Source of the DNA: Candidatus Dojkabacteria bacterium
GTDB lineage: Bacteria; Patescibacteriota; Dojkabacteria; JAHIVN01
Assembly: GCA_016932045.1 (NCBI GenBank)
Contig: JAFGDO010000001.1
Location: 1,014 to 65,013 of the forward strand
Length of the DNA: 64,000 nucleotides
Direction: 5' to 3'
Below the pieces are notes generated by a model that was given only the letters and a program-made list of their open reading frames with translations, made no database searches and was not told where the DNA came from. Positions within the stretch are counted from its first letter, which is position 1. Each line of letters begins with the position of its first letter. The translations under genes and the position numbers were made by a program. This document shows, in pieces, positions 1 through 64,000 of the stretch.

Positions 1-349
1 AATAATAATTGCCATTGGATTTAACCTCGACACCGGCATCAATTGTAAGTACTGCTCCGTCACTTACGGTAACATTGCCGGTGAGATTATAGGGGCTGTT
101 TGCTGCTGTCCATGTAGTATTTGTAGTTATACTTCCACTAACATCAGTTGCTTGTATAATTCCTAGTTCAACAAGAACTATCCTCAAAATTACAGTGCCC
201 AATGTCAACAGAATCAAAACGCCAAAAATAATGAAATAAGCTTTATTGATCTTTTTTGTTTCCTTGATCGCGTTATCAATAAGCTTTTGTATTGTATTAT
301 TTCGCCTCTTGCTCATTATTTTATCGTAATCTTCATCTGAAAATTTCAT
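1..349 (-). CDS. Partial CDS, runs off the window start. Type-II membrane-anchored surface protein with a parallel beta-helix-like ectodomain.
   Basis: Manual reverse translation from ATG at 349..347: MKFSDEDYDKIMSKRRNN...KAYFIIFGVLILLTLGTVILRIV (one TM), then TNTTWTAANSPYNLTGNVTVSDGAVLTIDAGVEVK, which resembles NosD/pectate-lyase-type beta-helix repeats. Not in the supplied ORF track because it is truncated. Confidence 0.45.
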   Translation of the reverse strand, partial: MKFSDEDYDKIMSKRRNNTIQKLIDNAIKETKKINKAYFIIFGVLILLTLGTVILRIVLVELGIIQATDVSGSITTNTTWTAANSPYNLTGNVTVSDGAVLTIDAGVEVKSNGNYY

Positions 350-672
350 TTTTTTATAGAATTTTATCATTAGCTACCCGTCGCTCAGATCAACATTACG
401 GCTCATCAGCTTTCTTTAAAGAATTGTTAATGGTGTAAAGGTAATTTTTATATCACCCCTTTGGCAGTTTCTCTATTCTTCGAGGATTTATTTACAATAT
501 ACATATCATATTACAGAATATGGCATTTATACTGACTTGTCAATCAAAAACGCATGTTGCAGGTATATTTGTATGTAATTGGATTTTCGAGGAATAAAAA
601 AGAAAAAGCAGACTTAGACAGGATCACTTTTCATAATCCTTACTAAGTCTGCTTAATTACTCTTTAACTTCT

Positions 673-1713
673 TTAAACAGTCTGATTTGTCTGATCTCCG
701 CCTCCCTGCATTTGATTTCCGCCTTCAGGCATTCCCTGTGGTTGTGAAGGTCCAATGCTTGTCGGAACCTCCGTCTTTCCGCCACCTGCAGATCCCTTCT
801 TCTTATTTACATATACAGCTAGGCCAACAATCAGTACAACTACTAAGAGAACACCTCCGCCCACATACAGCATAGTTCTATCTGCTTCTTCCTCTTCTTT
901 GGCTGCCGGTTGTGCTGGAGCTGGAGTTGCCGCAACAACTTCAAATACTACCCTATCCTCATACACTACTTCATCATCCATATAAACATCTACATCTCCA
1001 AAATACTGACCGATTTCAAGCTCAGGATCGTCAAACATGACCTTTACTGTGCTCGTTGTAAAGGAATCCACCTCCCCTTCAACATCAGTTGTCTCAAGCG
1101 ATTTCAGAAATTCATCATTTATACTTGAAACATCAAGCATTACTTTGGTCGGAGCTATACTGACATTCCCGTCGTTTCTTATTTCTAACTCAAGTACTAA
1201 TTTCTGTCCTACTTCAAACACTGAAATTGACGCTTTCATGACTGTCATACTCTTTACTTCCTGATCAGAAACAGTTAAGTCGACTTTTATAGCTACTCCC
1301 GGAACAAGGACAACCTGACCTTCCTGATCTTGATCTGCTACCCGGACAGTGATAGTTCCTGTATAGTTTCCGTCTTCTGCGTCATCCGGCACATCAACAG
1401 CTACAGTAAATCGGGTGCTTTCCTCGCCCTCAGCCATTGTGAAAGCGTCACTAGGTGTAACTGTAAACCAATCATTGATGCCTTCAACGTTAAGCTCTAT
1501 CGTGACATCTGCTGCTGACTCGGCTTCTGCTCTTGAGATTAGAAATTCATTCTCATAGTGAGACCCTGCCATTAGAGCATCATTATTAAAGTCAGACGGG
1601 GAAACACCAACGGCTAGTACTCCTCTGGCGAAAAGAAATGCTACCATAGCAAATACTGCTGTGAATACTCCCAACTTCAAGAATTTAGTTTTTAAAATAC
1701 TCATACGGGGCAT
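673..1713 (-). CDS. Secreted cell-surface protein with N-terminal signal peptide and C-terminal TM anchor.
   Basis: N-terminal hydrophobic signal (LGVFTAVFAMVAFLFA). Acidic ectodomain, Pro/Ala/Glu linker (PAPAQPAAKEEEE), C-terminal TM (VLLVVVLIVGLAVYV) with KKK stop-transfer and a Gly/Gln tail. Confidence 0.6.
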   Translation of the reverse strand: MPRMSILKTKFLKLGVFTAVFAMVAFLFARGVLAVGVSPSDFNNDALMAGSHYENEFLISRAEAESAADVTIELNVEGINDWFTVTPSDAFTMAEGEESTRFTVAVDVPDDAEDGNYTGTITVRVADQDQEGQVVLVPGVAIKVDLTVSDQEVKSMTVMKASISVFEVGQKLVLELEIRNDGNVSIAPTKVMLDVSSINDEFLKSLETTDVEGEVDSFTTSTVKVMFDDPELEIGQYFGDVDVYMDDEVVYEDRVVFEVVAATPAPAQPAAKEEEEADRTMLYVGGGVLLVVVLIVGLAVYVNKKKGSAGGGKTEVPTSIGPSQPQGMPEGGNQMQGGGDQTNQTV

Positions 1714-1842
1714 GATATAAAAATTAAATTAATTAACTAAAATTAGTTCCTACCAAGAGAGATAGATTAAAACCTACCTCTCTTGATATGTTTTTACTAT
1801 TCAATGCTCAACAAATACCTATTAATTATCAACCGCTAATCT

Positions 1843-3651
1843 TTACCAAGGAGTCTCACCCTTTACAGCAGTCACATAGTTCATACCTTTATAAATACCA
1901 GCAAGCTTTCCTACCGGGACAAAAATACCCCAGTATAGACTTGCCTGTCCAACTGTTGTTGTAGGATTCGCATAAGTTGTCTTTGGACAGTTCAATTCGG
2001 CTTCAACATCAGAACCTGTCAGGGCCACCCCACTTCCATAAGCAGTACTTGGGGCTAAAGCATAATGCTGCTGACCGACTACTATACTATCACCGGTACA
2101 TGAAGGTGTGCTTACATTATCACAGTCCATATCATCGCCTTTCAAGTTTGTATCTAGAACCACATTTCCTGTTCCTGAAACTACTACTGTATCTGCACAT
2201 GTTGCATCCCCTGTACCTTCCGAGTAAGAACCATAGTTAAGAGTACCAACGTCAAGATCAAGAGCTGTTAGACTATTCACTTCAGTTGGAGTAACCGACT
2301 CAGTATTGCCTTGTGCAGTGTCATCGTCTGTTGCCTGCATAGTTGCATACCATTCATCATCTGTCCATGTTGTTCCTGTATCAGTAGGATCTGCATGATA
2401 GTAAATCGTATTTACAACTGTGCACTTATATCCTGCAGTTGCATCTGTATTCTCTCTGTCTGTCTTTGTGCCTGTACAAGTCTCAACTCCTGAATCATAC
2501 ACACATGAAAGAAGAGGATAACAGCTGTCTCGATCTTCTTCACCCGCAGCATCGCACGAATCAAATGTACCCCCAGCCGTTGATTTATATAAACTAACCT
2601 TCACATTGCCCCCAGTGTTCACATCCTGACAGTTATTGCTGTCAGTAATTATTGCATCTATATATACAGTTTCTGTACTATTTGTAGAACTCTCATCAAG
2701 ATCTAGACTTCCGCCAGTAACTGTAATAGTTACAGTATTCACAGTCGGAGCTACATTGTTTACTGTAAATGTAGCTGATCTTGTTGCCGGAGTAGATTCT
2801 AGATTATGACCGTCATACATATATGGATATACATCATAACTAGCATCCTGTATAACCGCTGGCACAGGATAATTACATTCTAATGTTCCCGGTGATGTAA
2901 CACCAGTTGATGAACATAGAGTCGTTCCTGTACAACCTCCTGAAGTAGCACCTGCGGTTTTACAAACGTATAGACTTACAGTATCAGCTGTACCACCAGC
3001 ATCGTCATACTCTGTATACGTTGCCGTAAATGTTGCTGTTCCTCCTGGATTTGCAGAAGGTGAAGTTAGACCATCAAATGTTGGTTTATGGTTTACATAG
3101 AATGGTGACTCTGTACCATCTGAAGCAGTACCCTGACTGGCTGCTGAACATGACCCGCCGACAATTGCATCACATGCAAATGCATACCATGCCTCAGTTT
3201 CACTATTTCCCGACTGTTGTCCGCCACCGTCTGTTTGCTGAATTGCAGAAGTCGTGCAACTATTAGATGCAGCGCTTGCAGCCGAAGTATCATCTCTGCA
3301 CCATCTATTTCCTGAACCGCCATTACATTCCGGAGCACTAGTTCCATTGTGTGTTGGTGCATTACCGTTCTTACAAATAATCAGAAACCAGTTATCACCA
3401 TTATCATCGGAAGCCGTACCCTGGAAAGTAACTGTAGCTCCTACATTAGTCGGAGCTGCAGCAGTTGAGGCTACAGTCTCTCCCATAGCAGAAAAATTTG
3501 GAGCTTCATTTGATACACTTACCTGAGTTTCTTTTGGCTCAGCGGCTTGTGTATTTACTCTAAGTTTTGTGATTGCCAAAAACATCAAAACAATCCCCAA
3601 AGCTCCTATAGCAAGAATCTTTAGGGCTTTTAATTTGTCTTTGATTAACAT
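1843..3651 (-). CDS. Large Thr/Gly/Ser/Cys-rich secreted surface protein with an N-terminal signal anchor.
   Basis: N-terminal TM or signal (LKILAIGALGIVLMFLAI). More than 35 Cys and long Thr/Gly/Asp-rich tracts typical of extracellular adhesin or S-layer-associated proteins. No recognisable enzymatic motif. Confidence 0.55.
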   Translation of the reverse strand: MLIKDKLKALKILAIGALGIVLMFLAITKLRVNTQAAEPKETQVSVSNEAPNFSAMGETVASTAAAPTNVGATVTFQGTASDDNGDNWFLIICKNGNAPTHNGTSAPECNGGSGNRWCRDDTSAASAASNSCTTSAIQQTDGGGQQSGNSETEAWYAFACDAIVGGSCSAASQGTASDGTESPFYVNHKPTFDGLTSPSANPGGTATFTATYTEYDDAGGTADTVSLYVCKTAGATSGGCTGTTLCSSTGVTSPGTLECNYPVPAVIQDASYDVYPYMYDGHNLESTPATRSATFTVNNVAPTVNTVTITVTGGSLDLDESSTNSTETVYIDAIITDSNNCQDVNTGGNVKVSLYKSTAGGTFDSCDAAGEEDRDSCYPLLSCVYDSGVETCTGTKTDRENTDATAGYKCTVVNTIYYHADPTDTGTTWTDDEWYATMQATDDDTAQGNTESVTPTEVNSLTALDLDVGTLNYGSYSEGTGDATCADTVVVSGTGNVVLDTNLKGDDMDCDNVSTPSCTGDSIVVGQQHYALAPSTAYGSGVALTGSDVEAELNCPKTTYANPTTTVGQASLYWGIFVPVGKLAGIYKGMNYVTAVKGETPW

Positions 3652-4126
3652 AAAAAGGAGTTTTAATAAGTAAAATATTGGATAAATTTGTTGTTTAGCG
3701 TAAATTAAATTATTATATACATCATCATCCTAGGTAATAAGAATAGTTTTGTCAAGTGTCATCTGTTGCTTGAATGAAATGATTTAACTAGGTATAATTC
3801 TTCTGCTCAAAACAATTGCCAATAAAGAATTGAAGGTGTAGAATAAATAGTTTAGATCCTTATAGAATTCAGAGTCTAATCTTTCGCCAAGCGGGATAAC
3901 GGTTTGGAAGTTGTTTAAAAAGTAAAAATATTTGTTGCCCTGTAAAAACTCGCTACACTCGGTTCACAGGGCACAAGTCAAACTCGACATTTCATATCAC
4001 TTCGCTCATGAAATGTAAGTTTGCTATGTAGCCCCATCGTCTAATCCTTCGATAAACTCAGGATTGACGAATTAAAAATAGTATAGTTCTTTACAAAATG
4101 AAATAACTCGCCTTGAATGCATTGAA

Positions 4127-4250
4127 GGGCCCCATCGCCCGCCTGCCCTCACGAACTTGTTCGGGAGCGGGCAGGTCTAACGGTTAGCCTGCCTGCCGGC
4201 AGGCAGGGACACCGGGTTTTTCCCGCAAATGTCCATGAGCCGAAAGCGAA
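4127..4250 (+). pseudogene. Decayed partial copy of tRNA-Glu (D-arm to variable-loop region), interrupted by a 20-nt perfect palindrome.
   Basis: GTCTAACGGTTAG (4175-4187) and GGACACCGGGTTTTTCCCGCAAAT match the D-arm/anticodon-arm/variable-loop segment of the intact tRNA-Glu at 4282-4353. They are split by CCTGCCTGCCGGCAGGCAGG (4188-4207). No T-arm or acceptor 3' strand follows. Confidence 0.4.
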
Positions 4251-4281
4251 TGGGAACAGTTGCGAGGATCCCGCAGATCCT

Positions 4282-4353
4282 GGCGCTATCGTCTAACGGT
4301 TAGGACACCGGGTTTTCAACCCGGCAATCCGGGTTCGATTCCCGGTAGCGTCA
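4282..4353 (+). tRNA. tRNA-Glu (anticodon UUC); CCA not encoded.
   Basis: Manual cloverleaf: acceptor GGCGCTA/TAGCGTC (7 bp, one G-U), D-arm GTC-TAACGGTTAG-GAC, anticodon stem CCGGG/CCCGG with loop TTTTCAA (34-36 = TTC), variable CAAT, T-arm CCGGG-TTCGATT-CCCGG, discriminator A. Confidence 0.8.
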
Positions 4354-4564
4354 CGTAAAATCTCGTATAATCCCTGTGGGATTTCGACGGGATCACGTGA
4401 CCCGTCACAGTAAAATCAGCACCTGATGTGAGATGATTTTACATGAGGAAGTGATGAGCAAAGCGAATTTTACGTCCTCACATGGCTCTAGGTGTCATCC
4501 TGATAAACTTCTTAATAAAACAAATAAACCCCAGAAGACATAGTTAAAATATTATTATTTTCTT

Positions 4565-4822
4565 ATGTATTACTATGTCTACGTACTGCAAAGCTTAAAA
4601 AATGAATATTTCTATATTGGATTCACAACTAATCTCAAGAAGAGAGTTAGTGATCATAACAATGGCAGGAATACCTCAACAAAAAATAGGAAACCTTTAA
4701 AACTTATCTATTTTGAAGGCTATTTGAATAAGAAAGATGCTCTGGGTAGAGAAAAGTTTCTAAAATCAGGTAGTGGAATGAGGTATTTGAAGAAACAGAT
4801 GAGACATTACTTTATGTTATAG
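4565..4822 (+). CDS. Small GIY-YIG nuclease-family protein (UPF0213/YhbQ-like).
   Basis: YVYVL...YIGFTTNLKKRVSDHNNG is a classic GIY-(10-11)-YIG plus conserved Arg/His/Asn core, in an 85-aa protein. It lies between two copies of a 15-nt tRNA 3'-end repeat. Confidence 0.75.
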   Translation: MYYYVYVLQSLKNEYFYIGFTTNLKKRVSDHNNGRNTSTKNRKPLKLIYFEGYLNKKDALGREKFLKSGSGMRYLKKQMRHYFML

Positions 4823-5019
4823 ATTTAACATTCTGGTTCGATCTGCGAAGCAAGGTTCGTCTGCCCTGAGCACAGTCGAAGGGACTCCCGGTAGCGTCAC
4901 CAAAAGTTCCTTGACTTCCACACTGATTTTACAAGAATATAGCTGTATCCTTTATACCCTTTGACTTCTATATAATTGGTTGATAGTATGATCTAATAAG
5001 CTTATGATTCACTACCTAC

Positions 5020-7104
5020 ATGAGAAAACTTCTTTCACAAATTTTTCCCTCGGTTTTTATTTTCTCTTTATTTTTAATAATTCCTTTGTTTTTCCCTCAA
5101 AACACTAAAGCGTATGATCAACTCGGAGAAGGGGTCTGTGAGTGCAATTCCTGCAGCGACTGCACATCAGCTCTTGAAGATGATACTAATTGTACGACTA
5201 CAGTAAGACTTACTGTAGATATTCTTGATGAACAAGCAAGATGCATTGATCACCCTGCTGGTAATGACAAAACCTTCGACTGCCAAAACCATACTATAGA
5301 TGGAACCGATAATGATATAGGTATTGGAATCAGCGGGACTTCTGGAGGCAATAATATTACGATTCAAAACTGTTTTGTAAATGATTTTCAAGAAGGTATT
5401 GTAGTTTACGATGGCTCCACATATGTCATAACTTCTAATACTGTATCTTCCTGTTTATTTGGTATCGGCGCCTATCGAAATAGTAATGTAACTATCTCGG
5501 GAAATACTGCAAATCTGAATGATTATTTTGGAATACATACCATTGAAAATACTTTAGCATCAATTACCGGAAATACTGTCACCAATACTACTGCTGAACT
5601 AGGTCCGGCATCTTATTATATCAGTCAATATTCCAATGGATCTTGGAAAGGGATTGCAGTTGAACACTTCACAACTCAATATAAGACCAAATCATTCCTT
5701 GCTCATGAAGATTCAAACGAGTTGAAACTCAGATTTGTTCAGAAAAATATAGATTTCGGCGATATAGAAAGCATACAGCTTTATGCCTGCGGGACATTTA
5801 TCAGTCCAAAATATGCACGATATTTAGATACTGGCGAATCTGTTCTTGAAGATATACTCTATAATGATTTAAATGTAGTTGTAGCTCATGAAAAAGAAGT
5901 CGAAATCGCTTGGGATATTCCACTGATGTGTTCATACCCGTACATTGTTTCTCTTAATGCAAATGAATATGGGCAAGGACTGCCAATTCAATCCCCGCAT
6001 TCTCGAGATTCAGAGTTTTACACCTATGAGATAGACTCAAGTCAACACTCAATCAACACGGATGGCGTATTGAATGAAAATGATAAACTGAATATACCTC
6101 AATTTATATCTATGTGGGAACCGACTTCAGGTCATCCGAAAGGAAATACCTTTGTTTATATCAGTAATGATAATAAAAATGTATATATATCTTTTGACAT
6201 AACTTCTGACAATACAAATGAGTATGGGCAGGACTGGATAGAAATTGAGACTTCAGATACAAAAGTGTTTAGAATTGACGACTTCAATGATAAGTACGGG
6301 AAATGCGGCTTCGGAACAACTGATAAAGTTGCTTTTAAACATCAAATGTGCGAATTTGCAATTCCAAAAGAAGAATTTCATAACTCCGATATATCATTTA
6401 AGGTTAGATATTATGGTACTGGATCAGCTGGTGGAGCAGGAACTGGGATAATCGTTGAAAGCGATAATGCAACTATAAATAATAATGTTGTTACTGATAA
6501 TGCCACCTATGGTATTTTTATAGATAACTCACTCGGGAACACGATAACTTTGAATACAAACACGGTATGTAATAACTATGATACTGATATCATAGGCACG
6601 AATATGGATCCAACCATAACAGGAGATAATAATAAATGCGATACGACTTTTGACTGGAATGATGCGGGAACAACAGGTTGTACTTTTGGATGTGATGATA
6701 CTCCACCGGTTTTTGTTCAACTTCCGGGAAGCACTGAACTGATCAATATAACTGAAGGACAAGTTATAACTGTAAATCCATATACCATAAAAGTAAAACC
6801 TGAGGATGATGAAAGCGGGATCAATAAAGTCGAGATATATATCGATGATGTTTTAATTTGCACTATAACAACACCGGATGCAAATGGGGTATACTCATGC
6901 AATTGGGACACCTCAAAGTATCATTCAACTGTACGTGCCGTAGCTTATAATAACAATAATCTTACAGCACAGATTACAAGGACAGCAAATGTCGCACTTT
7001 CGGAAACAGGACAAAATATTCTCCTAGGCTTAGTATTCGGTTTACTATTAGTTATCGGGACAATCTTAACGAATAGGATAATCCACCAGAAGAAATTACT
7101 ATAA
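5020..7104 (+). CDS. Secreted parallel beta-helix repeat surface protein with C-terminal TM anchor.
   Basis: N-terminal signal peptide. Repeated G-x-G-I-x-x-x-S/N-I-T-I-x-N-C motifs (GIGISGTSGGNNITIQNCFVN...; NATINNNVVTDNATYGIFIDNSLGNTITLNTNTV) typical of NosD/pectin-lyase-fold repeats. C-terminal TM ILLGLVFGLLLVIGTILT. Confidence 0.6.
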   Translation: MRKLLSQIFPSVFIFSLFLIIPLFFPQNTKAYDQLGEGVCECNSCSDCTSALEDDTNCTTTVRLTVDILDEQARCIDHPAGNDKTFDCQNHTIDGTDNDIGIGISGTSGGNNITIQNCFVNDFQEGIVVYDGSTYVITSNTVSSCLFGIGAYRNSNVTISGNTANLNDYFGIHTIENTLASITGNTVTNTTAELGPASYYISQYSNGSWKGIAVEHFTTQYKTKSFLAHEDSNELKLRFVQKNIDFGDIESIQLYACGTFISPKYARYLDTGESVLEDILYNDLNVVVAHEKEVEIAWDIPLMCSYPYIVSLNANEYGQGLPIQSPHSRDSEFYTYEIDSSQHSINTDGVLNENDKLNIPQFISMWEPTSGHPKGNTFVYISNDNKNVYISFDITSDNTNEYGQDWIEIETSDTKVFRIDDFNDKYGKCGFGTTDKVAFKHQMCEFAIPKEEFHNSDISFKVRYYGTGSAGGAGTGIIVESDNATINNNVVTDNATYGIFIDNSLGNTITLNTNTVCNNYDTDIIGTNMDPTITGDNNKCDTTFDWNDAGTTGCTFGCDDTPPVFVQLPGSTELINITEGQVITVNPYTIKVKPEDDESGINKVEIYIDDVLICTITTPDANGVYSCNWDTSKYHSTVRAVAYNNNNLTAQITRTANVALSETGQNILLGLVFGLLLVIGTILTNRIIHQKKLL

Positions 7105-7180
7105 GAATTAATGCTTTCTGAATGTTCTTTTGAAGGAAAACTTGCTATTTCTATTTCCAAAGTGTATACGAAAGATAGTG

Positions 7181-8323
7181 TTAACCTTTTTTGTTACTGC
7201 GTTTTTTCCTTATGAAAATTAAGAATATTAAAGCTAGGATAACAATAGCAACAACAAATATGCAAAGTACAGATATACAGCAAATTATGAAACCAGAGGC
7301 GGAATCACTAGTATCTCCACCCGTCTTATTACTTATTATATCCAAGATATTATCATCATCAGAAGATAAAATTGATGATGAAAAACACGAACACCCCGGA
7401 AATGGCGTCTGCATCTCATTACTTGAACACTTTTGCAGACACTTCTCATCCTCAAGCCCACTTGTCCACCAAAGGCCGTCCTCCCTATAATCATATGGAG
7501 TTATATTGCTTTCGTCAAAATCATATTTTGTAAAAGTAAACTGTTCACCTGAACGGACCGTAATTAAATTCCCAGTTTTATTATCAATCTCAACTTCTCC
7601 TTCCAGCACCTTATAAGTATATTCATCACCACTATGTTCAAAGATAAACTCACTTCTTGACCCAGCTACATTATCGAGTGAATCTTCTTCGCCTTTGGTA
7701 AGCTCTCTGTATCTTTCACCGCTCATCAGCCGGGTATATTCTCCCTCATTAATTAAAAACATATTTTTAGCGTTTATCCAGAGTTTTTCAACATTACTCA
7801 ATTCAACATAGTATTTACGCTGCAATATATATGAAGAGAATTCAGTAAATTCACGTAACTGTCCATTTGGAAATAGTATCTCCACGTACTGATCCTCAGC
7901 TACCATGATCATATCTCCTTCATATATAAACGAGCCGACTTCAACTTCGATATATTCACTAGATCCATAGCGTTTGACTTCAAGTTTTCCCGGGACGTCT
8001 TTATGCTCTCTATCAAAAGCATATACATAACCAGAAGCGCCACTTTCATAAAGAACTCTTTCAATGCACTTTCGATCGTAACGGCAGTCTTCACTTACAT
8101 ATGGACAGTAACACGTACATTCTTCTCCTTGAGGACAATTACAGGAGATGAACTTTTGAGCCGCGTCATCGAAATACCCAACACAGTTTTTTGTACAAGG
8201 TGTCTTGCCACAAAGGTAGCAGTCACTAGCTCCCTTAGGACAATCCTCAGCTTTAACCGGGAAATGAATAAAAAGTAAAGATGAAACTATAAATAATAAT
8301 GAAAATATTATTTTTTTATTCAT
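7181..8323 (-). CDS. Cys-rich secreted protein with C-terminal TM anchor.
   Basis: Signal peptide. N-terminal Cys cluster (CPKGASDCYLCGKTPCTKNCVGY...CNCPQGEECTCYCPY). C-terminal TM (FIICCISVLCIFVVAIVILALIFLIFI) followed by RKKRSNKKG. Confidence 0.5.
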   Translation of the reverse strand: MNKKIIFSLLFIVSSLLFIHFPVKAEDCPKGASDCYLCGKTPCTKNCVGYFDDAAQKFISCNCPQGEECTCYCPYVSEDCRYDRKCIERVLYESGASGYVYAFDREHKDVPGKLEVKRYGSSEYIEVEVGSFIYEGDMIMVAEDQYVEILFPNGQLREFTEFSSYILQRKYYVELSNVEKLWINAKNMFLINEGEYTRLMSGERYRELTKGEEDSLDNVAGSRSEFIFEHSGDEYTYKVLEGEVEIDNKTGNLITVRSGEQFTFTKYDFDESNITPYDYREDGLWWTSGLEDEKCLQKCSSNEMQTPFPGCSCFSSSILSSDDDNILDIISNKTGGDTSDSASGFIICCISVLCIFVVAIVILALIFLIFIRKKRSNKKG

Positions 8324-8564
8324 TATTTTAAACTTAAAATAAAGTTACTAGTAATATCAGTATAATCCATAGAATTAGGAATGACAACTGTATTGATTGC
8401 GGAAAGCTTTTTTACTGGGGTACAAACTGAAGGTTAAACGACCGCTACATCCATGAAGCCGATTTTGTGATCAGTAACTATGAAGAGATCATCCCGCCAG
8501 CCTCGAAATACCGCTGACAACCTACTAAACTACATTTACTTCAAGTTCGAATATATGTTACATT

Positions 8565-9521
8565 ATGTCTGGAATGAAACATAATCGGCCCTGGTATAAA
8601 ATTCTCATAATCATCTGTATGTTAATTTCCTTCATACTAGTTGCAGTTACTGGGACCATCAAATCAAAAGGGCTACTGCAACCACTTCACATTCCTTACG
8701 ACTCCATCCCTTTGAATGTGATTTCATCTATCCACGACATTACTGGCCCACTGTTTTTAATTCTCGTCTTATTACATCTAATAATTCAAAGACATTGGTT
8801 CATAGCCCTTTTCAAAATTATTTCCAATCCGAAATCGCTAAAAAACATACTACTTTTTATCTTAGGAGTGATCATAATGGCATTGCTATTCCTTATATAT
8901 AATTCTCTTTCTGGAAGATTCCGGTCATCAGAGGAGATAAAAGAACTTGAGTCAATTGAGATAAAAGAATACGAAGGAGAAGATCTTTCGTCAATTACGG
9001 ATTTTAGGGAAAATTCCATTAAAGGTCCTCAATATATAGATAGAAATACTTACAAACTTAAAATACACGGATTAACAGAAAATGAATTAAATCTTTCTTA
9101 TGGTGAGGTTCTAGAATTTGATTCCTACAAAAAGGTAGTAACCTTACATTGCGTAGAAGGCTGGAGTACGAAAATACTTTGGGAAGGCATTCTTCTTAAA
9201 GATCTTTTTGAAGACGCAAAAGTAAAACAAAATGCAAACACTGTTATATTTCGAGCTTATGACGGCTACTCCACTTCTCTTCCGCTTGATTTTATTTCGG
9301 ACAACGACATCCTGCTTGCCTGTAAGATGAACAACGTCGAACTCCCCACAGAAAGAGGTTTTCCATTCCAGGTTGTTGCTGAGTCAAAATGGGGATACAA
9401 GTGGGTTAAATGGGTAACCGAAATAGAACTTTCAGATGATGAGGATTACAAAGGATACTGGGAAAATGCAGGTTATAATCAAGACGCAGACATAGAGGGT
9501 CCTATTTTTGAAGATAAATAA
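8565..9521 (+). CDS. Sulfite-oxidase-family molybdopterin oxidoreductase (MsrP/YedY-like catalytic domain) fused to an N-terminal His-containing membrane domain.
   Basis: HCVEGWS, YDGYSTSLPLDF, DILLACKMNNVELP, ERGFPFQVVAESKWGYKWVKWVTEIEL match the Oxidored_molyb fold of YedY/MsrP. The N-terminal about 110 aa carry 3 TM segments with several His. Confidence 0.7.
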   Translation: MSGMKHNRPWYKILIIICMLISFILVAVTGTIKSKGLLQPLHIPYDSIPLNVISSIHDITGPLFLILVLLHLIIQRHWFIALFKIISNPKSLKNILLFILGVIIMALLFLIYNSLSGRFRSSEEIKELESIEIKEYEGEDLSSITDFRENSIKGPQYIDRNTYKLKIHGLTENELNLSYGEVLEFDSYKKVVTLHCVEGWSTKILWEGILLKDLFEDAKVKQNANTVIFRAYDGYSTSLPLDFISDNDILLACKMNNVELPTERGFPFQVVAESKWGYKWVKWVTEIELSDDEDYKGYWENAGYNQDADIEGPIFEDK

Positions 9522-9921
9522 TATGAATCAAGATAAAATCAAAGAAAAATACAAAAAGGAATTAACACAAGACCAATATAATATATGTTTCCTCAAGGGC
9601 ACAGAAAAACCTGGAAGTGGAAAATACAACAAACACTTTAAAAAAGGAGTTTACAAATGTGTAGTATGTGGTCAAGAACTATTTAGCTCAGATACTAAAT
9701 TTGATTCAAAAACAGGATGGCCAAGTTTTTTTGAACCAGTTAATAAAAAAGCGGTTGAATATAAAAAGGATTCATCTCTAGGATTGGAGAGAACGGAAGT
9801 CGTATGTTCAAATTGTAAAGCCCACCTTGGCCACGTATTCGACGATGGACCCGAACCTAGCGGAAAACGATTCTGCATAAATTCATTGGCATTAAATTTC
9901 AAAAAGGAACCATTTTTTTAA
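9508..9921 (+). CDS. msrB: Peptide-methionine (R)-S-oxide reductase MsrB.
   Basis: CVVCGQELFSSDTKFDSKTGWPSFFEP and CSNCKAHLGHVFDDGPEPSGKRFCINS are the SelR/MsrB signatures (CxxC...CxxC zinc site, catalytic region). Overlaps the upstream gene by 14 nt (operon). Confidence 0.9.
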   Translation: MKINNMNQDKIKEKYKKELTQDQYNICFLKGTEKPGSGKYNKHFKKGVYKCVVCGQELFSSDTKFDSKTGWPSFFEPVNKKAVEYKKDSSLGLERTEVVCSNCKAHLGHVFDDGPEPSGKRFCINSLALNFKKEPFF

Positions 9922-9933
9922 CTTTATTTTATT

Positions 9934-9947
9934 TTTTACATATAAAT
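9934..9947 (+). promoter_or_regulatory. TTTTACATATAAAT promoter-like 14-mer abutting the start codon (leaderless-type).
   Basis: The identical 14-mer recurs at 11864-11877, upstream of another + strand gene. It contains a TATAAAT (-10/TATA-like) element 0-8 nt from ATG. Confidence 0.3.
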
Positions 9948-10418
9948 ATGAAAAAGGTCATCATCATAGTTGTAGTGTTGCTTGTTGTAGGCTTTGCAGT
10001 GTTTTATGTATTGCAACAACAGAAAGAGGAAGAACAAAGCGACACAAAGACTACTCAAAATCAGGAAACTCAAGAGGAAGAATCCGAGGATACTACTACA
10101 GACGGATACATGGATGTATCTGCCAAAGAGGCCGAGGACCTCATTCAAGATAATCCTGATCTAATCATCATCGATGTGTCACCTAACTACGACGAAGGAC
10201 ACCTTCCTGGTGCAGTTAACTATTATGTAGGGGACGGAAGCCTTGATCGAGCGATACCAACGCTTGATAAGAATAGTAAATACCTTGTTTACTGCCACGT
10301 TGATAGTGCTTCAATTTCTGGAGCAAATATCCTGATCAGTGCAGGATTTACAAATGTTTATAGACTTGAAGGCAACTACCAAGCCTGGGTAGATGCAGGT
10401 TATGATATCGAAAAATAG
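9948..10418 (+). CDS. Membrane-anchored rhodanese-domain sulfurtransferase.
   Basis: N-terminal TM, acidic linker, then IIIDVSPNYDEGHLPGAVNYY...YLVYCHVDSASISGANILISAGFTNVYRLEGNYQAWVDAGY. This is a rhodanese fold with the active-site Cys in the CHVDSAS loop. Confidence 0.75.
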   Translation: MKKVIIIVVVLLVVGFAVFYVLQQQKEEEQSDTKTTQNQETQEEESEDTTTDGYMDVSAKEAEDLIQDNPDLIIIDVSPNYDEGHLPGAVNYYVGDGSLDRAIPTLDKNSKYLVYCHVDSASISGANILISAGFTNVYRLEGNYQAWVDAGYDIEK

Positions 10419-10463
10419 AATTATTTACTTATCTGAACTAGTAGAGCCAGAAGAATAATACAT

Positions 10464-11699
10464 TCAATTTACTTTTATTCCTTCTTCGGGTTCAAACTCT
10501 ATAAATTCTATCTTTCCTTTAAATCTTTTTTCGTAGGCTCGCTTCATGTCCTGTTTGAACGATTCAAGACTGCAGCGTTTTACTAAAGCTAAAGCAATGG
10601 CCGAAAAGCCTCCACCCATATTCCTTATCCCAACCACTCCTCCCTGTTTTTTCCCAAATTGATAAAGGAATGTTAGCTCCGGGGTCTTGTCGTCTAAGTT
10701 GTATAATTTAAGTGCACTTAATCCTGACTGTGTGAGCAGCTTTCCGAATCTGTCAATCTGATCTTTCTCCAGTGCTTCAACTGATTCCAAAACCCTATCG
10801 TTTTCATACACTACATGCTCTACTCTTCTTGCCATAGTAGGGTTAAATAGCTTGAGTTTACTTTTGTATTTCCTAAAATCTGAAACTGAAACATCTCGAA
10901 GGCTGGTTATTTTTCTATCTAAGGTTTCTTTCCAAAAAGGAATACTATCTTCACACATTTGTCTTCTTTCAGGATAGCCACTTTTTCCAAGCTGCCTTTT
11001 TACACTCTTATCAACAAGGATGACAAAAACAACATCGTGTTTCTCAAGACTTGAAGGAATTAGCTTAACACTCGATACTGGTAAATCTCCTTTTGACCTA
11101 AAATCCATCAGAACAAATTTTTTCCTCTTGGCAAAAGATATTGTTCCTTGATCAAGAAATCCGCATGGAGATTTTACATATTGATTCTCGGCATTCTGAC
11201 AGATTAATGCTATCTTATATGGATCAATTTTTCTCTTGCACAAACTCAAAAGACCATATGCCATGGCAAGTTCAAATGCAGCTGAACTTGAGACTCCACC
11301 TGATGTTGGAACATCACTATCAATCAATATATCAGCTCCTTTAATTTTGTATCTATTCTTAAGCAAATGTACGACAACACCTTTTGCATAATCAGCCCAA
11401 TCATTCTTCGTGCTTCTTCTTATGTTTTCTTGTATTTTAAATGTGATAGGGGCCTTTGTTGGATAATTTAAAGAATAGATCCTGACGAGTTTATCCTTCC
11501 TCTTTCTAAATGCAGCAATTAATGTTCTTGAAATAGCACATGAGAGTGCAAATCCCTGATTATAGTCAGTATGATTGCCGATGATTTCAGCTCTGCCAGG
11601 GGAAGAAACAATTAAATCCGGATAGATTTTGTAGATCTTATGAAATTTAGAATCTATCTCGTACGCTTTCTCTTTATTGAGATCATTTAACTTTTTCAT
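10464..11699 (-). CDS. GHMP-family sugar kinase, galactokinase-like.
   Basis: GRAEIIGNHTDYNQGFAL matches the galactokinase N-terminal signature GRxNLIGEHxDY. PTSGGVSSSAAFELA is the GHMP ATP-binding motif. Confidence 0.75.
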   Translation of the reverse strand: MKKLNDLNKEKAYEIDSKFHKIYKIYPDLIVSSPGRAEIIGNHTDYNQGFALSCAISRTLIAAFRKRKDKLVRIYSLNYPTKAPITFKIQENIRRSTKNDWADYAKGVVVHLLKNRYKIKGADILIDSDVPTSGGVSSSAAFELAMAYGLLSLCKRKIDPYKIALICQNAENQYVKSPCGFLDQGTISFAKRKKFVLMDFRSKGDLPVSSVKLIPSSLEKHDVVFVILVDKSVKRQLGKSGYPERRQMCEDSIPFWKETLDRKITSLRDVSVSDFRKYKSKLKLFNPTMARRVEHVVYENDRVLESVEALEKDQIDRFGKLLTQSGLSALKLYNLDDKTPELTFLYQFGKKQGGVVGIRNMGGGFSAIALALVKRCSLESFKQDMKRAYEKRFKGKIEFIEFEPEEGIKVN

Positions 11700-11863
11700 A
11701 TATATATAATGAATATAATAATAAATGATTTCAACAATTATACTAGGATAAGCTTTTTTATTGAAGCAGAGATGTATACAAAAAAGCCAATAGTAAAACT
11801 TGACAAAATTAACAAGAGTATTACAATAACTATTGAAATAGTTTAACGAAATTCTGCTCGTTA

Positions 11864-11877
11864 TTTTACATATAAAT
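11864..11877 (+). promoter_or_regulatory. Second copy of the TTTTACATATAAAT promoter-like motif, 8 nt upstream of the ATG at 11886.
   Basis: Exact 14/14 identity with 9934-9947. Confidence 0.3.
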
Positions 11878-11885
11878 TAACTACA

Positions 11886-12839
11886 ATGGACAAAAAAGCA
11901 CTATATATATTTGGAATTCTTATTATTGTATTTTTTTTGCTTAGCATGGAATTCTTTCTTGTTAGAGAGTTTGCCTGTCCAGAATCTAAATTGGAAGACA
12001 AAGAAGTTACTATTCAAGAAAGTGAAGCCCCTAGAGCTCAGGCAATGATGATTCTTATAGAATTCCAGCAGACTGATGGTCTGGTTAACATGGTCAATGA
12101 CATGAAAGAACAGGATATTTATGGCCTACTAATGGTTACTCCAGAATTTGTTGAGGCAAATGCAGAAACAATTAAAAAGGTACTCGAAGTAGGAAACATT
12201 GAAATAGTGCCTACACATGTTAAAGAACCTTTGTGGGATATTCCATATGATAAACAATACGATATCATCTCAGATATGGTTGAGCGTATAGAATCAGCAG
12301 TTGGCATAGAGGCAAGAATCATAAGCTCTAGATATATGGCATCAGATGAAAATACTATAAAGGTAGCAGAAAAATTAGGAATTGAGTACGTAATGGCAAG
12401 AGGAACAACAGAACTTGCGATGACAGTTTATAAACCGGAGGAATATGACGTGAAAGTTCTATCGGTTTCAAATATTGATACTCCTGAGTTCAAATATGGA
12501 AGCTTATGTGATTATAGCTACTATGAGAGAGCCGGCAATCCCGAGGATATGCTCGAGGACCTTCAAAGAGCAGCCGAAGAAGAGAAATTCTTTGGAGTTT
12601 CTCATACATATATAGGCGGGTACAAAGAAAGATGGAATGACATGTGGCATGAATTTTGGAATAATGATCAAGTCGATTGGGTAGAGCTTGATACAATATC
12701 TAATGTCGATAAGAACCTGCCGATGTGGCAAATACCAATAAACAAGAATGCACCATATACGCCTGAGAAAATCAGACCGTTAATACCTTATGAAGAGGAA
12801 GAGAATGTAGATAATCCTTGTACTGTCGAAGACTTGTAA
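11886..12839 (+). CDS. Hypothetical membrane-anchored protein.
   Basis: N-terminal TM (ALYIFGILIIVFFLLSMEFFLV). Acidic soluble domain without recognised motifs. Confidence 0.4.
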   Translation: MDKKALYIFGILIIVFFLLSMEFFLVREFACPESKLEDKEVTIQESEAPRAQAMMILIEFQQTDGLVNMVNDMKEQDIYGLLMVTPEFVEANAETIKKVLEVGNIEIVPTHVKEPLWDIPYDKQYDIISDMVERIESAVGIEARIISSRYMASDENTIKVAEKLGIEYVMARGTTELAMTVYKPEEYDVKVLSVSNIDTPEFKYGSLCDYSYYERAGNPEDMLEDLQRAAEEEKFFGVSHTYIGGYKERWNDMWHEFWNNDQVDWVELDTISNVDKNLPMWQIPINKNAPYTPEKIRPLIPYEEEENVDNPCTVEDL

Positions 12840-12850
12840 AAAGAGATTAA

Positions 12851-13345
12851 ATGAAAAATAAATATATATCCATTACAATAATATCTATATTAATGATCAC
12901 AGGTGCAGGTCTAGCCTCATATTTCATTTTCAGTAATCAAAATAAAACTGAAACCTATACAGCTTCAACAAGCACTGTATCTACTACTACACAAGATAAT
13001 GATACACAAAACAATATTACAGACTCGGAAGGAAATGATGCCCAAACTGCTAGTGAACAAACAATAGTAATGTATCATAACGGCACAGGCCCCATGTGTA
13101 TTGAAGCTTTAGATTTCTTTGAAGAACAGGGAATTGAATTCAAGGAGCATCTCAATACAGAAGAAGGCTTTAAAGATTTACTAAGTTCAGAAAAAGAAAG
13201 GTTTAATGGCGTAAGCGAAGGAGTCTCAGATTCTTTTGGATACTACCCAATTATCATAATTGAAACCAGAGCTTTTTCAGGTTTTGACGATAATGTTAAG
13301 AGTGAGATTCTATCAATATTAAATGCAGCCCCTGCTGAATCCTAA
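12851..13345 (+). CDS. Membrane-anchored/secreted protein with a Thr-rich linker and an ArsC/Spx-like (glutaredoxin-fold) domain.
   Basis: Signal anchor, TASTSTVSTTTQDNDTQNN linker, then IVMYHNGTGPMCIEALDFFEEQGIEFKEH, which resembles the YHNxxC...L..GIE pattern of ArsC/Spx-family thioredoxin folds. Weak call. Confidence 0.35.
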   Translation: MKNKYISITIISILMITGAGLASYFIFSNQNKTETYTASTSTVSTTTQDNDTQNNITDSEGNDAQTASEQTIVMYHNGTGPMCIEALDFFEEQGIEFKEHLNTEEGFKDLLSSEKERFNGVSEGVSDSFGYYPIIIIETRAFSGFDDNVKSEILSILNAAPAES

Positions 13346-15156
13346 AACAACTTTGTAAAAATATTGAGCAGATTATAAACAAGAAATGCCATCACCCAAG
13401 CAACTGCAAATGAGGTAACAATCCTGGCAATCAAAAACTTCCAACTCTTAACCTCATTCTTTATAGCTGAACAGGTTGCTATACACGGTGTATAGAGATT
13501 TGCAAAAACGAGAAATGAAATTGCCTGAAAGGGAGTGAGGGCTCTAAGTAATGCATTTTGCAAACCTCCTTCGCCTACACCAAATAGTACGCCAAAAAGC
13601 CCAATGAATATCTCCTTTGCTAAGAAACCAAAGATAAGCGAAACAGAAAATTCCCAAAAACCAAAACCCAGGGGATTAAATAAAAGAATGATAGAGTTAC
13701 CGATTTGCCCAAGCAGACTGTCGCTTGAACCATACTCAACCCCAAGCGGAAAACTTGAAAGAAACCATATTCCGATGATTGCTAGAAATATGATAGAACC
13801 TGCCTTTTTGATAAATAAAACTGTCTGAGCCCAGGATCTTTTTAGAATATTTTTTATAACTGGCTTTCTATACGGTGGTAGTTCAAGTAATAAAGTTGTA
13901 TCACCTGTTTTATAAACAAATTTTGAAAGTATAACACCAACGACTAACCCGACTAAAATGTTCAATAAATACAAAATAGTAACAACAGAAATACCGATAC
14001 TGGGAAAAAATGTTATTGCCAAATATATATTTAAAGGCAAACAAGCACTACATGGTATAAAGGGAACAAGAAACATAGCTATCAATTTTTCTTTTTTATT
14101 ATGGATTGTACGAGTTGCAAGTACAGCAGAAACGTTACATCCGAAACCAAGTATTAATGGTATAAATGATCGACCTGAGATTCCAATTTTTTCAAACAGT
14201 CGATCAACAAGAACAACCGTACGAGATAAATATCCCGTATCCTCAAACAGGTATATAAAAATATAGAAAATTAGAATTATGGGTGTAAAAGAAAGTACTG
14301 CTCCCAATCCTCCTATGACCCCATCCGTTATGAAGGATCTCAAAATAGGTGAAGGATTAAGAGAAGTGATTATTTCTCCAATCAGAGAAAACAGGTATTC
14401 CACTCCATCAACAAGAGGTAAAGAAATCTTAAAAGTCGCAAGAAACATTAGATACATTAATAAAAGAAGAATTGGAAAGGCTGTAAACTTATTTAGAAAG
14501 ATCGAATCGATCTTATACAAAATTCTTTCTGATTTTGTCTTTACAAGTGGAGTTATACTCTCATTTAGAAATTGCCGAGCTTTCTTGTGATTTATTTCTT
14601 TATCCGGTTTTAGAAATTTGTGAATATACTTGGGGACTTTATAATCTTTTTTACTGATTCTTACGATTTTGTCGATAAGCTCACATTTATTCTCACCTGT
14701 ATGCGCCTCAATATTTACTATAGGAATTTTAAGTATCTTCTCAATCTTCTGATATTCAATTTTTACACCCCTTCTTTTAGCCTCTTTATTGAAATTGAAT
14801 GCTAGTAATAATTTCTTCCCGAGCACAAGAAGTTCCATAGTCAAAAACAAATTCCTTACGAGCGTATTAACATCTACAATTTGAACTACGATATCTAACT
14901 CTCTACTTAACATGAAATTCCTAGCTATTTCTTCCTCTTCTGAAAATGGTGCTATACTGTAAATTCCTGGCAAATCAACAAATCTGATTTCTTTTCCCTT
15001 ATAATTTACTTTTCCCTCGCATTTTTGCACAGTCTTCCCCGGCCAGTTCCCAACGTGATATGATGCCCCAGTTAAACAATTTAAAAGAGAGGTTTTTCCT
15101 GTATTTGGATTTCCAATGAGACCAACAACAATTGTTTTAGTTTTAATATTATTCAC
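13342..15156 (-). CDS. feoB: Ferrous iron transporter FeoB (G-domain plus permease); probable GTG start.
   Basis: GNPNTGKTSLLNCLTG (G1), VDLPGIYS (G3), then multi-TM permease with the conserved gate region. The start codon at 15156 is GTG on the minus strand and overlaps feoA. Confidence 0.9.
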   Translation of the reverse strand: MNNIKTKTIVVGLIGNPNTGKTSLLNCLTGASYHVGNWPGKTVQKCEGKVNYKGKEIRFVDLPGIYSIAPFSEEEEIARNFMLSRELDIVVQIVDVNTLVRNLFLTMELLVLGKKLLLAFNFNKEAKRRGVKIEYQKIEKILKIPIVNIEAHTGENKCELIDKIVRISKKDYKVPKYIHKFLKPDKEINHKKARQFLNESITPLVKTKSERILYKIDSIFLNKFTAFPILLLLMYLMFLATFKISLPLVDGVEYLFSLIGEIITSLNPSPILRSFITDGVIGGLGAVLSFTPIILIFYIFIYLFEDTGYLSRTVVLVDRLFEKIGISGRSFIPLILGFGCNVSAVLATRTIHNKKEKLIAMFLVPFIPCSACLPLNIYLAITFFPSIGISVVTILYLLNILVGLVVGVILSKFVYKTGDTTLLLELPPYRKPVIKNILKRSWAQTVLFIKKAGSIIFLAIIGIWFLSSFPLGVEYGSSDSLLGQIGNSIILLFNPLGFGFWEFSVSLIFGFLAKEIFIGLFGVLFGVGEGGLQNALLRALTPFQAISFLVFANLYTPCIATCSAIKNEVKSWKFLIARIVTSFAVAWVMAFLVYNLLNIFTKLF

Positions 15157-15379
15157 CTTCTACCTTTATCTCGATCTTCTGAGCTAAATTATTCCTTACA
15201 GCAATATATGTATTCATTATCTCATAAATTTTTGGACTTCTCATTGGCGATTCCCTTGTCATTATAATGTCAACTCCCTCAATCAACCCCATACTATGAA
15301 GTCTCTCCCTAATGCTGTGAGGTAAATTTATTTTAACGACTTTTGCTTTTTGATTGCTTTTTAACTCATTTAGATTCAT
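15149..15379 (-). CDS. feoA: FeoA family protein.
   Basis: 76-aa SH3-like FeoA pattern (LxxLKxGQKAxVxxI...RLxxMGLxxGxxI) directly upstream of, and overlapping, feoB. Confidence 0.7.
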   Translation of the reverse strand: MNLNELKSNQKAKVVKINLPHSIRERLHSMGLIEGVDIIMTRESPMRSPKIYEIMNTYIAVRNNLAQKIEIKVEGE

Positions 15380-16254
15380 AATCTTTCCATAAGCTTATTA
15401 TAAATCTTTTGAATTTCATCACAAGCTTTTATATTACTTTCCACAACAGGCCTCAACTCCACAATACTTTTAACAACTTTTTTATCATATGAAATACTTC
15501 CCAGATAATTTTCATCTGCAAACTTCTTAATCTTTACTGAGATCTGTTTATTTAAATCACATTTATTTAAAACTATCCCGTAAGGAATTTCAAAATGTGT
15601 TACTACTGATAAAACTCTCTTAAGATCGGAAAAAGATGAAAGTGAAGGTTCAGCAACAGCTATTATGTAATCAGATCCCTTTATAGAAGCTATGATCGGA
15701 CAGCCAATACCAGCTGCTGCATCTTGAATAATAATCGAATGCTTTTCCTGAATTTGTTTCGCATAAGTTCTGATCTCTACAACTGCTTCTCCTGATTCGG
15801 CTTCCCCAGGTTTTATCTGTCCCTGTATTACTGGAAATCCCCATTTTGTATCAAATCTGGTCAACAAACAGTTTTTTACAGGTTTAAGCTTTATTGCATT
15901 GAATGGACAGACTATCTCGCACAAACCGCAACCTTCGCATTTATAGGATACTAGTCGTACCTCTTTCTTTTTGCTCAGTTCTAAGGCTTGGAAATTGCAA
16001 GCTGATATGCAAGCACCGCACCTTTTACATTTAGTCTTGTCAATAAAGGGTTTACTTGTTGTGCTAATTTCTTTGGAGAACTTTGCATTCTGGGGATTAG
16101 AAGTATCTATGCCCAGCCATAAAGCAAGATTTGGCGCGTCAACATCACAATCTATAGCTACAAGTTCATTATTTTTTGAAAAAAGAATGGCAAGAGACGA
16201 TGCCAGTATACTCTTACCAACACCACCCTTTCCTGAAACAACGGTAATTCGCAT
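15376..16254 (-). CDS. MinD/ParA-superfamily P-loop ATPase with an inserted 2x[4Fe-4S] ferredoxin domain (COG1149-type).
   Basis: Deviant Walker A GKGGVGKS. Two CxxCxxCxxxCP motifs (CKRCGACISACNF; CEGCGLCEIVCPF). Confidence 0.8.
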   Translation of the reverse strand: MRITVVSGKGGVGKSILASSLAILFSKNNELVAIDCDVDAPNLALWLGIDTSNPQNAKFSKEISTTSKPFIDKTKCKRCGACISACNFQALELSKKKEVRLVSYKCEGCGLCEIVCPFNAIKLKPVKNCLLTRFDTKWGFPVIQGQIKPGEAESGEAVVEIRTYAKQIQEKHSIIIQDAAAGIGCPIIASIKGSDYIIAVAEPSLSSFSDLKRVLSVVTHFEIPYGIVLNKCDLNKQISVKIKKFADENYLGSISYDKKVVKSIVELRPVVESNIKACDEIQKIYNKLMERL

Positions 16255-16271
16255 TTCAAATTTATTTTAAA

Positions 16272-17462
16272 TTATCTTCTGCCCCGGACCCTAACCCCTC
16301 TTCTACGTAAGGCTCTTTTAGCATTTTTCCCTATATTCCCGGCTACAACTTCGTCAGCTCCAATAGCTTTAGCAAATCTAACTCCATGCCCTCTTCCTAT
16401 TCTATAATACGGATTCTTTATCTTTTTGCTCAACTTTACCTTTCCTTTCAACTTATCCTCAACTAAATACTCCGGAGCACCAAAGTCATCCACTTGCTTA
16501 TCTTCTCTATAGGGATAGATAGTCCGCCTTCCTTTTTTCCTAATATCAATACTCGGATAAATTTTATTCCCATGCTCAAAAAACTTTTGTACTTTACCTT
16601 CTCTTGACATACGAAATCTCTCATCTGTTCCTTTTACTTGAATTACAACATGTTCTACACTATTTATCTTCTGAATTATTAGCGATTGTAAATCAGAAAT
16701 AATTTGATCCGCTTTCCCTACCTTTACTTCAGATGGAAGAGTAATGGTCAATTCAACAAATATCCTAGCACCTACTTTTCTTGATTTAATCTCAGTTAAA
16801 TTCACCTGTTGTTTTTCGCATATTTTTCTGATCTGATTTTCCACTTCCAGATCAGCAACATCAAGCACGCCCTCTATCACTTCCTTGCCTAATGGTATTA
16901 AGGATAGAATTATATAAATTCCTAAAACCAACGCTACTATACTATCAAGTGCAGGTATATATCTTGCAAAAATAATTCCTAAAAGTACTCCAATAGACGA
17001 AAAAACATCTATCTGAGAATGCTTCCCATCTGTTACTAGAGAGACACTATTCTCTGCCTTACCAGTTTTTATTTTTAAATATGACATAATTCCACACACA
17101 ACCGAAGAAAAAGCCATTATCCCAAAGGCCAAGACATTTACCTGTAGATCAAAATTCTTCTCTAGAAGGCTAACTATTGCATCATAAATAATAGTCATAC
17201 TTGAAATCAGAACCATTAGAAAAACTAGTAAACTTGAGACTGTTTCAGTTCGATAAAGTCCGTAGGGAAATTTTTTTGTTGGAGGTTTCTCTGATAATTT
17301 TACCCCTAGAAATACCAAAAAAGATGATAATATATCTGATAGAGAATCAATTCCCGAGGCAATTATTGAATTACTTTTTGCTACTAATCCTATACCTATC
17401 TTGGATACAGTTAACAACACATTTACAAATGTACTTAGTATAGAGACTTGTTTCCTATTCAC
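16272..17462 (-). CDS. Cation diffusion facilitator (CDF) transporter with a C-terminal extension resembling a NifX/NifB-type FeMo-cofactor-binding domain.
   Basis: Six TM CDF core with SLSDILSS and HSQIDVFSSIG motifs. The C-terminal ~100 aa (GHGVRFAKAIGADEVVAGNIGKNAKRALRRRGVRV) look like the C-terminal half of a Nitro_FeMo-Co domain. Confidence 0.7.
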   Translation of the reverse strand: MNRKQVSILSTFVNVLLTVSKIGIGLVAKSNSIIASGIDSLSDILSSFLVFLGVKLSEKPPTKKFPYGLYRTETVSSLLVFLMVLISSMTIIYDAIVSLLEKNFDLQVNVLAFGIMAFSSVVCGIMSYLKIKTGKAENSVSLVTDGKHSQIDVFSSIGVLLGIIFARYIPALDSIVALVLGIYIILSLIPLGKEVIEGVLDVADLEVENQIRKICEKQQVNLTEIKSRKVGARIFVELTITLPSEVKVGKADQIISDLQSLIIQKINSVEHVVIQVKGTDERFRMSREGKVQKFFEHGNKIYPSIDIRKKGRRTIYPYREDKQVDDFGAPEYLVEDKLKGKVKLSKKIKNPYYRIGRGHGVRFAKAIGADEVVAGNIGKNAKRALRRRGVRVRGRR

Positions 17463-17478
17463 AACGAAAAAAAATTAA

Positions 17479-18315
17479 TTAATCTAATAGATGTATTAAA
17501 GACTCATTATGCAAAAAATTCCCGGATGAATAATCTTTTGCTAACACTTTATTGTAAAGTATTCTTACACTTATCTGCGTTTTATTTTCTCTTGCAATAT
17601 TTATAATTTTTTTCATATCTCCAACGTCATATTGATTTGCTACAACTTCGCTTCTGATTTTCATAACTTTTAAAACTTTTAATATTATATTTAGATCGTG
17701 TGCACCAACAGGTGTCGGTTCTGTAACGGCATACGCTTTCTCAACACCTTCTAAAGCTGCCATTACCGTACAATGCGAACCTGCTGCTGTATCATAAATT
17801 ATCAAATCAAAATTATGCATCATGGTTTCAACAAATTGTTTTGTTTCCTTTACTACAGGACTCGTTTCTCTTATTCCTGGTTTACTTATACCTGTTACTA
17901 AAGTAAAATTATTCTTGATTTCATTTAAATATATCTCCCCATTCTCTACTTTTTTCTTTATTATTGCCTTTTCTGGACATATTGTCCAACATACACCGCA
18001 AGAGGAGCACAGCTCTTCGTTTATTTGCGGGAATTTCCCTTTAGGTTGGAATATTGCATTTGATCTACAGCTTTTCACACACATGCCACACTTGGTGCAC
18101 TTGCTTTTCAATATTTCCGGATAATATGTGTAAGTCTTCTTTAAAGAATCTTCTAGTTTCTTAATACCAAGAATGATATAGTCATTAGGACACTCAACAT
18201 CACAATCAACTAAAAGTACTTTTTTTCTCCTAGAAATTTCCTTAAGTGCAAATAGGATAGAAAAGGTAGATTTTCCTGTTCCTCCTTTCCCCCCGGTAAC
18301 TGCTATTTTTTTCAC
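17479..18315 (-). CDS. Second MinD/ParA-like P-loop ATPase with 2x[4Fe-4S] ferredoxin insert (COG1149 paralog).
   Basis: GGKGGTGKST Walker A. CTKCGMCVKSCRSNAI and CSSCGVCWTICPEKAI ferredoxin motifs. Confidence 0.8.
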   Translation of the reverse strand: MKKIAVTGGKGGTGKSTFSILFALKEISRRKKVLLVDCDVECPNDYIILGIKKLEDSLKKTYTYYPEILKSKCTKCGMCVKSCRSNAIFQPKGKFPQINEELCSSCGVCWTICPEKAIIKKKVENGEIYLNEIKNNFTLVTGISKPGIRETSPVVKETKQFVETMMHNFDLIIYDTAAGSHCTVMAALEGVEKAYAVTEPTPVGAHDLNIILKVLKVMKIRSEVVANQYDVGDMKKIINIARENKTQISVRILYNKVLAKDYSSGNFLHNESLIHLLD

Positions 18316-18623
18316 TTTTGAATATCTTTAAGAATATCTTTTATAGTTTGATTTTTTACTAACTCTATTTTGATGTTTCCTTGTGTGACTGCCTGTTGTG
18401 TATTGGGACCAATATTTACACAATACACTTTTTCCACTTTATTATCTAGAAGAGTCTGTGCCGCAGCAATTCCTGCCCCACGTTGCTGAGAAGCTCCCGG
18501 ATTTTCTATAAATGTAAGATTCTCAGCTAAAGTGTCATATACAGCAAAGAAATTACACCTGCCAAAAACCTCAGACACCTCTGCATTCTCGCCTTTTTCG
18601 TCAACACAAATAGCTAATTTCAT
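18312..18623 (-). CDS. NifX/NifB-like dinitrogenase FeMo-cofactor-binding domain protein.
   Basis: MKLAICVDEKG...VSEVFGRCNFFAVYD...GAGIAAAQTLLDNKVEKVYCVNIGPNTQQAVTQGNIKI matches the Nitro_FeMo-Co fold pattern (FGRxPYFxIYD...GxGxxAAxxL...GVxVV...GIG..A...L...GI.V). Overlaps the upstream ATPase by 4 nt. Confidence 0.7.
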   Translation of the reverse strand: MKLAICVDEKGENAEVSEVFGRCNFFAVYDTLAENLTFIENPGASQQRGAGIAAAQTLLDNKVEKVYCVNIGPNTQQAVTQGNIKIELVKNQTIKDILKDIQK

Positions 18624-18652
18624 AACTTTAACAGTAAAAAGTTAAATAAAGA

Positions 18653-20107
18653 TTACAATAAACCAACTAACATTGCTATGCCTAAACAAGCAATTATTAA
18701 ACCAGCAACTAAATGTAGTATTCTAATCTTTTTATCCTTCCACTCAGATATATCTTCTACCTTTGAAATACCAAAATAGACAATACAAGTAATGAGCAAC
18801 ATAGGGGAAATAAAAATAAGATTGTATATAATAAGATGTGGTATGGATTTTAATGTATCCTCAAATGATAACATACCGCCTAAGATTATATATGGGCCTA
18901 TCGTACATGGAAGAAGAAACAAAGTGACGAATAAACCCACACCAAATGCCCCATTAGGCGAAGTGATACCTTCTATAATCTTTTTGATCTTAGGTCTTAA
19001 AGACATCGGCATTTCTGTACCCAAGCTCCCCGGCTTATAACTTAGAAAATCTTTAATCTGCAAAACACCAAGAATAATTGCCATAATCCCAAAGAATTTG
19101 TAAAGGATCAGCCTTATATTTGTGATAGCTTGAACAATCTTAAAGAATCGAATAATCACTAATCCATATACCATGTACATTATAAAAACTGAAAATGAAA
19201 AGGCTAATCCTGCAAGTATGATATTTTTCTTATTCTTTGGATTATAAGAAATAATGGCTATCAGCATCATAGTTAAGACAGCAAGAGCGCATGGATTTAC
19301 AGCATCAACCGCAGCAAGTGAAATAGTCTTTCCTAACAATACTTTTGTCTGTTCAATTTCTCCGCTTGAATTATTTTCTTCTTGTTCATTGCTAATTTCA
19401 ACACTTTCACCTTTAACCGAAGGTCCGTTCCACTGCAATATCCAGCCTTCAACCTTTGCAGCATTATCAAAATGAACAGATGAGCCTGAAAGTTGCACAT
19501 CTTGCTCCTCAATTATTTGAATACTATTCTGTTCAAAAAGTCCATTTATATCTACACCTGAAATGAATTCTTTAATTATTTCGTTACTTCCATTTTGATT
19601 CTGCTCTGTCTTAATTGCTACTCTATCTTTTGTCCAAACTTTCGGCTTACCAGAAAGATCCGAAATATTTCCGATTGAAACACTTGATCCATCGCTTAAG
19701 GGTAATTTATTTCCAGCATGATTTTCATATTCCTCTCTAAAAGACGATAAAATCGGTTTATCACCAACAATATTTTTATCTTTATCGAAAATAACAAGAG
19801 GAATATGATATCCACAATTATAGTTTGTATTGTATTCATCTATGAATATAGCATTTTGACTTTCCTGATAAACTTCATATTCAACAACGACAAGATCCGG
19901 ATACTCATGCAGCCAGTCTTTTAGTAATATAGAATCAACCTTAGCACAATGCGGGCAGCCAATACCCGTAAAATAAACTACAAAGGTAGGCTCATTAACT
20001 TGAGCTGAAACATTAGTTATAGAAATAAATGCAAATATAACTATTGTGAGAGGGATAAGAAAAGTTCTTTTTATTAATTCCTTGAACTTATCAATTATTC
20101 TTTTCAT
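18653..20107 (-). CDS. Secreted thioredoxin-like domain fused to a CcdA/DsbD-type transmembrane thiol-disulfide transporter.
   Basis: Signal peptide. VVYFTGIGCPHCAKV (CxxC thioredoxin motif). C-terminal 6-8 TM with AVNPCALAVL and LLPCTIGPYI, the two conserved Cys of the CcdA/DsbD beta domain. Confidence 0.7.
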   Translation of the reverse strand: MKRIIDKFKELIKRTFLIPLTIVIFAFISITNVSAQVNEPTFVVYFTGIGCPHCAKVDSILLKDWLHEYPDLVVVEYEVYQESQNAIFIDEYNTNYNCGYHIPLVIFDKDKNIVGDKPILSSFREEYENHAGNKLPLSDGSSVSIGNISDLSGKPKVWTKDRVAIKTEQNQNGSNEIIKEFISGVDINGLFEQNSIQIIEEQDVQLSGSSVHFDNAAKVEGWILQWNGPSVKGESVEISNEQEENNSSGEIEQTKVLLGKTISLAAVDAVNPCALAVLTMMLIAIISYNPKNKKNIILAGLAFSFSVFIMYMVYGLVIIRFFKIVQAITNIRLILYKFFGIMAIILGVLQIKDFLSYKPGSLGTEMPMSLRPKIKKIIEGITSPNGAFGVGLFVTLFLLPCTIGPYIILGGMLSFEDTLKSIPHLIIYNLIFISPMLLITCIVYFGISKVEDISEWKDKKIRILHLVAGLIIACLGIAMLVGLL

Positions 20108-20384
20108 AAGATAACAGACACTTCAAAATCTTTAATATTTTTGGTCTTTGACTTTTTCTAATAGAATATTTTATATGCAGTCCAATTTTTCTGCTTTTTA
20201 AAATGCCTAAATCTGTCAATACCTTTAAGTGATGGGATATCAAATTATTTGGAATATCTAGTTTCTCTACCAACTCACAAGCACATGTTTCCCTTTTGCT
20301 TAATATAAACAGAATCTTCACTCTATTCAACTGAAGCAACTTTTTAATCCTTTTGATATTTTTATCTAGACTCTCTGCTATCAT
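20091..20384 (-). CDS. ArsR/SmtB-family winged-helix transcriptional regulator.
   Basis: ETCACELVEKLDIPNNLISHHLKVLTDLGIL is an ArsR-type HTH with a metal/redox-sensing Cys pair. The 3' end overlaps the trx-ccdA fusion gene by 17 nt. Confidence 0.75.
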   Translation of the reverse strand: MIAESLDKNIKRIKKLLQLNRVKILFILSKRETCACELVEKLDIPNNLISHHLKVLTDLGILKSRKIGLHIKYSIRKSQRPKILKILKCLLSYEKNN

Positions 20385-20599
20385 TTTTTTTACAAATAGA
20401 TTTTTAAGTATTTCAATTACGATTGAAATACTATCATTTTTAATTTACTTCGTCAAGAAAAGCAGTCTTCCTTAAGAATCAAAACATAGAAAGCAATTAT
20501 CTTAAATGGCTACTTATTTGATATAAGAAAGAATAATTAGTACTTAATGCAGATTAAACGAAAGGCATATAAATCACTCTTTACTACTACTACCATATT

Positions 20600-21823
20600 T
20601 TGATATCCTACATAATAATTTCTTTTCCTTTTATTTTCTTCCTAATGAAAAATAGTATTTTGAAATACTTTATAAAGAAAAAAGGAGATATATTCTCAAT
20701 TTTACTTTTTCTGTTAATCATTTTTTTAGCCTGGGTATTCATACCTAAAATTCCTCTTTTGAAAAGAGAAGGACAGGTAGTCAAATATATTGACCCCATC
20801 TATGTAACTGTTGCAGATGTAAAACAAAACACAGTAACTGAAATTGACGTTAAACAAAATGAAATTGAAATGCTAGAAGATACAATTGGTTTCTATCTAC
20901 CAAATGGAGAATACAGAGAGATAACTCTTTCCCACCTTTCAGATGACTATAGAGTTAGAGAGGGAGATCATATAATAGTCTATTCTTTTGATGATCAAAC
21001 TTACTTCTACCATGATATAAATAGAGTTTATTACTTAAAGTATTTAATAATATTATTTATTATTATTGTAGCGTTAATCGGAGGCATCCTTGGTGTAAAA
21101 GCATTATTATCCCTTGGTTTTTCATGCGTAATTTTGATCCTTGGACTCATACCCCTTCTGGAAAAAGGATATGATCCCATTCTTGTTATTATTGGAATAG
21201 GATTTCTCATAATTTCCTCGTCTTTATTCTTTTTATACGGATTTAAAAAGAGGACTCTTATCGCACTACTAGGTACTTCAATAGGATTATTCTTATCATC
21301 ACTACTTAGCCTGCTTTATGTTGACCTACTTAGACTGACAGGCATTCAGGACGAAATCGACAGCTTTTTATACAGCTATTCTCCAGTAAATTTTAATATG
21401 AAAAATTTACTGACAGGAAGTTTTATACTTGGAACACTCGGGGTTATAGATGATGTAACAATCAGCCAGGTGATAACTGTAGAAGAGATCTACAATAATG
21501 CTAAAAACATCTCGACCAAGGAGTTGTTTCTTTCTGCCATGAAAATTGGCAGGAGTCATATTGCCTCAATGGTCAATACACTTTTTCTTGCTTATTTTTC
21601 CGTTTCGTTATCGCTTATACTTGTTGTTTCGATGCAGAACTGGGATATCAATTTACTTCTCAACAAACGTTTTATAGCAACAGAAATAGTCAGAACCTTG
21701 GTAGGAAGCATGGGTTTAGTTGTTTCTGTCCCAATAACCACTTATCTCTCGTGCATAGCACCCAAAAAGACAATTCTAAAAAAACCAACAAAATATTTGT
21801 TGAAGCTTTTCCAGAAAGCTTAG
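20600..21823 (+). CDS. Polytopic membrane protein, possibly YibE/F-like.
   Basis: N-terminal TM, about 100-aa soluble region, then about 8 TM helices. Family assignment from overall architecture only. Confidence 0.4.
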   Translation: MISYIIISFPFIFFLMKNSILKYFIKKKGDIFSILLFLLIIFLAWVFIPKIPLLKREGQVVKYIDPIYVTVADVKQNTVTEIDVKQNEIEMLEDTIGFYLPNGEYREITLSHLSDDYRVREGDHIIVYSFDDQTYFYHDINRVYYLKYLIILFIIIVALIGGILGVKALLSLGFSCVILILGLIPLLEKGYDPILVIIGIGFLIISSSLFFLYGFKKRTLIALLGTSIGLFLSSLLSLLYVDLLRLTGIQDEIDSFLYSYSPVNFNMKNLLTGSFILGTLGVIDDVTISQVITVEEIYNNAKNISTKELFLSAMKIGRSHIASMVNTLFLAYFSVSLSLILVVSMQNWDINLLLNKRFIATEIVRTLVGSMGLVVSVPITTYLSCIAPKKTILKKPTKYLLKLFQKA

Positions 21824-21963
21824 TTTGAAATCCTCACTCTTCCCTTTTCGATTCCGATATGATTATTAAGATTGATAATTTAAATATTAAGGTTATCAAT
21901 CAGTTTGTTTTTTATATTCTTTGCAGATATGATCTAACTAATAAGCTTAAATAATCTAAGTCC

Positions 21964-23442
21964 ATGAAAACGAAAAAGTTTACAATTCTTCACTCGAATG
22001 ATATGCACGGTGACTTTCTTGCAGAGGTGCAAAAAAGTGCTAAAGGTAAAAAAAGTAAACTCATCGGTGGGTTAGCATTGCTATCAGGCTACATCAATAA
22101 AGTTAGGAAAGAAGAAGAGAATGTATTATATGTAATTTCCGGAGATATGCTGCAGGGTTCGATCATCGACTCGGAATACAAAGGAATATCAACAATTGAA
22201 ATCATGAACTATCTAGCCCCTGATGTTGTTGCACTCGGCAATCATGAGTTTGATTACGGCCTACCTCACCTGCTCTTTCTTGAAAGAGTTGCAAATTTCC
22301 CGATTGTAAATGCAAATCTTTATATAAAAAAATACAACAAACGTCTGATGATACCCTATCTGATTATAAAAAAGGCTGGATTTGAAATCATGTTTACAGG
22401 GATAATTACTGAAAAGGTCATGGACAGTATAAAACTTGACGAACTTGTCGGCAGCTTTATAACTCTTGAAGAAGCAAGTGCTGAAACAGGAAAGATCTGT
22501 AACGCATATAAGAACGATGATATAGATCTAACAATTTTGCTAACCCATATCGGTCTTGAGTCAGATATCAAGCTAGCAAGGCTACTAAAAAAAGAATGGG
22601 GCGTTGATATGATTATCGGCGGACATTCTCATTCCATTCTTGATAATCCAAAGAAAGTTAACAATATCTTGATCACACAGGCTGGTGTAGGGACCGATCA
22701 AATAGGACGATTCGATATCACAGTTGACGACGATACGAATAGTATTATTAAATACAATTGGAAGCTTATACCTATAAATGAAAAGCTTGCAAAGCCCGAC
22801 AAAAAACTAGAGGAATTCATTGAAAAATTTAAGAAAAAAGTCGACAGAAAATACAACACAATTGTTTGCAAACTTGCAAAGAAGCTAACACATCCGAAAA
22901 GAGAAACAGAAACTGCACTTGGGAATTTAATAGCTGACTCATTTGTTGATTCAGCACAGTGTGATGTCATGCTTGTTGGGAGCGGATCTATCCGGTTAAA
23001 AAATCTTGGACCACTGGTAACTCTCAAGGATCTACTTGCCTGTTTTCCCTTTGATGATTCTTTATCAAGATTTTCAATAAGCGGGTCTAGATTAATAAAA
23101 ATGTTCAATCACATCATGAGGAAAGAAAACAGAAACAGCGAAGGCGAATGTTACCAGGTAAACGGATCTATCCGTGCCGTGTATAGTGATTCTACAAAAA
23201 GCCTCAAATCTCTAACTATAAACGGTGTCAAAGTAACAAGTACTAATTTTTATACAATATGCCTTCAGGGTTATCATATAAAGAATTCTAAAGAATATTT
23301 AAACATGACAAGTGAAGAACTCACCGAATCAAAAGAGTCGAAAGTTGTAACCACATCCGCACAAGAAGTTTTAGAGGAATTTCTCAGAAATAATCAGAAT
23401 ATTAAAAGAGAAGTAGAAGGCCGACTTGTCTTTAAAAGGTAA
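21964..23442 (+). CDS. Bifunctional metallophosphatase/5'-nucleotidase family protein (UshA-like).
   Basis: ILHSNDMHGDF (motif I), GNHEFDYG (motif III), GGHSH, followed by a C-terminal 5'-nucleotidase substrate-binding domain. Confidence 0.8.
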   Translation: MKTKKFTILHSNDMHGDFLAEVQKSAKGKKSKLIGGLALLSGYINKVRKEEENVLYVISGDMLQGSIIDSEYKGISTIEIMNYLAPDVVALGNHEFDYGLPHLLFLERVANFPIVNANLYIKKYNKRLMIPYLIIKKAGFEIMFTGIITEKVMDSIKLDELVGSFITLEEASAETGKICNAYKNDDIDLTILLTHIGLESDIKLARLLKKEWGVDMIIGGHSHSILDNPKKVNNILITQAGVGTDQIGRFDITVDDDTNSIIKYNWKLIPINEKLAKPDKKLEEFIEKFKKKVDRKYNTIVCKLAKKLTHPKRETETALGNLIADSFVDSAQCDVMLVGSGSIRLKNLGPLVTLKDLLACFPFDDSLSRFSISGSRLIKMFNHIMRKENRNSEGECYQVNGSIRAVYSDSTKSLKSLTINGVKVTSTNFYTICLQGYHIKNSKEYLNMTSEELTESKESKVVTTSAQEVLEEFLRNNQNIKREVEGRLVFKR

Positions 23443-23466
23443 GAGACACTATCTAGGATCGTAACA

Positions 23467-23958
23467 CTATAGCTGCATTTGAGTATCATATACTTCTTCA
23501 ACCCACCATCCTTGAAAAACCTGCAACGGTAATTTACCAGCACACGCCAACCTGACAGCATGAGGAATCGGCACCCACATCCAATCTTTATGTTTTCCCG
23601 GCTCGCTTCTCTCAGGATCAATTTCTCCAGTACTTTCGTCCCAGTAAGTAAAGAAACAAGTTACTCTTGCTAATCCTTTACTAACAAATAACGCGAAAGG
23701 ATATCGGGCGGCTTCAATTAGATAATCAAATTTAACAGTGAGCCCAGTTTCTTCTCTTAATTCTCTTAACGCACATCCTTCCGGATCCTCACCTGATTCC
23801 AAAGTTCCTCCGGGGAATGTAAGCTGCCCAGCATTTGGACCAAGTAATCTTTCTGCAATTAAGATACAAGGCTGAGAATTGATATACCTAACCATTATAA
23901 CAAGTGCTACTTCTGTTGATACTTGTATCTCTGGCAGTGGAAGTTCTGTTTGTACCAT
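23467..23958 (-). CDS. NUDIX hydrolase, compositionally atypical.
   Basis: Nudix box GGTLESGEDPEGCALRELREETGL (GX5EX7REUXEEXGU). Codon and amino-acid usage are visibly GC/Arg/Ala-richer than neighbouring genes. Confidence 0.8.
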   Translation of the reverse strand: MVQTELPLPEIQVSTEVALVIMVRYINSQPCILIAERLLGPNAGQLTFPGGTLESGEDPEGCALRELREETGLTVKFDYLIEAARYPFALFVSKGLARVTCFFTYWDESTGEIDPERSEPGKHKDWMWVPIPHAVRLACAGKLPLQVFQGWWVEEVYDTQMQL

Positions 23959-24045
23959 GTTGTCGTGGATAGTTTAGCTTTTATACTTTTAATTTTACCA
24001 AAATCAAAGCTTAAAATGGAGATAAACACATCTAGTAATATAATT

Positions 24046-24924
24046 CTAGGCAGTTTGTGTTGAAAATAGCTTATTTTTTAGAAAGCTTGAGAATGCTTTC
24101 ACTTCCGGAGAATTTATAGTCATTCCGGGGAATCTATTCATTTCCAATAAATAAGGTTTACTGGTCACTCTATCGATCACAATATCTGCTCTCCCCCACT
24201 CCAGGTCTAAAAGCCGACATGCATCCACTGCGATTCTTTTTACCTCTGAACTTACATCTTTTATATCCTGGAAAACCTCTTTTGCCCCCCAGCACGCATT
24301 ATTTCTGAATTCGCTTTTTGATCTATAGCTTTTCTCGGCAGATATAACCTCACCATTTGAAACTAATATTCCCCAGTCGTAATCGTTTGGGATAAATTGC
24401 TGAAAAATAAAACCTTTGTTTTCGGGCAACTTATCAAGTATATTTACCAACTCTTCCTTTGAATGAATTAAGTGGCTATTCTTTCCTCTTGAACCCTGTG
24501 TATCCTTTACGATAACCGGGAATCCGCAAAGGTCTGCTATCAAGTCTACTTTTTCTTTCTTATTACATTTATTTTGAAAAAAAGAATTTGGAATAGGAAG
24601 TTTATGTAAATCGAACCAAGTCAAATCAACTAACTTTGAGGTTCCTTCACCATAATTAACCTTTGTGTGTGGGACATCATGATAGTCAAGATACACCGAA
24701 ATTGCCCTACTGATATCCCTTGCACCAAAAAGTGAAGATAGCCAGACAAAATCATACTCCTTGATATCACGTCCATTATGTAATATTCTTAGTTCGCAAT
24801 TGAAGCGGAATTCAATATCACTAAATCTACCTCGAAAAATTTCAATATTTTCACCTAGATCCTTCTTTATCTCTTCGATTTTTACAGGAGCAGGTAAAAT
24901 TAGGACCTGCATCTTGGCATTCAT
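24046..24924 (-). CDS. ATP-grasp fold ligase, RimK-like.
   Basis: GFPVIVKDTQGSRGKNSHLIHSKEEL (ATP-grasp B-loop resembling RimK PVVVKPxxGSxGxGV) and C-terminal LLEMNRFPGM (resembling RimK LEVNSSPG). Confidence 0.55.
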   Translation of the reverse strand: MNAKMQVLILPAPVKIEEIKKDLGENIEIFRGRFSDIEFRFNCELRILHNGRDIKEYDFVWLSSLFGARDISRAISVYLDYHDVPHTKVNYGEGTSKLVDLTWFDLHKLPIPNSFFQNKCNKKEKVDLIADLCGFPVIVKDTQGSRGKNSHLIHSKEELVNILDKLPENKGFIFQQFIPNDYDWGILVSNGEVISAEKSYRSKSEFRNNACWGAKEVFQDIKDVSSEVKRIAVDACRLLDLEWGRADIVIDRVTSKPYLLEMNRFPGMTINSPEVKAFSSFLKNKLFSTQTA

Positions 24925-25247
24925 AGTTTTTTTATCCTTTCCTTAAATTAATATGATTTATTAGCTGGGCTAAGCAGAGTTTTTTCAACCCGAAAGTATT
25001 AAATTCTTTCTTTAGTGCTGTTTATTCGGTAATTTGATTCGAAAAGGGGATAGACTTTTCTTATTGAATCCGAATAGAAAGACTTGATTTTCAATAGGTG
25101 TTTATATTATATCATCAATATAATAAGAATACAAAGGAAGTAGCGTATACTTATAAATATATTTCTATAAACATAGAAACTAGTTCTTTTCTCAGGGGAA
25201 AAATAGTAATATTATGAACTAGATACAAATATGTTTTTTATGAATAT

Positions 25248-26084
25248 TTATAGCGGTGATTCTACCTCTTTCTCCTCGGCCCAAGCGGAAAATAATACTT
25301 CAATTTTTACATCTTCAAAATAGCAAGTTCCTTCGATTCCTTGTGCAGTACTTGTGGATAGACTTAGCCCAACAGTTATGCGATCTATACTCAAAGCGTA
25401 TCTCATTATCGTCTTATTCTCCTTATCAACCCAAACCTCAGCATATGCTCCTTCGATTGCTTCTTCCTCACCAGCAAGTGCTATGACGTTATTCAGGATA
25501 TCTCCCTCAAGACTATCTATAAGTTCCTGGACATCATCTTTAGTAAGCTCTATCTTTAAATGATAACACTCTACTCCGTCAATATTCTCATCTTCTAGCG
25601 TCTCAACTTCCTGATCTGCTCGCAAGTTAAAGAACATCTTATACGGTTCAAAGCCCCAGTCTTCCCCCTCCTCCTTTTTAGCCTCCTTAAAATCCGACAT
25701 ACTTTCATTCAAGTAATAGTACTTATCACCATCTCTAAATATTTCATAATCTGCCTTACTCTTTTTTTCTTCTGTCTCGAGATATATTTGAGAATGCATT
25801 CTATCATTCTTATTATCCTCTTTTACTATCATTAAGCTGGTTATATCATAGGTCGTATCATTTCCAGGATACTGTGGAACCACGAAACTTGTGGTAAAGC
25901 GTCGTGTTAGCTCATACTCATAATAATCTGCAGTTGACAAATTCTCAATGGATTTTTTGTATGAAGAACCAGCATTGTCAAGTTGTGATATGAACCATAT
26001 CACCGAGCAACAACAAAAAAAAGCTAAGAAAAGAAGTATGATAGCACCAACGATTAGAAAAATAATGGGCTTCTTATTCTTCAT
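25248..26084 (-). CDS. Hypothetical membrane-anchored protein (paralog A of a tandem pair).
   Basis: N-terminal TM with a Cys cluster (LLFLAFFCCCSVIWFIS). Shares the DG-x-(E/D)CYH-x-(K/E)-(I/V)-x-L motif and overall acidic composition with the adjacent gene. Confidence 0.5.
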   Translation of the reverse strand: MKNKKPIIFLIVGAIILLFLAFFCCCSVIWFISQLDNAGSSYKKSIENLSTADYYEYELTRRFTTSFVVPQYPGNDTTYDITSLMIVKEDNKNDRMHSQIYLETEEKKSKADYEIFRDGDKYYYLNESMSDFKEAKKEEGEDWGFEPYKMFFNLRADQEVETLEDENIDGVECYHLKIELTKDDVQELIDSLEGDILNNVIALAGEEEAIEGAYAEVWVDKENKTIMRYALSIDRITVGLSLSTSTAQGIEGTCYFEDVKIEVLFSAWAEEKEVESPL

Positions 26085-26102
26085 TCACGAACGGATATGA
26101 TT

Positions 26103-26987
26103 TTAAATAGGAGCTTTTATCTCAAATTCCTCGCCCCACTTCATAAACGAAGTAGTAGAAACATAATCATTATAATAGAATCTGAAAGTTGCACCTTGAT
26201 AAGAAGTCTCATATTCAATTCTATCTATTTCAACTTTTACTCTTGCAAATCTTGATGTCTTTTTGGAAACCCAAAGTTCACAAGTTACACCTTCAACCTC
26301 CACATCATTCCTATTTATCTTCTTATCTAAATAGTCCTCTACTGTAGCAACACTAAACCACCTTACAAATATTTCATAGTTTTCTCTAGACAAAGTGACT
26401 TCATAGTGATAACAGTCCTCTCCATCCACTTTCTCATCTTCCAATACTGTATACTCCTCATCTCCAGATAAAGTTTTTAATACTTCTACTTCAGTAACAT
26501 AAAAGATCGAGCTTTCTTCTTCCTGTTCTTCATGTGATTCATACTCCTCGACATCCTTATCACCCCATTGCATATAGACTTTTCCGTCAACCTCCCATGC
26601 CTCAGAGTCGACAGTTTCCTTCCCTCCCACGCTTGAAACCATCTCGAGTGTTTGTTTCTCATGGTAGGAATCTTTTTCAATATTGATTTGCCCATCATAA
26701 ACATCATAGTTATTTACTACTTCTACATCATATTCAGGATAATCGGGTGCAGCAAAACCCTCAGTATATTCAGATTCAGATTTGTATTGCACATATTTTT
26801 CTGTTGTAAATAAATCTGAGGTAGTCGCTTTCTGATAGGCCTTCTCCGGGGTCTGTCTAAGAACAAAACACCAAATTAAAGCTCCGCTGCACGATGATAC
26901 AATACAGCACAAGAGGACTACAACAACGATTATAATTAGAGGTGTTGCCAAAGATTTCTTCTTGGCTGTTTGTGCTTTTTCTGCCAT
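26103..26987 (-). CDS. Hypothetical membrane-anchored protein (paralog B); start probably the internal Met (MAEKAQ...).
   Basis: TM with Cys cluster (VVVLLCCIVSSCSGALIWCFVL). DGEDCYHYEVTL motif parallels DGVECYHLKIEL in paralog A. Confidence 0.45.
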   Translation of the reverse strand: MAEKAQTAKKKSLATPLIIIVVVVLLCCIVSSCSGALIWCFVLRQTPEKAYQKATTSDLFTTEKYVQYKSESEYTEGFAAPDYPEYDVEVVNNYDVYDGQINIEKDSYHEKQTLEMVSSVGGKETVDSEAWEVDGKVYMQWGDKDVEEYESHEEQEEESSIFYVTEVEVLKTLSGDEEYTVLEDEKVDGEDCYHYEVTLSRENYEIFVRWFSVATVEDYLDKKINRNDVEVEGVTCELWVSKKTSRFARVKVEIDRIEYETSYQGATFRFYYNDYVSTTSFMKWGEEFEIKAPI

Positions 26988-27146
26988 TGGATAAAAACAT
27001 AAAAAGTTATTTTTTAACAGTATAGGAAATAATAGAGAATTTAACAAGTATTATGTCGGATACAAGCTGGACTTTAACATGTTTGATAATTGGCACTAGT
27101 TCATATATACTAAAGTCATAAGTTTTTGATTTAGTAATAGCTTCCT

Positions 27147-27386
27147 ATGAAAGGCAACTTGGCAGTAGCATTCCCCAAAAAATTAACAGAAACAGTTGTA
27201 AAACTTCAAAAGGAACTCGGACTTAAGTCTCCCGGCGAAGTTATACTTAAAGCTCTATCACTACTTGAACTGTCAATGGGACGTAAAGTGCAGCTTAAGG
27301 ATGATAAAGAAACGCTAGAAATAAAATCACTGCAAGGTTTGAAGCAGAGTGTAAAAGTCGAAGAACTCCCTGATAAGGAGAACTAA
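27147..27386 (+). CDS. Small ribbon-helix-helix-like DNA-binding protein (tentative).
   Basis: N-terminal beta-strand plus two helices pattern (GNLAVAFPKKLTETVVKLQKELGLKSPGEVILKALSLL), reminiscent of CopG/Arc RHH proteins. Confidence 0.3.
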   Translation: MKGNLAVAFPKKLTETVVKLQKELGLKSPGEVILKALSLLELSMGRKVQLKDDKETLEIKSLQGLKQSVKVEELPDKEN

Positions 27387-27427
27387 GCAATTATATCTGA
27401 ACTAATTTACTGCCTAAAAAATTACAG

Positions 27428-27802
27428 ATGAGTAAAGAGATCGAATTTAAAAGTGACTTTGAAATTGAACCAACAATACACAAGATTGAAGATCTTGATC
27501 CTGGAAAGGATCTGGGAGTAGAGGTCGTAGAAGAACTCCCAGAATCAGAACCAGAAGAACAATTTGAAGTTACACTTAAGAAGAAAAGAGAAGCAACAAG
27601 AGAAAAGCTAGCCTATGTTTTTGTAATTGGATTATTTTTAATAATAATTATAGTTTCTATACTAGGATACCTTTCAGATACAGAACAGGTGCAAAACATC
27701 ACAGATTTGGTACTTGCTATTTCAGGAGTACTTTCTGGTCCTCTTGGATTTATAATTGGCTACTACTTTAAAAGGCAGGAAGAGGAAAAAGAAGCGGAAT
27801 GA
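27428..27802 (+). CDS. Small acidic protein with a single TM helix.
   Basis: Glu-rich N-terminus. TM LAYVFVIGLFLIIIIVSILGYL. Confidence 0.35.
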   Translation: MSKEIEFKSDFEIEPTIHKIEDLDPGKDLGVEVVEELPESEPEEQFEVTLKKKREATREKLAYVFVIGLFLIIIIVSILGYLSDTEQVQNITDLVLAISGVLSGPLGFIIGYYFKRQEEEKEAE

Positions 27803-28261
27803 TCATGGCTCTAATTTAGGCCGCCTTCTCCCATCAGCAAGTTCGTCCACTATACTATAACCCGTTGCAATCATGAGAGCCAAATCAAAATCAATCCTGA
27901 AACCGCATAATGTTTCTTCCTCCTCAACAGCTTCTACCAAAGGTTTAGAACCATGCACTACTACATATAGTGCCGTCATCTGAATTAACTCCCAATGAGA
28001 CCAAGTTAATTCCTCTGTCTGAATAGATCTTAATGCTGCTTGAGAATACTGTGTATCATAATATAAGGCTAGTCCCCATCTTATAACACTAGCCATTTCA
28101 GGACTAATCCTAAAGCAACCCATGCAAAGCTCATTTTCCACAGCCTGATCTACGGGTATATCACCGTGTTCCTCTATATAAATTGCAGCTAGGTGCATTG
28201 ATGAAAGATGAGCATTTGATAATCCTCCTCTGTTTTGTGGTAGTATTTCAGGGGACATCAT
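27803..28261 (-). CDS. Hypothetical protein, compositionally atypical.
   Basis: 152-aa ORF rich in Ala/Leu/Glu/His with locally higher GC. No recognisable motif. Confidence 0.35.
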   Translation of the reverse strand: MMSPEILPQNRGGLSNAHLSSMHLAAIYIEEHGDIPVDQAVENELCMGCFRISPEMASVIRWGLALYYDTQYSQAALRSIQTEELTWSHWELIQMTALYVVVHGSKPLVEAVEEEETLCGFRIDFDLALMIATGYSIVDELADGRRRPKLEP

Positions 28262-28323
28262 GCAGTAGTAAAACTAGATCCACTATCACACGTATAACTT
28301 CATAGCCCTAGAAAAAATTACAC

Positions 28324-29643
28324 CTAGATCAATTGCCTGCTTTCTATTATATGATTTATCTGCCCCTTGGCCTCCTCAGATAAATCATATCTTACTCTTG
28401 TTGAAGGTTTGTCAATCTTTATGAATCTAGCTAGATCAATAGGGGTTCCTATCACGACTGAGTCGCAATCCACTTTGTTAATAGTTTCTTCAAGATCTTT
28501 CATTTGCTGCCTCCCATACCCCATTGCCGGAAGTACTATACCAATATTAGGATAATGATCAAATGTTTCTTGGATCTTACCAGTTACAAATGGACGAGGA
28601 TCAACAATTTTAGCTACTCCGTTTCTTTCGGCCGCAACCGTACCTGCACCAATCTTCATTTCGCCATGAGTGAGGGTCGGTCCATCTTCAACAACAAGTA
28701 CACGCTTGTTTCGAATGACTTCTGGCTTGTCAACACTTAGCACTGACTCTGCCTTTATAATCTGCGCTGAGGGATTATACTCTTTCGCATTTTTTTCAAT
28801 AATTTGAATTTCTTTTGGACTTGCAGAATCTATTTTGTTTATAACAATTACGTCGGCAAGTCTGAAGTTCACTTCACCCGGATAATATCGAATTTCATGT
28901 CCAGCGCGAAGCGGATCTGCAACAACAATTACTAAATCAGATTTATAAAACGACATATCGTTATTGCCCCCATCCCAGACAATCACATCTGCCTCCTCTT
29001 CAGCTTCTCTTAAGATAGCTTCATAATCAACTCCGGCATAAATAATACTTCCCATAGCAATATGAGGTTCATACTCTTCCATTTCCTCAATTGTGCAATC
29101 ATGCTTTTGAAGATCTTCGATCTTCTCAAACCTTTGTACCGCCTGTTTTTCAAGATCTCCATAAGGCATAGGGTGTCGGATTGATACGACCCTTTTACCA
29201 GCTTCTTTTAATATCTCTACTACCCTCCTTGTCGTCTGACTTTTACCGCAGCCTGTTCGAACAGCAAGAACAGAAATAATTGGTTTTGACGATTTCAACA
29301 TTGTCTGGTCAGCACCGAGCATTGAGAATTTTGCTCCGGCTGCCATAACTTTTGATGCTAAATGCATAACAAAATCATAAGAAAGATCACTATAAGATAG
29401 TACGCATTCGTTTATCTCTCTTTCTTTAATAATTTGTACTAAATCAGCTTCATCTTGAATTGGAATACCCTCTGGATATAAATCTCCTGCTAGACTTGAG
29501 GGATACTTACGACCTGTAATATCCGGAATCTGAGCTGCAGTAAATGTAATGACTTCAGTGTTTGGATCCTTTCTATATACAGTATTAAAGTTATGGAAGT
29601 CACGCCCAGCAGCTCCTAAAATTAAAATCCTCCACTTACCCAT
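28324..29643 (-). CDS. Cyclic 2,3-diphosphoglycerate synthetase-like P-loop protein (archaeal-type).
   Basis: N-terminal ILILGAAGRDFHNFN and P-loop-like VRTGCGKSQTT, about 440 aa. Assignment is from my recollection of the cDPG synthetase N-terminal motif and is not a strong call. Confidence 0.45.
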   Translation of the reverse strand: MGKWRILILGAAGRDFHNFNTVYRKDPNTEVITFTAAQIPDITGRKYPSSLAGDLYPEGIPIQDEADLVQIIKEREINECVLSYSDLSYDFVMHLASKVMAAGAKFSMLGADQTMLKSSKPIISVLAVRTGCGKSQTTRRVVEILKEAGKRVVSIRHPMPYGDLEKQAVQRFEKIEDLQKHDCTIEEMEEYEPHIAMGSIIYAGVDYEAILREAEEEADVIVWDGGNNDMSFYKSDLVIVVADPLRAGHEIRYYPGEVNFRLADVIVINKIDSASPKEIQIIEKNAKEYNPSAQIIKAESVLSVDKPEVIRNKRVLVVEDGPTLTHGEMKIGAGTVAAERNGVAKIVDPRPFVTGKIQETFDHYPNIGIVLPAMGYGRQQMKDLEETINKVDCDSVVIGTPIDLARFIKIDKPSTRVRYDLSEEAKGQINHIIESRQLI

Positions 29644-29764
29644 AGTTATTGATTTAACATTTTAGATACTGCCGGATATAATAGGCCAATAGATTTTTTT
29701 ATGCAACCAGAAAAAACGATTTAATCGATCTTTGTGATCAAATCGATTATAAAGTACTATTATT

Positions 29765-30082
29765 ATGAAAGTTCTTAGGTTTATCATAAAAATACCTGAC
29801 TATATCGCAGTAGGTTTGATAAAGATATATCAATTCTTTTTTTCCACCGACCATGCATTTTGGGCAAGACCGGATGTATTTAGAATATGCACATACAAAC
29901 CAAGCTGTTCAGAATTTACCAGCCAGGCAATCCTAAAATATGGCTTAATTCCCGGTTCAATAATGGGACTTAAAAGAATTATAGATTGTAATCCTTTCTC
30001 AAAAGGAGGATACGATCCTGTTCCAGAAAGATATACACTGAAGAGATACAAAGGGAAAGATGCGAAACCGGCGTATGAGTAA
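29765..30082 (+). CDS. yidD: Membrane protein insertion efficiency factor YidD family.
   Basis: IKIYQFFFS...CTYKPSCSEFTSQAILKYGLIPGSIMGLKRIIDCNPFSKGGYDPVPE matches the YidD/DUF37 signature (CRFxPSCSxY...G...RIxRCHPxxxGGxDPVP). Confidence 0.8.
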   Translation: MKVLRFIIKIPDYIAVGLIKIYQFFFSTDHAFWARPDVFRICTYKPSCSEFTSQAILKYGLIPGSIMGLKRIIDCNPFSKGGYDPVPERYTLKRYKGKDAKPAYE

Positions 30083-30189
30083 TATTATCTTGCAAATCTA
30101 ATCTCAACTGTTTGTTCAATGTCTCCGCTCTGGGCAACAATGTACATAACTTCTTATACCTATATCGGAAAGTCCAGGGCTGTTAGTTC

Positions 30190-30840
30190 AGAGTTGTTGG
30201 TTCAGGGCCTCTGCCCTGAACCAGTTCTGCTACTTGTTGTATCAGGGCCTTCACCTTGAACCATATCCTACTACTCTACAACCACATCTATTACCGAATT
30301 ATCGTTATTTATATAGTTTCTCGCTGAAGAATACCTCCAATCTTCCTCCTTTTCAACATACCATTTAGCAACTGGGTTCTCATGAATATAGTTTAACTTC
30401 TGTTCAAAAAAATTAACACTTTCAACGATTTCTGGCCAATTACCATTCTGCCAAACCTTGAAATTTTGCCCAACCTTTCTTCCTAAATCACATAATGTTT
30501 TAAAGCAAAGCTTATTCCCATTTCTTTCGAGAATGGATTTTATCTCTTTTGCCGTATAACTTTTAAAACTACGAACAAATTTAATCATATCAGAACATTG
30601 CGCTATTATATGAATATGATCGTACATAATCACATAGGCATTAATTTTTAAATCCAGCTTCCTTTGATAGAACTTTAAAGATCGAATAACTACCTCGCAA
30701 TACCTGTCTTGAGAAAAAAGGTTAAACCATTTCATAATAGAAAATGTTAAGAAGTATGTTCGATCTTTTAGACATGCAGAAATCCTTGTAGATGACATAT
30801 CATCACTTTTAAATTCAGGGCAGGAGCCCTGAACTAACTA
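30190..30840 (-). mobile_element. IS200/IS605-type element: HUH (Y1) transposase flanked by GC-rich subterminal hairpins.
   Basis: Hairpins: GGTTCAGGGC-CTCT-GCCCTGAACC (30198-30221), a degenerate copy at about 30239-30262, and TTCAGGGC-AGGA-GCCCTGAA (30814-30833). They bracket the transposase ORF. Confidence 0.7.
30271..30798 (-). CDS. IS200-like / REP-associated tyrosine (HUH) transposase.
   Basis: MYDHIHIIAQ (HuH motif) and C-terminal catalytic Tyr region (WRYSSARNY), about 175 aa as in the Y1_Tnp family. Confidence 0.8.
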   Translation of the reverse strand: MSSTRISACLKDRTYFLTFSIMKWFNLFSQDRYCEVVIRSLKFYQRKLDLKINAYVIMYDHIHIIAQCSDMIKFVRSFKSYTAKEIKSILERNGNKLCFKTLCDLGRKVGQNFKVWQNGNWPEIVESVNFFEQKLNYIHENPVAKWYVEKEEDWRYSSARNYINNDNSVIDVVVE

Positions 30841-31098
30841 TGGATAACAAACATCATATTTAATAATTGCTCACACTTGATGTTGAAAACTCCAACCAAA
30901 AAAGTTTATATACAAAAAACAAATATCAGCAGATGGATTTGTTGTATACCTAATCGTAAACGAGACAGAAGGAACAGTTTGATCTATCTCAGCCATGTCT
31001 TCAAATGTATTCACATCATCTTCTTGTATAAAAGACTTCCAACAATCAGTTTCCGAAGTAAATTCCAGGCTAATTCCATTATTTTGCTTATTATATTT

Positions 31099-31830
31099 CT
31101 AAGTCCCCTTTGAATTAAAATCATTACTCTTCCAGCCTGAAAATGTAAATGAACCATCACTATCGAAAACCATCTTTCCATCTGAAATCTCATGAGATAT
31201 ATCTTCAAATATCCATTCCCCAAATATTTTTTGTTCATCTATAAGTCCACAGATTCCTCCTGTATCATAACCTTGATTCCTTTCAGAACTTTCTGAACTT
31301 TTATATAAATACTCATTCAACCAATCTATATAATACCTACCTTCCTCACAACCTTGGTAATTCTCGCGTTCTGCATAATCAACCTTAAATTCAATAGTTT
31401 TATCTTCTAAACTATAACTCACTACACCAGTGAACGATTCCACTAAACTTTCATCAGACAGGATATTATTCCATACTTCATTTATTTCGTTAAAATTGAA
31501 TCTAATTGAACTTGAATCCTTCTTGTACTCCCATTTTCCCGAAAGTTCATATTCACGATCCCCTTCTATTTCTTCAACAAAATAATGAAATTCTCCATCC
31601 TCTAGTAACACTAATTTTAAATATGCTGGGAAATCAGTATTTTTATTGCTCCATTCTCCTATAAGTTGATCTTCTGCCAGTAGTAAGCAGTCATCCTGAG
31701 TTATTTTAGATTCATCTTTTAAACTCTCCCCCTCTTCAGACTTTTTTCTCAATATAATAGCTGTAACTATTGTTACAGCTATTATCATCAGAATAACTAT
31801 CGCACCTAGAATAATCTTATTTTTTCTCAT
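31099..31830 (-). CDS. Hypothetical membrane-anchored protein.
   Basis: N-terminal TM (IILGAIVILMIIAVTIVTAIIL), acidic ectodomain, no known motif. Confidence 0.4.
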   Translation of the reverse strand: MRKNKIILGAIVILMIIAVTIVTAIILRKKSEEGESLKDESKITQDDCLLLAEDQLIGEWSNKNTDFPAYLKLVLLEDGEFHYFVEEIEGDREYELSGKWEYKKDSSSIRFNFNEINEVWNNILSDESLVESFTGVVSYSLEDKTIEFKVDYAERENYQGCEEGRYYIDWLNEYLYKSSESSERNQGYDTGGICGLIDEQKIFGEWIFEDISHEISDGKMVFDSDGSFTFSGWKSNDFNSKGT

Positions 31831-31833
31831 GGC

Positions 31834-32226
31834 TTACTTTTTAAAATTAAAGTACTTGGAAGGATCAACATGATGACCATTCTCCCAAACCTCAAAGTGT
31901 AAATGAACTCCAGTCGCCTTCCCCGACTGACCCATATACATAATTTCTTCTCCTTTTCTAGTTTTCCTTGGATATATACCTGTATAATATTTGGCATGTC
32001 CATATCTAGTTTCATAGTTTCCTTCATGTTTGATAAAGACAGTATTGCCAGCATACCAGCCACTTGACGCATCCCCCTTGTACACTCCCACTATCTTACA
32101 ACCACCCCATTTTGCAAGATCAATTCCTGTATGGAATTTTATCTCCCCGGTAAAAGGATCATGTCTTTCACCATAATTACTTGAAATATAATAGCCTTCA
32201 CAACTAGGATCTGAAACCGGACTCAC
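31834..32226 (-). CDS. M23 (LytM/lysostaphin-type) peptidase domain protein.
   Basis: HTGIDLA...GNYETRYGH...GHLHFEV are the HxxxD and HxH zinc-ligand motifs of M23 peptidases. It lies 25 nt downstream of the giant surface-protein gene, in a different frame. Confidence 0.8.
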   Translation of the reverse strand: MSPVSDPSCEGYYISSNYGERHDPFTGEIKFHTGIDLAKWGGCKIVGVYKGDASSGWYAGNTVFIKHEGNYETRYGHAKYYTGIYPRKTRKGEEIMYMGQSGKATGVHLHFEVWENGHHVDPSKYFNFKK

Positions 32227-32251
32227 AGCAACATCAAAAATGAATGGTTTA

Positions 32252-35200
32252 TCAGGTACAACTTTTTAAATTACTATATTCACTTCGTAGCCCTAAATTC
32301 CATTGTGCTTCTTGCCGGTTTCTACCTCTGTAGTCGATTATCACACCTTGAAATTCAAACTGCCCGAAAATATTTGTTCTTGCCTTTACATAATCATTCA
32401 CATTGAGCTCGCTATTCAAAGTAAAGACTTTTTGAAATCTGCCGCTCAAATCATCATTCCAAATATGCCCGACTTCAGTATCTTCCCCATTGTCTTTATG
32501 AAAGGAGATCATAACGTGTTCAACTTGGAATCTATTGCCTCTATATTCCTTTACCTCTCTCCATGTAGTTTTTTTATTTTCAAGACACCACGGAACAAAG
32601 AAACACTGCTTATCCATTTCCCAAATCCAGGAACTAAGTCTTTCTATCCCCATCTTTTCTTCAATACAACGTCTCTCGCCATTATCAATGAAATAACCTA
32701 CATCGCACTCTTTAACCGCTTCGTTATAAGTCTTATACTCCCTTTTTATATCTGCAGTTAATGAATGCCCCTTTGGAATTGCAACACCATACACTTCTAC
32801 TAATCCATCTTCAGTTGTATATACTGTAGTCAACTCTGGAGTAGGAATAAATACTCCGTTGATGTTATAGTTCTCATCTGAGCTAATACTGATATCTAAA
32901 TTAACATCTGACAAAGAACTCCCATATCTGTCCCCCCATGGATTCTCAGAAACTTCTCCTTCAACATCACCTATCGCCCAAGTCGGCGTATGGTAAATTC
33001 CAGTTACAGTTTCAGAGAAATTTCTAGCACGATCCTGGAGTTGGACATCAACTCTGTATTCTGCCCCCCACATCCAACTTGTAAAAGAACTTAATTTTAG
33101 CTGCCTATTTTCATCTATTTTATACTCCTGTTCACCTAAATCAATACCACTTCTATAAATATGAACTTTTACCTTAGAATACTTTTCTCCTTTTATTTCT
33201 AAGGATAATTTCCTCTGAGCAGGATTACCGTTGAAAAATACTTCTGGTTTCGCAGGCGGCACAGTATCACGTTCGACTTCATATGTAAGTATTTCGGAAT
33301 TATTTCCAGGAGCATCTGTAGATTTCACCTTAATCATATACAATCCATCCTCTTGAGGTCCTGAGTTCTTACCAAAGTTAACATTCTCCTGCCATATACT
33401 TCGAGGCTCATTTTGGAAAGTACAGTAATCTTCAATCCCCTTTGGATTTGTAACCCATAATTCTATATCGCTCAGTCTTTCAGCTTCTCCTTTCAATAGA
33501 ACACTATATTTATTAGTAATATTACCAAAACCATCATCATCCCAGTAATCAGCCGATCTGACTTCATTCGGTTTGCCTGGAGCGGTTTTATCATAGTAGA
33601 GTAATTCTCCTTTTGAAATAGAGCTCTTATTCCCTGCACGATCCTGCACCTTAGTTTGAATAATATAACCTTGTTCGAAAGCACCTATGTTAAGATTAAA
33701 ACTCCAGTCACAAAGAGGATAATAAACACCAGTATATGCCAAAGTTTTACCTTCGCAATTGTCGCTACCAACTAAAATTTCATCGATCTCATATGAACTA
33801 AGCCAGATTTCAACTTTTGAGTTCTCTTCTGCTTTACCTTTAATCTCCAGCTCCCTTCCGCGAATAACATATTCTGGCAGGATTCTTCCCTTTGCCGGCA
33901 ACTCATGTTTTGCATAAATACCGTTGTATTTTCCCCATTCAGATATATCTATATCCGAAAAATTAGGCTTTGTATTATCAATAATATAGGTAAATTCACC
34001 ATTTGCGGCATTTCCGGCATAATCCTCAATATTAATGTCAATACTATAATTTCCTTCATCTGCTTCAGATTCAATGACAAAACCTCCAAGATAGTTTTGT
34101 CTCGAATTATCTCCGAGCAAATGAAACCTAGCTGAATCCTGCCTTATTACTGTAACATAAGTCAGTGCTTCGTTGGATTGAATAAAGATGTCTGCAGCAG
34201 TTCCTGATTGATGAAATGAATTTGAAGTAGTGATATTTCGAAACTCTGGCGCAATTTTATCAAGAACTACATTTACAGGAAAAGAGATTTCGCTCTTATT
34301 GTTTACATTATCGCTACTAACAGAAGAAATTTCATATTTCCTATAACTACTTATAAAGGGTAACTTGATATTTGCCTTCCATTTCCCTGTAGGATCTGCT
34401 TTACAGACATAAACTTCAACACCATCCACAAGGATGTGTACATAACTTAATGGCTCCGCTATACCGTTTATTATCAATTTCTCATCATTTGTATAATAAT
34501 CTTCCCTAAACTTTTTTAAATCTACCAGTAAGTCTTCCTTTATAAGCTTTGTTATAGTAGGCACAACTGGAATAGTTCCATCTATTCGAATGCCAATACT
34601 CATGGTCTTCTCTGTCTCCCCCTTCCTTCCCACGAACTCTATCTCGTAAATTCCACCGCTCACGTCTGGAGTAGTCCATAGATAATCCCATGTGCATTCG
34701 TTTTGGGTACATCCCCTTCCAAAACCATCAACTCGTCCTATTTTGTACCGATCTAATGAACCATCAGGCAACTCAGAAAGATTAGAATAATCTGCAAAAC
34801 TGATATCAACATATTCTGTATATTGTGTTACAAGACTCCTTAGAATTACTTCCTGATCTACCCCTGTAAGCGAAGGTAGAGCTCGCACGCTCAACAAAGG
34901 ATCTGAAAAATCCAAGATTACTTTTACTACATTGCTCTTGGAAGTTTCATTCCCAGAAAAATCAATAGCATAAGCCCAAAGATATGACTCCTTGGTGGTA
35001 AGTGGAACTATCCCTGTAAAAAAGCCGTACTCATTAACCTCCAAAACCTGCTCATCATTACAGTCACCATCAATGCCAATCAGGTCAACACATAATCTTA
35101 CTACAGTATCAAGAGGTGCTTGGCCCTGTACATTTATAACTCCCTTTGCAGTAACCGTGTGGTTCTTCGGATTAGTTATAACAACTTCACCATCAACTTT

Positions 35201-38122
35201 TGTTTTAACATAAAACTTAACTGGATCGGTGCCAAACTCGACCCCATCAGTAGTTCTTATCCATAAAGAATATGTATACTCGCCGTCTGAAAGCCAGCTC
35301 CCGTTACTATCCTTTCCATTAAAGTAATAATTCGGCGGCAGTCCATCAGACCCACTTAATAATGCAACAATATCTTCACCTATATCTTTTATATGAATTT
35401 CCCACACCTCTACTTGCACATCTTCTTCTTGGCTATCTCTGTTATACACTTTTAAAGTAAAATCAATTCCATCCTGCCTGCCATCGCCATTCGGAGAGAT
35501 GTATTCATTATTCCCTTCAATTGATAGATTAACTGCGTATAAATTCACTTCTACATTTAATTCCACTCCTGCAATGTTTTTTGCATTATCAATAAGTTCC
35601 AAACTGATGTTATTTTTAACGTAAATATCATTGACCTGATTCGCCCTCAACTGAAATTCCTCAATTTCAAAATCACACACTTCTTTTACTCCTTCCCAGC
35701 CTATACCAAATCTACTTTCTACCGGATGACAATTGTATATACCTTGCTGATCCGGATTTATATTAATGATAATTTCGGTTTCACTGCCTGTTACATTAAG
35801 TCTTGAATTACTTTCCGCTTGTCCTCTAATGGTAACCTTGGAATGGTTCATTAACTCTCCTTGTAAAGGTGTTTCAATTTGTAAATAAGTATGCGAATCT
35901 AGTGTAAATAGTTCCTTGAAAATATCAGACTGGTTTCCGGCAACATCTCGTACTGTAGACTTAATAGTATAGTCACCATCAGGTTGAAGCGGATTATCAA
36001 AGAAATAAGAATAAATACATTCGAATGATCCCTCGATTTCAACATTTAAACAACTTGTTTCAATATGACCCAATTGTGTTTGGATATTCTTACCATCACT
36101 CACGAGTACAAGTTCATTATTACTTCCCTCAAGTAGAGAAAGATTTATACTTTGCGAATCTATACCACTTTGAAAAATCTCATTATATTCATCAGATAAC
36201 TTGAGATTTATATTTGGAGTTCGATCATTTATCAAACCAATAGGAGCAGTTACTTCTAATTTAGGAACATCAATTTCTTTATTCACTTTTAATGATTGAG
36301 TACTAATATTCCCAGCAGAGTCCATTGCCATAAAAGTAAAAACATTCTCACCCAAACTTAATTGTTCTTCCACTTCGAAAATTCCATAGTGATCTACAAA
36401 AAGTAACCTATTGTTTATGCTTAGCAAGGCTGTCTCCTCAGTTATACCTGAAATAAAGACTGTATCAGTGTTAAGCCAGGCACCATCAATAGGTTTAGAA
36501 ATATTTACAGTAGCAGGAGTATTATCCACTACTACTAAGACATCTGAATCTGGCGAAAAATTTCCAGCTTTATCAAAGGCACGTAACTTAAATGTATACA
36601 GGCCATCTAGAACTATATTTCCTGAATTATCTGTACCATCCCAAATGACCAGATCGCTTAACGAAGTACCCCTAAAACTTTTAATTGTCACATCATATAA
36701 ATCAAGAATGGTTGCTTCCCAATGATCAAAGTGCTCATCAAACACCTCGAAAGAAAGTTCAGTGCTATCAAATCTCCCATCTGCATTCGGACTTATAACC
36801 TCCTCACTTACCTGAGCATTTAAAATTGCCGGTAGGATAGAGTCTTGACGGGATTTTACAAATTCACTCCAGTCGTTCTCATTTCCCAACTTATCCTTTG
36901 ACTTTACTTGATAGCAATAAGTAGCATCGTGGTACAAATCCGCTATAGTAAATTCTTGAGATTCCTGCCAGTCGCCTTCATAAAAATAAGTGTTACAATT
37001 CTCGCCTTCAAAGACGCCAAATTTGTATTTTACTTCTTTTAGTAATGAATCAAAACTTAAAGTTGACCTAACTGTATTCTGATTTCCTTGAGAAAATTCC
37101 GGTTCCCCTATAACTTCAGGAGATGACGGAGGAGTGGTGTCTATAATAAATGTGTATATTGCCGAATAGTCACTCCACACATCCATCTGATCTTTTGATC
37201 TTGTCTTCCACTCCCAGATACCATCAGGTAAGAATTTTGTAAACTGCGCGGTTTTTTGACCGTCACGCTTCGGTGAAATTTCCCAGTCTCTATCTTTTAA
37301 CCTTTTATAGTAAAACCAAGTACCATCAAAGTTACCATCAGGATCCCCAAGATCTTTAACTTTCATAGTAATCTCATATCCTTGGCAAGAAGAATCTCCT
37401 CCAAACTCTGCTTTATTTGTCGGACTTGTAGGATTTGGTATATTTGGAGCATGATTTGCAGAGTAATTAACAACGAGTCGGGGTTGACTAGATTCAAAGC
37501 AGGTTGAGTTATTATAATTTCGAGTACACCAGAAACCTCCAACATTCCCTTGGTCCTTATATAGCACAAGACCATAATTAGAAATGCCCTGTACCCACTC
37601 CCTTACAAGATTTGTAACATCAAAAGTGTATTTTTGTGGAGGATTAAACCACTGTCCCGCCCCTCCCGAAATCCAACTTTGTGCATAGATGCCGCTAAAA
37701 TCGGGTTTATTATTCCAATTAACGTTCATCTCTGACCAATCTTGATTCACTTTCGCTACATTGACTAGGTAATCTCCAGATGCATAATCACTTCGGACAT
37801 ACTGATAAACTTCTAAATATGCAGATTCGATAATTGACTGAGAACTCAGCATAGACAAATCAAACTTAATGTACGCATATGAATTTGAAAAATAATTACC
37901 TAGATTCCAGCTTCTTCCGACAGTCATATCGTTCCAGGATCCATAATTCTTCTCAAATCCTTCTCTTGCCATAGCATCTGCAACAGGAGTAAGATTCAGC
38001 TGAGAAGAAGCTTGAACGTCATCATAAGATTGACTAACGGCAAAAATCAGCGACGTTAAAACACTTTGAGCTATAAAAAATAGTATTATGCGAAGAAACT
38101 TGTTAAAATAATTCTTACTCAA
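32252..38122 (-). CDS. Giant (1956 aa) secreted multi-domain surface protein (adhesin-like).
   Basis: Signal peptide. N-terminal module (GSWNDMTVGRSWNLGNYFSNSYAYIKFDLSML...AYLEVYQY) resembles DNRLRE/carbohydrate-binding-type domains. It is followed by dozens of approximately 90-110-aa beta-rich, Ig-like repeats. No C-terminal TM. Confidence 0.7.
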   Translation of the reverse strand: MSKNYFNKFLRIILFFIAQSVLTSLIFAVSQSYDDVQASSQLNLTPVADAMAREGFEKNYGSWNDMTVGRSWNLGNYFSNSYAYIKFDLSMLSSQSIIESAYLEVYQYVRSDYASGDYLVNVAKVNQDWSEMNVNWNNKPDFSGIYAQSWISGGAGQWFNPPQKYTFDVTNLVREWVQGISNYGLVLYKDQGNVGGFWCTRNYNNSTCFESSQPRLVVNYSANHAPNIPNPTSPTNKAEFGGDSSCQGYEITMKVKDLGDPDGNFDGTWFYYKRLKDRDWEISPKRDGQKTAQFTKFLPDGIWEWKTRSKDQMDVWSDYSAIYTFIIDTTPPSSPEVIGEPEFSQGNQNTVRSTLSFDSLLKEVKYKFGVFEGENCNTYFYEGDWQESQEFTIADLYHDATYCYQVKSKDKLGNENDWSEFVKSRQDSILPAILNAQVSEEVISPNADGRFDSTELSFEVFDEHFDHWEATILDLYDVTIKSFRGTSLSDLVIWDGTDNSGNIVLDGLYTFKLRAFDKAGNFSPDSDVLVVVDNTPATVNISKPIDGAWLNTDTVFISGITEETALLSINNRLLFVDHYGIFEVEEQLSLGENVFTFMAMDSAGNISTQSLKVNKEIDVPKLEVTAPIGLINDRTPNINLKLSDEYNEIFQSGIDSQSINLSLLEGSNNELVLVSDGKNIQTQLGHIETSCLNVEIEGSFECIYSYFFDNPLQPDGDYTIKSTVRDVAGNQSDIFKELFTLDSHTYLQIETPLQGELMNHSKVTIRGQAESNSRLNVTGSETEIIININPDQQGIYNCHPVESRFGIGWEGVKEVCDFEIEEFQLRANQVNDIYVKNNISLELIDNAKNIAGVELNVEVNLYAVNLSIEGNNEYISPNGDGRQDGIDFTLKVYNRDSQEEDVQVEVWEIHIKDIGEDIVALLSGSDGLPPNYYFNGKDSNGSWLSDGEYTYSLWIRTTDGVEFGTDPVKFYVKTKVDGEVVITNPKNHTVTAKGVINVQGQAPLDTVVRLCVDLIGIDGDCNDEQVLEVNEYGFFTGIVPLTTKESYLWAYAIDFSGNETSKSNVVKVILDFSDPLLSVRALPSLTGVDQEVILRSLVTQYTEYVDISFADYSNLSELPDGSLDRYKIGRVDGFGRGCTQNECTWDYLWTTPDVSGGIYEIEFVGRKGETEKTMSIGIRIDGTIPVVPTITKLIKEDLLVDLKKFREDYYTNDEKLIINGIAEPLSYVHILVDGVEVYVCKADPTGKWKANIKLPFISSYRKYEISSVSSDNVNNKSEISFPVNVVLDKIAPEFRNITTSNSFHQSGTAADIFIQSNEALTYVTVIRQDSARFHLLGDNSRQNYLGGFVIESEADEGNYSIDINIEDYAGNAANGEFTYIIDNTKPNFSDIDISEWGKYNGIYAKHELPAKGRILPEYVIRGRELEIKGKAEENSKVEIWLSSYEIDEILVGSDNCEGKTLAYTGVYYPLCDWSFNLNIGAFEQGYIIQTKVQDRAGNKSSISKGELLYYDKTAPGKPNEVRSADYWDDDGFGNITNKYSVLLKGEAERLSDIELWVTNPKGIEDYCTFQNEPRSIWQENVNFGKNSGPQEDGLYMIKVKSTDAPGNNSEILTYEVERDTVPPAKPEVFFNGNPAQRKLSLEIKGEKYSKVKVHIYRSGIDLGEQEYKIDENRQLKLSSFTSWMWGAEYRVDVQLQDRARNFSETVTGIYHTPTWAIGDVEGEVSENPWGDRYGSSLSDVNLDISISSDENYNINGVFIPTPELTTVYTTEDGLVEVYGVAIPKGHSLTADIKREYKTYNEAVKECDVGYFIDNGERRCIEEKMGIERLSSWIWEMDKQCFFVPWCLENKKTTWREVKEYRGNRFQVEHVMISFHKDNGEDTEVGHIWNDDLSGRFQKVFTLNSELNVNDYVKARTNIFGQFEFQGVIIDYRGRNRQEAQWNLGLRSEYSNLKSCT

Positions 38123-38305
38123 CCATAAAAGATAACAGATTATTCATTTTTATATAGAACTTATTTCTATATTCGTCAAGTGTTTATGTGTAATAATATA
38201 AAACATATTTGCAATCCTTATGGATAATCATTGTGAAAAATATTCGATTTCATAACTATGACAAAGATAAATTTTTTTGAATTATTAATTCTTTAAAACA
38301 AATTT

Positions 38306-38887
38306 ATGAACCGTATAAGAATTAACAGAAAGAAAATTCTTCCTAAAAAAGCAAAAAAGGTTTTTTCGGGTGTAATTTTTGATGTGTATCACTGGGATCA
38401 AAAGGTGTTTGATGGAAGCACTCAAACCTTTGAGATGCTGAAACGACCGGATACTGCGGTGGTGATTCCGACAACTATTGACCGCAAGATTCTCGTTCAA
38501 TACGAAGAACAGCCACACAAGGGAAAATTTATATCCTTTCCTGGTGGACGAGTAAGTGATCCAATAAATATCGACTTAGAAGCAGCAAGAGAATTGAGCG
38601 AGGAAACCGGATATTCTTCATTAAAGTTAAAACTGTGGAAAGAGATACAACCAACGAGCAAGATGGACTACATGGTTTACTACTTTATTGCTCAAGGCTG
38701 CAAGAAAGTAACTAATCAAAAGCTCGATAAAGGAGAAAGAATAGAAGTAAGGCCACTTAGCCTTGACGAATTAATTAAACTCTTTGTCGAAGATAAGTTT
38801 AGAGGAACAGAGATAAAAGTTGATTTTTTGAAGGCCTATTACGACAAGAATATTCATAAACAATTAGAAAGAATACTATTTGGATAA
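38306..38887 (+). CDS. NUDIX hydrolase (ADP-ribose pyrophosphatase-like).
   Basis: Nudix box SFPGGRVSDPINIDLEAARELSEETGY. Confidence 0.8.
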   Translation: MNRIRINRKKILPKKAKKVFSGVIFDVYHWDQKVFDGSTQTFEMLKRPDTAVVIPTTIDRKILVQYEEQPHKGKFISFPGGRVSDPINIDLEAARELSEETGYSSLKLKLWKEIQPTSKMDYMVYYFIAQGCKKVTNQKLDKGERIEVRPLSLDELIKLFVEDKFRGTEIKVDFLKAYYDKNIHKQLERILFG

Positions 38888-38892
38888 TCAAT

Positions 38893-39417
38893 ATGTCGCC
38901 CGAAACCGAACCAATTATTGCACCAATACAGGATCAAATTGCTCAAGCATTTGAGACATGGCCTTTTTCGGATAATCCCGGCTTGTCAACTTCAACTTTA
39001 CGGGTACTCGCGTGTACCCTTTTATATTCTCCACAACATTGGGGATTTTCCGTTTTACAGGAGAATGCAAATCAACAAACTGTATCCGTATCTACAAAAA
39101 ATGCCGCTCTTTCTAATCAAATAAGAAGAACACTAATCTGTTTAACACATAACCGAGGTAATACTGTACAAGCAGGTGGAATGCATCCTCAACCGCTTCA
39201 TGAGATTAAGTTTTCTATCACGTTAGCGGGACAAACAAAACTCCTTGCAATTGAACTCTACATCTTACGACAGCTCGGAAGAATTGCAAATCATATAAAA
39301 GTAATTTGGGATTTTGAACATGGTTGGAATCTTAACAACTCTCAGGATACAGGCTTACTTTCTGATACACAAGTATGTGCAATTTTGAAGGATGTTCAAC
39401 AGGCTTCATCCGTTTAA
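38893..39417 (+). CDS. Hypothetical protein, compositionally atypical.
   Basis: 174-aa ORF, Gln/Ala/Leu/Thr-rich and GC-richer than neighbours. No motif recognised. Confidence 0.3.
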   Translation: MSPETEPIIAPIQDQIAQAFETWPFSDNPGLSTSTLRVLACTLLYSPQHWGFSVLQENANQQTVSVSTKNAALSNQIRRTLICLTHNRGNTVQAGGMHPQPLHEIKFSITLAGQTKLLAIELYILRQLGRIANHIKVIWDFEHGWNLNNSQDTGLLSDTQVCAILKDVQQASSV

Positions 39418-40344
39418 TTACTTCCACTTCCGTTGAGTCTCAAATGTAGCATGAGGGTTGAACTTCCTTAAAAGCCTCTGAGGATTTTCTCCCAAGACTT
39501 TGATTTTATCTTCTGGAAATAAGAGACCAGTTCCTTTTTCTCTCAGCATATTTAGATAGCCGACATCTTCGATATCAAATCCCATTAAATACGTTGCAAG
39601 AGAATCTGCTGCTAATGCATCCAAAGAGCCAAGTGTCCAACCAGAATGTATCTCTGTGCCAAAAACCGGACCATCCCCTTCCATTCCGACAGTTCCATCA
39701 AGAATAGTAAGATTAGGATAAACAGTATTTGCAATCTTACTCATAATATCGTGAATAGCTTTTCCCCTATGTATCATAACACGCTCCCTAAACCTCTGGC
39801 TAATAGCACCGACTACAACATTTTTAATGCCAAGCGTCACAACAACCGTGTCATGAGTTTTTGGGCGAGTGATTGAAACAAGAAATGGAGCTTCAACTAA
39901 TGTTTTGCTTAAATGTAATGCCAATTCACCACCGGGACATTTAATATTCTTAAGAATTGTTTCATCATCGGCCAGATCAAATAAAAATACATCTGGGTAC
40001 TCATGTGATAAATCAACAAAGCCGTAATCTAGAAAAGCTTTCTTAGTATCTCCTCCAGAAGCTTCTTCTGCTATTATAATATTCCCCCCATAGAACGATC
40101 TCACAAAATCTACAAACGCATGTACAGCTTCAACAGGCGTAGTAGCAAGCTCATAATTAGTCGACACAAAATTAATTTTGACAACTATTTGGGAGACATT
40201 TTGAATAGCATCCTTTATATCTGATGCAAGAATTTCTAACGAATTTGTCACACCATAGAAGTGATCATCGCTTTTAACAAGGGATACTTTAGATTTCATA
40301 CGAAGCATTATATTGGCAAGTATAATAGTTGTAAATATAATCAT
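39418..40344 (-). CDS. DUF362-family protein.
   Basis: ITRPKTHDTVVVTLGIKNVVVG resembles the conserved KTH...G(V/I)T...KN..G core of DUF362 (COG2006). Confidence 0.5.
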   Translation of the reverse strand: MIIFTTIILANIMLRMKSKVSLVKSDDHFYGVTNSLEILASDIKDAIQNVSQIVVKINFVSTNYELATTPVEAVHAFVDFVRSFYGGNIIIAEEASGGDTKKAFLDYGFVDLSHEYPDVFLFDLADDETILKNIKCPGGELALHLSKTLVEAPFLVSITRPKTHDTVVVTLGIKNVVVGAISQRFRERVMIHRGKAIHDIMSKIANTVYPNLTILDGTVGMEGDGPVFGTEIHSGWTLGSLDALAADSLATYLMGFDIEDVGYLNMLREKGTGLLFPEDKIKVLGENPQRLLRKFNPHATFETQRKWK

Positions 40345-40669
40345 TCAAGCTGTCTGGCTATCCAACTATCCGACAGTATAACAATCATCAGTCTACAATC
40401 ATCCTGCCTGCGACTAGCTTTGGCGAGTCGAGCTTGCTTGCAATGAGTTTACCGAACTGCCGAAGGACAATCTTCAATCTATTCGCTACTTGTCCTGAGC
40501 GTAGTCGAAGGATCTAGCTATCCAGCCACAAACTTACAGCTTTACGCAAACTATCAACCCATTTAAATACCATACTGTTTCTCTGCCTCTCTGTTTTTGC
40601 TGCTTATCTATTTGCCATTCCTTGCTTATTCGCCTAAAATTAAAACAGCTATCTTATTATCGAAACAAA

Positions 40670-41584
40670 ATGATAAAAGTACACGATCTTGCAATAATAG
40701 GCACAGGACCGGCAGGTTATGCTGCAGCTATATATGCTTCGCGCTATAAACTTGATTTTATTCTTATTGGTCAGGTTTCAGGAGGACTCGTGTCTGAGGC
40801 CCACACAATTTGTAACTATCCGGGATTTCAATCAATAACAGGAATGGAGCTTACGCAAAAATTTAAGGAACATATATCTATGCTAAGTGTACAAGAGGTA
40901 AATGACGAGGTCACCGAAGTAAAAGAGAGTAATGGTGAATTCTCAATAACAACAAGAAGCGACCAGAAATATTATGCAAAAAGTGTACTTTTGGCTATTG
41001 GAACAAAACGCAGGAAGTTAAATCTTTCGAACGAAGCGAAATTTCTTGGAAAAGGAGTGTCGTATTGTGCAACATGTGACGGAGGATTCTTTAAGGATAA
41101 AATAGTTGCTGTAGTTGGGGGAAGCGACGCAGCAAATACAGCTTCACTTTATCTTGCGAAACTTGCCTCAAAAGTCTATCAGATATATCGGAAGGACAAA
41201 CTTCGAGGTGACCCGACATGGGCTGATCAAGTGATGAAGAATGAGAAGATCGAAGTAGTACTGAATTCCAATATAGCAGAGCTTATAGGAGAAGATAATC
41301 TCGAGAAGATAATCCTTGATAGAGGACAGGAGATTAAAGTTGATGGATTGTTTGTTGAGATCGGCTCAGTACCAAATGAGACGCTCATCAAACAGCTCAA
41401 CATAAAGACTGATGACGAGAAATATATAATAGTGAATGCTGCTCAAAGAACAAACATAGATGGTGTCTGGGCAGCAGGAGATATAACTACAGCATCGAAT
41501 GGTTTTCGGCAGGTAATAACTGCTTGCGCAGAAGGATCAATAGCAGCAAATGATATATTTACTCATATATCTAGAAATACATAA
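40670..41584 (+). CDS. trxB: Thioredoxin-disulfide reductase.
   Basis: IIGTGPAGYAAAIYASR (FAD GxGxxG), redox-active CATCDG, GGSDAANTASLY (NADPH site). The track ORF starts at 40622, but the conserved N-terminus begins at the internal Met (MIKVHDLAIIG), so the start is placed at 40670. Confidence 0.85.
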   Translation: MIKVHDLAIIGTGPAGYAAAIYASRYKLDFILIGQVSGGLVSEAHTICNYPGFQSITGMELTQKFKEHISMLSVQEVNDEVTEVKESNGEFSITTRSDQKYYAKSVLLAIGTKRRKLNLSNEAKFLGKGVSYCATCDGGFFKDKIVAVVGGSDAANTASLYLAKLASKVYQIYRKDKLRGDPTWADQVMKNEKIEVVLNSNIAELIGEDNLEKIILDRGQEIKVDGLFVEIGSVPNETLIKQLNIKTDDEKYIIVNAAQRTNIDGVWAAGDITTASNGFRQVITACAEGSIAANDIFTHISRNT

Positions 41585-41739
41585 GCCCCCGTCGATCCAA
41601 AAAAGTGAATTTTCTTATAGCATTACCCTCACACACAAACTTCCTATCCGAAACTCCTATAGAAATAGTTACAAAACCTTTACTTATTTTCCTGTTGTGA
41701 TAATATCATTCATATATAACTCCTTAATATCGATTATAT

Positions 41740-43338
41740 ATGGCCCGGCATGCAGACATTGGCATATATGGAATAGGTGTTATGGGTCTTGCATTAGCAA
41801 GAAATATTGCAGGTAAAGGATATAAAGTAGTAGTAGCCAATCGGACAGTAATTGAAGCAAAAAAAGCACTAGAAGAAATACGAAGATTTAAAGAATCAAA
41901 AAACATTTTCCTAGCACAAGATATCTCTGATCTTGTAAAAGATGTAAAAGGACCTCTTATTCTCCTTATTCCCTCGGGCGATCCCCAAGAAGATCTCGTG
42001 ACAGGAAAATCGACCGCTCCTGTAGATGATGTAATCTTCAATGGAAGTGAATCAATAAAAGAAAATGGCAAGACCTTCAGGGTAAAGCCTCTGATAAAAC
42101 TTGTAGGCAAAAATCATATAATTATAGATGCAGGTAATTCTCATCCATATGCTTCAGCCATCCGTGATCTTCGACTTTCGAAACTTGGAATACAATTCCT
42201 TGGGATGGGAGTTAGTGGCGGTGAAATGGGTGCACTAAAGGGCCCAGCTCTCATGCCAGGAGGAGCATACTCAACATATAAATCTGCAGAAAAGTTACTC
42301 AAATCAGCAGCAGCAAAAAAAGGTAAGACAGTTTGTTGTGATTGGATGGGCCCTGGAGGGGCCGGTCACTTTGTTAAAATTATACATAACGGGATTGAAT
42401 ACGGCATTATGCAAGCTATCGCTGAATGTTATTTCTTGCTTAGGGAAGGCTTCAGTTTCTCAAACAAAGAGCTACACGAATTCTTCAGTGAGTGTAATAA
42501 GGGAAGCTTTAAAAGCTACTTACTCGAGATAACAGCACATATTTTAAATACCCATAATGACAATGAGGAATATATCCTAGACCAAATTCTAGATAGTGCT
42601 GGAGCCAAGGGGACAGGCAAGTGGACTACTCAAATTGCAGCAGATCTTGGTATTGCAACAGGAAATATATATGCAGCGCTGGAAGCCAGGCAATTATCGA
42701 ATAAGAAAGAAGAAAGAGAGAGGATCGGTAAGTTAATAAAGAAAAACAAATTGGATGTTAATCGTATCTCAAAGAAAAAAATAAAAGAAACAGCAAAGGA
42801 TTCTCTTTATGCCTCAATTCTCACTTCATACATTCAAGGCTTTCATATCCTCAGGGCAGCTTCAGATGAATTAACTTATACAGCGCCACATAGAGCATTT
42901 GCTGAGAAGTTAAGCCATTACAAGAAAGAAGAGCTAAATACTAAACTCAATTTTGCTAAAATTGCTAACGTGTGGAAATCTGGATGCATCATAAGATCAA
43001 ATCTATTGGAGCTATTTGAAAAGGTATTTAAAGAGGAGAAAGTGGATAATTTATTCTTAAGTAAAAGGATAACTGCTCTTTTCAAAAAGTTTTATAAGAA
43101 CTGGAAAGAGGCGGTAAAAATATCGATATCTATGGATTTGCCTTATTCTGTATCAACATCAAGTTTAAATTACCTAAATAGTTTCAGAAGTCAAAATTTA
43201 CCAGCAAATCTTACCCAGGCACAACGAGATCTTTTTGGTGCTCATACTTTCAAAAAGATAAGTGATTCTTATACTCACCATTTTAATTGGGGAGCAAAAT
43301 ACTCCATAACTCCAACATATAAAATCTCAGATAAGTAA
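41740..43338 (+). CDS. gnd: 6-phosphogluconate dehydrogenase (decarboxylating), with an approximately 40-aa insertion in the NAD(P)-binding domain.
   Basis: IGIYGIGVMGLALARN (Rossmann), IIIDAGNSHPYAS, GMGVSGGEMGALKGPALMPGG, C-terminal DLFGAHTF. Extra segment PSGDPQEDLVTGKSTAPVDDVIFNGSESIKENGKTFRVKPL between conserved blocks. Confidence 0.85.
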   Translation: MARHADIGIYGIGVMGLALARNIAGKGYKVVVANRTVIEAKKALEEIRRFKESKNIFLAQDISDLVKDVKGPLILLIPSGDPQEDLVTGKSTAPVDDVIFNGSESIKENGKTFRVKPLIKLVGKNHIIIDAGNSHPYASAIRDLRLSKLGIQFLGMGVSGGEMGALKGPALMPGGAYSTYKSAEKLLKSAAAKKGKTVCCDWMGPGGAGHFVKIIHNGIEYGIMQAIAECYFLLREGFSFSNKELHEFFSECNKGSFKSYLLEITAHILNTHNDNEEYILDQILDSAGAKGTGKWTTQIAADLGIATGNIYAALEARQLSNKKEERERIGKLIKKNKLDVNRISKKKIKETAKDSLYASILTSYIQGFHILRAASDELTYTAPHRAFAEKLSHYKKEELNTKLNFAKIANVWKSGCIIRSNLLELFEKVFKEEKVDNLFLSKRITALFKKFYKNWKEAVKISISMDLPYSVSTSSLNYLNSFRSQNLPANLTQAQRDLFGAHTFKKISDSYTHHFNWGAKYSITPTYKISDK

Positions 43339-43341
43339 CTT

Positions 43342-44838
43342 ATGAAAGTCGTTTGTATTGATGCAGGTACTTCTACTATTAAAGCCCAAGTGTATGACGA
43401 GAACGGCCCGATTTCGCAGGTTGTAAGGACTACATCATCTCATTGTTTTGATTTAAAAGAAGGAATAATTCATCATAAAGAATTTATACTTTCCACAAGG
43501 AAATGTCTTAGAAAAGTAATAGCTCTTCTTGAAGAAAAGATTGTTGACGCTATTGGACTTGTTACAGTTGGTCCATCACTTGCTATATTTGACAAGAATC
43601 GAGAGCTTTTAAAAGTTAGAAACTACAACTTCCAGACTGCTCAAGCAGGTATAAGAAAAATTATTGGAATGAATTTGTATAAAGCCCGTGGTGTTGGTGC
43701 TGGTTCACAATTTACGCCGGAACAGATCATTCAGTTAAAGAAAGACAAGGCCTTACCCGAGAATCCCTACTTCTCATCCATTGCAAGTATCTTGTGCAAA
43801 AGTCTAGGAGGAGAAATCAAAAACTGGACTTATCCCGAAGCTTCTTACAACGGCTTACTTGATATCCAAAGATTTAAATACTTAGATCAGCTTTTTCAAG
43901 AATTTGGCCTTCAAAAGAGCTCGTTCCCTAAATTCACTTTAGGGCCAAGCGGATATCTTTCTATGGATTTAAAGGAAAAATATGGAATACCCAACAATCA
44001 CAAAATTCCCATTTACTGTTTTGGAACAGACGGACCGGCAACACAGGCTTATATAGGCGAGCATTTATCAACCTTCAAGATAGAATCTACTTGTGCAATC
44101 AGGGTAATGGGCAGCCATCCAATATTTAATAATAAACCACTCATAAAAGGTTTTCCTGGTGTCTGGAATGTTGCTTTCAAGGATTCTAGGACGGATACTT
44201 GTTTTGTGAGTGGAGCTACAACAAATGCTGGAGTGAATACAATAAAACATTATTTTCCTGAGTTAAGTGATCAACAATTAGAAGAATTTGATGAAGAACT
44301 AATTAAGTTGATGCAGAATGGACTACCATCAAAAAGAGAAGTTGGAATTGAGTTACCTTTTGAATTTGGAGAAAGGGATGGAATCCCAAGAAGGTCAGGA
44401 ATTTTAGGTAAAAAGCCTAAGGATAAAATACTACTTTATTATGCTATTAAGGAAGGAGTTCTATTTAATATGATGCAAAGAGTATTACTTGTAAGAAAAG
44501 CGCAACAAGAAGCAGGCAATAAGCTAGGAAATAAATTCTTAACCACAGGCGCTATAAATGTCTCAAAACCTTGGTTGGATCTAGCCATCCTAATGCTAAG
44601 TGAAATCATAGACATAAATGATCCCGAACTGATAAATCCGAACTACCCTGAATTAGCATTAACTGCTATTGCTCGTGGAACATTTAAAAAGCTTGGAGTT
44701 AAAAACTCAATTACTGCCGGAGGGAATTCATCTGATCTAAATTCTTTGTCATTTAAACCTTCGGAAAACACCTGCGGGCACATTAAAAAGCGCTGGCAGT
44801 TATATAATGAGTTTTACGATAAGACTACAAAGGTCTAA
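43342..44838 (+). CDS. FGGY-family carbohydrate kinase (possibly gluconokinase, given the adjacent gnd).
   Basis: N-terminal CIDAGTSTIKAQVYD (FGGY phosphate-1 motif resembling IDxGTTSxR). Size and two-domain layout typical of FGGY kinases. Substrate inferred from context only. Confidence 0.6.
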   Translation: MKVVCIDAGTSTIKAQVYDENGPISQVVRTTSSHCFDLKEGIIHHKEFILSTRKCLRKVIALLEEKIVDAIGLVTVGPSLAIFDKNRELLKVRNYNFQTAQAGIRKIIGMNLYKARGVGAGSQFTPEQIIQLKKDKALPENPYFSSIASILCKSLGGEIKNWTYPEASYNGLLDIQRFKYLDQLFQEFGLQKSSFPKFTLGPSGYLSMDLKEKYGIPNNHKIPIYCFGTDGPATQAYIGEHLSTFKIESTCAIRVMGSHPIFNNKPLIKGFPGVWNVAFKDSRTDTCFVSGATTNAGVNTIKHYFPELSDQQLEEFDEELIKLMQNGLPSKREVGIELPFEFGERDGIPRRSGILGKKPKDKILLYYAIKEGVLFNMMQRVLLVRKAQQEAGNKLGNKFLTTGAINVSKPWLDLAILMLSEIIDINDPELINPNYPELALTAIARGTFKKLGVKNSITAGGNSSDLNSLSFKPSENTCGHIKKRWQLYNEFYDKTTKV

Positions 44839-44889
44839 CTAAAAATATTGAGGAATGAGCCTCAAATTCAAGATGGTTGGTTGCTTAGC

Positions 44890-45540
44890 CTAATCAGAAT
44901 AATATCTTTTTTCTATTGCAAGCAAGACTGCATGTATCTTCTTTGACAAAGTTTTAGAATACTTTTCGATTCTAAAATTCTTCACATCTTTGACTAACAC
45001 ATAACTACCAAGCTTTGCTTTTAGGCTGGATGAAAAAAAGCCTATATCTCCCCTACCTACACTTACAACATTTGACTCTACTTCATCTAATTTATATGAA
45101 AACACTTTTTTATATTTACTATAGATCCATCCGGGACAAGTATAACTTTGATTTGTCAGTTTGAGTGCTTTTGGAAGTGAAAACCCCTCTAGAGATTCAA
45201 CAAACGGCACTTCGGCTCCTTTCTGTAAAGCCTTGCCCTTTTTCTCTAGAAGTTCAGATAATCTTTTGATTTCATCCGATAGAGGAACTTCCTCTACACC
45301 AAAAAAATATTGAATAGGTTTTCCAAGGGCTTTTGCAATTTTTTCAAGGTTCTTTCTCGGACTACTTTTCCCGTTCTCATATCTTGATATCATTTCCCAA
45401 GTTACTCCAATTTTTTTCCCAAGTTGCGATTGGCTCAACTGCGATTCTGCCCTGGCTTTTTTAATCTGAAGACCTATTTTTTTATCCTGCATTATTATGT
45501 TCATAAAATTTAATATAGTGTTTTGAGTTCCGCTCTCCAA
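44890..45540 (-). CDS. XRE-family helix-turn-helix transcriptional regulator with C-terminal domain of unknown function.
   Basis: LQIKKARAESQLSQSQLGKKIGVTWEMISRYENGKSSP is a canonical XRE/Cro-type HTH. The start may be an internal Met (MQDKK). Confidence 0.7.
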   Translation of the reverse strand: MESGTQNTILNFMNIIMQDKKIGLQIKKARAESQLSQSQLGKKIGVTWEMISRYENGKSSPRKNLEKIAKALGKPIQYFFGVEEVPLSDEIKRLSELLEKKGKALQKGAEVPFVESLEGFSLPKALKLTNQSYTCPGWIYSKYKKVFSYKLDEVESNVVSVGRGDIGFFSSSLKAKLGSYVLVKDVKNFRIEKYSKTLSKKIHAVLLAIEKRYYSD

Positions 45541-45560
45541 TCTTCCTTCAATGATTCATA

Positions 45561-45595
45561 TTCTTAATTCTTAATTCTTAATTCTTAATTCTTAA
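45561..45595. repeat. Tandem heptamer repeat (TTCTTAA)x5 in the divergent intergenic region.
   Basis: Five perfect tandem copies read directly from the sequence, immediately upstream of the XRE regulator start (minus strand). Followed by a purine-rich low-complexity tract (TAGTTA/TAGATA-like) through about 45730. Confidence 0.9.
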
Positions 45596-45798
45596 TTATA
45601 TAACACATATTACTATATCATATAATATGAAAGATTTACAGGTAGGTGTAGTAAGACGACAGGAATAGATAGGCAGTAAAGTAGTTAAATAGTTAGTTAG
45701 ATAGTAAGTAGTTACTAGATGACTGATTTGAGATATAAGTTATCAGTTATCAAGATAGCCTTACACTTTCGCGCTATTTATAATATACTTACCTGACC

Positions 45799-47052
45799 AT
45801 GAAAGAACAAATTCAAAAGTCGCGACTGAAGAACAAACTAAGGGTGCTACTTATAAACAAAGAGGGGTTACAAACAACGACTATAATATTTAAGACAAAT
45901 GTAGGAAGTATAAATGAGCCACAAGGGAAAAATGGCTTGTGCACTCTTACTCACAGAATGAATCTGCGGGGAATAAAAAGAATCCCCGACACTTACAAAC
46001 TCAATCTGGAAATAGAAAAGATTGGTGCAAGCCTAGTTTCCAGTTCTACAAAAGAAATAACCTCTTTTGCCATAACAGCCCAGAAACAATTTCTTCCACA
46101 AGTCATAAAGTTACTTGCTGAAGTTATAGAGACACCTATAGATAAATCAGAAGACCTTAAGAAAGAAAAAATCATTCTGACTTCTCAAATAGAAGAACTT
46201 GAAGATAATCCGATGGAATATGCCCTGATAAAATTTACACAACAAGTTTATAAGGACACCAAGCTAGAAAATCTCTCACTTGGGAGTATCATTCACTTAA
46301 AAAAGATAGATATTAGAGATATTAGGCTTTTCAGAAAAAAGTATTTTAATAGCGAAGCTTTAATTACAGTAAGCGGAGATCTTGAAAATGCCAAGGTCTT
46401 AAGCCTCCTAGAAAAGAACTTCGCATTTAAACTTAATCTCTACAGACCAACCAAGGTAAAGTTTAAAAGACCGAAACAACTACTCCAATTCATCAGAAAA
46501 GAGATAGCACAACCAGTTTTTGTCCTGGGGGGAACTGCTCCAAATTATACTTCTAAAGACTACTATCATTTCCTCATCGGCAAAATGATACTAGGTACCG
46601 GAACGGGATCAAAACTTCACCAAACAATACGCGAAAAGTTACATCTAGCATATTATGCATACTCTTTTTTTGCACCAACAGGAATCATAGGGATGTGCGG
46701 AGGAATATCCGGCGTTTTAGGACAAAAATTGAAAGATGCAATTTATGCGACTAGGGAGGAAATTAGGAAAGTATCAAAGGGCGAATTCTCACAAGACGAA
46801 ATAGAACGGGCAAAGGGATTATATGAAGGGATGCTTATAGGATTCAACGAGTCAAGTACAGAACTTGCTTCATTTTACAGCAACCAGTTAATGTACAAGG
46901 GAAGAATTGAGAAAAGTAGAGACATACTAAATAATGTAAAAGCTGTCTCAAAGGAAGATATAGCTTTAAGTTTTAGAAAACACTTGGGAAAAGGCATGTA
47001 TTTAACCTTAATTACACATGAAAGAGAGAATGATTTAAAATGGGAATCATGA
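45799..47052 (+). CDS. M16 (pitrilysin-family) peptidase-like protein, probably the non-catalytic partner (degenerate zinc motif).
   Basis: M16 fold and length. The position of the HxxEH inverzincin motif reads LTHRM (degenerate). Overlaps the downstream active M16 gene by 13 nt. Confidence 0.55.
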   Translation: MKEQIQKSRLKNKLRVLLINKEGLQTTTIIFKTNVGSINEPQGKNGLCTLTHRMNLRGIKRIPDTYKLNLEIEKIGASLVSSSTKEITSFAITAQKQFLPQVIKLLAEVIETPIDKSEDLKKEKIILTSQIEELEDNPMEYALIKFTQQVYKDTKLENLSLGSIIHLKKIDIRDIRLFRKKYFNSEALITVSGDLENAKVLSLLEKNFAFKLNLYRPTKVKFKRPKQLLQFIRKEIAQPVFVLGGTAPNYTSKDYYHFLIGKMILGTGTGSKLHQTIREKLHLAYYAYSFFAPTGIIGMCGGISGVLGQKLKDAIYATREEIRKVSKGEFSQDEIERAKGLYEGMLIGFNESSTELASFYSNQLMYKGRIEKSRDILNNVKAVSKEDIALSFRKHLGKGMYLTLITHERENDLKWES

Positions 47053-48338
47053 AGATAAACCGAACTAAATTTAAAAATGGGGTCAGAATTCTTCATTATT
47101 ACTTGCCAACTACCAATTCTGTATCTTTATGTATACTATTTAAAACCGGACCTGTAGATGAAAAGCCAGAAGAATATGGGCTTGCTCACTTTATTGAGCA
47201 TTCTACTGGAGATGGTACAAGAAACTACCCTGACAAGAAAAAAGCGGATTTCCTGCTTGAAACCTTAGGCGTTGTGGAAAATGCATGGACAGGAAAAAAT
47301 GCCACTTGTTATTGGATGAAGTCTCCAATAAAGAATTTCTCAAAGGCCGCAGATATCTTATTCGACAAGATAACAAATCCTTTGTTTAGAGAAGAATCTG
47401 TCCAGAAGCAAAAGAGAGTAATAATTGAAGAGATAAAGATGCGCCGAGACGACCCAAATATCGTGGCCTGGGATGCTCTTTCAGAAAATATATTTGCATC
47501 ACCTGCTTTAAGCCATATAAATATAGGAAGCGAGAAGACAGTAAGCTCATTCAATCAAGATATGCTCTTTAACTTTTTTAAAAAAAATTATCACTTCAAT
47601 AATGCGCTTATCTGGATAGGAGGAAATATAAAGTTTGACGAAGTCCTTAAAGTATTAGGAAAGTTCAAACTTCCCAAGGGACCGGAAAAGAAAGAAACTA
47701 AGTATGAAAAAGCATCAGGCAAGTACTGCACCTTCCACAAGATGGATATATCTTCAGCCTATGTATACATAGGTATCAATGGATTTCCAATCGACAAAAA
47801 AAACTATTATCAACTGGCTCTTGCGAATACAATACTTGGAGAAGGCGAAGGAAGCTTTCTAAATCAAAGTTTAAAAGTCCAGAATCCCTTAGTATCAGCA
47901 ACAGGATCCGAAATTATTTCTTTTACTAAAGATGGCCTACTACTTACTTTTTTTATTTCTTCAAATGACAATATTACAAAGGCCTGCAATATTTCTTTTG
48001 AACAAATTAAAAGAGTTTTAGATGGTAATATAAACGGCTCTCTCCTTGACCGTGCCAAGAACCTCATGAAGACAGAATTCGCTTCTTTGCAAGAAACCTC
48101 TGATAAATTCGTGTGTTTCAGTTCCGATTACTCAAATCTACCGCGTTTTGAGTTACTTACCGGAAGAAAGAAAAACCTGGATGATATACTAAATACAATT
48201 AACTTAACAACAATAAACGATATAAGAAAGTCATTCCAAGAAACAATCAAAAATAGTAAAATAGTTGTTAGTGTATCGGGACCTGACCCGAAGGTTAAAG
48301 GACAAATAGATAAGATTTTAGAAAAGTCCAATCTTTAA
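47040..48338 (+). CDS. M16 family zinc peptidase (active subunit).
   Basis: GLAHFIEHSTGDGT contains the HxxEH zinc-binding motif with downstream Glu-rich region (VIIEEIKMRRDDP). Confidence 0.75.
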   Translation: MGIMKINRTKFKNGVRILHYYLPTTNSVSLCILFKTGPVDEKPEEYGLAHFIEHSTGDGTRNYPDKKKADFLLETLGVVENAWTGKNATCYWMKSPIKNFSKAADILFDKITNPLFREESVQKQKRVIIEEIKMRRDDPNIVAWDALSENIFASPALSHINIGSEKTVSSFNQDMLFNFFKKNYHFNNALIWIGGNIKFDEVLKVLGKFKLPKGPEKKETKYEKASGKYCTFHKMDISSAYVYIGINGFPIDKKNYYQLALANTILGEGEGSFLNQSLKVQNPLVSATGSEIISFTKDGLLLTFFISSNDNITKACNISFEQIKRVLDGNINGSLLDRAKNLMKTEFASLQETSDKFVCFSSDYSNLPRFELLTGRKKNLDDILNTINLTTINDIRKSFQETIKNSKIVVSVSGPDPKVKGQIDKILEKSNL

Positions 48339-48340
48339 GT

Positions 48341-48862
48341 ATGATCTATATTGTTATCCTATCAATTACAACTCTTTTTTTTCTCTTTGCACTCATCTTA
48401 ACTCCCTACATCAAAAAGTTACTTGGTATAAAGATATGTGCACTTTGTGCTGCTTGTAGCTTATCCTGGATTACTCTTCTCATACTGCGTAGTTTCAAAA
48501 TTCTTGACGTTGATAATATTCTAGTTGGAGTTCTAATGGGAGGAAGTGTTGTAGGAATCGAAGAAACTGTTGAGGATTATTTTGAGAGTAATAGGATAAA
48601 AAAGTTTTGGTTTTTCAGACTTTTAATAGTTATTGTCGGCTATTACACTGCTTACTCAGTTGCGATCGAGAATTTTCCAATGATACTTATTGGAAGTATT
48701 GCAACATTAATAATCGTTATTTCAATATATATGTTTATCTTTAAAAACAAACAAAAAGTAAAAGAAGGAAAACAAAAGGCTGACGAAGAACAGGAAAACT
48801 TTTCAAATGAAGAGGAAGAGGCAATCAAAAAACTGGAAAAGAGCCTCGAGGACTGCTGTTAG
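48341..48862 (+). CDS. Hypothetical multi-TM membrane protein with acidic C-terminal tail.
   Basis: 4-5 hydrophobic helices. C-terminal KKQKVKEGKQKADEEQENFSNEEEEA. Confidence 0.4.
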   Translation: MIYIVILSITTLFFLFALILTPYIKKLLGIKICALCAACSLSWITLLILRSFKILDVDNILVGVLMGGSVVGIEETVEDYFESNRIKKFWFFRLLIVIVGYYTAYSVAIENFPMILIGSIATLIIVISIYMFIFKNKQKVKEGKQKADEEQENFSNEEEEAIKKLEKSLEDCC

Positions 48863-48996
48863 TCACGCAGCTATAAAAAATTGTGTAAATATAAATATCA
48901 GCTTACTTCTATTTAGTAAATATTTCTTCATTCTATTTCGACAACACATAAAATATCACGTATAATTTCTGTGCTAATATTTTAATAATACCCTTA

Positions 48997-49422
48997 ATGA
49001 AGAAGTTGATTCTTTACTTTCTAACTAGCATAAGTGCCATTTGGCTTGTCGATCTTTTAGTATCGGGCTTTACTTTTAACGGAGGAGCAATCACTGTATT
49101 CCTTGTTATCCTTTTTATAGTTGTTGGCATATATCTTGCAGAATGGGTAATAACTAAAGCAGGGAAAAAATCCAGCATGCTTCTCTTCTTTGTCATAGGA
49201 TTATTCATCACTTTCTTCTCACTTTATTTTGCTTCGCTATTCCTTCAGGACTTTAACGTTGGTGCAGGATCACTGCAGGGACTAAAGATTGGATTTTTAT
49301 CTACACCAGTTATCAAGGGAATGGATCAGATCCTTTCACTCTTAATCGGGTCACTAATTGTTATGCTTGTTGCTACGGTAACAAGGTGGGCGCAAAAAGG
49401 AAGTTCAGCCGGAAAGGAATAA
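48997..49422 (+). CDS. Hypothetical small membrane protein (4 TM).
   Basis: Hydropathy only. Confidence 0.35.
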   Translation: MKKLILYFLTSISAIWLVDLLVSGFTFNGGAITVFLVILFIVVGIYLAEWVITKAGKKSSMLLFFVIGLFITFFSLYFASLFLQDFNVGAGSLQGLKIGFLSTPVIKGMDQILSLLIGSLIVMLVATVTRWAQKGSSAGKE

Positions 49423-49474
49423 AACAAAAACTGAATTCTAATAGTTTTAAGCTCAAAGGCTGAGAGCCAAAAAA

Positions 49475-50605
49475 CTATTTCAACCTAACCTCAGGTCCAC
49501 TTTCAGGAGAAGACTCTTCTTTACTCGAAGCCTCTTTTAATGCTTCCTCATCAATATAGTATCTCCTCTTCGAAAATTTTAGAATGAAACCGCCCAAAGC
49601 AAGTATAAAACCCAAAACTACAAGAATCATAGCATATTGTCGGACCTCTCCTCGAAAACTAGCACTAGCAAGTTCAACCGGCCTCCTGAAAAGATCAATC
49701 AATTCCTCAACATATTCGCCAGATATTTTTCCCATCTGTTCTTGATACAAACCATCAATCTTCGCTTTCCCCCATAGACTCCCAAAGAGAAGAGATGACC
49801 CGGATAGCACCCATATAATGCCAATAAACATAAGTTTACTTGATAATTTCGGAACGAGAATAAACAGAATAAGCGAAAATACAAGTATGATTAGTGGGAT
49901 ATATATGTATAACTTTTTAATGATTGGATAGTTTGCCTTGATAAGTTGATTTAATTTATCAAAGCCATTTGAGTCTTTGTCCTCTTTTTTAAAAAACTCT
50001 TTCGAGCTGATGACATCCGTTTGAAAAAATTCCTGCTTCTCAAATTCCTCAGCCATTCTTTCATCAATCTCATCTAAGTTATAATCGGGTGGCAGACATT
50101 CAAGTTCTAGGGGATTTATATCCTGTCCCTCCATTGAAACGATTTCTTCCTGGCTACACTCCGGTAAAGCTTTGATTTGATCAAGAATGGAACTGGTCAC
50201 AATATCGATCATGATTCCACTTCTGTCGGAAAGATCAATTTCAAACTCAGGATATTCAGTCTCACCTTCGAGCCACACATAAACGGAGTCAATAATTTTT
50301 TCTGCATTCATTTTTAACCATTCAGGCGGGAAGACTTCATTAATGGATTCAACAAGTTCCGTCTCCTCATCAAGATTCACATGTTCAGACAATTCTTCTC
50401 CTGCCTCACTCTTTGCTATTTCAACCCAGACTGAAGCTAATTTGTCATAAACTCCACCGCGTGAAAGCCAGTCCTTTATGTTCTGAGAATCAGTTAATAC
50501 CTTGGTCACTGAGATTACAGTGATACCTACGGTAATCACTGAAAAAAGTATAGACGCTAGAATAACCGCAAGTATCCAACGAATACCAGAAAAACAGCTT
50601 TTCAT
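49475..50605 (-). CDS. Hypothetical membrane protein (N-terminal TM, acidic ectodomain, C-terminal TM bundle).
   Basis: Hydropathy only. No motif. Confidence 0.4.
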   Translation of the reverse strand: MKSCFSGIRWILAVILASILFSVITVGITVISVTKVLTDSQNIKDWLSRGGVYDKLASVWVEIAKSEAGEELSEHVNLDEETELVESINEVFPPEWLKMNAEKIIDSVYVWLEGETEYPEFEIDLSDRSGIMIDIVTSSILDQIKALPECSQEEIVSMEGQDINPLELECLPPDYNLDEIDERMAEEFEKQEFFQTDVISSKEFFKKEDKDSNGFDKLNQLIKANYPIIKKLYIYIPLIILVFSLILFILVPKLSSKLMFIGIIWVLSGSSLLFGSLWGKAKIDGLYQEQMGKISGEYVEELIDLFRRPVELASASFRGEVRQYAMILVVLGFILALGGFILKFSKRRYYIDEEALKEASSKEESSPESGPEVRLK

Positions 50606-50843
50606 AAATTCGAACTTAATATCTAATTACTAAATTGTACAAGAATAAGTAGTATTATTCAAAGGCCGAAGGTGAAGTGTAAAGGTTGATGGTTACTATA
50701 CAACTATGTAGCTATCTAACTATCCGACTATACCCGCCCAAGGCGGACAAGTAACTATATGACAATATAACAATTATCCGATTATCAAATGATACAATTA
50801 TTCAATTGAGAATCAACAATGAAGCAATGCAGCTGATTGAATT

Positions 50844-51515
50844 CTACGTCAATATCATCAACAACCCAAGTAGTATCATGACAACCCCCATGATAAATCT
50901 CATTCCTTTTTTATTCTTCTTTCTCCATGCATTTAAGGTTTCAGAGGAAAGACTGAAGTGAGCAATGAAAAGTATAATGATCAAAGGAAAAACAAATATC
51001 AGGTTATAAAAAAGTAGATAAAATACTCCTTGTATGAAACTAGCTTGCTCTGCAAGAAGTCCTATGATCGCAATATAAATTCCTCCTGTACAGGGTAGCT
51101 CAAAAAAAGAAACTATAATGCCTAATGCTATGGCAGAAGGAATTGATGCTTTTTGAATATATTTCTGAATAATGGGTTTTTTGGATTCGGGTATCGCAAG
51201 AGAAAATCCGTGACCTTCAAAGAAAACATCTTTTAAGTTTATAAGGCCAGCAATAATTACAGCAATAGCAGCAATATTATAAATTATTTTTGTAATTTCG
51301 AGCTTCTGTACAAAAGCAAGTAATCCAAGCCCGGCTAGGAAATAGGTTAGATACACAAAAAGAATATACACAATTCCGATTGATAAAAGCTTCCCTCCTC
51401 TTTTTTTTACAGAGATAAGAAAAGTGACAAGGAATATAAGAACTGCTATGGCACATGGATTTATGGAATCCCCAAGAGCACCTAGAATGATAAGAGGAAT
51501 AGTAAGCTCTGTCAT
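50844..51515 (-). CDS. ccdA: Cytochrome c-type biogenesis protein CcdA / DsbD-beta-like thiol-disulfide transporter.
   Basis: GALGDSINPCAIAVL and FFELPCTGGIYIA are the two conserved Cys-containing half-motifs. 6 TM. Confidence 0.75.
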   Translation of the reverse strand: MTELTIPLIILGALGDSINPCAIAVLIFLVTFLISVKKRGGKLLSIGIVYILFVYLTYFLAGLGLLAFVQKLEITKIIYNIAAIAVIIAGLINLKDVFFEGHGFSLAIPESKKPIIQKYIQKASIPSAIALGIIVSFFELPCTGGIYIAIIGLLAEQASFIQGVFYLLFYNLIFVFPLIIILFIAHFSLSSETLNAWRKKNKKGMRFIMGVVMILLGLLMILT

Positions 51516-52000
51516 TTGTCTTTCTTCCGAGCAAGTAATAAAAATAAAACTGAAACTCCCAGTCCTAAACCAAGGATCAGAAGAACTATTTTAACTGAAC
51601 GATTCTTTGCAGTATCATCGTTCTCAAATTCATAACCCTCAGTTGATACATTATACTTTTCACCCAGATAGCTAATTATTTGATCAGCAGAATTAATAAT
51701 CTGACCGCTATCATAAAGTAAAGGCACACCACGCTCGAGGATATCAATTCCTGCCTCATCGCAAACTTTGCTGTAATAATCCGCATTGGAAGGATCCTCA
51801 CGAATATCAAGAATTTCAATACCCTCTAATCCCTTATCGGATATGAAGCCCTTTACCTTCTCACAATACGGACATCCCTCCTCTACAAACAACACAACAC
51901 TTTCGTTCTCACCTTCTGCTAAAACTCCCATGGGCGCAAATAAAAGTGACAGAAGCACTGTAATAAATAATGAGATTTTGGTTATCAAACCTGTTTTCAT
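51512..52000 (-). CDS. Secreted thioredoxin/glutaredoxin-fold protein with C-terminal TM anchor.
   Basis: Signal peptide. VVLFVEEGCPYCEKV (CPYC active site). C-terminal TM IVLLILGLGLGVSVLFLLLA. Overlaps ccdA by 4 nt. Confidence 0.65.
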   Translation of the reverse strand: MKTGLITKISLFITVLLSLLFAPMGVLAEGENESVVLFVEEGCPYCEKVKGFISDKGLEGIEILDIREDPSNADYYSKVCDEAGIDILERGVPLLYDSGQIINSADQIISYLGEKYNVSTEGYEFENDDTAKNRSVKIVLLILGLGLGVSVLFLLLARKKDK

Positions 52001-52088
52001 ACGAAACGAATTTTACTACTTAAATTTTATTGGATCAAGTTCTCTTACCAGAAGTTTGTTATTAGATACTAGATATGAGATATGAGTT

Positions 52089-53426
52089 TTAGAAAAACAT
52101 CACATCCCCAAACTCTGTAATCTTAGTCGTTTCCCCCGTATGGATATTTACAAGCAACAAATCTTCTTTTACAGAATACCAATCACTAAAGTCTCCATAC
52201 TCAAATAAAGTAATGAAATAGTCATCATCTATCCAATAATTTCTGGAAGCGATCTTTTCATTAGCCCCAGGTGATGCTACAACCCTTTTCTCAAGAGTAT
52301 TTAAGTCTACTAGTATAAGCTCAAAGTGCGGTTGATGGGGAACGACCTCTCCTTTTTTTCTTTCGTATAAAACATATCTTCTACCTGGTGAAATCCATAT
52401 AAATGGTTGAAGTACAGCCCATTCACCTTCGTCAAGTTTTTTTTCGACCCCCCCTTTTTCCACAAATAGTTCAGTACCCTCGGCAATACTCCCAATATGT
52501 CTAAAGGTAATATTCTTCTCTTCAAGAAAGTGATAAACATATACTTCTTCATCTGAAGTGGCAATTAATTGAGCATCACCAGTGTTGACATTTATCTTGT
52601 AAATGCCCTCTCCAAGTCCATATTCATGATAATTGTAAGCTGCCGCATGCGTATATATGTTCTGACCATCTTTATCCCAGTTCGCAACCATCAAAAAATC
52701 TCCCAGATAAACTTTTTTATCAGTTACCATGTTATAAGCATAGAACCCGACTTTCCTTTCAGGATATGGATCCATTTCCATACATATATCTACACAATCC
52801 TCCTTTTGGAAAAAAATGACTTCATATATTATGACATCTTCCTTCGGGGATATAGAGATAGTATTATTCCCCTGTATACCAGCTCTTGCTTCTAATGTAT
52901 CAGTTTCCACGATCTCCTTTATTCTGCCAGTTTCTAAGTTATAAGCAAGCAATATATGCTCCTCATAATTCTTATAGAAAATCCACTTTTCATTCGGACC
53001 ATTAAACACTTCAGAAACGCTTGTTATTCCCAGAGATCTTTGATTTGTTCCGTCCCAATCTGAGATCCACAATTCATCATCTTCGCTCCCCTCCCCCTTT
53101 CTGCGCACAAAAGCTATCTTTTTTACCGCGGGTAATAATGGCTCCTCGGCATCATCTTTTTCTTGCTCTTCACTAGATTCTTCTTTGACCTCTGATGTTT
53201 CCTCCTGTTCCTCTTCAGTTACCTCTTCCTCGATCTGACTCTTGTAGATAAAATAAATGCCAATGCACAAACCTAGAAGGAATAACAAACCAACAAAAAC
53301 TCCTAAAACGATTATTACTAATTTCTTTTTATCTCTTTTCTTACCTGGTAAGTCAACATTCTGTTTCTCCATAACTTGATTTTTAACCTCAACTTCATCT
53401 TTATGATTAGGTAAATCTTCTTGCAT
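52089..53426 (-). CDS. Membrane-anchored protein with a putative beta-propeller (TolB-like) ectodomain.
   Basis: N-terminal TM, acidic linker (EEEVTEEEQEETSEVKEESSEEQEKDDAEE), then repeated W/Y-containing beta-strand patterns (LWISDWDGTNQRSLG...). Fold assignment tentative. Confidence 0.35.
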   Translation of the reverse strand: MQEDLPNHKDEVEVKNQVMEKQNVDLPGKKRDKKKLVIIVLGVFVGLLFLLGLCIGIYFIYKSQIEEEVTEEEQEETSEVKEESSEEQEKDDAEEPLLPAVKKIAFVRRKGEGSEDDELWISDWDGTNQRSLGITSVSEVFNGPNEKWIFYKNYEEHILLAYNLETGRIKEIVETDTLEARAGIQGNNTISISPKEDVIIYEVIFFQKEDCVDICMEMDPYPERKVGFYAYNMVTDKKVYLGDFLMVANWDKDGQNIYTHAAAYNYHEYGLGEGIYKINVNTGDAQLIATSDEEVYVYHFLEEKNITFRHIGSIAEGTELFVEKGGVEKKLDEGEWAVLQPFIWISPGRRYVLYERKKGEVVPHQPHFELILVDLNTLEKRVVASPGANEKIASRNYWIDDDYFITLFEYGDFSDWYSVKEDLLLVNIHTGETTKITEFGDVMFF

Positions 53427-53551
53427 TATAAAATCTTAATATATTAACACTTTAACAATATAGCACACAGTAATAATCGAAGTGAAATTATAACTGCATT
53501 TAACACTAAATATAACAAATCAGACGAAGTGCTACTTTATATTTCATATAC

Positions 53552-55414
53552 TTGGAACATTTTTTTTTTGCAGTTATAATGACCTATATGAAGCAATCTG
53601 CGAATAGCATAAAACCGCATGGGTACTGGAGTTTTAGAATCCCCTCTTGGAACCTTATTCTAATAGGTATTCTTGCAATTACAATAACCTCATTTTTACT
53701 TATATTTGAATACATAGTTAATAAAGGCAGCCTTGGAGCGCCTCTTGATGATGTCTATATTCACTTTCAATTCTCAAAGAATCTTGCAGAAGGAAAAGGT
53801 TTTGCCTTTAATGCGAATGAGCCTACCCCAGGCTCAACCTCACCAGCCTGGACGCTGCTGATAACACTTCCCTATTTACTAATTAAGAATCACTTACTGA
53901 TTGCAAAAACCTTCAGTGTCATATTCTACATTCTTACTGGAACTGTTACATACTTTCTAGGAAAAGAGATTCTAAAATCAAGAAAGTGGGCTTTTATGGC
54001 TTCTATATTCACGCTTCTTACAGGTCGCTTTGCCTGGTCAGCACTTTCAGGAATGGAGGTTAGCCTATTTACTTTCCTTTTAAGTTTGGCTTTGTTTTTA
54101 CATTTAAAGAACAAGAGCCGATTCCTTATAGCAGGAGTGCTTGGGATAGCATCAACCGTAAGACCCGAAGGATATCTGATAACAATCTTTTACTTCCTGA
54201 TTCTACTAATAAAATCCATTAGTTCCTTTCAATCATCTAGATCAAGTCAATCGAAATTACTAAGTCGATTTATAGTTACAGGCATAAAAGACCTGCTAGT
54301 ACCAGGAATAATATATATGGCAATAATCGCTCCCTACCTAATCTTCAGCTTCAAAACAACAGGCTCATTTTTACCAAACACATTTACAGCACAAAGTATA
54401 GCCTCAACTACCCTATTCTTTAAGGTGAAAATGGCTATCTTATATATACTTAGATATTTCTACCTGGTCTTTATTGATAATCCTTTTATAGCTCTAGCAT
54501 TACCTTTTGGACTTTATTACATTGTTAAAAGTGCGATTAGAGGAAGGGGGGAATATAGATTCTTGGCTCTGGTAGCTATCGGATTTCCAATAATCGCAAG
54601 TCTTGCGGCACCAAATCTTCGTCATCATGGCAGGTACACCATCCCATTCATACCAATTTATACGATCATTGCGCTTGAGGGATTTAAGCAATACTATAGC
54701 AATCCATTATCAGACTTTTCCGTACGAAGATTTGCTTGTAGAACAAGGATGTTCCTTATGGCTATTGCTTCACTTATAATTGTCCTAGTCTTTGATAAAG
54801 TATTGACAGTTTTAAATGTGGATTCAAAGATAACATTCTTTCTAATAATTACTACATATATTCTGTTTAATATCGGAGTCGGTGCAATTGCAAATAAGTT
54901 CCTGCCGAATAAGTTAATAAAAAATAATCCCCAACTCTTCATATATATTTTTGCGATCATTTTACAGTTAATCCTACTTTTCAATTGGGCATCAACTTAC
55001 GCCTGGAATGTCAAAAATATCAACGATATGCATGTAACTTTAGGAAAGTGGATTAATGAGAATACACCCATGGATAGCGTAATTGCTCTAAATGATATAG
55101 GAGCAATTACATATTATTCACAAAGGGAAATAATTGATCTGGTAGGTTTGGTTTCTCCAGATGTTTTGGAAGTTACTGACGGCTTATCAAAGGAGGAGCG
55201 TGAAGCTCCATTGTGGCAATACTTAAAGGAAAAGCAGCCCGACTACATAATAATACTTCCCTGCTGGTATCCTGAAATATCAAAAAAGGAGGAATTGAAA
55301 GAAATGAAAAGAATCCGACTCGACAAATATTTAATCATAGATTGCGAGATGGTGGTTTATGAATGGAATGAATCGGAACAATCCTTTAATGAAATCAAAC
55401 TGATGTTTGAATAA
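53552..55414 (+). CDS. Large polytopic membrane protein, possibly a GT-C-fold glycosyltransferase (ArnT/PMT-like).
   Basis: About 12 TM helices in the N-terminal two-thirds with an acidic first-loop segment (PLDDVYIHFQFSKNLAEGKG), plus a C-terminal soluble domain. This architecture is typical of GT-C enzymes. No definitive motif. Confidence 0.4.
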   Translation: MEHFFFAVIMTYMKQSANSIKPHGYWSFRIPSWNLILIGILAITITSFLLIFEYIVNKGSLGAPLDDVYIHFQFSKNLAEGKGFAFNANEPTPGSTSPAWTLLITLPYLLIKNHLLIAKTFSVIFYILTGTVTYFLGKEILKSRKWAFMASIFTLLTGRFAWSALSGMEVSLFTFLLSLALFLHLKNKSRFLIAGVLGIASTVRPEGYLITIFYFLILLIKSISSFQSSRSSQSKLLSRFIVTGIKDLLVPGIIYMAIIAPYLIFSFKTTGSFLPNTFTAQSIASTTLFFKVKMAILYILRYFYLVFIDNPFIALALPFGLYYIVKSAIRGRGEYRFLALVAIGFPIIASLAAPNLRHHGRYTIPFIPIYTIIALEGFKQYYSNPLSDFSVRRFACRTRMFLMAIASLIIVLVFDKVLTVLNVDSKITFFLIITTYILFNIGVGAIANKFLPNKLIKNNPQLFIYIFAIILQLILLFNWASTYAWNVKNINDMHVTLGKWINENTPMDSVIALNDIGAITYYSQREIIDLVGLVSPDVLEVTDGLSKEEREAPLWQYLKEKQPDYIIILPCWYPEISKKEELKEMKRIRLDKYLIIDCEMVVYEWNESEQSFNEIKLMFE

Positions 55415-55417
55415 TCT

Positions 55418-57178
55418 TTAGTCAAATACAAAGTGATACCTCGGAAGCATCACCTCAAACATATTTAAAATTACTCTCTGTGTAAACTCATCTATCGAAA
55501 GTCCATGCATTAAGCCACTGTGAAATCGCGCTAGATGTTGTTTAAACATTATAGAAAATCTCGCAATTCTTTCCATCTCTCCTTCTGTCAACACACGCAC
55601 ACCAATTTGCCTTAACCAAGCCATTTCCGTTTCCATTTCATCACCAGCAATGCCTCTATTGAATTCTAGCGCAGCCCTACATTCTCGAACAAATCTTCCT
55701 CTTGCAATTAAACGTACAACATGAGTCTGGACTCTTTGGTAAATTATACCTACTCTATCAAAAGTACTAGTTTTCTTTTCTACACCGCTAATAATACTTG
55801 CTTGTCCCAATAAAGCTTCAAGTCTTAAAACTTCTGCCAAAACATAGCTTTCCATATAAGGTCCAACAATATTCCAATATAAATACCTAGCCTCTTGTTC
55901 ATCATTTTTGACTAATGGAATAGGCCTCCTTGCACCAAGCAATTCATGAACAGCAATACTATCTAAAGACCCGTGAATAAATACTCTTAATGGGAACAAA
56001 CGCGTAACTAAATTATACTCAATTAAGCAGTTATACAGAAAAGAAGTATACCAATTCCCAGGTAATGATACCTGTGACTCTTTCATTCTTCCTAATATAT
56101 TTTCGTATGCAGTTGGATCGATAAATCGGGCAATAGCTGCATTTAATGTATCTAGAGAGAACCCTTCTCTCTTCATAAATTCAAGCATACATCCGTCAGG
56201 ATCACCCTTTGGACCAAAAAGTCTGTGGCTTGCACACTGCCATGAATATGGAAATAAAGCATGTAAAGAACCAGTGTGAGCAAGGAGCATAAAAAACATC
56301 TCCCCCATCCCATGCCGATTCGCATCAGCAAACCCTTGGCGTAATACTCGTTCTGCTGAATCTGAGATTATCCTGACTTCTTCTAATGTATGTTCCGTAT
56401 TTCTAAAACTTAACCACCATGCTCTTATCGCATTTAAACCTACTAATGTTGCTGCAAGAAAGGGTGTTCGGGCTACTTCACGCTGATACCTGAGCATGCT
56501 TGATGCAAACCTGGTTCTAGCTTCATTTAATCCAGGTGCAAATGGCAAGGCAATTGCAGTCCAATTCTCACCAATCGCATCCAGTGCTCCTTCATAGGCA
56601 GATACACTTCTATAACCATCTGGTAATATTTCAATAGCTACAATAGCCGTAGCCATCCTTTGCAAAGCAAAAACAGCAGAAAAAACGTCTGTTGAAGACT
56701 TAGGACGGTACGGTACATCAATATCAGCAAGATAATCTCCGGTAGTCTTATCATATATCTTAAGGTAAATAATGTCTGTTCTTCTGACAACCTCTACCCT
56801 ATACTCTTCTCGAAGAATATCTAAATATCTCTGATCTAGTAGATCTTGCTCGATCAATCCAACAATCAGAAGATCTAGATCACAAACTTCTTCGTCAAGT
56901 TGTCCTAGCTCAACAAGAGCTGCCCTACCTGTTAAGAAGACTCCTCTAACAGAGTCGCCAAAACACCTTACGGTTCGTTCCCTAATGTCCTGCATCGGTC
57001 TGTGAAATTCGTCTAGTCTTTCTAGAGATTCAATTTTATCCCCTGTTTCCAGCGGCAAATCAGTCCCGATTGCTGCTGGATCCATATCTGCGCCTCTAAG
57101 TCGCATTAAAGCAACCTGAGTGCCCCCTGAGGGATCAAGGGGATTTGCTCTATTTGTAAGTGATTCTTCTTGACTCAT
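55418..57178 (-). CDS. Compositionally foreign 586-aa protein with an N-terminal polymerase-beta-like nucleotidyltransferase-type motif and a large helical C-terminal domain.
   Basis: GRAALVELGQLDEEVCDLDLLIV...YLADIDVPY resembles the G[SG]...DxD...D pattern of NTase folds. Arg/Ala/Leu-rich, unlike the Lys/Ile/Asn-rich neighbours. Overlaps the upstream gene by 4 nt. Confidence 0.35.
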   Translation of the reverse strand: MSQEESLTNRANPLDPSGGTQVALMRLRGADMDPAAIGTDLPLETGDKIESLERLDEFHRPMQDIRERTVRCFGDSVRGVFLTGRAALVELGQLDEEVCDLDLLIVGLIEQDLLDQRYLDILREEYRVEVVRRTDIIYLKIYDKTTGDYLADIDVPYRPKSSTDVFSAVFALQRMATAIVAIEILPDGYRSVSAYEGALDAIGENWTAIALPFAPGLNEARTRFASSMLRYQREVARTPFLAATLVGLNAIRAWWLSFRNTEHTLEEVRIISDSAERVLRQGFADANRHGMGEMFFMLLAHTGSLHALFPYSWQCASHRLFGPKGDPDGCMLEFMKREGFSLDTLNAAIARFIDPTAYENILGRMKESQVSLPGNWYTSFLYNCLIEYNLVTRLFPLRVFIHGSLDSIAVHELLGARRPIPLVKNDEQEARYLYWNIVGPYMESYVLAEVLRLEALLGQASIISGVEKKTSTFDRVGIIYQRVQTHVVRLIARGRFVRECRAALEFNRGIAGDEMETEMAWLRQIGVRVLTEGEMERIARFSIMFKQHLARFHSGLMHGLSIDEFTQRVILNMFEVMLPRYHFVFD

Positions 57179-58431
57179 GATAGTAAAACATAACCTTGGT
57201 TTCTAACTGTAATAATTGAAACAACAGCGCCGTGTTTCTTCAGTTTTTTGCGAATTCTCGAAATAGTCTTGTCAATTGCCCAATTAGAATATTTTTCATC
57301 TTCTGCATCTTTCCACAAAATCCTTGCGATCTCATCTCTTGTAACCACTTCCCCCTTTCTAGTCTGCAACTTTTTGTAAACAAGTAGTTCTTTTCCCTTA
57401 AGTACCTCAAGGGCTGAAACCTTACCAATGCTTTGCACTTCCTTAAACCGTCTTTCCAGAATAAAAGAGCTTATCCATTCGGATGTGATCTCGCCTGATC
57501 TCGATATAAGTCCAAGGTTAGCTAGTGTAGAGTTTTGCTTTTGTTTAGTAAGAATTTGTTTTGAGGCCTTTGTAGCTTCAATTCTTTGATCAAAATCCAA
57601 AGAATTCCACAGGTTAACTATTTCTCTAGTAATGAGTTTATTTTCAAAAATCTTCTCAAGCATGCTAGTTGAGAATTCCACATCAGCCAAATTTAGAAGT
57701 TTAATTGTATTCAGTACCAAAGGGTAATAACCTCCAGTAAGCTCAAAAATTCTTTTCTTTGTATCTTTTTCTAGTTTAACCTTAAAGTATGAGCAGAATC
57801 TTTCAATTGTATAATTTGTTTCAGTTCGATCAAGTATTGAAAAGTAGATTACGTTCTCATTCATCGCTGTGCGTAAGGGATCAAAGAAGGCTGGAAAAGT
57901 TTCCTCTTGAGGACTTTTTGAATGAAGTAGAAAAACAAGTGATAAGGGATTATTTGGTGGCTGCCTCCTTATCTCCCAGAGGGCTTTAAGAGCTTCTCCC
58001 GCTTCTCTTGGTAAATCCCAGAAAATTTCAGGCCTTGAAATAAAAATTGTTAAGTGCTCATCTCTTGAGGCAAGATTAAGTAAGTATCTTTGTATATTTG
58101 TAAGCAGGACAATCGGATCTTCAGTTTGTACGTGAGTATAAGACTGATCTTGTATCTCAAGTTTTAGGCTTAGCTGAAACAGCCAATGATAGGGGTTATC
58201 AGTAATAACCGGAATTGGTTCAAAGTAAAGAATTTTGTAAACACTCTCATACTCAGGTAAGAACGAACGAACTATCTTCTTTTCCTGCAATAAAAATTGT
58301 AAATATCCACTCTTTGCACTTTCAGGAAGACCGATAAAACTTCCAGATTGTTTCTTTCTGACAACTTCAAATAAAGGAGAATATCTTTTTTTGAGTTTTT
58401 CCGGGGGCAGCGGATAGTAAAAGTCCGCCAT
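57175..58431 (-). CDS. Protein with a C-terminal OmpR/PhoB-type winged-helix DNA-binding domain and an N-terminal ~330-aa domain of unknown function (degenerate P-loop-like).
   Basis: C-terminus GEVVTRDEIARILWKDAEDEKYSNWAIDKTISRIRKKLKKHGAVVSIITVRNQGYVLL matches trans_reg_C (wHTH). N-terminal GLPESAKSG is Walker-A-like but imperfect. Confidence 0.5.
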   Translation of the reverse strand: MADFYYPLPPEKLKKRYSPLFEVVRKKQSGSFIGLPESAKSGYLQFLLQEKKIVRSFLPEYESVYKILYFEPIPVITDNPYHWLFQLSLKLEIQDQSYTHVQTEDPIVLLTNIQRYLLNLASRDEHLTIFISRPEIFWDLPREAGEALKALWEIRRQPPNNPLSLVFLLHSKSPQEETFPAFFDPLRTAMNENVIYFSILDRTETNYTIERFCSYFKVKLEKDTKKRIFELTGGYYPLVLNTIKLLNLADVEFSTSMLEKIFENKLITREIVNLWNSLDFDQRIEATKASKQILTKQKQNSTLANLGLISRSGEITSEWISSFILERRFKEVQSIGKVSALEVLKGKELLVYKKLQTRKGEVVTRDEIARILWKDAEDEKYSNWAIDKTISRIRKKLKKHGAVVSIITVRNQGYVLLS

Positions 58432-58556
58432 AGATGAATTTTATCATAACGCAAGTGCTCTTGTCACCCAAGGTCAGATTACGTCAGGTATAAGATCAAG
58501 CAACGAGAAATTTAGGAAGTTAAAATTCTAAGACATAATGTATGGAATAGTAATAT

Positions 58557-59582
58557 ATGGTAAAGAGCAATAGGTACAAAATTCCTAAATACTCTGAAGA
58601 TCAGAGTATTTCAATTGGTAGAAACAACCTATATAAGATACGATCGGGCAAAGGAAAGCTTGTATTTACCGGAGCCTACATACATCTTGCACCAATTTGC
58701 AACTTTAGATGCAAAGGATGTTTTACTCATATGGGTAAATTACCCACACAAAGACTTGCGTATAAAGAAATAAAGTATATTGTGGATTTTGCAAAGGGAA
58801 GAGGAGCAGAATCAATAGTTTTTGCTGGAGCAGGTGAGCCAACACTGGACCCCGAGTTTGACCGGATCTGTAACTACATCTCCTCAAAAAAGCTAAATAT
58901 TGTTCTTTTTACCAACCTGACAACTTTGAAAACAAAAGAACAAGCAAAAAAATACTTAAAATCAGGACCTGTTATTGGGAAACTATATTCTCTCAATGAA
59001 GAAAAATACAACAAAATCACTAGTTGTAAGGGAGCATACAAGTCTGCACTCAAAGGATTAGAATTCCTGCTAAACGCAAAGAAAGAATTGGAAAAACCCG
59101 AAGTAACACTTGCAATAGACTCATATATTAGTAGAGATAATTATAAAGATCTTCCAGACCTACTCAGATTCTGTAGGAAAAAAGACATAATTCCATACTT
59201 TGAAGCATTTATAGAGCTTGGACAAGATAAAAAAATAGTTAAGAAATTAGCATTAGGTGGAAAAGAACTGGCTGAATTATTCTTAGAGCTTCAGAGAATT
59301 GACAAAGAGGAATTTGCTATATCTACTCAGATTCATCCATGGAGTAGAAATTATGGTCAGGATAGATGTAGAAAAGCAACACACATGTTTTCTGTAAGGG
59401 AAAATGGGGATATCTGTATATGTGTTTGTACTGAAAGGAAAGTGGGAAACATCTCTGATTGCAAGAACCCATACGAGAGTCTCGAAAGCACCTTTTCCCT
59501 ACCAGCCAAACATCTCCTCCAATATCTTATCTGTGATAACTGCTCCAAAACCATAAACCCCACGTACTTAAATCAGAACTAA
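58557..59582 (+). CDS. Radical SAM enzyme with C-terminal Cys-rich SPASM/twitch-like extension.
   Basis: CNFRCKGC (CX3CX2C), GAGEPTLDP (SAM-binding GGEP-like), C-terminal CRKATHMF...GDICICVCTE...CKNPYE...CDNCS. Confidence 0.75.
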   Translation: MVKSNRYKIPKYSEDQSISIGRNNLYKIRSGKGKLVFTGAYIHLAPICNFRCKGCFTHMGKLPTQRLAYKEIKYIVDFAKGRGAESIVFAGAGEPTLDPEFDRICNYISSKKLNIVLFTNLTTLKTKEQAKKYLKSGPVIGKLYSLNEEKYNKITSCKGAYKSALKGLEFLLNAKKELEKPEVTLAIDSYISRDNYKDLPDLLRFCRKKDIIPYFEAFIELGQDKKIVKKLALGGKELAELFLELQRIDKEEFAISTQIHPWSRNYGQDRCRKATHMFSVRENGDICICVCTERKVGNISDCKNPYESLESTFSLPAKHLLQYLICDNCSKTINPTYLNQN

Positions 59583-59606
59583 TCTTAGAAAATCATTGAG
59601 ATAATA

Positions 59607-60515
59607 ATGAGAACTCTTTTTTGGAACATAACAAATCGATGTAATTTAAATTGCAGATATTGTTACTATAATACTGGAATAGAGAAACGCGTACTTCAAG
59701 AAGCCAATTATTATAAATCGTTGCTTATCATTAATGATATTTCAAAAAACTTCGATAAGATTATATTCACAGGGGGCGAGCCGCTTCTTTATCCAAACTT
59801 GTTCAATCTAATCAAAAAAGTCAAAGAAATGAAATTGTTTGTTCAACTTCTTACTAATGGCGTATTACTTGAAAAATTCTCCAATCAAATTCTAAATTCA
59901 GGAATTGATAAACTTTCCATTTCTCTTGATTCACCAATTACAAAAACTAATGATTATTTACGTGGTAGCACAAGAGTCGTACAAAAAGGAATTCTAAAAC
60001 TAATATCAAATAAAAAACAGGAAACTATAATTGAAATACAACAAACACTAACAAGAAAAAATATTGATTCCCTAGAGCCAATGCTCGACTTCTGTAAAGG
60101 CCACGACCTTAGTCTATGGATTAATCCAGTAGATATAAAACCCTGTAGTTCAACAGAAGAATTGTCTCTTTTAAATTTATCAGAAAATACAGCGAGAAAG
60201 TTAAAAGAGAATATAAAAAAGTGGTTGAAATTAAATCAAAATGAGAAAAATAAGATTTATGCCGATAGTATAATGGCTTTAATCAAAATGAGAAAGCCTC
60301 AACAAAAAACGTGTAATATGGGAATTAACAATTTTGTACTCGATCCTGAAGGAAATGTTTATCCATGTTTCTTAAGAAAAGACATTTTTCTTGGAAATAT
60401 TTATAAGAATAAACTCAAAGATATTATTCATAATCCTTTACTAAATAGGCACAAAATAGAACTTTCTAGTGCTTCATGTCTCCAGCTTGGATGCCTTTGT
60501 TTGACTTTATTATAA
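59607..60515 (+). CDS. Radical SAM / SPASM-domain peptide-modifying-type enzyme.
   Basis: CNLNCRYC (CX3CX2C), FTGGEPLL, and C-terminal CNMGINNFVLDPEGNVYPCF, which resembles the SPASM/twitch motif (C...i.pdGdVyPC). Confidence 0.8.
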   Translation: MRTLFWNITNRCNLNCRYCYYNTGIEKRVLQEANYYKSLLIINDISKNFDKIIFTGGEPLLYPNLFNLIKKVKEMKLFVQLLTNGVLLEKFSNQILNSGIDKLSISLDSPITKTNDYLRGSTRVVQKGILKLISNKKQETIIEIQQTLTRKNIDSLEPMLDFCKGHDLSLWINPVDIKPCSSTEELSLLNLSENTARKLKENIKKWLKLNQNEKNKIYADSIMALIKMRKPQQKTCNMGINNFVLDPEGNVYPCFLRKDIFLGNIYKNKLKDIIHNPLLNRHKIELSSASCLQLGCLCLTLL

Positions 60516-60610
60516 ACTTGCAGTCCAAATGGGTATTGACCCCCTTTGTTTTACATGCTATACTTCAATGAGTTATCATCCACTACTATATTATTTTTTA
60601 AAATAATACT

Positions 60611-60826
60611 ATGACAACAAAGAATACAAGGCCACGAAGGGGTTTGGGACTTGGGAGAGGTTTAGGCAGAGGCGGAGCAAGTGCAGGAAGAAGAGGACTT
60701 GGGGGTACAGCTGAATGTGAGTGCCCGAAATGCGGAAATAAAGAGCCCCATACAAGAGGAATCCCTTGTTCACAGATCAAATGTCCGAAGTGTGGCACAC
60801 CAATGCGAGGAGCATTCTGCAGATAA
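60611..60826 (+). CDS. Small (71 aa) peptide: Gly/Arg-rich N-terminal half plus Cys-rich C-terminal half (7 Cys; two CPKCG zinc-ribbon-like pairs). Candidate radical-SAM substrate (RiPP-like precursor) or a zinc-ribbon protein.
   Basis: MTTKNTRPRRGLGLGRGLGRGGASAGRRGLGGTAECECPKCGNKEPHTRGIPCSQIKCPKCGTPMRGAFCR. Immediately downstream of two rSAM/SPASM genes on the same strand. An overlapping minus-strand ORF (60598-60951) is the alternative reading. Confidence 0.45.
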   Translation: MTTKNTRPRRGLGLGRGLGRGGASAGRRGLGGTAECECPKCGNKEPHTRGIPCSQIKCPKCGTPMRGAFCR

Positions 60827-60916
60827 TTTGTTATTGAAGGGGACCAGATATATCTGGTCCCTACTGCAGAAATATGATACCATTCCTTATGTTTATAAAT
60901 TTTTATATTTTTAAAC

Positions 60917-61201
60917 ATGCGCCACAGAATACGTAGAATGCTAGGATACAATTTCAGAGATTACTATTTCAAACCACGTGGTATTCCTCTAACACAGCTT
61001 GATGAAATAGAGATAACTGATGAGGAATTAGAAACACTTCGCCTAAGATTCATCAAAAAACTGGATCAGCAACAGGCAGCAAAAACAATGAAAATCTCCC
61101 AAAGCCAGTACCAGCGTGATATCACAAAAACCATGGAGAAGATAACTAGAGCTCTTATCGAGGGAAAAGCTTTGCTAATCAGAAATAAAATAAGAGCATA
61201 G
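60917..61201 (+). CDS. DUF134/UPF0251-family small DNA-binding-like protein.
   Basis: FKPRGIPLTQLDEIEITDEELETLRLRFIKKLDQQQAAKTMKISQSQYQRDITKTMEKITRALIEGKALLI follows the DUF134 pattern (FKPxGIP...LxxDExEALRL...Q.EAA..M.VS..T..R.L..AR.KIA.AL..GKAI.I). Confidence 0.7.
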   Translation: MRHRIRRMLGYNFRDYYFKPRGIPLTQLDEIEITDEELETLRLRFIKKLDQQQAAKTMKISQSQYQRDITKTMEKITRALIEGKALLIRNKIRA

Positions 61202-61243
61202 GACAATTTCAACCATCCGACCAAACACCACACGGCTATGTAA

Positions 61244-62932
61244 CTATGTATTTATAGTAGTAGAATTACTACCTGGTTCATTTGCACTAGTCGAATTTGT
61301 CCCCCCCATATTCACTCCGACTGATTCCGGATGAGTTTCTCTATTTTCTGTAAGCGAGCTCCCTTCATGACTAGCAGATTTCTCACTACCAGTCTTTTTC
61401 TTTTTTGTCTTCACTAAAATTAAAACAACAACTATGAGGATAGTCCCGGCCACAATCACTACCGCAACAGTGAAAACCACAAAGTACTTCTGAAAGAAGT
61501 TCCCTTCTTCCTTATCTTCAGTTGTTGATCCTGTGTCCCGAACCTGATCGTCTTTATCCTCGACTGCTTCTTTTGCCCTTACATATCCTCCAACATCAAG
61601 ATTCATCCGTGCAATTCCAAGAACGTCTGTTTCACCTGCATGATTGGGATAAACACCGACGAATTCTACTTTAACTGAAGAAGTCTCGACTTTTTCAAAC
61701 TCGAGTACCTGCTCTTCGGTTGGCAAGTTTTCAAGATTTAGTGTAATTGACGATCCATCAGAGAAAGTTAATTTAAGTGTTTTTGCTGTACTGAATATGT
61801 CATAACGCGAGCCATAAGAAGAACCGTCAAGTGCAAATACAGGTTGAGATATAGCCTGAGTTACGTTTAGAGTATCAACTCTGTATACTGCATCAAATTC
61901 ATATAATACAAATGGCGCCTCGGGTCCGGTTAGATCTGCAAACCACCCATCGCTTGGTCCTTCCTCCTCTTTCTCTGTTCTCAAAAGATTAACAACGTTT
62001 CCTTCCCTCATATAATAAAACCCGAAATCATAGCCTGCTGGAGCTTTTACCTTATCCAACTGAACATCCATGTCTCCTCCTGACACAAGATCTTCAAGTG
62101 ACTCGTCTCTTTGATCCCAGATACCTAAAAGCGAAGGAGCATACGACACTTTAATGTTATCTTCAGGGCCGGGCTCAAGATTTGAGAATTTCCAGACCAG
62201 CTCATTTCCCTCTATTTTAAAACCTTCGTTGTAAGTATCAAACATTGAGCTTGAGATGTCACTTGGGAAGCTGAATATTATCTCTCCCGATCCAATGCTT
62301 CCCGACCAATCAGCTCCAGTCTCCATTATGTAATTAAAAGTTCCGTAAATACTTTTCGGCTCGAACACAAGTCTTGCGTCATATTCAACTTTTATATTTG
62401 TTTCTAAGTTTGCCTTAAAAGTAACCGGGAATTTTATAGCAATCACCTTCTCTTCGGGGAAATTTGGTGTATTCATAAATGAATACATATCATAAACCTC
62501 ATACTCGAAGTCACTTGCTTTATTATCAACATAAACCATAAAATTAATTGCAGGATTCATCTTATCCTCGGGCTTAAAATAGTCAAGATCAATGTAATTG
62601 GCGGGAATAGGAAACATAAGATCCATCACTTCGTCCTTTGAGGAAGTGTTTTTCATCTTAAATTCTGCGCTAACCTGAGCATAATGCCTTACCCACACAT
62701 CGGATTCATTAAAATCGCCTTGGTAAAAGGGACTATCCTTGGTCTCTTCTTGAATGTCATATACAACCTTCTCATAAATCATTTCAACTTTATCTGTTTT
62801 TTCTCCAGGGACGATAATTCCTCCCTCGCTAGGTGCTTCTCCGACATCAGCCGAAGCACCCTTTCTGAATGAAAGACCAAGCAGACACATGAAAAAAGTA
62901 ATTGCAATTGCTACAACAAGTGGTTTTCTCAT
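61244..62932 (-). CDS. Secreted surface protein with signal peptide and C-terminal TM anchor plus Ser/Thr-rich cytoplasmic tail.
   Basis: Signal MRKPLVVAIAITFFMCLLGL. C-terminal TM FVVFTVAVVIVAGTILIVVVLILV followed by KTKKKK. Confidence 0.55.
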   Translation of the reverse strand: MRKPLVVAIAITFFMCLLGLSFRKGASADVGEAPSEGGIIVPGEKTDKVEMIYEKVVYDIQEETKDSPFYQGDFNESDVWVRHYAQVSAEFKMKNTSSKDEVMDLMFPIPANYIDLDYFKPEDKMNPAINFMVYVDNKASDFEYEVYDMYSFMNTPNFPEEKVIAIKFPVTFKANLETNIKVEYDARLVFEPKSIYGTFNYIMETGADWSGSIGSGEIIFSFPSDISSSMFDTYNEGFKIEGNELVWKFSNLEPGPEDNIKVSYAPSLLGIWDQRDESLEDLVSGGDMDVQLDKVKAPAGYDFGFYYMREGNVVNLLRTEKEEEGPSDGWFADLTGPEAPFVLYEFDAVYRVDTLNVTQAISQPVFALDGSSYGSRYDIFSTAKTLKLTFSDGSSITLNLENLPTEEQVLEFEKVETSSVKVEFVGVYPNHAGETDVLGIARMNLDVGGYVRAKEAVEDKDDQVRDTGSTTEDKEEGNFFQKYFVVFTVAVVIVAGTILIVVVLILVKTKKKKTGSEKSASHEGSSLTENRETHPESVGVNMGGTNSTSANEPGSNSTTINT

Positions 62933-63069
62933 CGGCAGTTTAGTAAAAACTTATGTCAAATGTAAGTAATAGATTACAATATATTCAACTATTTCGCAAA
63001 GAATCTTGACATTTAAATCTCTTCCATTCACAATGTTTTCTAGTAGCAATTAATTTTTATCAAAAAAAC

Positions 63070-63756
63070 ATGTCCACGAACCAAACTTCCCAGGAAAAAA
63101 TACAGGATCCAAACACACAAACAAGTGAAGTTAAAAGTAAATCAAGTAATAAGTCCTTACTTATAATTATCTTAATTCTACTCCTGCTTATGCTATGTTG
63201 CGGCTTATCTTTTTGTACTTATGCAGTCATAAAAAACAAGAGAACAGAAAGATGGGGAATATTAAACGACTTTTTTAATTCACTTGAGCAAAATAAAAGT
63301 GAAGAGAGCGAAACAGAGGAAGAAGATGCTAAAGAGGAGGAAGAAACAACCACGCCAGCGGATATATGGGAAGGCCCATCAAGCTGTGTAGCAACGAAAT
63401 TTGACGGCGGGACTTATGATCATGGTGAATCATATACAACCTTAGACGGCTGCGAAACATGTACATGCAATGACGGTGGATGGGACTGTACAGTAAATCC
63501 AGTTTGCATCACAGATCCTACAAGCTGCTATAGAGATGATGCTGAATATGGAAATGGCGCAACATATAACTCTCCAAACGGATGTGAACACTGCACATGC
63601 AATTCAGGAAGCTGGGCTTGTACAATTGAGCTAACTTGCTGTTATTACAACGATACCTATTATGCTAGTGGCTCCTCATTCCCATCAACAGATGGATGCA
63701 ATACATGCACATGCGCAAGCGGCTCAGTCATATGTACAATGATACTGTGCCCATAA
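63070..63756 (+). CDS. Membrane-anchored protein with three tandem VWC (von Willebrand factor type C)-like cysteine-rich repeats.
   Basis: TM (LLIIILILLLLMLCCGLSF), acidic linker, then 3 approximately 40-aa repeats: C-x7-G-x-Y-x-GESY-x4-DGC-ETCTC-x-DG-x-W-x-CT, GATYNSPNGCEHCTCNSGSWACT, GSSFPSTDGCNTCTCASGSVICT. Confidence 0.5.
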   Translation: MSTNQTSQEKIQDPNTQTSEVKSKSSNKSLLIIILILLLLMLCCGLSFCTYAVIKNKRTERWGILNDFFNSLEQNKSEESETEEEDAKEEEETTTPADIWEGPSSCVATKFDGGTYDHGESYTTLDGCETCTCNDGGWDCTVNPVCITDPTSCYRDDAEYGNGATYNSPNGCEHCTCNSGSWACTIELTCCYYNDTYYASGSSFPSTDGCNTCTCASGSVICTMILCP

Positions 63757-63866
63757 AACCAGTGATCTAATTAGAGAATCACATAGAAAGTTTAGATCTA
63801 TTTAATCATCTTTATAGCCTCTACCATCCTAAAATGTTATAATAAACATATATATTTTTGAGCAAC

Positions 63867-64000
63867 AATGGAAATTCTCTCCTGGAATGTAAACGGACTT
63901 CGCGCTGTTTACAAAAAGGGGTTTTTAGAATGGTTACATAAAGCAAAGCCAGATATCCTCTGTCTTCAAGAAACTAAAGCACAAGAAGATCAACTTCCAT
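63867..64000 (+). CDS. xth: Exodeoxyribonuclease III (Xth/APE1 family), 5' fragment running off the window end.
   Basis: Manual translation [44 protein letters not shown] matches the ExoIII N-terminal signature (SWNVNGLRA...PDIxCLQETK). Confidence 0.8.

Follow-up and report, generated by a model that had tools for sequence, protein, structure and literature searches.

In the 64,000-nucleotide stretch of Candidatus Dojkabacteria DNA analyzed here (the window), a 1,956-aa giant open reading frame (ORF) and the 130-aa M23 peptidase ORF behind it are, judging from their orthologs, parts of one ancestral gene, and we regard this common origin as established by the alignments. By the same alignments, the giant ORF is the N-terminal 93% of an ancestral gene of ~2,095 aa. 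As an explanation of the locus as a whole, we consider it likely that a single gene was split at a short A run, that its hydrolase forms a swappable cassette with a partner gene, and that the product has a putative role in attack on cell walls. The features are listed in Table 1.

Table 1. Features of the giant gene and its downstream neighbors (window positions)
Feature	Position	Strand	Basis
Giant ORF, 1956 aa, TTG start	32252..38122	-	ORF listing and sequence reading
Predicted Sec-type signal peptide or signal anchor, aa 1-38	38009..38122	-	Hydropathy
CBM96/DNRLRE carbohydrate-binding-type head domain, aa 43-218	37469..37996	-	Pfam and NCBIfam
Ig-like beta-sandwich stalk, ~15 divergent domains (number estimated from length), aa ~220-1700	33023..37465	-	Pfam
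Conserved pre-module, aa 1715-1953	32264..32980	-	Ortholog alignments and AF2
A5 homopolymer, candidate site of extra nucleotide	32263..32267	-	Frame arithmetic, ortholog comparison
Detached C-terminal segment in ancestral frame: linker KVVPDKPFIFDVAVSPVSD, M23 domain, and stop	31834..32265	-	
M23 ORF, 130 aa, GTG start at 32226	31834..32226	-	ORF listing
Pfam Peptidase_M23 match inside detached segment	31861..32139	-	
Partner gene, 243 aa, N-terminal TM helix and extracytoplasmic domain	31099..31830	-	Hydropathy, weak DUF3994 match
Second, divergent tandem partner-domain copy	30871..31263	-	HMM of five other partners

The giant ORF was found where the earlier note had placed it, and its product is identical to a protein in NCBI and Logan (P0121) annotated as 'DNRLRE domain-containing protein' of Ca. 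Dojkabacteria. Its N terminus showed a basic n-region, a hydrophobic core (aa 12-29; maximum Kyte-Doolittle 19-residue score, 2.27), and a conserved V-[QK]-A|S-S motif, and the N termini of orthologs showed the same layout. The head domain scored 72.8 bits against Pfam PF24517 (cutoff, 26) and 91.5 bits against NCBIfam NF033679 (cutoff, 34). The founding activity of CBM96 is alginate binding (PMC9971899), which is not to be assumed for the giant protein. The stalk matched the Pfam families Big_13, Big_6, FlgD_ig, Glucodextran_B, and Big_3_2, and in the model of the ortholog P0001 the final two Ig domains matched the adhesins SiiE, MpIBP, and GhpA (Foldseek). The giant had previously been described as repeat-rich. 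This holds for the protein, with its many divergent Ig-like domains in Pfam, but not for the DNA, since Tandem Repeats Finder detected no repeats in the gene.

The M23 ORF begins 25 nt past the TGA of the giant ORF in the +1 frame, and reading of the sequence reproduced the length, spacing, and change of frame reported for it. The domain scored 62.4 bits against Pfam Peptidase_M23 (PF01551; gathering cutoff, 28.7). The motifs HTGID (HxxxD), YGH (catalytic His), and HLHFE (HxH) are intact and align with those of the solved enzymes NMB0315 (6muk), ShyA, and LytM, in agreement with the zinc ligands noted earlier. The top NCBIfam match was MepM DD-endopeptidase (E = 7e-20), and because it fell below the equivalog cutoff, the assignment to M23 is made at the family level only. 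The AF2 model of the ortholog P0001 (pLDDT, 89.4), used in place of the window protein, showed a LytM-type fold and matched LytM, EnpA, StM23, and ShyA (TM scores normalized to the target, 0.75 to 0.82). The window M23 looks competent and is a predicted peptidoglycan endopeptidase. It has no hydrophobic N terminus (maximum Kyte-Doolittle 19-residue score, 0.49, versus 2.27 in the giant ORF), and the reported absence of a signal peptide of its own was borne out. The M23 ORF itself carries no further lesions, as expected of a very recent event and equally of an artifact.

The full-length orthologs, from Ca. Dojkabacteria and Patescibacteria, are 2,073 to 2,151 aa long with the hydrolase in frame, and every ortholog with a complete C terminus is a single fused protein. 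In the window, the giant ORF is terminated out of frame by SCT followed by TGA and TAA (32254-32249). The M23 frame stays open upstream of its GTG to 32265, overlapping the last four codons of the giant ORF, and the A5 run falls exactly within this overlap. From the conserved S-N codons to the SDxSC motif, the window is exactly 1 nt longer than five orthologs. Removal of one A from the run yielded a 2,095-aa reading whose alignment with every full-length ortholog passes the junction without a gap; there, the window reads GLRSEYSNLK followed after the break by VVPDKPFIFDVAVSPVSD, versus GLKSHFSNSLKIPKSPFAFSNAVSPVSD in P0001, and the two are of equal length once the A is removed. The fused query aligned at 48% identity over 97% of P0001 and reached 83% coverage of P0002. 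The A5 run is, from these comparisons, the most parsimonious site of a single extra nucleotide (A4 to A5) causing a +1 shift. The residues KPFIFDVAVS, encoded in the M23 frame upstream of the GTG, are conserved in the family, as is the linker in orthologs (for example, EKPFIFDVAVSSVSD in P0125). The neighborhood is shared as well: YidD is encoded close by on the other strand both in the window and in six related loci (L001, L083/L084, L086, and L087), and NUDIX, upstream in the window, has this position in L086 and L089 too. The earlier note had offered a recently split lytic domain of the giant or a partner secreted by another route. The fused orthologs and the gap-free junction favor the former, and consistently separate genes, named beforehand as the observation that speaks against a split, were the opposite of what was found.

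The erosion of the locus is probably real rather than a sequencing error, because the downstream gene carries a second lesion: a TAG at 31099-31101 replaces a family-invariant Trp (TGG to TAG) and interrupts the second partner copy. It is unlikely that the organism has an unbroken A4 gene and that the additional A entered the consensus through a homopolymer error or from a minority variant. Such an artifact would agree with a one-base homopolymer lesion, which is the most frequent type of error, next to an M23 ORF that is otherwise perfect and keeps all catalytic residues, and metagenome contigs of this lineage can be of low coverage (the name of the ortholog contig L004 gives cov 3.7). However, a separate Logan contig (L002, SRR13394437) is identical to the window over 11,253 bp, the same A5 included. 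The NCBI and Logan assemblies are probably from the same run, and a systematic error or minority allele could therefore still lie behind both. In addition, five bases are short for Illumina-type indel errors; among the homopolymers of at least 5 bases (462 in the window, 25 of them in the giant gene), a broken frame was noticed only at the A5 run, in a split check confined to this gene; and the nonsense lesion in the partner gene is an independent substitution, which points to real decay.

The two other readings of the junction fare worse. A programmed +1 ribosomal frameshift or phase-variable homopolymer switch, making the full-length, enzyme-bearing product part of the time, is very improbable. 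Although AAA-A would let tRNA-Lys re-pair perfectly in the +1 frame and phase variation is well known for surface proteins, the arrangement is not conserved, as five type-A loci compared at the junction and L094 read through with no extra base. The codon after AAA-A is AGU, neither a stop nor rare, with the stop three codons on; no SD-like stimulator lies upstream, in an organism that hardly uses SD sequences; and a five-base tract is well below the lengths that slip at useful rates. With all orthologs in frame and neither a slow codon or stop nor an upstream stimulator at the run, a programmed +1 site was rejected. An independent M23 gene, a separate partner of the giant exported by another route, can be given next to no weight. 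A GTG start is present 25 nt past the stop, and the missing ribosome-binding site there is uninformative because the organism lacks SD motifs in general. However, family-conserved residues are encoded ahead of this GTG in the same frame, hydropathy showed neither a signal peptide nor a TM segment, the 25-nt gap contains no promoter-like site, and no ortholog has a separate M23 gene.

In the split gene as in its fused relatives, the hydrolase is preceded by the pre-module (~240 aa), which in the family alignments always lies directly ahead of the variable hydrolase. It consists of a beta-sandwich, a four-helix insert with four invariant Cys, and a second beta-sandwich, and its AF2 model reached a pLDDT of 92.7 and a pTM of 0.83. 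It had no match in Pfam and none with an E value of <1e-3 among PDB folds; a search of 1.84e9 proteins returned 94 cluster representatives. The pre-module is a confidently predicted fold without a solved structural relative. The tails after it belong to several M23 subtypes, CHAP, or C39_2 (a C39-like cysteine peptidase). Peptidase_C39_2 does not count among the established families of peptidoglycan hydrolases. The bodies of P0125, P0122, and P0123 are 60 to 62% identical and end in a type-A M23, a type-B M23, and C39_2, respectively. The body of L003 is 47% identical to that of the window and its M23 is 71% identical, and L086 has a pre-module of variant 2 together with an M23 and a partner that are both of type A. 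The hydrolase type is discordant with the body phylogeny, and at the level of sequence comparison we count the swapping of the cassette as established.

The partner gene starts 3 nt past the M23 stop. A homologous partner was found at all six type-A M23 loci, at both type-C M23 loci (E = 3e-21), and at both CHAP loci (45% identity; E = 1e-36) despite their differing genomic neighborhoods, while the partners at the two C39 loci were alike in size and N-terminal TM topology but showed no detectable similarity. In this small sample, an adjacent N-terminally membrane-anchored protein appears to covary with the hydrolase in three of the four types; the covariation is not universal, because of the C39 loci. 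The read-through segment of the interrupted second copy matched an HMM built from five other partners (24.8 bits; E = 1.6e-9). Only three database matches were obtained for the partner family, one being the window protein itself and the other two already among the aligned partners, and no structural homolog was found; its role is therefore read from gene context, which makes it a candidate cognate immunity or inhibitor protein.

The intact gene, which all relatives have, encodes a ~2,100-aa Sec-exported protein running from the signal peptide through the CBM96/DNRLRE head, Ig stalk, and pre-module to an M23 domain of the MepM/ShyA/LytM type, which would cut peptidoglycan cross-links. Across the family, the terminal hydrolase is a swappable cassette, moving in three of the four types with the gene of the adjacent small N-terminally membrane-anchored protein. 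The stalk would present the enzyme away from the cell and breach a host or competitor wall where the two cells touch, and the membrane-anchored partner would protect or regulate the producer's own wall in an immunity-like manner. Attack by the enzyme on the wall of a host or competitor, a lifestyle also suggested by the earlier note, is plausible and may be indirectly favored by the interchange of hydrolases and the covarying membrane protein downstream. In the window genome, translation would stop four codons after the shift, so that the protein would be exported without its enzyme. Should the 130-aa M23 ORF be translated at all, its product would be without an export signal and thus cannot reach peptidoglycan. 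The weapon is probably disabled in this genome, because the enzyme is disconnected from the export signal.

We tentatively propose that Dojkabacteria and related Patescibacteria possess an undescribed Sec-exported contact weapon with interchangeable wall-hydrolase warheads, each with a cognate immunity protein. If so, it would be an Ig lance of ~2,100 to 2,700 aa with a glycan-binding head, a unique four-cysteine adaptor, and M23, CHAP, or C39-like warheads, used to breach the walls of hosts or competitors, and the window lineage would be in the process of losing the weapon along with the immunity gene's second domain. A self-directed autolysin or wall-remodeling enzyme, acting in fiber insertion, anchoring, or division with the partner as a regulator or anchor, is likewise a possibility of limited probability and is compatible with the split. 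The closest characterized M23 relatives (MepM, ShyA, DipM, and Csd3) are housekeeping wall enzymes, short versions of 570 to 690 aa with their own signal peptide exist, and the gene lies in conserved housekeeping neighborhoods, in one case between rplO and secY. However, swaps among M23, CHAP, and C39-like enzymes of different bond specificity on 60% identical bodies ill fit a single self substrate, action on the own wall needs no 2,100-aa stalk, the enzyme and partner travel as a cassette, and the enzyme appears dispensable in the window genome.

In annotation terms, the ORFs labeled 'M23 family metallopeptidase' (130 aa) and 'DNRLRE domain-containing protein' (1,956 aa) are best treated as a single disrupted gene rather than two genes or an operon pair. 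M23 peptidases of Patescibacteria have so far been tied to host lysis only speculatively (PMC9530719, PMC11393006). The giant family, with its exported stalk ending in a wall hydrolase, its warhead swapping, and its linked immunity-gene-like partner, offers a concrete and testable candidate for how ultrasmall Patescibacteria pass the walls of the cells they inhabit.

Compared with the M23 family of the LytM/lysostaphin/MepM/ShyA type, the domain shares a score above threshold, the HxxxD, His, and HxH motifs, and the predicted fold of the ortholog; it differs in being the C-terminal 130 aa of a stalk protein of ~2,100 aa, after a module without a solved homolog, and the window copy is cut off from its carrier. 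With giant Ig-repeat adhesins (SiiE, the MpIBP ice adhesin, and the Aureispira grappling hook GhpA), the protein shares a tandem Ig-like stalk, but those are exported by type I secretion or belong to other systems, and their ends are formed by binding domains rather than a wall hydrolase, so that the likeness is limited to the generic Ig fold.

The layout of the family resembles polymorphic toxin/immunity systems, a class reportedly defined by Zhang, Aravind, and colleagues. The Sec-exported examples from monoderms include WapA/WapI of Bacillus subtilis, and the wider class comprises CdiA-CT/CdiI, Rhs, and LXG. Shared features are C-terminal effectors that vary on a large conserved body, discordantly with the body phylogeny, and a conserved region (here the pre-module) marking the swap point. 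The small gene directly downstream that changes with the effector in such systems has a partial counterpart here, in three of four types of a small sample. In contrast, the effectors here are not nucleases or deaminases but hydrolases of the wall acting outside the cell, and the candidate immunity proteins are membrane-anchored ectoproteins. In the giant, Pfam and NCBIfam revealed CBM96/DNRLRE and Ig-type domains alone and none of the trafficking or pre-toxin domains such as LXG, Rhs/YD, TPS, PT-TG, and PT-HINT; orphan cassette arrays were likewise not observed.

Wall-targeting effectors with extracytoplasmic immunity include Tae/Tai and Tse1/Tsi1 of type VI secretion, TelC/TipC of type VII secretion, lysostaphin/Lif, and zoocin A/Zif. 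They share a wall-directed enzyme and an adjacent gene whose product, here putatively protective, lies outside the cytoplasm, and both zoocin A and LytM are directly related to the M23 domain in sequence and fold. The giant family differs in that it has no dedicated secretion machine, delivery being by the covalently attached stalk in the proposed scheme, and its partner is unrelated to any known immunity family. The lactococcal phage Tal proteins are tail-associated lysins with a C-terminal M23, and the window M23 also matched PDB entry 9m7n, 'Gp16' (915 aa; M23 at residues 782-913). The giant is a cellular protein with a Sec signal and another carrier architecture, and no phage genes lie near its conserved chromosomal neighborhood. 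Phage tail lysins share the long fibrous carrier with a terminal M23, used to open the target wall locally at contact, and are the closest analogy for how the giant protein may work.

The giant surface-protein ORF and the M23 peptidase ORF lay in different frames with a spacing of 25 nt, and the coordinates in the earlier note were correct on re-reading the sequence. The smaller ORF scored 62.4 bits against the Pfam Peptidase_M23 model (cut-off, 28.7), and its zinc-ligand motifs, previously described as intact, were all present (HTGID for HxxxD, YGH, and HLHFE for HxH) and aligned with solved M23 enzymes. No hydrophobic N-terminus was found on this ORF, in agreement with the reported lack of its own signal peptide. 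The M23 frame was open upstream of the GTG codon to 32265, encoding KVVPDKPFIFDVA, and thus overlapped the giant ORF across its four final codons. The two frames were offset by +1, and a run of five A's (A5, 32263-32267) fell exactly inside the 11-nt stretch where the shift must have occurred; removal of one A joined the frames into a 2095-aa protein. A junction query made by joining the C-terminal ~290 aa of the giant to the M23 segment matched the Ca. Dojkabacteria protein P0001 over 97% of its length with 48% identity and a second protein, P0002, over 83%. The alignment was gapless across the junction, with ...GLRSEYSNLK followed by VVPDKPFIFDVAVSPVSD in the window and ...GLKSHFSNSLKIPKSPFAFSNAVSPVSD in P0001. 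In the interval from the conserved Ser-Asn codons to the SDxSC motif, the window DNA was exactly 1 nt longer than that of five orthologs.

Searching with the giant ORF recovered P0121, the protein encoded in the window itself (NCBI 'DNRLRE domain-containing protein [Candidatus Dojkabacteria bacterium]'), and seven full-length orthologs of 2080 to 2151 aa, whose excess over 1956 aa corresponds in each case to roughly one hydrolase domain. Genome and metagenome scans added two more fused loci, L003 (2073 aa) and L094. The GTDB genome scan gave two true orthologous loci, both fused, and its remaining 78 hits were unrelated M23 genes; a metagenome search with an alignment of M23 and the pre-module, a conserved ~240-aa four-Cys region preceding the variable C-terminal hydrolase, gave only one further true locus (L094), which was also fused. 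No separate M23 gene was present among the relatives' loci compared. YidD was found nearby on the opposite strand at L001, L083/L084, L086, and L087, and a NUDIX gene upstream at L086 and L089, both as in the window; by this gene order, the loci compared are positional orthologs. These flanks, recurring in several ortholog loci, are useful synteny anchors in Dojkabacteria. The earlier note had proposed a split C-terminal domain as one alternative and a fused giant-M23 architecture in orthologs as its check. The gapless junction, the fused full-length proteins and loci, and the single extra nucleotide in the window bear this alternative out, and sequence comparison indicates that the two ORFs are one gene split by a frameshift, an ordinary event.

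Features of the locus in the window and of the encoded protein
Feature	Position	Strand	Remarks
YidD	29765..30082	+	flanks locus
RAYT (REP-associated tyrosine transposase)	30271..30798	-	NF047646, E 5.6e-27; between partner and YidD
Second partner-domain copy	30871..31263	-	TAG at 31099-31101; HMM of five other partners
Partner gene	31099..31830	-	243 aa
M23 ORF	31834..32226	-	130 aa; GTG start at 32226, downstream of giant
Giant ORF	32252..38122	-	1956 aa; TTG start; end ...NLKSCT-TGA-TAA
NUDIX hydrolase	38306..38887	+	flanks locus
Sec-type signal	aa 1-38		basic n-region, hydrophobic core, conserved motif V-[QK]-A directly followed by S-S
CBM96/DNRLRE	aa 43-218		
Ig-like domains	aa ~220-1700		~15, estimated from length
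Pre-module	aa 1715-1953		conserved
C-terminus of intact protein			short linker and M23 domain

The frameshift probably reflects genuine erosion of the locus, and a sequencing or assembly artefact behind the extra A is rather improbable. A Logan contig (L002) assembled independently from SRR13394437 matched the window without a difference over 11,253 bp, A5 run included, and gene calls on it gave the same split into 1956 and 130 aa. The window contains 462 homopolymers of at least 5 bases, 25 of them within the giant gene, and the A5 junction was the sole broken frame noticed among them, with the check for splits confined to the giant gene. A search of JGI metagenomes for an intact (A4) or variant junction allele gave 0 hits. 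A second lesion of another kind also speaks against an artefact; it lies in the next gene, which encodes the partner, a small N-terminally membrane-anchored protein. The C-terminal 50 aa of the partner and 75 codons read through its TAG amounted to a second, diverged copy of the partner domain (24.8 bits, E 1.6e-9, with an HMM of the five other type-A partners), and the TAG aligned to the family-invariant Trp of 'GKWEY', corresponding to a single TGG-to-TAG transition. The other five type-A loci carry a single partner domain. That one cassette carries two inactivating changes, independent of each other, favours genuine erosion. A programmed +1 ribosomal frameshift at the A5 run is unlikely, because orthologs read straight through the junction, the codon after AAA is AGU, which is neither a stop nor rare, an upstream Shine-Dalgarno (SD)-like element is absent, and five A's make a short tract. 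A recoded TGA at the end of the giant was rejected as irrelevant, since the very next codon is TAA.

SD-like motifs preceded almost none of the window's 48 ORF starts, so a ribosome-binding-site test of the M23 GTG start was uninformative. The upstream regions of these starts were simply AT-rich, and translation initiation in this organism thus appears to be largely SD independent. Promoter and terminator hits across 30700-32500 were no more numerous than expected from shuffled sequence, and none fell in the 25-nt gap.

The membership of the intact protein in Peptidase M23 and CBM96/DNRLRE held at the sequence level. The giant had been called repeat-rich, which is apt for its many divergent Ig-like domains (Pfam) and not for its DNA, where no tandem repeats were found. 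Judged from typical Ig-domain size, the extended stalk would measure ~60 nm. AF2 models were confident (pLDDT 89.4 for P0001; pLDDT 92.7 and pTM 0.83 for the window pre-module) and placed in the pre-module two beta-sandwiches separated by a four-helix insert with four invariant cysteines. Foldseek found no solved structure like the whole pre-module; it matched the M23 part of the P0001 model to ShyA, LytM, EnpA, StM23, and Csd3 and the Ig part to giant adhesins.

A pre-module profile searched against 1.84 billion cluster representatives retrieved 94 proteins (E<1e-30 for 28). Among these were many giants of 2250 to 2750 aa, in which the pre-module ended 150 to 240 aa before the C-terminus, and shorter proteins of 570 to 690 aa with their own signal peptides. 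These short secreted forms (P0138, P0144, P0150, P0160, P0163, P0215, P0217, and others) consist of a signal peptide, about two Ig domains, the pre-module, and a hydrolase; the C-terminal ~620 aa of the giants thus also exist as stand-alone proteins. Peptidase_C39_2-like cysteine peptidases formed the largest group of tails after the pre-module, alongside M23 domains of several subtypes and CHAP domains. The bodies of P0125, P0122, and P0123 were 60 to 62% identical and ended in type-A M23, type-B M23, and C39_2 domains, respectively; L003 was 47% identical to the window in the body and 71% in M23; and P0125 combined the variant-2 pre-module of type-C proteins with a type-A M23. Because hydrolase type is discordant with body phylogeny among close orthologs, these comparisons show that the C-terminal enzyme is exchanged as a cassette. 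An IS1595-family transposase (L090, 381..1265) lies directly upstream of the type-B ortholog P0122 and is possibly relevant to cassette mobility. No literature description of the family was found, and it appears undescribed so far.

All six type-A M23 loci compared (the window, L001, L003, L086, L088, and L089) carried, 3 to 30 nt downstream, a gene whose small product bears a TM helix at its N-terminus (N-TM) and is homologous across these loci, with 33 to 47% identity to the window partner. At both type-C loci, the hydrolase was followed by homologous N-TM proteins of 462 and 496 aa (E 3e-21), and at both CHAP loci by homologous N-TM proteins of 136 and 146 aa (45% identity, E 1e-36). The genomic neighbourhoods of the two CHAP loci differ; at one (L093, 4001..11710), the CHAP-ended giant and its partner sit inside a ribosomal-protein cluster, between rplO (L15) and secY. 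The sole exception to this co-variation was two C39 loci, whose N-TM proteins (213 and 215 aa) had no detectable mutual similarity. The type-A partner profile retrieved only three proteins, namely, the window's partner and two aligned partners, and none outside these loci; no PDB sequence match or solved homolog was found. The partner gene thus appears to travel with the hydrolase cassette, C39 loci excepted. Beyond the partner, a HUH-type ORF similar to the window RAYT occupies the same relative position at L086 (12826..13371).

On sequence grounds, the last domain of this exported stalk protein is a competent-looking peptidoglycan endopeptidase, the hydrolase ends are interchangeable, and a membrane-anchored ectoprotein gene is apparently co-transferred. 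The stalk may hold the enzyme away from the producer so that a foreign wall is opened where contact is made, and the partner may shield or regulate the producer's own wall. A self-directed autolysin with its regulator is the main functional rival, which we regard as possible and the less probable reading: enzymes of differing bond specificity are exchanged on closely related bodies, and the enzyme is apparently dispensable in the window genome. There, with neither signal peptide nor stalk attached to the enzyme, the wall-opening function is probably lost; the giant protein may still serve in adhesion.

In literature searches, only general speculation came up that Patescibacteria M23 peptidases might lyse hosts (PMC9530719, PMC11393006). 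In this episymbiotic lineage, the family is a candidate wall-breaching device whose warheads can be swapped. Its putative action resembles that of phage tail-associated lysins with C-terminal M23 domains, which likewise open the wall locally at contact, and the partner would correspond to the immunity proteins of wall-targeting effectors, which likewise guard the producer wall. Like a polymorphic toxin/immunity system, the locus combines a C-terminal effector that varies with a conserved region marking it off, and a downstream gene appears to co-vary with the effector at the type-A, type-C, and CHAP loci, a small sample. It differs in lacking the trafficking and pre-toxin domains known from such systems and in having extracellular wall hydrolases as effectors, and the immunity role is putative; we therefore describe the locus as working like a polymorphic toxin system and do not assign it to that class.
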